Position numbers and translations under genes: made by a program. Positions 1 through 64,000 of a DNA stretch of 64,000 nucleotides are shown one piece after another. Under the pieces are notes generated by a model. It saw only the letters and a list, made by a program, of their open reading frames with translations. It was not told where the DNA came from and ran no database searches. The DNA lies in contig OX597842.1 of assembly GCA_951406725.2 (NCBI GenBank), positions 8,990,001-9,054,000 on the forward strand, in the 5' to 3' direction. The stretch is from Octopus vulgaris. Lineage: Eukaryota. How positions within the stretch are numbered: position 1 is the first letter of the stretch; each line of letters starts with the position of its first letter.

Positions 1-192
1 ATCATCATTATCATCATCATCCCCACCACCACCACCATCATCATCATCATCACCACCACCATCATCATCATCATCATCACCACCATCACCATCAACATCA
101 TCATCATCATCACCATCATCAACAACATCATCATCATCACCACCACCATCATCATCATCATCATCATCATCACCACCATCATCATCATCATC

Positions 193-251
<59 letters not shown>

Positions 252-369
252 CATCATCATCACCATAATCATCATCATCATCACCATCACCATCATCATC
301 ACCACACATCACCATCAACATCATCATCACCACCACCATCATCATCATCATCATCATCATCATCACCAC

Positions 370-447
<78 letters not shown>

Positions 448-490
448 CATCATCACCATAATCATCATCACCACCACCATCACCACAACC
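1..490. repeat. (CAT)n/(CAC)n compound microsatellite
   Basis: directly visible. Confidence 0.95.
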
Positions 491-577
491 AACAACCCCA
501 TGATTTTGCCATTTTATAACTTTATCTTTACTCTCTCAGCTGATCAAGTATTTTTCTACCTGTTGAAGCCTAGCCAC

Positions 578-623
<46 letters not shown>

Positions 624-626
<3 letters not shown>

Positions 627-837
627 GGTGATTCAAAAGTTGCCATACGTAGGAACAATTTATTTTTTTTATAAGAAACAGGTTATACATTTTTTTTTAA
701 CAGTCTCTACATGGTTACCATTGTTTTGAATAAACATTGCAATACATTTACCCTTTACCCCCCTCATTGTGAACTTGTAATAGCACATCTGGTGATACCT
801 GCTGTTGTTGATACATGGGGACTTTTGAACCACCCTG
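624..837. mobile_element. Tc1/mariner-type MITE
   Basis: TA|CAGGGTGATTCAAAAGT ... ACTTTTGAACCACCCTG|TA terminal inverted repeats with TA duplication. Confidence 0.75.
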
Positions 838-843
838 TATATA

Positions 844-1270
844 TACTCTTTACTCTCTCTTTTACTCTTTTACTTGTTTCAGTCATTTGACTGCAGCCAT
901 GCTGGAGCACCGCCTTTAGTCGAGCAAATCGACCCCGAGACTTATTCTTTGTGAGCCCAGTACTTATTCTATCGGACCCTTTTTGCCGAACCGCTAAGTG
1001 ACAGGGACGTAAACACACCAGCATCGGTTGTCAAGCGATGCTAGGGGGACAAACACAGACACACAAACACACACACACATGCATATACATATATATATAT
1101 ATATATATACATATATACGACAGGCTTCTTACAGTTTCTGTCTTCCAAATCCACTCACAAGGCATTGGTCGGCCCGAGGCTATAGCAGAAGACTCTTGCC
1201 CAAGATGCCATGCAGTGGGACTGAACCCGGAGCCATGTGGTTGGTAATCAAGCTACTTACCACACAGCCA
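844..1270 (-). mobile_element. SINE family A copy (tRNA-like head, internal (TA)/(TG) tract, (GTAAAAGA)n-type tail)
   Basis: Same ~420-bp sequence recurs >20 times: ~2683, 3730, 4165, 7279, 7825, 10963(+), 14385, 16312, 23432, 23888, 25783, 27432, 27903, 28385(+), 28872, 51440, 51916(+), 54716, 54930, 58558(+), 59292(+), 60180. Confidence 0.9.
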
Positions 1271-1311
1271 TATCTGTAAATGTAATATGTGACAATCATT
1301 CGGTAGTCATG

Positions 1312-1370
1312 ATAAAACTCTGAGTTTCGGATGTTGGGGTGAAAATTCATGCCGCTATCTCTTCAGTTAT
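1312..1370 (-). ncRNA. Hammerhead ribozyme-like motif (degenerate stem II)
   Basis: minus strand ATAA CTGAAGA GAT..ATC C GAAAC TCAGA GTT TTAT; stem I ATAA/TTAT. Confidence 0.5.
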
Positions 1371-2404
1371 TCGGCGATCGGACTTTTATCAGTTGGTGAT
1401 GACTCAACAAGTCCGGTCACATGGTGATGACTCAACCAAGTAATCAGTCACTTGGTGACAACTGAGCAAGGTGGCTCGTGACGACTCAGTTAGGAAATGG
1501 ACTGCTAGAATCATGATCACAAGGAATGCAGCTGATAATGGTCAGTGAGAGAAATGAAATTTACTGCTAGCACCTGTGAGACAATGTTCCACACCCTACA
1601 ATTCTCTCTAGCTCTAATTCTGTTCTCTTACATCATCATTCCATCTCTCTCTGTATTTACTACTAAACAATGAAGAGGACACAAACACAAACTTTACTTC
1701 GCATGCTTTTGGATTTATCATAACCTGCCCATCGAAGCAAGGTATTGTAACGTAACAGTAAATAAATATTTCCTTAAAACTTCATGCATTGCTCATCTTT
1801 CACATCCTACAACATGCAATTATAACAACAAACTTTTATCGTTACAACTGCTGACTTTGACATTTCATATTATTGTGTACCTAATCATAATTACCGTTAC
1901 ATATAAATATATATGTATATGTGGAGATGCAATGGCCCAGTGGTTAGGGCAAAGGACTTGCAGTTATGGGATCATGGTTTTGATTCCAAGACCAGGCGTT
2001 GTGAGTGTTTATTGACCAAAATCACCTAAAAGATCCATGAGGCTTGGGGTGTTCTTGCTTTTACAACTATCCAGAAGGATAGATATATCATTGCGCACAA
2101 TAGATTTAGTTAGTGGTATTGTTATCTCTATTCTAGCTTTTGGTGAAGTAGAAGAGGTCAGAAAGGGTCAAGTGGTGAAGACATTACTTCGGCCTAGCTA
2201 AAAGCATCTGGAAAATGTAAAACTGCTGTCAGAGAAAAACCATTGTTCCACTGTGGGAAAAGTTCTGTTGCAGTGTTAATTTAAATTTGGCTGTGGTGGA
2301 TCGAATCCACTTCATGCCTGCAAGATTCGCTACATGTGTGTGTGTGTGTGTGTGCATGTATATGTGCGTGTAATATGTATATGTCTTTCTCTTCCCACCT
2401 GTAG

Positions 2405-23162
<20,758 letters not shown>

Positions 23163-23281
23163 GTACACGCAGACATGTACACACCATTATACATTCACAC
23201 ATATGATAAAATACATGTACAAATATATATATATGTGTGTGTGTGTACATATTTACATGTATATATACATACATACATAAT

Positions 23282-23329
<48 letters not shown>

Positions 23330-23366
23330 TATGTATGTATGTATGTATGTATGTATATATATATAT

Positions 23367-23399
<33 letters not shown>

Positions 23400-23650
23400 T
23401 GTATGTGTGTATGTATGTATGTACATATGTATACTCTTTACTCTTTTACTTGTTTCAGTCATTTGACTGTGGCCATGCTGGAGCACTGCCTTTAGTCGAG
23501 CAAATCAACCCCAGGACTTATTCTTTGTAAGCCTAGTACTTATTCTATCGGTCTCTTTTGACAAATTGCTAAGCCACAGGGACGTAAACACACCACCAAC
23601 GGTTGTCAAGCGATGTTGGGGGAACAAACACGGACACACAAACATATATA

Positions 23651-23732
<82 letters not shown>

Positions 23733-24082
23733 CGGGTTTCTTTCAATTTCCGTCTACCAAATCCACTCATAAGGCTTTGGTCGGCCTGAGGCTATATTAG
23801 AAGACACTGGCCCAAGGTGCCATGCAGTGGGAATGAACCTGGAACCATGTGGTTCATAAGCATATATATATATATATATATATACACACGATGGGCTTCT
23901 TTCAGTTTCCATCTACCAAATCTACTCACAAGGCTTTGGTCAGCCTGAGGCTAAAGTAGAAGACACTTGCCTAAGGTGCCATGCAGTGGGACTGAACCCG
24001 GAATCATGTGGTTGGTAAGCAAGCTACTTACCACACAGCCACTTCTGCACCTATATATATATACAGTCATGCCACTCCTGCG

Positions 24083-24133
<51 letters not shown>

Positions 24134-24663
24134 CCATGCCTATACGTAGTCATGCCTGCGCCTATATACATAAATACATACAATTACAAAGACGGAGAAT
24201 GAGATGAGTAATAAAAGAACTTGTTCCCTCTGTTCTCCTCGTTTGCAATTGTAAAACCTCTGTGGAGACTTGGTGATTTTCAGGCCTGTGTTTGATAAGA
24301 CAAACAGTATCCAGATTAACATCTGTTTGACAGCCTCTGCATGTGGATTATCTTAATAAGGCAAACTCCAGGGTTAACACTCAAAGAATAAAATTATTAT
24401 AAATACATGTGTGTGTGTGTAAATACAGTGAGTAGACTGGAGCATCATGAAATAAAATGTCTTGCTCAAGGACACAATGCGTTGCCAGGAATTGAACTCA
24501 CCACATTATGATCATGAGCTGAATGCCCTAATTCATTGTATTTATGCACACACACAGAGAAAAAGGGTGATTGCAATGCAGGTAAATAGAGTTAGGCTTG
24601 ATGTATATATGTATATTTTTATATGGAGTACAAAAAGTACTGAAGAAAATATTTAATTTCATA

Positions 24664-24772
24664 ACTCGACAGCTGTTTCAGGAAGCCCAGACTTAACTAA
24701 TAATCATAATAATCATAAATTGCGGCTGAAATGAGCAAACGGTACATTAAGCCTGACTCTCCTCATCAAAAT
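24664..24772 (-). ncRNA. Decayed hammerhead with long stem II
   Basis: minus strand TTGATGA GGAGAGTCAGGCTTAA...TTAAGTCTGGGCTTCC T GAAAC AGCT GTC; palindromic loop 3. Confidence 0.5.
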
Positions 24773-26156
24773 AAGATTGGAAAATGCCAATATTTTCGTG
24801 TCACCTGTTACTGGGTACATATCCATGACTTTTGCGCATTTCATCTGCAATTTATGATGGCTATGATTATTATGCAAATCTGACCTTCCTGAAACATCTG
24901 TTGAGTTAAGAAATTACATGTTCTTCATATTTTATTTCCTATTTTTCTTTCTTTTGCTCCATGTAACATATATATAACAACATATCTAAACAAACCTTTT
25001 TTCTTGTTTTTGGAAGCGTTGGATGTGTTTTGTATTGTATGCATGCAACTGTGTGCTGCCATCTGCTGGTGCCCTATAGAACTAGTCCTGGAACTTTTTG
25101 ATTCCACCTTGTAATATATATATATATACATACATACACACACACACATATATATATATATACATACATATACATACATATATACATACATACATCATCA
25201 TCATCATCGTTTAGTGTCCGCTTTCCATGCTAGCATGGGTTGGACGGTTCAACTGGGGTCTGGGAGGCCAGAATGCTGCACCAGGCCCAGTCTAATCTGG
25301 CAGTGTTTCTACAGCTGGATGCCCTTCCTAATGCCAATGACTCCATGAGTGTAGTGGGTGCTTTTTACATGCCACCTGCACGGAAGCCAGTTTGCTGCTC
25401 TGGCAATGATCCCACTCGAATGGTGCTCTTAGCACTCCACTAGCATGGATGCCAGTCATTGAATTTGATTTTGATTTAGATTATAAGAGAGAAAAAGTTG
25501 TCAGCAGACAGCCATTACTTTCTTATCAGTATAATACGAAACACATTCGACGCTTCCAGAACAAGCCAAACTATGCGTATGAGCATCACTTCTTTATCAT
25601 CTGCTCTCTTTGGATTTGTCTTGTAGCCCCTCATGATGCTGGGAGCCTTGTCCTGGATGAAGAATTCAAGGTTTAAGTACTCGAGTTCAAGGGTTAAGTT
25701 GTACTCAAATTCCTTTGAGTACAACTATGTGTTTCTTATACTGAGCTTATCTAGCTCTCACCTATCATCTTTGTATATATATGTTTTATCTTTTACTTGT
25801 CTCAGTCATTAGACTGTGGCCATGCTGGGGCACTGCCTTAAAGAATTTTAGTCAAACAAATCAATCCCAGTTCATATTTTCTTAAGCATTTTTTGCCAAA
25901 CCGCTATGTTACATGAACATAAACACATCAACACCAGTTGTCAAAAGATTGTTGGGGACAAATATAGACACAAGGAAGGACACACACACACATACATACA
26001 CAAATACATATATATATGTGATCAGCTTCTTTCAGTTTCCATCTACCAAATCCACTCACAAGGCTATAGCAGAAGATGCTTGCCCAAGATGCCACCCAGT
26101 GGGACTGAACCTTGGGCCATGTGGTTGGGAAGCAAGTTTCTTACCACACAGCCATA

Positions 26157-26261
<105 letters not shown>

Positions 26262-26323
26262 CATAATAAATAAAACATATGCATATATACATACATATAT
26301 GTACGTACCTACATCTATATGTA

Positions 26324-26703
26324 CACTACCGTCAGAAATTAATTAGCACCCTTGATTTGCTCTTCACTCAAGGTATGTGCTGTCACCTAGTGGCCATATC
26401 TCGAACTATTGCTTTGTTGCGAGTTCACTGTTGCGCAGAACGATGACGTAACTTTGTTTGCAGAGCAGTTTGAGAGTCTACAGCCTTATGATGTTGACAT
26501 AGCAGTGCAACAACAACTTGGAGTGCGGATGCAGACAAATCTTCCTTTGTTTAATAGATATAGGTAGCGCCTCGCAAGGACCGAAATCACACCATACTAA
26601 GTTTTCTCATCGCGTAAGACGTTTTGAACAGCTCATAGGTTAATTGATTTAACCTATTTAATGTAGAAATTTGAGAAGTGCTAATTAATTTCTGACGCAA
26701 GTG
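26324..26703. mobile_element. Tc1/mariner-type MITE
   Basis: TA|CACTACCGTCAGAAATTAATTAGCAC ... GTGCTAATTAATTTCTGACGCAAGTG|TA. Confidence 0.8.
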
Positions 26704-27622
26704 TATATATACATGCATATGTAGGTACAGGACACCAAAAAAATGTTGAACACAATGAAAAACGAAAACATAAAAACATAACCATGGAAACGGACATATT
26801 TTTAAACAACGAAAAAACAGGGTACAAGACATACGACACAAGGAAAATTCCCCTTCTTCAGCCGCCTCAGTTTCGTCTACTCCGCGTTTCGAAGGTAAAG
26901 GCGAGACACGACTTCGATGAAACGATCCTTCCCACAAATAAATTGAGATTTTTTGCGGTGGGGTAAAAGTGGTAACAAAAACAGGACAGTAAAAACAATA
27001 CAAGACAGTAAAAATACAAATAAAAACAGTAAACAACAGGACAAGTAGAATAACAGTAATACGAACGTTAAGGGCTGTTAAGCTGAACGAAGGAAAAATT
27101 ATTTTGAATGCGTGAGAACAACGGCTTAAGAAAGGGATAGGAAGCCGTCTACACTTGTTGAAGGCTGTGGTCAGAAAGACAGGACTTAATAATTATGATG
27201 CGCACTCTTAACCTTACTGTCTCTCTATTTTCTAACCTTACTGTACCCCTCTCGCTTCTTCATTCTTTCTGGTTTTCTCTACCATTCTCTCCCTTTCACC
27301 GTTCCCTTTCTCTTACTCCTCCTCCTCCTCCTTCTCATTGTATGTATGTATGTATATATATATATATACATATACACACACACACACACTCATACACACA
27401 CACACACACATACTCATATATATATATGAATATATGAAGGACTTCTTTCGGCTTCCGTCCACCAAATCCACTCAGAAGGCTTTGGTTGGCCCAAAGCTAT
27501 TGTAGAAGACACTTGTCCAAGGTCCAGTAGGACTGAACCCAGAACCATATGGTTGAGAAGCAAGCTTCTTACCGCACAGCCACACCTGCACCCATTATAT
27601 ATATATATATACATACACATAT

Positions 27623-27657
<35 letters not shown>

Positions 27658-27684
27658 AAATGGTAAATAATTTTTCTGTGGTTT

Positions 27685-27726
<42 letters not shown>

Positions 27727-27902
27727 CATACTTCAGCTTTTGTCATTATTTGATTCCAAGACACGTGACTTTGCTCGAAAAACAACATAACTTGAAAAAA
27801 CATTTTGAAAACTTTTTTAGCTTATAATTCGTTTTAATAAATGGTTTGTACATATTTCTCCATGTATTTTATTTGTTTTTCTACTTCAGTATTGGCTTTT
27901 AA

Positions 27903-28521
27903 ACTCTTTACTCTCTTTTACTTGTTTCAGTCATTTGACTGCGGCCATGCTGGAGCACCGCCTTTAGTCGAGCAACTCGACCCCAGGACTTATTCTTTTT
28001 GTAAGCCCAGTACTTATTCTATCGGTCTCTTTTTGCCGAACCGCTAAGTGACAGGGGACGTAAACACACCAGCATCGTTTGTCAAGCAATGCTAGGGGGA
28101 CAAACACAGACACACAAACACACACATACATATATATATACATATATATGACAGGCTTCTTTCAGTTTCCGTCTACCAAATCCACTCACAAGGCATTGGT
28201 CGGCCTGAGGCTATAGCAGAAGACACTTGCCCAAGGTGCCATGCAGTGGGACTGAACCCGGAACCATGTGGTTGGTTAGCAAGCTACTTACCACACAGCC
28301 ACTCCTGCGCCTTGTTTAAATTTTTATGCTTTCATAAATGTTTGTTGAGATTGACATAACTTTGGATAAATTATAGCATCTCATGCGCAGGAGTGGCTTT
28401 GTGGTAAGTAGCTTGCTAACCAACCACATGGTCCCGGGCAAGTGTCTTCTGCTATAGCCTCGGGCCGACCAATGCCTTGTGAGTGGATTTGGTAGACGGA
28501 AACTGAAAGAAGCCCATCGTA

Positions 28522-28560
<39 letters not shown>

Positions 28561-29284
28561 ATGTGTTTGTGTGTCTGTGTTTGTCCCTCTAGCATTGCTT
28601 TACAATCGATGCTGGTGTGTTTACGTCCCCGTTACTTAGTGGTTCGGCAAAAGAGACCGATAGAATAAGTACTGGGCTTACAAAGAAAAAGTCCTGGGGT
28701 CGAGTTGCTCGACTAAAGGCGGTGCTCCAGCATGGCCACAGTCAAATGACTGAAACAAGTAAAAGAGTAAAAGAGTATGTTTAACCCTTTAGTGTTCACA
28801 TTATTCTGCCAAAACTAATGGTTTTTTATCCAAATTGTTTTGGACTAATCATGCATTATCTTGTAGTTACCCTTTTACTCTTTTACTCTTTTACTTGTTT
28901 CAGTCATTTGACTGCGGCCATGCTGGAGCACCGCCTTTAATCGAGCAAATTGACCCTGGGACTTATTCTTTGTAAGCCCAGTACTTATTCTATCAGTCTC
29001 TTTTGCCGAACCGCTAAGTGATGGGGACGTAAACACACCAGCATCGGTTGTCAAGCAATGCTAGGGGACAAACACAGACACACAAACACACACACACATA
29101 TATATATATATACATATATACGACGGGTTTCTTTCAGTTTCCGTCTACCAAATCCACTCACAAGGCTTTGGTCGGCCCGAAGCTATAGTAGAAGACACTT
29201 GCCCAAGGTGCCACACAGTGGGACTGAACCCGGAAACATGTGGTTGGTAGACAAGCTACTTACCACACAGCCACTCCTGCGCCT
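27903..29284. mobile_element. Three young SINE family A copies in -/+/- orientation
   Basis: 27903-28311 (-), 28385-28775 (+), 28872-29284 (-). Confidence 0.9.
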
Positions 29285-29402
29285 ATGAGATTTTGATGAG
29301 GTAGCTATTTTAGGGTTGGTGTGAGAAACCAGATATGGCCAGTTTGAACTAAAACAGGCAGAATACTTTTGGCCAGATATGGTCAGTTTAAATGCTAAAG
29401 GG
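28785..29402. mobile_element. piggyBac-type MITE (TTAA TSD) interrupted by a SINE
   Basis: TTAA|CCCTTTAGTGTT ... AATGCTAAAGGG|TTAA. Confidence 0.75.
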
Positions 29403-29469
29403 TTAAGTAGATGAAGCTGTGAGTTTATCTAGGTGTATACACACCATTTGTCAACAACTAAGATATATT

Positions 29470-29721
29470 TTGTTTTTGGATTTGGTTTGCTAGATTCTTT
29501 ATATGAGTTTGTGTGTTGAAGCATATTCTGTTGTGTCTGGGGAGAGTCATTTTCTTTTTGTGCCTTATAATTTAACACACTCACCGGCAAAAATCTCCAC
29601 TTTCTTTTTTATTTTCCTACAGAAAAATAAAAAAGACGTGGAAATTTTACCAGTGAGTGTGTTAAATTATAAGGCACAAAAAGAAAATGACTCTCCCCAG
29701 ACACAACAGAATATATATATA

Positions 29722-29759
<38 letters not shown>

Positions 29760-29937
29760 TCTGGGGAGAGTCATTTTCTTTTTGTGCCTTATAATTTAAC
29801 ACACTCACTGGTAAAATTTCCACGTCTTTTTTATTTTTATTTTTATTATTTTTTTTTTAAATTTAAAAACGTGGAAATTTTACCGGTGAGTGTGTTACAT
29901 TATAAGGTACAAAAAGAAAATGACTCTCCCCAGACAC
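29470..29937. mobile_element. Double fold-back insertion with 10-bp TSD (Penelope-like repeat)
   Basis: AAGATATATT at 29460-29469 and 29938-29947; hairpins ~29523-29714 and ~29760-29937. Confidence 0.75.
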
Positions 29938-30167
29938 AAGATATATTCTCCATGACAAGACACAGTGAGTAGTTAGTTTGCTCCTCAGTTCGAATGTGCA
30001 TCAAGCATATTTGGACTGATAATAGTACTGCAATTTCACTTATCACAGCTTAGTGCTCCTGTTTTGTCATTTATTTACAGTGAGCCACCTTATAGCACTA
30101 CCAGTCATTGTATGGTGACTGGAAAAACATAAGAGATGTAATCTCTTAATTCAGCTCATAGTGACGT

Positions 30168-30510
30168 AAAGGTGCATGGCTCAGTGGTTAGAGCATCAAG
30201 CTTATGATCGTGAGGTTTTGAGCTCGAATCCTGGACTGGGCAGTGTGTTGTGTTCTTGAGCAAGACACTTTATTTCACACTGCTCCAGTTCACTCAGCTC
30301 TAGAAATAGGTTGCGACGTCACAGGTGCCAAGCTGTATTGACCCCTTTTCCTTTCCCTTGGATAACACTGGTGGCGTGGAGAGGGGAGGCTGGTATGCAT
30401 GGGCGACTGCTGGCCTTCCATAGACAACCTTGCCCAGACTTGTGCTTGGGAGGGTAACTTTCTAGGTGCAAGACCATGGTCAGTGTCATGACCGAAGGGG
30501 TTCACAAAAA
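30168..30510 (+). mobile_element. tRNA-derived SINE family F with 8-bp TSD
   Basis: TGGCTCAGTGGTTAGAGC head; AGTGACGT / AGTGTCGT flanks; fragments also at ~57600-57910 (-). Confidence 0.78.
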
Positions 30511-30515
30511 AGTGT

Positions 30516-30589
30516 CGTCTGCCTGGTGTCTGTAACTGATGAGGAGATAACTACTCTGAAATGCTAGTATCTCACAGTCTAGGCAGATG
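30516..30589 (+). ncRNA. Type I hammerhead ribozyme with extended stem I
   Basis: CGTCTGCCTGG TGT CTGTAA CTGATGA GGAG ATAACTA CTCT GAAA TGC TA GTA TC^TCACAG T CTAGGCAGATG. Confidence 0.78.
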
Positions 30590-30758
30590 GTGTGGCAAGC
30601 TGATCTAGGTGTATACACACCATTTGTCAACAAGCAAGATATATACTCCATAACAAAATGCACTGAGTAGCTTGTTCCCCAGTTCGAACATGCATCAAAC
30701 ATATTCGAACTGATAATAATTTGCAACTTTACTTATCAATGTTTAGTGTTCTCCCCTC

Positions 30759-31226
30759 TATGGTTGTGAAACATGGCCTATGAGGGTAGTCGATCAGTGA
30801 GGGCTGGGGGTGTTCAACAATGACTATCTCCGCCACATTCTTCGCTGCCAACGCATTGATCAGGTTCCTGCAGCCGATCACCTGAATCTCCGGCCCCTCC
30901 CTTCGGTGCTTCTACAACGGCGCTTAAGGTGGTTCGGTCATGCAGCCCGGCGTCCAGAGGGTGAGCCAATTCGCGATGTCCTCTTCCCGACTGGCGCAAG
31001 CGCACGGGTGGGCAGCTGAAGACCTGGGCAATGACGATAAAGGAGGACCTCTCCGAACTCTCAGGTCCGCAGGTGGTCAGTCTGCGCAGATGGAACCGCT
31101 AATGGCTTGCTTTCTCCAGTGACCTCGCACAGGACCATCGAGCGTGGGCCGCCATGGTTCATGATGCTGTTAGGACCAGAGAAGAAGCCGGGTCAACCCA
31201 CCCTGGGTCATCACAAGTACAAGTAA
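30759..31226 (+). mobile_element. 5'-truncated RTE-clade LINE
   Basis: LYGCETWP...LRHIL...QRRLRWFGHAARRPE with an in-frame stop; CAAGTA-repeat tail; GTTC(T)CCCCTC-like flanks. Confidence 0.82.
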
Positions 31227-31333
31227 GTTCCCCCTCCATAATTTCGTTATGGTGAGCCACCATATAAGGCTACCAGTCATTCATAAAGTGAAAAAGCATA
31301 AGGGAGGTAATCTCTTAATTCAGCTCATAGCAT

Positions 31334-31407
31334 TGTCTGCCTGGTATCTGTGACCAATCAGGAGATAACTATTTTGAAATGCTAGCATCTCACAGTCTAG
31401 GTAGGTG
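31334..31407 (+). ncRNA. Second hammerhead of the array, core decayed
   Basis: CTGTGA CCAATCA GGAG ATAACTA TTTT GAAA TGC TA GCA TC TCACAG; stems I and III perfect. Confidence 0.6.
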
Positions 31408-31498
31408 GCGCTGCATGCTGATTAGGTGTATACACACCATACAAGATATATTCTCTGTGACAAAACGCAGTGAGTAGCTTCTTCCACAGTTCAAACGT

Positions 31499-31862
31499 GG
31501 GATCTTTTCGGTTTGAACGGCAGTTTTTTCTAGCGGTGTCTTATGAAATTGTCACCCATAATTATGACCCTAGTATCGATCTATTGCATTTCAATCTGTT
31601 TTAGGGTTAGGGTTAGGGGTGGGGGTGGGGGGAAGGGTAACTTTTTTCTTCACAAATGTAAATAAACCCAATCTGTTTCTTAAACGAGGGACATATTCAT
31701 GTTTTCACCTCAATAGACGTCATTGATTGGTTGAAATTGCAGAAATTGAAGAAAAAAAAAAACCAACAAATATCTTACAAACTATAGAATTTTCTCAATA
31801 AAGCCAAGAGAAAAAGATGTTTTATAAACACATTCTACCAGTATACGAAGTTTAAAAGTGTT
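31499..31862. mobile_element. Non-autonomous DNA element (GGGATCTTTT terminus, internal TTAGGG x3)
   Basis: shares sequence with 4862-5105. Confidence 0.5.
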
Positions 31863-32306
31863 GGGGCTGCATCCAGAATTTTGCAAACAAAATGCAAAGA
31901 TGAAATTAATGAAGAAAAATTAATTAATCAAGGAAAGAGAACACAAGAATTTGTTATATATTGAACAATATAATTTATTTAATTTCGTTCGTTTTCTTTT
32001 AAATTTATACAGTAGAGGTTGTTGTTGATGTCTTTGACCTTGGGTCAAATAAATAAGTTGAAAATTAGGGGAGGTACTCTGAGTATGCATGTGTGTGTGG
32101 ATGCACATATATATAGATATGTATATATGTGTGTATGTGAGTGTGTGTGTGTGTGTAATTATGTGTTTATGTATGGATGCATGAGTGTATAGGTACATTT
32201 CTGATTGTGTATATGTACATAGGATCTTTTAGTTGTTAAGGTATACTAAGTAGATACATGCAACACATAAGTGCACACACATACACACACACACACATAT
32301 ATATAT

Positions 32307-32343
<37 letters not shown>

Positions 32344-33522
32344 TCATATATATGTATATATACATATACACACACATACATATACATATATGTATATATA
32401 CATATACCGATACATACATACATATATACATACATATATATATATATATATATGTAGATGCACAAATATATCTAGGAGTACATTATCTGATGTTTATAGT
32501 AGATAGTATTAGTGGCTATAGTTGTTATTGTTTAACCCTAAGTCAGTCCTGATCTCGGAGACAGACCTATGATCAAAGATGTTCCAGCTGTGACCATCCC
32601 CTCTTTTATTCGGGCATAGTGTATCTAGGACTACATTATCTAATGTGCAGTATAGGAGTTAGCATTAGCGGCTATAATTGTTGTATAGTCTCATTAGTTC
32701 TGATCCAGGAGGCCTGTGATCAAAGACGTTCCATTTGTGACCATCCCATCTTAATTTTGAATTGAGTATAATATAGTTCTAGATGCTATTTGCTGTAATC
32801 TGTTTGTCCTTCCTTCTTTCAAGTAAATACTTGGGTGGCTGCTCTTTTTAGCAATTGGAGGAACCATTGTGTAGCATCCAAAGTTATTCCTAACATGACT
32901 CTCCCTACTCTAAGGGTAGACTTTTTCTCATTCAGCAATGTTTTAAACCCTGGTATTTTGTTGCTAATATCCTTCCATAGATGTTGCCTAGGTCATTGTT
33001 GTTATTTGGCCCCGGGTCAACTCTGACTAAGCAGAACTGTTATGAAAGGCATACCACCCATGACTCACACATCAAGAATCACATTTTTAAAATTTGTTTT
33101 TCCTTTAAGACAATTGCTTGCAGGATGAAGGAAACTGGGCTGCTATTTCTAGCAAAAAAGGAAACCACGTACAGGTTCGATGTTGTCATTACTGTTTTGC
33201 AACTTCCAGCCATAGTCATCCAGGCTTTGTTAACTCAAACATAAGACAGTATCATTTGTAGGGTGATTTGACTGTTATTTCTAGCAGGCTATATGCATCA
33301 TTTCCAATGATGCATATATACATATATATGTATGTGCTTGCATGTATATCTATATATTGCATATATACATATATATGTATGTGTATATGTATATATATGT
33401 ATGTATATATATGTATATATATATATACACACACATATATATATACATACATACATATATAAATATGTATGTATGTATGTAAACCTGCCTTCGTCTTTTG
33501 TCTATTTTCATAAAGCTTCCCG

Positions 33523-33561
<39 letters not shown>

Positions 33562-34103
33562 TGCAAATATATATACATACATATATGTATGTGTTTGTAT
33601 GTATATCTATATATATATAAATACACATATATGTATGCATTTATATATGTGTGTATATATGTATATATATGCATGTGTGTGTGTGTATGTATACATGTAT
33701 GACTAAATACGTGTTACCTATATACATACATATATATGCATATACATTCACACACACACACACACATACATACATACATACAAACACTTTTGCCTCACAC
33801 ACACACACACACATATACAGCAGTACACAACCCCTTGACACAAAAATTGACCAATTCTGTCTCTCTGGACAATTAATCCGCATCAGGAAATATAATTGAA
33901 TACAATTATTAAAGAGGAAAATAGAATTATCGAAAGTAAAATAGGATTTTCAAAGTTGAAATAGAATTTTCAAAGTTGAAATAGAATTTTAAAGAAGAAA
34001 AATAGCATTACTGAAAAATATAATTATTGAGCAGAAATTTTATTATCAAAAAACAAAAAAATAAATAAATAGATAATTGTAATTCAGCAATGTTCGTGTG
34101 TGC

Positions 34104-34134
<31 letters not shown>

Positions 34135-34223
34135 TGTGCTCATAATTTGAGGAAATTTGGCTTCAATTTCTAGCACACAGGCTCGTTTGTAGGCCCATGT
34201 ACATTTGTGTGTGTGTGTGCATG

Positions 34224-34271
<48 letters not shown>

Positions 34272-35100
34272 TGTGTGTGTGTGTGGTTATGGTTTGAAGA
34301 AATTTGGTTGGTGTTTCTAGCAGACCGAACAGCCATGTACTGGCTCTCTTATAGGCTCAAGTGTGTGTGTTTGAGTGTGTGCTGGTGTGTATGTATGTAT
34401 GTGTATATGTGTGTACTTGTGTGCGTGGTTATGATTTGAAGAAGTTTTGCTGCTATTTCTAGGAGATTTAACAGCCACACACAGGCTCCCTTGTAAGTCC
34501 TTGAGCAAGTGTTTGTGTGTGCGTGAGTGTGTGTGTGTGTGCATGCATGTGCGTGTGTGTGTGGTTATGATTTGAAGAAATTTGGCTGCTATTTCTAGCA
34601 GATCGAACGGCCACACACAGGCTCCTTTGCAGGCTCATGTTCATGTGTCTAGGTGTGTTTGTGTATGTATTTGCATGTGTGTATGTATGTATGTGTGTGT
34701 GGTTATGATTTGAAATTTGGCTGCTATTTCTAGCAGATCGAACGGCCACACACAGGCTCCTTTGCAGGCTCATGTTCATGTGTCTAGGTGTGTTTGTGTA
34801 TGTATTTGCATGTGTGTATGTATGTATGTGTGTGTGGTTATGATTTGAAATTTGGCTGCTATTTCTAGCAGATCGAACGGCCACACACAGGCTCCCTTGT
34901 AGGCTCCTGTGCGTGTGTCTATGTGTGTTTGTGTATGTATTATAGGTTCATGTGCATGTGTATCTGTTGTTCTTTTTGTTTAACCCTGGGTCAAATCTGT
35001 ATTTTCTTTTTGTAAGCCAATAAGATATGATTTGAAGTAATTTGACTATTATATCTAGTAGATCTAACAGCCACAGACAGGCTTCCTCATAGACTTGTGT
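34135..35100. repeat. ~135-145-bp tandem repeat (core GGTTATGATTTGAAGAAATTTGGCTGCTATTTCTAGCAGATCGAACGGCCAC plus TG tract), about 7 units
   Basis: unit starts at ~34140, 34283, 34426, 34561, 34699, 34834 and 35025. Confidence 0.85.
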
Positions 35101-35633
35101 GTGTGTGTGTGTGTGTGTTTGTGTGTATACATGCTGTTTCTGAGAGATATTTTATCAAGAGAAAATAGATTTATCAATAGGAAGAAAAAAAAAAGCAATT
35201 TAATTATTGTAAAAATATAATTAGCGACAATATTTATACTAACAACAGCGTTATGCTATCATCATTATCATCATCATCATCATCATCTTCATTGCATTTC
35301 TGGGAGGGTCATATCGGCAACAAGCACACACACACAGGTTGTAATTCACTTCAACTTGAATTATATTATTAACTAATTTGTCAGGTATTTTTTAAAAATT
35401 ATTACACTACTATGACCTTTTCAGTGAATAAGAAGAATATGAAATTAATCAGGTCACAATAGCAAGACAAAAAATTCCCAACAAATTTTTTTAAGCAATA
35501 ATAAACTAAAACTGAAGTGAATAACAACCTGTGTGGGTGTGCTTGTTGACAGTGTGAACCTCCCAACGTACAACAATATCAGTTTCAACACACGATTTCA
35601 GATCAAAATTCTCAAAAAAACAAAATTGAAATG

Positions 35634-35697
<64 letters not shown>

Positions 35698-35892
35698 CAT
35701 TTGTTATATAAACCCACATAGTTCTTTTCTTGTAAGTTGTCCTAATCTGTCACCCTTGAAGTGAAATAAAATAATCTATGGAATGGAAAAGGGAGCAAAA
35801 TTTAGGGGTTAGATTCTAAGACGTTTAAAAAACAGGTGACTTCTAAGCAAAACAAAAGAAAGCAATGTTAAAATGCAAAGCCAAATAATTAA

Positions 35893-36857
35893 CACTTTGC
35901 CTACCATGGGAGTCACCATTGACTCCCCATGCTTAATGTACCATGGGAGTCATTGGCAACTCCCAATAATGTATTCCCAGCATACTATGCGAGTCAGTGA
36001 CTCCCCATACTGTATTCCCAGTATACCATGAGAGTCACCAGTGACTCTCCATTCTATATTCTTAATATGCCATTGGAGTCAGCAACTCCCTACACTGTTT
36101 TCCCAGCACACCATGGGAGTCAGAAATGACTCCTCATGTTATATTCTTAATATACCATGGGAGTCAGCAGTGACTCCACATGTTATATTCTTAATATACC
36201 ATAGGAGTCAACAACTCCCTAAACTATATTCCCAGCACAACATGGGAGTCAGAAGTGACTCCTCATGTTATCTTCTTAATATACCATGAGAGTCAGTGAC
36301 TCCCCATACTGTATTCCTAGCATACCATGGAAGTCACCAGTAACATCCCATGCTATATTCTTGATGTACAATACTAGTCAGTGACTCACCATACTATATT
36401 CCCAGCATGCCATGGGAGTCACCAGTGACTCATCATGTTATATCTTTAATATACCACAGGAGTCAACAACTCCCCATAGTGTATTCGCAGCATACCACGA
36501 GAGTCACTGGTGACTCCCTATTCTATATACTTAACATATGGAAGTTGCTAGTGACTCTTCATACCATATTCTTATCATACCGTGAGTACCACTAGTGACT
36601 CCTCACCATTATATACTAAATATTCCTTGGGAGTTACAAGTGACTCTCAATGGCGACGGTCTTTTATGAAGCCCCACATTTCTGTGGTTCAAACCACATT
36701 ATTTGAATTTTAGAAAAAGTACAGAACACATTTATCTTATTTCTTGGATGAACTAGAAAATATAAAAATGGTTGAATAATTAAAAACATGGAATTTATGA
36801 CAAAATCAGACAAAGCAAAAGGAATTATGGTGTGAAATAAGACTGGTAGGCCAAGTG
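35893..36857. mobile_element. piggyBac-type non-autonomous element containing a palindromic minisatellite
   Basis: TTAA|CACTTTGCCTACC ... GGTAGGCCAAGTG|TTAA (12/13 TIR match); ~18 units of GGGAGTCAC-CA-GTGACTCCC at 35904-36650. Confidence 0.82.
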
Positions 36858-37414
36858 TTAAAGGAGGGCACGCATAGCATCTACGCTGTCCTCTTTCCAA
36901 ATGGATTTCATAAAAATTAAAACCTGATTTGATATTTGTATTCATATAATGGGTTTGTTAGATAAATTTGCTCAGTTTTTTTTTTAGTTCTTTTTATTTT
37001 GATCCTTTCCATTGTTGTTTGAAATAACTTGAAAAATATTTTTGCTGCAGTGTTCCATGGTTCGTTTTTCCTTTCTTTTTTTTTCTTTTTTTAAAAATTT
37101 TTGTAGCTTTTTTCTTCCTCTACATCTTTTGTTTGTCGTTTTGGAAGTTTGAATAAATTTTATCTCTTTTCAGTCATGTGACAGTAGAGTGCTCAGCAGG
37201 AAAAAACAAATTTATCTGACAACCCAACATACATACATATACATATATATCTATATCTATCTATCTATCTAGCTAGCTAGCTAGCTATTTATCTATCTAT
37301 CTCTTACTATCTATCTATCTATCTATAATAATAAAGGGTAAAATTAATGAATTAATAATTAATAATTTTACCAAGTAGTTTGTTATGTTGAAAGAACCAT
37401 TATCGGTAAACTTA

Positions 37415-37741
37415 TACAAAAATTCTATAATTATGAATATAATTATAATTAGGGTTCAGCAAAAATTTGCTTCACCACATACCGAAATTTAGAAATAACA
37501 GTCAAAACTAACTATTTCACTACCATAAGAAAATCTCCCAGAAAACAATACTCAACAACCCATGCAGGTAAAGAGAACAAAAATAACGAATTCACCTGGC
37601 TCTGATTAACTGCATATGCATTTCGGAGTTAGATATGGTAGGGAAATAGTTAATTTTGACTGCTATTTCTAAATTTTGGTATGTAGTGAAGCAAATTTTT
37701 GCTGAACCCTAATTATAATTATACTCATAATTATAAAATTT

Positions 37742-37831
<90 letters not shown>

Positions 37832-38282
37832 AACTAAGGGTGTCAGGACACCTGTATTGCTAGAAATAAGAGCTAAAATGCTCTAGGTGTTCTGGGCGAT
37901 TGCAGTCCCTATTAGCATATATGTATACAATTATGTGCTTTTCCTACAGCATGAGAGCATTTTAGCTCTTATTTCTAGCAATGAAGGTGTCCTGACACCC
38001 TTGGTCACATTTTAGTGACAATGATGTTCTTCCTTCATGGTAACACATTGCTGTTTATTTTACTTTTTATATACATATATATAAAAATACATACATACAC
38101 ATATAAATACAGTGTATTATATGAATGATATATAGTCTATTGACTAAATTTTTACACGCTAGGCCACTGGTAATGGAAATTTCTAATATTTCTGATTACC
38201 CTTTGATATTATTAATTACATACACATATATATGCATACATACCTACATATATATACATACACACACACATATATATATATG

Positions 38283-38317
<35 letters not shown>

Positions 38318-38572
38318 GGTCAGGAGGTATTATATATTTGAAGAAATAAGGTACTCAGAAATCTAGATGGTTTTATATTTACAGATTTTTATTAATACGT
38401 CACATGTTTTTATAAATCATATAATAGCGCTTGCATCCACTCTAGAGAATTCTTCAGATTCTACTAGAGTAGCTGCAAGCGCTAATATATGATTTATAAA
38501 AACATGTGACGTATTAATAAAAATCTGTAAATATAAAACCATCAAGATTTCTGAGTACCTTATTTCTTCTAA

Positions 38573-38650
<78 letters not shown>

Positions 38651-38783
38651 AATTAGAAAAAACCCACTTTTTATCAATTCAATAATAAAAAATTAAATTA
38701 TACCATTTAGAAAAATTACATATTAAATGGTATAATTTAATTTTTCATTATTGAATTGATAAAAGGTGTTTTTTTTCTTTCTA

Positions 38784-38787
<4 letters not shown>
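37415..38787. repeat. Cluster of four inverted-repeat (fold-back) structures separated by (TA)n
   Basis: ~37415-37742, 37837-38001, 38340-38569, 38651-38787. Confidence 0.85.
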
Positions 38788-38850
<63 letters not shown>

Positions 38851-38927
38851 TTGTGAAATTTGATTTAGTATTTCTAAATTGAATTTTCCCTCTGTAAGTT
38901 TGGAATAATACTCCCTCATATTATTAT

Positions 38928-38986
<59 letters not shown>

Positions 38987-39558
38987 CACATATATATATA
39001 TACACACATACATACATACCCTATACATACATAATGATATGTAAATGTAAGATCCAAGTGTAGGAAGTTAGTAAGCTTCAAGCAGTCTATAGAAGGTATA
39101 AAGAACAACTTTCAGGAACAAGTGGTTTATTGGTGCAGAAGGTTGCAAATGCTTCCCACATCCAAGTTCGATAAATAGAAAAAATTTGGATAAATTTTTA
39201 CCTCTTTTCAGACACATTATGATAGAGTGCCAACTAGAAAAAAAAAATCCAAACAAATTTATTTATTTAACCCAATATTTATCTTCAGGAATCATGGCAT
39301 GTCTTGCAATGAAGCAGAAAACATCACAACATTCAGATGATAAGGTATTGAAAATCACACCAATTGTTTATTACACCCTAATACAGGCAGTTTTGCTATA
39401 AGAAATTTCATTTTAAATAACCTCATCAGGTATCTTTTTAATATTTGACATTGAATAAAGATTTGCCAATTTAAAATTTTTATAAAACATATTCTTCTTT
39501 TTATTTAAAAAATACTTATATAATACACTTTATTATTGTCCATATGGCAAATTTCCCT

Positions 39559-40230
39559 ATATGGTGAAATTTCTTAAGCCAAATTTTTTTATATGGTGAA
39601 ATTTCTTAAACTGAATTTTTCTATATGGTGAAATTTCTTAAACTGAATTTTTCTATATGGTGAAATTTCTTAAACCAAATTTTTCTATATGGTGAAATTT
39701 CTTAAGCCGAATGTTTCTATAGGGTGAAATTTCTTAAACTGAATTTTTTTATATGGTGAAATTTCTTAAACAGAATTTTTCTATATCGTGAAATTTCTTA
39801 AACTGAATTTTTTTTATATGGTGAAGTTTCCTAAACTGAATTTGTCTATATCGTGAAATTTCTTAAGCTGAATTTTTTTTATATGGTGAAATTTCCTAAA
39901 CTGAATTTGTCTATATCGTGAAATTTCTTAAACCAAATTTTTCTATATGGTGAAATTTCTTAAGCCGAATGTTTCTATAGGGGGAAATTTCTTAAACTGA
40001 ATTTTTTTATATGGTGAAATTTCATAAGCTGAATTTTTCTATATGGTGAAATTTCTTAAGCCGAATTTTTCTATATGGTGAAATTTCTTAAGCCAAATTT
40101 TTCTATGTGGTGAAATTTCTTTAGCCAAATTTTTCTATATGGTGAAATTTATTAAGCCGAATGTTTCTATAAGGAGAAATTTCTTACACTGGTTTTTCCT
40201 ATATGGTGAAATTTCTTACAGCAAATTTTC
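39559..40230. repeat. 32-bp (2x16) minisatellite ATATGGTGAAATTTCT-TAARCYRAATTTTTCT, about 21 units
   Basis: directly visible. Confidence 0.92.
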
Positions 40231-40802
40231 CAGACATGAAAACAGGCATTCTCAGAGAGCATTGGATGTTTAATCTTCACTGCTATGGTTTATTTCACCC
40301 TTTTCACTCCATGTAAATACCCTCAATCTTTCTTTGTTGTTTTCCTATGTATTTTTACCTTTGTACTGTCTTCAGTGGACAATAAAAGAAAATAAATTAT
40401 TGCTATTACAATTATTATTTTTATCCTTAAGACAGTGAGCTGGCAGAATTATTAGCAAGTTGGGTAATGTGCTTATCCATCCTTACGTTCTGAGCTCAAA
40501 TTCCATTGAGGTTGCATTTGACTTTCATTTTTTCAGGGTCAATAAAATAAATACTAGTTGATGCAATCAGCTTACTTTCTTTCCCAAACTTGCAGGCCTT
40601 GTGCCAAAATATGAAACCATTATTATTATTGTTGTTATCATTAAGGTAACCAACTGGCAGAACTGTTCCCAAGACAAACACAAAGCTTAGCAACATTTCA
40701 TCCGTCTTTACATTCTGAGGTCAAATTCCATCATGGTTGACTTTGCCTTTCATCCTTTTGGAGTCGATAAAAAAGTACCTGTTGAACACTGGGGTTGATA
40801 TA

Positions 40803-41106
40803 TATTATTTACGTTATTTACATTTGACGGATATTTGTCCTCATCTTGTTTGTTGTTAAACACAATGTTTCGGCTGGTATACTCTCCAGCCTTCATCAGG
40901 TGTCTTGGGGAAATTTCGAACCTGCGTTCTCGTTCCTAAGGTATTTTTCGATGTTATTATTATAATTATAATTATTATTATTATTATTCATGTCACTGCC
41001 TGGAATTGAACTTGGAATCTTGGGGTTAGTAGCTGATATACCCCCCAGCTTTCATGAAATGTCTTGGGGAAATTTCAAACCTTAGGATATTCCTTAGGTA
41101 TTTTTC

Positions 41107-41141
<35 letters not shown>

Positions 41142-41430
41142 TCACTGCCTGGAATCGAACTTGGGCACATGGCAAAGTGGTTAACAGCGCGGGCTACTAA
41201 CCCCAAGATTCCAAGTTCGATTCCAGGCAGTGACCTGAGTAATAATAATAATAATAACATCGAAAAATACCTTAGAGATGAGAACCCAGGTTCTGAATTT
41301 CCCCAAGACACCTGATGAAGGCTGGAGAGTATATCAGCCGAAACGTGCCAACAACAAACTAGATGAGGACAAATATCCGTCAAATGTAAACAATGTACAT
41401 AATTCCTCATCTCTTAAATATAGAACTGTA
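40803..41430. mobile_element. Inverted and partially tandem Penelope pLTR-like copies with hammerhead motifs
   Basis: hammerhead on - at 40858-40904 and on + at 41307-41348; same family as 16715-16870. Confidence 0.7.
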
Positions 41431-41934
41431 TTACTGGGGTCGATGTAATTGACTTATTCCTACCCCAAAGTTTCAAGCCTTGTACCTATAATGGAAATGA
41501 CTGTTATTATTATATAATCATTATTATTTCTTTTCTTATTATTATCATTATATGTTGGCCTTCTGCCAAATTCTCCTCAGGGAATTTGTGAAAAGATGGG
41601 TGACCATGGCAAAAATGATGTGTGAATGAACCTGCTCTAAGCATGCACCTGTAGGCTGGACAGCCTGAGAGAGGACTCATGCCTTTGGTGGTCAGAGTAA
41701 TCCTGGATCTGTGGGGTTCCTTGTTTGACCCTAGCTGAAGTTTCTCCTGTATCAGGAGGAAGACCTCATTATTCATTTTATCAAATATTTTTATTGTATT
41801 TCTCCTTCTTTTCTATTTCTTTCTCTCCATCCTTTATGTAAATCCCTTACAAACTGTTGTCTGTCTTTATCATGTCCCTCTCATCTATGCCCCAGTGACT
41901 AACAAAAGAAATCATTATTATAATTATCATTATT

Positions 41935-42720
41935 ATTCAGTACTTTTATTTTTATCACATGCTTTCACTGCACTACCGAGTACAGCTCTGTGAGCCTTGG
42001 GTATGTGCTGTGGTTTGTTGTGATGCTCTGATGGTTATTGTATAGTAAGTGTTTTACATAGGATGTGTGTGGTGCCCAGTAGTGCTATTTTCTGTATGTT
42101 ATACATACTTGTAAGTCCTGGTATTTTTGTTATGTATTTGTCTGAATATTTCTTTATCATACCTAATGCGCCTACTATGATAGGAATTGTTTCTTTTTTT
42201 AAGCTTCACATTCGAGTTACCTCTGTTTCCGGGTCTTTGTATTTTGAAAGTTTCTCGGTTTCTTTTAGAGAAACATTGTCATCTGTTAGTATTGATACAT
42301 CAATTAGAAAGCATTTTTTTTTTCTTGGTGATCTCTGACATATTGTAGCTGTAACTTATAACTGGGACAGCTAGAGTGTCAATACCTATTATCTTGTTTT
42401 TCGCATTCATTTGCTTTATCTAGTGTTATGTTGCTACTCTTAACTAGTTTTCCTCTTTTCCAGGTTGCTTTGACACGTTTTTCTAAACCAAATTTCATAT
42501 TTATTTCTTTGGTAAATCCATGTATTGCCTGTAGCAATGTTTCCAGCTGTTTATCATTTGTAGCATGCATTTTCAGATCATCCATATATAAGAGGTGGCT
42601 GACTGTTTTGCCGTAACGGTTGTATCCATATGTAGTTCTGTTTAGCATGTCAGATAAAGTTGTCAGTGCGAAGCAGAAAAGGAGTGGAGAGAGTGTGTCT
42701 CCCTAGAATATTCCTTCTCT
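41935..42720 (-). mobile_element. Internally deleted R4/Dong-type LINE (RT and RLE fragments)
   Basis: minus strand GDTLSPLLFC..., HLLYMDDLK...GFTKEINMKFGLEK; then KYKD...IVGALG...IQKIALLGTTHIL; flanked by (TAA)n. Confidence 0.82.
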
Positions 42721-43205
42721 TATTACTATTATCATTATCATTATTATTATTAAACCAAAATTAAAAGAAGAATGCCGTTGTCATCTAGTGAATGATATTT
42801 CGACACCTCGTGTGTCTTCAACAGGTTCAAAAAATAATTTTGTAAATCTATTATTATTATTATTAGTCTTATCATCATCATCATCATCATCATAAATATC
42901 ATTCTTACATTTATCAATCTGCTTTGCAAGATTCCTGATGTCAAATCGTGTGTTGAAACAGATATTGTTAAATTTCGGGGTGGTCGTTTTTATTTCATTT
43001 TTCTTGCCAAATAAACACACACATTATTCGTTCTTCACTTGTTGACTATTGTCCTTATTTTATCTTATGTTCATTATCTCTAAATCTTTAATCACACGTC
43101 TGTGACCTCCTTAGTGATTCTTCCATCCATGTTTCCTCCTGTTTTGTTTAGGCGGAAAAAAGTGATTGGCGATATTCCTTAATATATACATACATGCAGA
43201 TACAT

Positions 43206-43254
<49 letters not shown>

Positions 43255-43842
43255 CATACATACATACATACATACATACATACATACATACATACATACA
43301 TACACATTTAAGAATTTGTTTTGCAAGATTCCTGATGTGAAACCATGAGTTGAAACAGATATTGTTATATTTTGGGATGGTCATTTTTCTTTCTCCTTGC
43401 CAAATTAGACACACACACTGTATATTCATTCTTCATTCATTTATTATTGTTTTTATTTTGTCTCATGTCTGTTGTGTGTGTTTATTTGGCAAGAAAAAGA
43501 AAATAACTATCCTGAAATAGAACACAATAATAATAATAATAATAATAATGATGATGATGATGATCATAATAGGAAACATGGCTGTTTTGTTCATCATCCT
43601 TAAACAACCCTTATTCAGGGACCTTTTGAGCGGGATGAGCTAGTTGACTTGGAGAAAATTCTAACTGGGCCCCACCTGCAAGGTCATGTTCTGCTTATCT
43701 TGGTATGAGATCACCATGTCGCACACATATGGTTGAGATGCATGTGTTTGGTGCACCCTTATCAGACAAGTAGTCATGATGGGTATACTGGGCTTTGTAT
43801 ATTTTACCCCAGTGTCACTTTGATGGCATGCATTCCTTTCTC

Positions 43843-43874
<32 letters not shown>

Positions 43875-43989
43875 TAATAATAATAATATGATCTTATGCT
43901 GTTTGTTTTTTTCTTTTGTCCTCTACAATTATATGGTCTCCTTGCTTCAAGTATTCTTCTTCTTCTTCTTCTTCTTATTATTATTATTA

Positions 43990-44020
<31 letters not shown>

Positions 44021-44176
44021 CATTATTATCATCATCATTATTATTATTATTATCATCATTATCATCATCATTATTATTATCATTATTATTATTATCATCA
44101 TCATCATCATCATTATTATTATTATCATTATCATTATCATCATCATCATCATCATCATTATTATTATTATTATTAC

Positions 44177-44257
<81 letters not shown>

Positions 44258-44716
44258 CATTATATAGAAAAGCAGTGAGATAGCAGAACTGTTAGTGTGC
44301 CAGGCAAAAATGCTTGGCAGAATTTTGTCTGTCTCCACATTCTGCACTCAAATTCCACTTTGGGTGACTTTACCTTTCATCTTTGCAAGGTCGATAAAAT
44401 AAGTACCAGTTGAATACTGGGGCCAATATAATCAACTTATCCCACCGCAAGACGTCACTAACCCTGTACCAAAATTTGAAACAAATTATTATCATTATCA
44501 TTGTAGCTGTTGTTTCTAATACACATATACATTTATATTCATAGAGACGGAAGGGTGAAAGAAAAAAATGCATTTTGTAGTAAAGATTCCTTGCCAACAT
44601 AACATTTTAGGGGAAAGAATATGTTGATATTATTGACCCCAGTGGTAAACAGGTGCTTTGTGTTATTGACCCTGAAATGACCCATCATCAAAGTCGACTG
44701 CAGCAGAATAATGATA

Positions 44717-44750
<34 letters not shown>

Positions 44751-44760
44751 CAATAATAAC

Positions 44761-44806
<46 letters not shown>

Positions 44807-45031
44807 GTAGTAGTAGTAGTAGTAATAATAAAAGAAAACAAGAACAAGAACAACAATAATAATCGTAATAATAACAATAATTTCAGATTTAGGTACAAGG
44901 GGGCAAGTTGTTTACATCAACCCCAATGCTTAAATGGAATTTGAACTCAGAATGTAACGAGGGAAAAGATAGCCGCTAAGCATTTTGCTCAGCGTGGTAA
45001 CAACTCTGCCAGCTTGCCACCTTAAACGATA

Positions 45032-45099
<68 letters not shown>

Positions 45100-45343
45100 C
45101 CCTGCAAGAAGTGCAAAAGATTGTCTTAACTGGTACATCACACGTATTGAGAAGAGCATTGTCGATGTGAGAACTGTTGCTGCTCATGTATTTTAATTTA
45201 AATTAAAAAAAAAAAAAAAAAAAAGAACGAACTACTGAGTTTGGTTTAATGGCCTACCAATATACACTATGAGTTTCTTTGCCCTAGGAGTCGGGAAGAC
45301 ACTCGGCAAGAAATGGAAGAAAATTTGAAAGAAGAAAAAAAAA

Positions 45344-45345
<2 letters not shown>
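45100..45345 (+). mobile_element. R4/Dong-type LINE 3' stub
   Basis: LQEVQKIVLTGTSHVLRRALSM* between (TAA)n tracts. Confidence 0.7.
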
Positions 45346-45374
<29 letters not shown>

Positions 45375-45800
45375 ATAATAATGATAATAATAATAACAAG
45401 AAGAAGAAGAAGAATTATGATAATAATAATAATTACAATAATAATAATAATAATAATAATAATTTTTTCCTTTCACATAACTTTGTAAATGAACAATCTG
45501 ATGAGTTTATTTTAATGACTTATCAATGAATACATTGAGTTTCTTTGCTCTAGGTGTCAGGAAGACACACGGAAATAAATTGAAACAAAATTGAAAGGAA
45601 AAGAAAAAAAAAATAATAATAATAATCCTTTCTATTAAAGGCGCAAGGCCCGAAATTTTGAGAGAAGGGACTAGTCGATCACATCAACCCCAGTGTTTCA
45701 CTGGTATTTAATCTATCAACTCCGACAAGATGAAAGGCAAAGGTGACCTCAGCAGAACTTGAACTCAAAACGTAATGACATAAGATGCCAGCTCACCATC

Positions 45801-45838
<38 letters not shown>

Positions 45839-46100
45839 TTATTATTATTATTATTTCAACTTTGGGCACAAGGCTTTGAAAATTTTGGGGGAAGGGTGAT
45901 AGTCGATTACATCAACCCCAGTACATAACTGGTACTTATTTTATTGACCCTGAAAGGCTGAAAGGCAAAGTCAACCTCAGCAGAATTTGAACTCAGAACA
46001 TAGCGGCAGATGAAATACTGCTAAGCATTTCACCCAGCGTGCTAACGATTCTGCCAGCTCGCCAACTTAATAAAAATAATAATAAATAAATTAATTAATT

Positions 46101-46169
<69 letters not shown>

Positions 46170-46173
<4 letters not shown>

Positions 46174-46565
46174 TATATCTGTAAAGGAATTTTACAAACT
46201 TAGTAAATATAAGGACCTGGAAATCGAAATACAAAAGATGTGGAATCTTAAAACAAAAAACTGTTCCTGTTATTGTAGGTGCCCTAGGTATGATAAAAAA
46301 GGGATGTCAGAAACACCTAGACAATATCCCTGGAGAACCATGTCTCAAGGAAATCCAAAAGATTGTGCTAACAAGTACTGCCCACATCCTTAGAAAAACC
46401 CTATCAATGTAAATGTTTGTGTTGTATTACATGGAGATATTTCTCTACTTCCCCTCCCCAAGCTTTCAGCTATATTTCAACAACTCTTAACCTTCACTTG
46501 CCCTAGGACGCTGGGTGTGCCCCAGCAAGTGATTGCATCAAACATGCAGATTAAAAGTAAATGAC
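46170..46565 (+). mobile_element. R4/Dong-type LINE 3' fragment (RLE end)
   Basis: KLSKYKDLEIEIQKMWNLKT/VPVIVGALGMIKKG...EIQKIVLTSTAHILRKTLSM* between (TAA)n tracts. Confidence 0.8.
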
Positions 46566-47529
46566 AATAATAATAATAATAATGATAAAGTTTATGGTTT
46601 GTAATATAGGCCTAAGGCCCTGAATTTGTAAGGAGGGTTGAGTGTGGGGTTCAAAATTAGGATGAAATGTGATGTAACCAACTACAAGTTACTACATATG
46701 ATGCTCCACCGATTCAGTCAGTCTCAGCATTTTGATAATATTGACATAAATTTGTAACATATAAACAAAGTCACAAAGTTCAAAGGGAGATCACTCCTGT
46801 TTTTGAATCTTGAAAGGAGCAGGCACAGGTATCTTGCTATAGAAGGGATCGTATATGGCTACCTTGCATTACATGGGGGTAACACCCCCGCATTATGTAT
46901 GATAGAGTGGGAATAGTTGGGAAGGAGATACGATGTATGCAAAAAAATATATTCTCATTGAACTGAAATTTGCGTTTTAATTGTCAGATGGGGATGGGTA
47001 TGACAAAAAAAATTGAAAAAAAAGAAAAAATGAACTCCTAGTGGCAAGCGTTAGCAACTCTTATTAAAAGGGAGAGATAATTTGTAGAAATTAAGAATTG
47101 ATTTCACAGAGAAATTGAATGTTCGTGCTTGGCGGATAAAAATTTTGGATCTTTGTCAGCAGAAAAGATTAGAACCATGTTTCGACCTTATTAAACCTTA
47201 TCAGGGAAATATATCCGAACCCAAGCAGAGAGATTTTAATAACAAAAAGAAAGGATTAGGAACAATATTGGCTGGTATAGTTTGCATAGCCACTTGTGCC
47301 AATGTTTGTGACACTGTGCCAGTGTTTGTGGCACCTTGCCAAATTTAGAGATGGTGAGGTATTAAGTGGATTTAGGTGCCTTCTTTAAATGTTTGAATCT
47401 GAGATTGCCTGAGATCAGTAGAGTGGTGTGTCTTGTTTAAGGTTTAAATATGAGACTAGACTATAAGTCGGTTGATTGATGTGACTGGTCTGATGTTCGA
47501 CAGATGAGTTCTGATACAAACACACACAC

Positions 47530-48680
<1,151 letters not shown>

Positions 48681-48819
48681 TGAAAGTAATTTATTCTGTA
48701 GCAGATTTGAAATTGGGAACTGTTCACTGGTATTGTTCAAGTTTGGACAATAAAAGGGGGTTTGACAGTCGGTTGACAGGGTAGGGAGAAACCAGTAAGG
48801 GTGGGAGAGATTTATGGGG

Positions 48820-50380
48820 TTTATTGGTAGAATTGCTTTAGAACACTTTTAGGGTGTTAGTAGAACAATGGTAGAATGTGTGAGCAGAGGTGGGGCAAAG
48901 CTGAGGGTTAGGTTTTTATTATTGCTAGCAACGAGTATATACTGGGAGAAACATTGGTAGACTTCTGGTAGAACTTTGGTAGAAGATGTGAGTGGCATTG
49001 TGGTAAAGCTCACAGATAATTTAACAATATTGCTGTAACAAATATATATTGGGAGAAACATCTGTAGAAAGTGAGTGGGGCTGGGGTAAGCTGGCGGAAA
49101 ATTTTACAATATTGCTAGCAATGAATATTCATTGGGAGAAACTTCGGTAGAATGCTGGTAGAACATGTGAGTGGAGTTGGGATAAAGCTGGCGGATAATT
49201 GTGCAATATTGCTAGTAATAAATATATATTGGGAAAAACATTGGTAGAATGCTGGTAGAACATTTGAGAACGTGATTGGAGCTGGGATAAGTTGGCAGAT
49301 ATTTTTACAATATTGCAAGCAACAAATATATACTAGGAGAAACATTGGTAGAATGCTGGTAGAACATTTGTAGAGTATATGAGTGAAGAGGAGGTAAGCT
49401 GGTAGATAATTCCACAATATTGCTGGCAACAAATATATATTGGAGATACATTGATAGGGTTCTGGTAGAACACTGGTAGAATGTGTGAGCTCTGGTAGAA
49501 CATTTCAGCAGAATAGGGAAAGTGCTGGTGGATATTTCCACAATAGAGCTAAGAACAAAAACACATTAGATAAACATTGGAAGGTTTCTGGTAGAACGTT
49601 GGTAGAACATTTCAGTAGATTGGAGAAAATCATGATGGATAAATCCACAATTTTCTTAGCAACAAATATACATTGGAGAAACATTCGTAGAGTTCTGGTA
49701 GAACACTGGTAGAACACAGGTAGAATGCTGGTAGAACATTTCAGCAAAGGGGGAGAACTGCTGGTGGATAATTCCAGAGTGTTATTAGCAACATATATAC
49801 ATAGCAGACACATTTCAGAAGAGTGGTGAAAAGTTTGGTAGAACATTCTAGGCATATGGTAGCAGCAAAATTCTTCAACAATACAATACAGAAACATTGG
49901 TAGAAGTTTTGTTGAACATTTGGTAGAATACTGATCGGACATTGGTTGAACATTTCAGAAGAGCAATGTAAAAGCTGGTAGATAGTTTTCACACTGTTGG
50001 TAAGACATAAAACATCTGATTAAGCAGAAGAAATGACTGGTAGAAATTATTTACGGTAGAGAACTGGTAGAACATCTTCCAATTAGAAAAGACAACTGGT
50101 AGAAGATACATCTAGTAGAGCTGAAGACTGGTAGAACAGACGCTTGGTAGAACTTAATAACTGCTAGTGTAGACAAGGGGTAAAAGATATGGTTGGTATA
50201 ACATATATATATGGTATTACAAACGGCTGGTAGAATAGAGGATTGAGAAAACCGAGAACTGGTAGAAGAGAACAGAACACATATTTGGTGAAACAGATAA
50301 CTGGTAGAACACATATGTGGTAGAATCGAACACTGGTAGAATAAACACCCGATAGAACAGAAGACTGGTAGAACAATCCA
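48820..50380. repeat. Degenerate ~100-bp tandem array built on TGGTAGAA motifs
   Basis: at least 35 GGTAGA copies counted by eye; AATATTGCT anchor recurs roughly every 80-125 bp. Confidence 0.85.
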
Positions 50381-50498
50381 GGACAGCACTTCCCAAGCTG
50401 TTTATATATATATATGTATATATATGTATATATATATTTATGTATATATATATATATTTCCTCTCCACCATCCCAATAGATATGAGACTGTGGCTCTC

Positions 50499-50601
50499 TC
50501 AGCAACAGCCACCAACTTTCACTGTGTTCTCCTGCTGGATATACTCAGCCACGTTAAATGCAGGCTCATCTGGTTTGCGAAGTTTTTTCATTTTCAAATC
50601 T
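50499..50601 (-). CDS. Rab26: Rab terminal coding exon (RDLKMKK...VKVGGCC*)
   Basis: ttttcag|A GAT ... TGT TGC TGA; phase matches the previous exon. Confidence 0.92.
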
Positions 50602-52081
50602 CTGAAAAATAAGACAGGAAAAAAATGAGAGGTTGAGAGAAGGGGAGGGGTAAGGGAAGGAGAGAAAGAGGGGAAATGAGAGAGAGAGGAGGAAGGAGAG
50701 AGGGAGGAAGAAGGGGAAGGAAAAAGAGATGGGAAAGAGAGAGGGGGAAGGATTAAGAGAGAGAAAGAGAGAAGGAGAAAAAGAGAGAAAGAAGAGCTGA
50801 AAATAAAACAGGAAAATAATGAGAGGTTGAGAGAAGAGGCGGGGGTAGTTGAAGGAGAGAAAGGGGGAAATGAGAGAGGGGGAAGGAGAGAAAGAAGGGA
50901 AATGAGAAAGGAGGAAGAGAGGAGGGAAGAAGGGGAAGGAAAAAGAGGGAAATAGAGAGAGGGGGAGGGAGTAAGAGAGAGAAAGAATCTCTGAAAATAA
51001 GACAGGAAAATAATGAGGTTGAGAGAAGGCAAGGGGGTAGTGGAAGGAGAGAAAGGGGGGAAATGAGAAAGGAGGAAGAAGAGAGAGAGAAGAAGGAGAG
51101 AAACAGGAAGGAGAGAGAGGGAGGAAGGAGAGAAACAGGAAGGAGAGAGAAGGAGGAAGAGAGGAGAGAAGGAGAGACGGGGAAGGAGAGAGAGAGGGAG
51201 AGAAAGAGGAGAAATGAGAGTGGAAGGAAGAAGAGAGGAGGGAAGGAGAGAGAAGGAAGAAGAGACAGGGAGGGAGAGAGGGAGGAAGGAGAGGGACAAG
51301 ATGGAGAGTGGGAGGAAGAAGGGGAGGCAAAAAGAGGTGGGAAAGAGAGAGAGAGGGGGAAGGAGTAAGAGAGAGAAAGAAGAGCTGAAAGAAAGCCAGG
51401 GTGCCCAAAAGAGCAAATAAGTGATGGCACTTTTATCTTCTATCTTTTATACTTGTTTCAGTCATTAGACTGTGGCCATGCTGGGGCACTGCCTTAAAGA
51501 ACATTTTGTTTAGGCCAAATGAATCGACCATGGAACTTTATTTCTTTTTAAAGCTTCATACTCATTCTATTGGTCTCTTTTGTCAAACCGCTAAGTTATT
51601 GGGACATAAACACACCAACACTGGTTATCAAGTGGTAGGCTTGGAGGACACACTGACACACACATATACACATGATAGGCTTCTTTCAGTTTCTACCTGC
51701 CAAATCCACTCACAAGGGTTTGGTTAGCCTGAGGTTATAATAGAATACACTTGACCAAGGTGCCATGCATTAGGGATTCTGACCTTTAAATTTTGGGGAA
51801 AAAGATACGGATTATACTCGAGGATTATTTATGACAGACTAATCTGATTTTGAAAGGATTAATCCAGCAATATCTGGCCCAAACATTCCCTCTGTCTTAT
51901 ATTCAAACCATCCATAGGCGCAGGAGTGGCTGTGTGGTAAGTAGCTTGTTTACCAACCACATAGTTCCGGTTTCAGTCCCACTGCGTGGCACCTTGGGCA
52001 AGTGTCTTCTACTATAGCCTCGGGCCGACCAAAGCCTTGTGAGTGGATTTGGTAGACGGAAACTGAAAGAAGCCCATCGTA

Positions 52082-52125
<44 letters not shown>

Positions 52126-55100
52126 TGTGTGTGTTTGTGTGTCTGTGTTTGTCCCCTTGGCATTGCTTGACAACCGATGCTGGTGTGTTTATGTCCCCGT
52201 TACTTAGCAGTTCGGCAAAAGAGACCAATAGAATAAGTACTGGGCTTACAAAAGAATAAGTCCCGGGGTTGAGTTCATCGATTAAAGGCGGTGCTCCAGC
52301 ATGGCCGCAGTCAAATGACTGAAACAAGTAAAAGAGAGTATATGTGGTCACTTATTTCATTTGAGAGGTGAAATCTGAATGGTAAAGGACTAAGATAATT
52401 TTATCAAAATAAAATAAGAGTTAATGGCTAAACATTGATGATGACAAGAAACGGTGGCTCACCTGGCAATGGCCATAAAAGCAAGATCTACGTTCATTCC
52501 GGTCTTTGCACTGGTTTCCATGAATGCTACATTATGGTCCTGGGTGAGAGAAAGAGAGAGTTTTTGGAGTGATGTACAGATATTGTATATTTAGAAAAGT
52601 AAGGTTGCCAGAATGATAATAAATCCGATAATAAAAGAAAGCACTAAAAATGTGAATAAGTAGAAAATAAATAAAAAATGTATATAATCAACCAACATTC
52701 TATGTTATTATTCTATATATATATATATATATATTAGATTTATATTTATACGTCTGTATATGTATGGCGTTTGCACGCATCCTTCTGTGTATGTTGATAT
52801 ATATATGTACACTTTAATATGAATATGTATTGCAGTGTAATATTTATAATAAGTTTTAATTTCCATGCATTAATTATATTTTCTTCATTAACGTCAATAT
52901 GTATTTTATTTAATGTAAGGTTTTTTCCTCGAATTTTATAATTTTTATAATTTTTATAATTTTTTTATAGATATATACATATATTTTGGAGCTCATTTTT
53001 TGTTTATCGCTCGAAGATTGACTGTTATTTCTAAAGGGCCAATCAAACAAGTCCATTTTTTAAAGGTGTAGCGTTTGTAAGAGTCTGGATTGAATTGATA
53101 TATCGGTTCCATTCTAGCAAAAACTGTCTGATGAACGGCAACGAGAAACTCAGAGTAACAGATTTTGTTGAATTTTCTGCTGCTTTAAATAAAGTATATA
53201 TATATATATATATAGATAGATACGAGCAAAACGCACCCCACCCCGTCCAATGGACGGTGTTGAGTTGTCAAACATTTCAACCAAAAAGTGCATATGCAGT
53301 TTGTGCAAAAAAAGCCGGCTGGCTTGAAATAATGCCATAAAATGCAGTATATTTAAGAGACCAAAAACGTAAGATGCAAAGGAGATATTTTATTCAAACT
53401 TGGTATGAAGGAAGGAAAAACTATTTTGTTTCGGAAGAAGTTTTTTTTTTTTGTCTTAACTTTGTTTAACAAAACCAAAAATTTTATTGAAATAAAGGCA
53501 GGCTTAATTATTTTTTAATGAAAAGAACTGTTTAAACCATGTTTGTGTTCTCCCAGTCAACAGCCTTATCATTACTGGTACTTTAAACTATTCGGTTGCA
53601 TATTTGTGTGAATAAAATCGTTTTTCTTTGGAATAGAGAAAAAGTCTATCTTTATTTCTCTTTTTGCTGGTGTCTCAAATTTAGGTTAAATCAGTGTTTC
53701 TCAAAGGGGAGGCCTATGGGACGGTCGAACAAGTTGTTTTGAGAAAATTTGGTTTAAATGTTTGACAAATCAGCACTGTCCGTTGGACGAGGTGGGGGAC
53801 GTTTTGCTCATCATCATCATCATCATCGTTTAACATCCGTTTTCCATGCTAGCATGGGTTGGACGGTTCAACTGGGGTCCTGGAAGCCAGAAGGCTGCAC
53901 CAGGCCCAGTCTGATCTGGCAGTGTTTCTACAGCTGGATGCCCTTCCAAATGCCAACCACTCCGTGAGTGTAGTGGGTGCTTTTTACATGCCACCTGCAC
54001 AGGTGCCAGACGAGGCTGGCAACCGGCCACGATCGGATGGTGCTTTTTATGTGCTACCAGCACGGGGGCCAGACGAGGCTGGCAACAGCCACGATTGGAT
54101 GGTGCTTTTTACATGCCACTGGCATGGAGGCCAGTCGGGGCGGCGCTGGCAATGGCCATGTTCGGTTGGTTCTCTTACATGCCACCAGCACTGGTATCAC
54201 AGCTACAATTTTCATTGATGTTGATCGATTTTGATTTTGATTTTCACTTGCCTCAACAGGTCTTCACAAGTAGGGTTTGTGTCACAAGAAGGAAAGGTAT
54301 GCATAAGTGGGCTGGCTACGTCCCAGGTAGAGGCCATGGGCTATGGTCTCGTGTATATATTTGTACAAAACAAAAAAAAAGAGTTCAAATCTACGTACCC
54401 TTGCTAGCCGTTCACCATCCTCTCGTCGGACGATCTTGTCCCCGCTCATATCAGCTTTGTTGCCTAGCAACATGATGACTACATCCTCCTGTGCATATTC
54501 GTTAATCTCCGTCAGCCATGCCTAGAGACGTGAGCAGGTTGATGGTGGTGGTGGTGGTGGTGGTGAAAGAAATAGAAAGAGAGAGGCAAAGCATTAACAA
54601 TGACAAATTTCTTGAAAATAAATGAAGATAAAACGTTTAATATACATAACACAAAGGCAGTGAGATGGCAGAATTGTTACCATGCCAGGCAAGATCCTTA
54701 CCGGTATTTCGTCCATACTCTTTTACTTGTTTCAGTCATTTGACTGTGGCCATGCTGGAGCACCGCCTTTAGTCAAGCAAATCGACCCCAGGACTTATTC
54801 TTTGTAAGCCTAATACTTTGTTGAAATGTTGCAGTATAGAATACTCTACTCACATTTGGTATTTTACCTGTCAAGGCACCTGCATCCTTCGAAACTTCCA
54901 TGCATCCCAGAATTCACCAACATTAGTCTACTCTTTACTCTTTTACTTGCTTCAGTCATTTGACTGCGGTCATGCTGGAGCACCGCCTTTAGTCGAGCAA
55001 ATCGACCCCAGGACTTATTCTATCAGTCTCTTTTGCCAAACCGCTAAGTAACAGGGACATAAACACACCAGCATCGTTTGTCAAGCGATGTTGGGGCCAC

Positions 55101-58100
55101 ACACACACAAACATATACACACACATGCATATATATACATATATACATATATATACGACGGGCTTCTTTCAGTTTCTGTCTACCACATCCACTCACAAAG
55201 CTTTGGTTGACCCGAGGCTATAGTAGAAGACACTTGCCCGAAATGCCACACAGTGGGATTGAACCCAGAATCATGTGGTTGGTAAGCAAGCTACTTACCA
55301 CACAGCCATTCCTACACCATCTTCACATTCTGAGTTCAAATTCCACCCACGTTTACTTTGCCTTCCATCCTTTCGGGGTCTTCGAAATAAGTTACGCACT
55401 GGGGCCGGTGTAATGAACAAGTCCCCTCCCACTCCATACTACGGATAGGTGGACAAGTTCCTGGGTCTCAACAGTTACACCTGGGAATAGGCTCTTGAAG
55501 GTGTTTGCATGTAATGGTGCTCTTCATATTAGGGGAGCAGTTATATGATGATTATGCGATAATTATATGGTAATTATATGATAATTATATGATAATTTGA
55601 TTGAGTACCTGCTGAATGAAGAAGAAGAAGAAGAAGAAGAAGAAGAAGAAGAAGAAGAAGAAGAAGAAGAAGAAGAAGAAGAAGAAGAAGAAGAAGAAGA
55701 AGAAGAAGAAGAAGAAGAAGAAGAAGAAGAAGAAGAAGAAGAAGAAGAAGAAGAAGAAGAAGAAGAAGAAGAAGAAGAAGAAGAAGAAGAAGAAGAAGAA
55801 GAAGAAGAAGAAGAAGAAGAAGAAGAAGAAGAAGAAGAAGAAGAAGAAGAAGAAGAAGAAGAAGAAGAAGAAGAAGAAGAAGAAGAAGAAGAAGAAGAAG
55901 AAGAAGAAGAAGAAAAGAAGAAGAAGAAGAAGAAGAAGAAGAAGAAGAAGAAGAAGAAGAAGAAGAAGAAGAAGAAGAAGAAGAAGAAGAAGAAGAAGAA
56001 GAAGAAGAAGAAGAAGAAGAAGAAGACGACGAAGAAGAAGAAGAAGAAGAAGAAGAAGAAGAAGAAGAAGAACAACAACAACAACAACAACAACACTTAC
56101 CCGAATGTTATCAAAGCTGGTCTTGTTTGTGACATCATAGAGCAACAACAAGGCTGCAAAACAAAAACAAAAAAAATGAAAGAAAAACCACAATCAAATA
56201 AATAAATAAAACATAAATGTGATGTTGTGATATTCATGGCTTTGCAATAATGATAAGAACAGCATGAGTAAGATGGCCGGGGAATTAGGTCTACGCTAAT
56301 GAGAACCTCTCTGCTTAATATTGGGGGCAAAGTTCACCAAACAAATTCATTTCCATTTCTAAAATAGGGTTCACTGTAATAACCAAGCCTTCTTCATTAA
56401 GTCCCTATTTATCTTTGATATAGGGTCCATGTGCATTAGTCTCTAAAGTAGAGACCACATGAGAGCGAGTTCAAAATAGCAGCTAATCTTCCTTAATAAG
56501 GTCCCTAATGTCATTGATATAAGGACCATATGTGCCAGCTTCTAAAATAGGGGCCACATGAACCAGCTTTTAAAATAGGGGTCGCATGAAACCCTGCTGA
56601 ATGTAGCACAAATCACCTTTGATAAATTCCCTAATATCTTTGATATAGGGGCCACATGTACCAGCTTCTAAAATAGGGGTCACATGAAACCCTGTTGAAT
56701 ATAGCACTCAAACCTCCTTCAATAAATTCCCTAATATCTTTGATATAGGGGCCACATGCACCAGCTTCTAAAATAGGGGTCACATGAAACCTTGCTGGAT
56801 GTAGTACTCAAACCTCCTTCAATAAATTCCCTAATATCTTTGATATAGGGGCCACATGTACTAGCTTCTAAAATAGGGGTCGCATGAAACCTTGCTGAAT
56901 GTAGCACTCAAACGTCCTTCGATAAAATCCCTAATATCTTTGATATAGGGGTCACATGTACCAGCTTCTAAAATAGGGGTCACATGAAACCTTGCTGAAT
57001 GTAGCACTCAAACCACCTTCAATAAATTCCTTAATATCTTTGATACAGGGACTACATGTAGCTGCTCCTAAAATAGGGACCACATGAAACCTTGCTGAAT
57101 GTAACACTGAAACCTCCTTCAAAAATTCCCAAATATCTTTAACACTGGGGCCACATTCATCAATGTTTAAAATAGGGGAAAAATAGAGGCAACATTATCT
57201 AGGACTACATATTCTGATGTGTTCCTTTGAAAATAGTTTTGTCTGGTGAAAGCTGATCTGGGGTTAAAGGATATGATTAACAACAATAACAATACACAGC
57301 TTCTAAAATAGGGGTCACATGTTCATTGGGTACTATAACAATAACAAACCTATAGGGCTCAGTTATATCTGCTTCAAAATTTAGCTCAAGGACAAGTTCG
57401 GTGGGGGGGTACGTTGAATGCATCAACCCCAGGGCTCAACTGGTATTTATTAAACATGAAGGATGAAAGGCAAAGTCAACCTTGGCTGTGTTTGAACCCT
57501 GAATGTAAAGATGGATGAATTGCCTCTAAGCATTTTACCCAGTGGTCTGACAGTTTTGCCAGCTCACTACCTTAATAGTCACGACTGACCGTGGGCTTGC
57601 ACCTAGAAAGTTACCCTCCCAGGCACAAGTCTGGGCAGGGTTGTTTATGGAGGACCAGCAGTCGCCCATGCATACCAGTCTCCCCTCTCCCTGCCATTAT
57701 ATGTACATAGGGTAGAGAGTAAAGACCCCCTTCAGTCATGAATGACCATGGGATTGCACCTAGAAAGTTACCCTCCGAGGCACAAATCCAGGCAAGGTTG
57801 TTTATGGAAGACCAGCGCTCACCCATGCATAGCAGCTTCCTCTCTCCATGCCACCAATGTTATCCAAGGGAAAGACAAAGGTCGATACAGCTTGGCACCA
57901 GTGATGTCACAAGCCATTCTTTTTCTTTTTTTTAATATATATCATCATCATCATCATCATCGTTTAACATCCGTTTTCCATGCTAGCATGGGTTGGACGG
58001 TTCAACTGGGGTCCGGGAAGCCAAAAGGCTGTGCCAGGCCCAGTCTGATCTGGCAGTGTTTCTACAGCTGGATACCCTTCCTAACGCCAACCACTCCGAG

Positions 58101-58258
58101 AGTGTAGTGGGTGTTTTTTATGTGCCACCTGCACAGGTGCCAAACGAGGCTGGCAAACGGCACGATCGGATGGCGCTTTTTACGTGCCACTGGCACGGGG
58201 GCCAGACGAATTCCGTCCAACCCATGCTAGCACGGAAAACGGACATTAAATGATGATG

Positions 58259-58289
<31 letters not shown>

Positions 58290-58314
58290 TACATATAGAC
58301 ATACATACATACAC

Positions 58315-58350
<36 letters not shown>

Positions 58351-58495
58351 CATAATCCGTCGAGGTCTACTTTGCTTTCATCCTTTCGGGGTCGATAAAT
58401 TAAGTACCAGTTACGCACTGGGGTCAATCTAATCTACTTAATCTCTTTGTCCTTGTTTGTCCCCTCTATATTTATCCCCTTGTGGGCAATAAAGA

Positions 58496-58558
<63 letters not shown>

Positions 58559-59434
58559 GGTGCAGGTACGGCTGTGTGGTGAGAAGTTTACTTCCGGACC
58601 ACATAGTTCCAGGTTCAGTCCCACTGCATGGCACTTTGGGCAAGTTTCTTCTACTACTATAGCCTCAGGCTGACCAAAGCCATGTGAGTGGATTTGATAC
58701 ATGGAAACTGAAAGAAGCTTATCATATAAATAAATATATATATATATATGTATGTATAGGGAGAATTCACAAAAAAAATAGATGAAGACAGGTGGTGTAA
58801 ACAACAAACAGATGTATTAGTTTAATGCTCGGGAAATGAGAAAGTCTTTAACATTTCGAGCCTATGCTCTTCCACAGAAAGGAACACAGAAAGAAACAAG
58901 GAGAGAAAATAAAGAGCGTGTAGTAGCTAGTGATCTATCATATATATGTGTGTATTTATGTGTGTGTATGTGCGTGATGAACTTATTGTGTACAAGCTCA
59001 AGTAGACTACCACTCATTAGAAAATGATAAAAAGAAAGGAGACACATATGACAGCAATGGAAGCCAAAGGGACGTGCACAAGAAGGCAGGTTAAAACACA
59101 AAAGGATAGAAAAAGGAACATTAAAAGAGCCCTAAAAGAGGGAAAAGTGCACAGGTATAGCACGAGTAGTGTTGGTGTATTTCAGGAAGTATGGAATTTT
59201 TGAGGGCTGGACAGACCTGGCAGTTTATTCTGTGCATGAAAATTTTGGTGGGGGGAAAATCATGGATGCAGACCTGTTTTTGAATTTTAAAAGCAGGAAT
59301 GGCTGCCTGCATGGTAAAAAGTTTGCTTCCCAACCACATGGCTCCAGGTTCAATCTCAGTGGAGCCATTGTTTTTACTATGGCCTCAAGCCAACCAAAGC
59401 CCTGTGAATTTTGTGAAACTGAAAGAAGCCTGTC

Positions 59435-59471
<37 letters not shown>

Positions 59472-61408
59472 GAGCCTGGTGCAGCCTTCCAATTTAAACA
59501 AATTCTGTAATAATAATCTAGCTAATATTAACTATAGCTACAGTATAACTATCACAAACAATAAACATAACCGTATTTTAAATGAATGCACATGTAAAGA
59601 CAAATCCAAATGTTGGATTAATAATAATTGCAATCTAGATAACGTAATTTATAAATGTATAGTAACCTCTAATAATAATAACAATATTAATAATAAAGAA
59701 TATGTTGGATCCACAGCGAACGAAATTAAAAGAAGAATTTCCCAGCATTATCAGTCTTTCAAAAATCCCAAATTAAAAAATTTGACAGGTCTAAGTAAAT
59801 ACATAAGGGAGTTAAAATCTAATAAAATAGAATACACCCTTAATTGGTATATTATTTGTAGAGCAAATTCATATAAAATAGGTAACAAAACATGCTTATT
59901 ATGTACAACAGAATTTATGAAAATACTCCAGTCAAGAGAGTTATTATTAAACAGTAATGAAGAGAGAGGAATAAGATGCCGACATAGGAATAGCTTTACG
60001 TATAAAACGAAAAGTATATAAAATGGTAAAACCCCACCAGCATGATGAATATGGTTACTAGAAGTTACTAGAAGTTTTAATTGTATTTATAGTAGTATTA
60101 TATACGTATATACTAAGAATTTATTAAACAATATTTATGATTTTCTAATGATATATGCACACACACACACATATGTAAAGTTACCGGGTACATAAACACA
60201 CCAACATCAGTTGTCAAGTGATGATGGGGAGGGGGACAAATAGACACAAACACACACACACACATATATATGACAGGCTTCTTTTAGTTTCCATCTAGCA
60301 AATCCAATCACAAGGCTTTGGTCAGCCTGATGCTATAGTAGAAGACACTTGCCCAAGGTGCCATGCACTAATACTGGTTGTCAAGCAGTGCCGAAGGTGC
60401 CACGCAAGGGGATTGAACCTGGAACCATGTAGTTGGGAAGCAAGCTTCTTACCACACAGCCAAGTCTGTGTTTTATTTTCCATATGATGAATAGATGACA
60501 ACTGAGCATAGCTTGGGGGAGAGGGAGTGATGACTGTCAGTATAGAAATGGTAGTATGTTGTGTTATGCTTTCTTTACTTACAGCAGCAGAACAACGAAG
60601 TAGATAGGAGAATGAGGAAAAGATGAGTGATAGGAAGATGAGGGAGTAATGTTAAAGGTTGCTAGCATGTAGGGCAGAGCAAAATGTGTGGGATATAGCG
60701 AAATATAAACAAGATTGCTAGTAGCTGATGGTAAGAATGAAGGACCAACTTCAATAGAAAGTGGCTCAGAGGAAGGACACTTTTTCAGTCAAGAAGCGAG
60801 AAATTTCATGTTGATGAGTGAAGAGAAATCATACATGAAGTGACCCTTTTTAAACATAAATGGAGCTGGCTGAAAGGAGATAACTTTATCTTGCCCAGAA
60901 GGGGTTTCACTTCAAAGAATTTCATTTCAGGATTATATTTTTTCACAACAATGGCTGACCAAAACTGACCAAGAATAACCTCCGCACATACACTCTTCGA
61001 CTTCACACCCCACGCCACCTAAAAATTACACCACCACCCCCAACCACAACTCCTATCCCATGTCTATACTAACACCACTATGCAACTATGCTTGCACACC
61101 AACTCTACACATCATTCTCCCCACCAACCCAACATCACATCCAGATGGATGCACTCTTACACTCCCACCTACATACCCTTTCTTTCTTAAAAACCCCTCC
61201 TCTATAGACCAGCTATTGCACCCCAGGCTTCTAATCCTACACCAATATTCTGCTTATAGTTTTGCATTGCCTATCCTCCCCACCACCCGTGCTTCTGTTT
61301 CTTTCTTTTGATGAAGGACTAATGCTCAAAATGTTAAGACACCTCTTTCCATCAATGTGTTAATATCTCATTCCTCAAAGATTGTATTTACAGTATATAT
61401 ATATGTAT

Positions 61409-61440
<32 letters not shown>

Positions 61441-62490
61441 ATACATATAAGAGGGATGACCACTAAGTGGACATCCATTAGAAGTAGACTGCCTTATAGT
61501 CTTACCACTAAAAAAAGATTGTTCGCAAGAAAATTCAGCAAATGCCAGAACGTAAGCAAGCATAGTATTTTGGCATGCCAAAACGAAAACTTTTGAAGGA
61601 TAACCCCAAATGTAATTGGTAGAACTGTTTACATGTTCAATCTCATGTGAACGTCCTGTGTATAGTTCTGCAAATTATATTTTGCTACGACGATCACACT
61701 GATGAATTGCGGACATTTATGTAAGTAATTACGTAAGTGGTAAAAATGAAACCAGGTTTGTGATAATCATTATATTTTGTATCTTTTCATTTGTATCTTT
61801 TCATTTACTGAATTTTCTTGAGAACAATCTTTTCTTAGTGGTATGACCATAGGGGGTCTACTTCTAGCATAATAGATGTCCACTTAGTGGTCATCTCTCT
61901 TATATGCATGTAATATAATTTTTCTGAATCTTCAGATTTTTCAATATACTAGGCCACTGGTTTAAATTGATATTAATCAAATTAATATTCAATTTTTCAC
62001 CCTTATTATTTATATATATATATATACATACATACATATATTTTCATTCTCTCACTTTTTATTTTCTCTTATTCCTTTCCGTGGAAGAGCATAGGCTCAA
62101 AATGTAAAAGACTTTTTCCTTTTTCCTGAGTATCAAACAAATACACTTGCTTATTGCTCATACACCTGTCTTCATCCTTTGTTTTTCTATATATGTATAT
62201 GCGTGTGTATATATATATATTGATATATATATAGTGATATATATTGATATATATATATTGATATATTTGACTTCTTATTATTTGCTCTGTATTTAACTAA
62301 TGCTTTTTCCTGATGTCTTGCAAACAAATTGCACATGCAAGTGCTACCAGTCAAGAACTCCACATACCAGAAGCCAGAAAGTGTATGGGGTCATCAGGAG
62401 AGAATGCGTGCCGTTTCGGGGCCTACCTCTCAACAGCATCAATGTACATTGAGTTCTAACACCAGTTCTAACACTATGCCTAAGCAAGAT

Positions 62491-62534
<44 letters not shown>

Positions 62535-62671
62535 TTCAGATGAATATGGTACTTAAGTTGAGGCACCAGAATTTAGTACGGTATTATCCATACAATTTCA
62601 AAAGAAGGTGATTAAAATTAAAATAAGCAACAAGGATATCCTCTGGATATTCTTGTTGCTTATTTTGATTT

Positions 62672-62716
<45 letters not shown>

Positions 62717-62951
62717 ACTTTCCATTTGTCGTGCTCGCTTACGTTCTGGTGTTTGCTAAATTTTTCTTGAGAACTTTTCTTAGTAGTAAGATCATAACGG
62801 ATCTACTTCTAGCATAAGGGTTGTCCACATAGTGGTCCTCCCTCTCATAGGTATATAATACAATTTTCTAAACCTTCAAATTTTAATATGCTAGACCACT
62901 GGTGTTAAATTGATGTTAATTAGATAAATATCCAATTTCTCACCCTCATTT

Positions 62952-62997
<46 letters not shown>

Positions 62998-63037
62998 TGT
63001 GTATGTGTGTGTGTGCAGTTAAGTACATGTATATATG

Positions 63038-63096
<59 letters not shown>

Positions 63097-63351
63097 TTAT
63101 GGTTGGATGTATGTATATCCATGTGTATGTGTGTGTATGTATATACATACATATATATATGATACATAATATATATGATATATATATATACATACATATA
63201 TGTATGATATATAATATATACATACATATATATGATATAAATATACATACATAGATACATATGATATATGTATATACATATATACATACATATATGTACA
63301 TATACCACCTATATACATATATATATAATATACATGTAATATATGTGTATG

Positions 63352-63385
<34 letters not shown>

Positions 63386-63567
63386 TTCAGATGTGTACTG
63401 AGGATGAATGATGAACACTGATGAATGACGACGAATGAGTGGTGAAGAGTGACGAAGAACGAACGAACGAATGATGAATGTTGAGAGAGGTGAAATATAC
63501 CGTGAGCGTCTCTGTAGTAAGCATTGGTTACACTGCGGAATCTTTCTTGTCCAGCCGTGTCCCAGAT
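50499..63567 (-). CDS. Rab26: Rab26/Rab37-family small GTPase; spliced, 5' exons beyond the right end of the window
   Basis: complement join(63501-63567,56101-56153,54399-54521,52463-52539,50499-50601) = 423 nt: [141 protein letters not shown]3/G4/G5 boxes, the YYRDAHALLLLYD signature of Rab26/37 and a CC prenylation motif. Confidence 0.93.
50605..51395 (-). repeat. ~790-bp CT-rich tract (Rab sense) made of ~195-bp duplications that include the acceptor
   Basis: CTGAAAA(A)TAARACAGGAAAA...TGAGAGGTTGAGAGAAG recurs at 50602, 50797 and 50991. Confidence 0.85.
51440..52338. mobile_element. Inverted pair of SINE family A copies in the last Rab intron
   Basis: 51440-51778 (-) and 51916-52338 (+). 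Confidence 0.85.
52463..52539 (-). CDS. Rab26: Rab exon ([25 protein letters not shown])
   Basis: cacccag|GAC ... GCC AG|gtgagc; 77 nt. Confidence 0.95.
53124..53161 (+). ncRNA. Minimal hammerhead-like motif
   Basis: CTGT CTGATGA A CG GCAA CG A GAAAC TC A GA GTA ACAG. Confidence 0.6.
53224..53809. mobile_element. MITE with ~60-bp TIRs beginning GAGCAAAACG (Sola2-like termini)
   Basis: GAGCAAAACGCACCCCACCCCGTCCAATGGAC... / ...GTCCGTTGGACGAGGTGGGGGACGTTTTGCTC; superfamily call tentative. Confidence 0.7.
54399..54521 (-). CDS. Rab26: Rab exon ([41 protein letters not shown])
   Basis: tctctag|GCA ... AGG|gtacgt; 123 nt. Confidence 0.95.
55618..56094. repeat. (GAA)n triplet repeat, ~149 units, then (CAA)n
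   Basis: 99 + 36 + 14 GAA units with two small interruptions. Confidence 0.97.
56101..56153 (-). CDS. Rab26: Rab exon ([18 protein letters not shown])
   Basis: ttttgcag|CC TTG ... CGG|gtaagt; 53 nt. Confidence 0.94.
56396..57178. repeat. 100-bp tandem repeat, ~6 well-preserved units plus degenerate flanks
   Basis: AATAAATTCC-type anchor at 56621, 56721, 56821, 56921, 57021 and 57121. Confidence 0.92.
59490..60021 (+). mobile_element. Penelope-like retroelement GIY-YIG endonuclease fragment (5'-truncated)
   Basis: CTCKDKSKC...C..NVIYKC...[18 protein letters not shown]...LSKYIRELK...W...CLLCTTE...LLNS...CRH; no RT upstream, abuts (TA)n. Confidence 0.85.
61693..61764 (+). ncRNA. Hammerhead ribozyme motif with long stem II
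   Basis: ATCACA CTGATGA ATT...CATTTATGTAA GTAA TTACGTAAGTG...AAT GAAAC C A G GTT TGTGAT. Confidence 0.65.
63501..63567 (-). CDS. Rab26: Rab exon ([22 protein letters not shown])
   Basis: minus strand ttccag|ATC ... CAC G|gtatat; 67 nt. Confidence 0.95.
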
Positions 63568-63570
63568 CTG

Positions 63571-64000
63571 GAAGTGAGAGAACATAAAGAGACAGAGAGA
63601 CAGAGAGAGGCAGACAGAGAGTGAGAGGGAGCGTGAGAGGGAGAGGGATTGGGTGAGTGTGTGCGTGCTGGTGAGAAATATTAGGTGTATGCTCAGAGAG
63701 AGGGAGCGAGGAGTGAAGGAGAGAGGGAGAGGGGGAGAGTGAGGGAGGGAGGGAAGAGAAAGAGGTGGAGATAGAGGTGGTGTGAGGGAGAGAGGGAGAT
63801 AGAATGAAACAGATAGAAAGGTGAGGTGTGTAACAGGGAGAGAGTGAGGAAGAGAGGGAAGAGAGGGGGAGAGAAAAGATAAGAGAGGGAGGGAGGGAAG
63901 AGAGGGAGAGAGGGGGAGAGAGGGGGGAGAGAGAGAGGGAGGAGGGGTGGGAAGAGAAAGAGGAAATAGAGAGGTGGTGTGAGGGAGAGAGGAAGACAGA
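63571..64000 (-). repeat. CT-rich tract (Rab sense) upstream of an exon acceptor
   Basis: GA-rich on the + strand. Confidence 0.93.

Follow-up and report, generated by a model that had tools for sequence, protein, structure and literature searches.

Non-LTR retrozymes of metazoans are non-coding repeats whose hammerhead cleavage and circular RNAs are known (Cervera and de la Pena 2020, PMC7229834; review PMC7761336). As far as the accessible part of the review goes, the repeats are without a motif revealing their helper, and mobilization by Penelope-like elements was proposed in 2020. A 2026 preprint argued for the same link by co-occurrence and by homology of Xenopus retrozymes to Penelope-like terminal repeats (pLTRs); its 35 genomes include no mollusc, and the accessible part of its text contains no mention of a tail, octopus, cephalopods or U4C, and no insertion footprints. 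In the available portions of the literature on EN-bearing Penelope-like elements (Frangieh 2024, PMC11167929; Arkhipova 2013, PMC3846280; Craig 2021, bioRxiv 2021.04.23.441226; Cervera 2014, PMC4209133), these elements leave an inverted, 5'-truncated arm, a tail of 30-40 bp on one end and a duplication of 8-10 bp. That pattern is attributed there to starts at two internal sites, with both strands extended, and the tail is called unique to these elements; mobilization in trans is also reported. For the giant squid, the accessible section of one paper gives a count of 235 Hammerhead_1 matches and nothing further. Our search of the literature on octopus, cephalopod or mollusc retrozymes, Penelope and U4C hammerheads found no description of the family reported here, and cephalopod or U4C examples may occur in Lunse 2017 (PMC5785218) or in the supplements of PMC7229834 and of the 2026 preprint.

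We followed up a sequence-only reading of a 64,000-nucleotide stretch of the Octopus vulgaris genome (the window; C29:8990001-9054000) and searched the 2.8-Gb genome, in 227 contigs, for copies of one locus. That reading had proposed a head-to-tail repeat of about 340-350 bp at 29407-31498, interrupted by three insertions with their own target-site duplications, and both the repeat and the insertions were borne out. All features at this locus lie on the forward strand, apart from a fold-back insertion to which no strand applies. Unit 1 begins with a piece at 29404-29469 (monomer positions 70-135), its 5' side adjoining the end of another repeat (29391-29406) and its true 5' end gone. It is broken by the fold-back (palindromic) insertion at 29470-29937, with a 10-bp duplication at 29460-29469 and 29938-29947, and resumes at 29938-30167 (monomer 127-343, then 1-8 as a duplication). 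A SINE-like insertion of 343 bp (30168-30510; 8-bp duplication with one mismatch) separates it from the first piece of unit 2 (30511-30759, monomer 1-249), in which lie hammerhead 1 and, as far as position 249, the two regions where family copies have their 3' ends. The 3' fragment of a LINE-like element follows at about 30760-31226, with broken frames, a short repeated tail and a duplication of about 11 bp, and then come the remainder of unit 2 (31229-31328, monomer 241-343) and unit 3 (31329-31499, monomer 1-182 with small deletions), which includes hammerhead 2. A fourth insertion starts at 31500-31517 and removes the 3' end of the array; the same end sequence also breaks into the unit at locus L052. 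The locus holds about 2.3 collinear units (29404-30167, 30511-31328 and 31329-31499) of 343-347 bp, the majority monomer being 343 bp, and the two hammerheads at the related locus L003 lie 347 bp apart. The array was placed correctly as to its units, and what had been overlooked is that further repeats cut both of its ends (29406, 31500).

We take the LINE-like fragment to be an RTE element from its motifs; its two open pieces gave no Pfam match. The SINE-like insertion, which is high-copy in the genome, presumably has a tRNA-like head; ARAGORN called no tRNA on it. Independent insertions gather at monomer positions of about 118-137 (L049, L061, L159, L166 and window 29470), an apparent hot spot. 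A second, more decayed family copy lies in the window at 4602-4765 on the reverse strand, with other repeats on its flanks; the family model scores it at 48.8 bits, and it is 73% identical to the majority. Tandem Repeats Finder reported arrays in the window at 34216-34941 (period 135), 35932-36605 (43/85/129) and 39550-40229 (32).

Both unit junctions had been credited with the full set of hammerhead features. We found the type I shape in both, and neither is complete. Hammerhead 1 (30511-30594) has stem I at 30530-30535/30572-30577 with one mismatch, the core CUGAUGA at 30536-30542, stem II at 30543-30546/30554-30557, GAAA at 30558-30561, a palindrome with one change and a distal helix, and is predicted to cut after 30571. 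Hammerhead 2 (31329-31412), with a predicted cut after 31389, has a perfect stem I; its core is decayed at G5 and G8 and its stem II is weakened. CUGAUGA is therefore a property of copy 1 only and an intact palindrome of copy 2 only, and the AUC cleavage triplets were confirmed with their ends at 30571 and 31389. In place of the suggested 11-bp extension of stem I, the family has a 6-bp stem I and a 16-bp distal helix. The predicted hammerhead contains an internal loop in stem I and a 7-nt loop 2, positions at which a loop 1-loop 2 contact could form. Single-copy folds were not significant against shuffled sequences (z -1.57 for copy 1 and -0.20 for copy 2), and an Rfam scan of 27000-34000 had no hammerhead among the best 150 of 184 matches. 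The proposed check with Rfam Hammerhead_1 gave no match at copy 1, where only a 13.7-bit Hammerhead_II match was obtained. The significance of the hammerhead comes from the family.

The search for other genomic copies, which the sequence-only reading had suggested, uncovered a dispersed multi-copy family. A 248-base query gave at least 67 matches at 69-100% identity from the best 40 of 692 candidates. Two adjacent exact motifs had 53 and 49 matches in the genome, five of them common to both, and none in reversed controls; by capture-recapture arithmetic on these counts there are about 450-520 hammerhead-bearing segments, probably more. We fetched 158 loci, which came to 94 distinct loci once duplicates were removed, a sample picked by our own queries and biased to long, conserved copies. 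The copies are short and dispersed on most large contigs, and no long array occurs among the 94 loci. Where a tandem-array family with younger copies had been expected, there are scattered arms of 0.2-2.1 units, and the best match to the least-decayed copy is 90%. Identity to the majority had a median of 85% (range 72-97%) over the 94 loci, and no copy exceeded 90% to the least-decayed copy among the best 40 of 750 candidates; the family is therefore old, and it appears inactive in this assembly. Three sequencing runs, labeled with three organisms and with no record of their kind, contain family contigs (577, 422 and 473), and one of these runs may be the assembly source. The 46, 10, 15, 7 and 18 contigs compared from five runs guessed to be RNA include none that spans the unit, and they bear neither way on a circle. 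Among the viral contigs searched there was no relative. Together, these results supported the window locus as an old, decayed copy of a multi-copy, non-coding type I hammerhead repeat of about 345 nt that fits the description of non-LTR retrozymes. The copy is dead, and nothing in it points to a host function.

The proposed structure was evaluated on 35 copies. Pairing was kept in 91.9% of 1048 cells, with 20 two-sided changes (0/500 shuffles reached this, a control inflated by the relatedness of the copies), compared with 28-45% in slid controls. In the palindrome of stem III, the inner pair was C-G in 27 copies, U-A in 16, U-G in five and broken in one, so that pairing was kept in 48/49; this covariation may be a single event in the master lineage. 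Helices, palindrome and the remaining core were kept across two subfamilies, with compensatory change. The hammerheads of L008 and L010 belong to a subfamily in which one more G separates core position 9 from stem II. Folded as a circle, the majority monomer reached -129.4 kcal/mol, compared with -84.2 +/- 4.6 in 60 shuffles (z -9.8, 0/60). Stems I and II and the 16-bp distal helix each had a probability above 0.9 in this fold; stem III was absent in the monomer, and two stem III palindromes paired as a duplex at a computed -13.6 kcal/mol. The pattern fits the description, in the accessible text of PMC4209133, of animal hammerheads that cut as pairs.

The consensus of the two window copies had been expected to be a complete canonical ribozyme, and this fails, the family majority having C at core position 4. 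The majority has the other canonical letters (C3, G5, A6, G8, A9, G12, A13, A14, A15.1-U16.1 and H17), and the canonical U at position 4 occurs only in some decayed copies, including window copy 1. Core positions 4-5 read CG in 21 copies, CA in 18, TG in nine and otherwise in five (n=53). The control CpG closing stem II read CG in 29, CA in 11 and TG in nine (n=49), and 15 other CpG sites had the same pattern. C4 was seen with both palindrome types and in the least-decayed copy (L151, 97%). Since positions 4-5 decay like the control CpG sites, and C4 accompanies both palindrome types and the least-decayed copy, the master core was U4C (C-C-G-A-N-G-A). The CUGAUGA of window copy 1 is most simply read as CpG deamination, common to the other two SINE-bearing copies described below. 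In the accessible part of a viroid study (Perreault 2011, PMC3088659), a U4C variant had lower activity in vitro and enough in vivo. An Rfam scan of the genome gave six hammerhead matches, none of them from this family. U4C families escape the Rfam model and canonical descriptors, and counts of animal hammerheads are therefore probably too low. The family also shows that C at core position 4 does not keep a hammerhead from being part of a successful genomic parasite. Besides this family, L115, L116 and L119 (about 1440-1840) hold a different hammerhead family, one whose stem II is long; it has inverted arms at L115, no Penelope ORF nearby and no likeness to the U4C family. Further unrelated Hammerhead_1 matches occur at L114:1501-1547 on the reverse strand and at L117 and L118 (about 1501-1550), the best at 45.5 bits.

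Mobilization by Penelope-like elements had been put forward as a guess; the insertion ends now back it, through two fixed 3' sites, head-to-head arms and duplications. The window locus is without both of its original ends, and the footprint rests on other family copies. Of 143 terminal 3' ends at the 94 loci, a first group of 67 fell within monomer positions 200-230 (median 217), and a second of 52 within 235-265 (median 253). These 119 ends, at two sites 36 nt apart, put 83% of the total within 18% of the unit; 5' ends were scattered. Head-to-head arms were present in 43 of the 94 loci, with 45 such junctions and only one tail-to-tail junction. One arm ended at each site in 28 of the 45 junctions, both at the first site in one, both at the second in none, and an arm ended elsewhere in 16. 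Independent choice of site would give about half mixed junctions, and by arithmetic 28 of 29 mixed has a probability near 3e-8. A second set of 21 loci, for which the sole selection criterion was a motif lying downstream of the cut, comprised nine inverted loci, seven with one arm at each site and 17 crossing the cut site. Insertion duplications were 9-11 bp, and duplications of at least 7 nt flanked nine of 17 mixed loci (two trivial, seven non-trivial; 17 of the 21 mixed loci then known were tested), compared with 4.4% of 272 mismatched pairs. Both arms of L155:1280-1880 have their ends at the first site, and the start of one lies 3 nt away from the predicted cut; the flanks of this locus are inverted copies of each other, not direct duplicates. 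As a positive control, an intact Penelope-like element of the same genome also has two end sites, separated by 40 nt. This element has a 781-aa ORF with RT and GIY-YIG and many copies (L089:430-5672 on C16, L090, L080). The family ends match the Penelope pattern, and we therefore infer a Penelope-type helper. The insertion ends are independent evidence on which enzyme spreads animal retrozymes, and they point to two start sites on a 345-nt RNA.

The same ends bear on whether the family is a satellite or minisatellite spread at the DNA level through unequal crossing over, its hammerhead being a fossil or a product of chance. Such an origin would account for head-to-tail units, and gene conversion could produce the mosaic units of three C29 loci described below. 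It would leave unexplained the short dispersed copies, the fixed 3' and variable 5' ends, the inversions and the duplications, as well as the want of a long array. We regard it as scarcely credible, the polarity of the ends refuting it unless the source lies in large arrays missing from the assembly.

Our preferred reading is that a dispersed, protein-free 345-nt repeat was copied in trans by a Penelope-like RT-endonuclease on a probably circular RNA, to which we give a probability of roughly 0.7. An unlikely alternative retains the enzyme and dispenses with the circle: the U4C hammerhead would be weak or vestigial, the template an uncut read-through of genomic multimers, and tandems would be renewed by template jumps or by insertion into existing copies. 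The U4C state of the master agrees with this, and in the accessible part of the work on an anole Penelope element hammerhead cleavage was dispensable for priming in vitro, so that ends of a similar kind would be left by a linear template that was never cut. Moreover, 5' ends did not pile up at the predicted cut, with three of 168 segments there and, in the 21-locus set, one end within 5 nt of it; so few ends at the cut fit a ligated circle and an uncut RNA equally. Set against the alternative is the conservation of helices, remaining core and palindrome across both subfamilies, together with the very stable fold predicted for the whole unit as a circle. The lengths of the arms point in both directions. 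They seldom reach two units (at least 1.9 units in two of the 94 loci, the longest 2.1), a point for uncut templates, yet 50 of the 94 loci have an arm of more than one unit, and repeated 5' truncation of linear templates would be expected to shorten copies.

Derived non-CpG letters were common to successive passes in the same arm in 118 of 574 cases (20.6%), to opposite arms in 221 of 1414 and to unrelated loci in 6.7%, four loci having been left out as related copies. About a third of the pairs account for the same-arm sharing: 10/32 lie above the 95th percentile of the background, and a rank test gave p 0.055. The sharing fits copying round one RNA, and an uncut multimer would do equally; some paired arms differ at subfamily sites, which favors the reading without a circle. 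Junction reads cannot discriminate a circle, because ligation at the cleavage site would be expected to restore the genomic tandem sequence.

The 40 best matches contain the SINE-unit junction of the window at three places and no others, each of them on C29. The three loci carry the same insertion at the same place in the unit within unrelated flanks; their SINEs are 94.5-95.6% identical and their units mosaic. One of them, L002, has a complete footprint with arms ending at 219 and 255, and L003 ends at 215. We dropped the idea that L002 and L003 are segmental duplicates, since their flanks are unrelated, and for the same reason L003 is not strictly an empty site. Either a SINE-carrying RNA was reinserted, or the tract spread by gene conversion between existing copies. 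The presence of this version at three unrelated sites, with mosaic units, is a further point in favor of a template that was never circular. A second SINE lies within the unit at five loci; we rejected it as another carried passenger, as its breakpoints differ each time, and read it as a hot spot.

The tail, inversions and duplications, being those of autonomous elements, might also mean that the copies are 5'-truncated pLTRs of an autonomous Penelope-like element, and the resemblance of Xenopus retrozymes to pLTRs, as given in the accessible part of the 2026 preprint, lends this some plausibility. Upstream of position 1, the arms run on into position 343 of the same 345-nt unit and never into an ORF, and tblastn with the genome's 781-aa element found no Penelope ORF in the 158 loci. 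Flanks common to these loci were only unrelated common repeats, and the hammerhead has full helices instead of the minimal pLTR form. We consider this explanation very improbable. The family itself may have originated from a pLTR. We found no pLTR homology of the kind described in Xenopus among the Penelope loci sampled, no sequence common to an autonomous pLTR among 27 GIY-YIG loci (mostly one family) or six other hammerhead loci, and no terminal repeats in the locus architectures examined. A 27-nt likeness at L073 was rejected as a trace of the helper (E 0.75, no core). The 781-aa element, which we take to be Neptune-like from its linker motif, had an alignment score of 46 with the unit, compared with 46.3 +/- 4.8 for shuffled sequence, and so has no likeness to it. 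It has an upstream 359-codon frame and a minimal hammerhead with a U3-A8 pair, inserts in TA repeats and is apparently recent. Because of its insertion in TA repeats, its own minimal hammerhead and the lack of likeness to the unit, this element is probably not the partner, and no other autonomous partner turned up among the loci sampled.

Under the preferred reading, copying by a Penelope-type enzyme in trans, a copy of more than one unit, transcribed by read-through, would yield an RNA with two hammerheads. These are predicted to cut slowly, as a pair joined via their palindromic stem III and at a rate reduced by the U4C core, and a host ligase, as in other retrozymes, would close the monomer into a strongly self-paired circle. 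The Penelope-type protein would nick both target strands, and reverse transcription would start internally on the RNA, near monomer position 217 or 253, where the 3' ends lie, with one site per strand when both are used. Copying would then cross the cleavage site and exceed one unit before stopping at variable 5' points, as the arms record, leaving a 9-11-bp duplication around either a single arm or a head-to-head pair. The copies would afterwards decay, mainly at CpG, and pick up other insertions, as observed. More tentatively, and with less than even probability, a slow, pair-only U4C hammerhead may let the circle survive long enough to be copied, inverted insertions recording the two-site starts and the RNA perhaps carrying a passenger SINE. 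If so, there would be direct genomic proof of the helper with its start sites mapped, where the case has so far been argued by co-occurrence and homology.

We compared the family with the systems outlined at the start, within the accessible parts of those sources. The viroid U4C hammerhead (PMC3088659) has the same C at core position 4; there it is one variant, whereas here it is the state of a whole genomic family, with activity predicted only. EN-bearing Penelope-like elements share with the family the two 3' ends 30-40 nt apart, the tail on one arm, the head-to-head inverted 5'-truncated arm, the 8-10-bp duplications and a hammerhead upstream of the start sites. The octopus family differs from them in being without an ORF, in having a whole unit of 345 nt and in a full-helix rather than minimal hammerhead. 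The 2026 preprint arrives at the same helper class; it suggests local tandem amplification from a pLTR, whereas the ends described here point to repeated retrotransposition of the unit. Metazoan non-LTR retrozymes (PMC7229834, PMC7761336) agree with the family in a non-coding unit (343-347 bp here, 350-390 in mussel, 330-350 in axolotl) within about 150-450 bp, GC below 50% (here 45.8%) and head-to-tail copies. They also have in common one type I hammerhead per unit with a 6-bp stem I, a 4-bp stem II and a short palindromic stem III, a strongly self-paired predicted circle, duplications above 4 bp and Penelope elements in the genome. The differences are the U4C master core, dispersed arms of 0.2-2.1 units in contrast to long arrays, and an old, apparently inactive state; cleavage and circles, known there, are predicted here. 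The fixed double 3' end with head-to-head arms is a feature of this family that is absent from the account in PMC7229834, as far as its accessible part goes. By these comparisons the family fits metazoan non-LTR retrozymes in every testable feature except the canonical core. Retrozymes as a kind are already known; judged from its genomic copies, this extinct-looking U4C family appears new, and its insertion ends are strong genomic evidence for the Penelope helper class.
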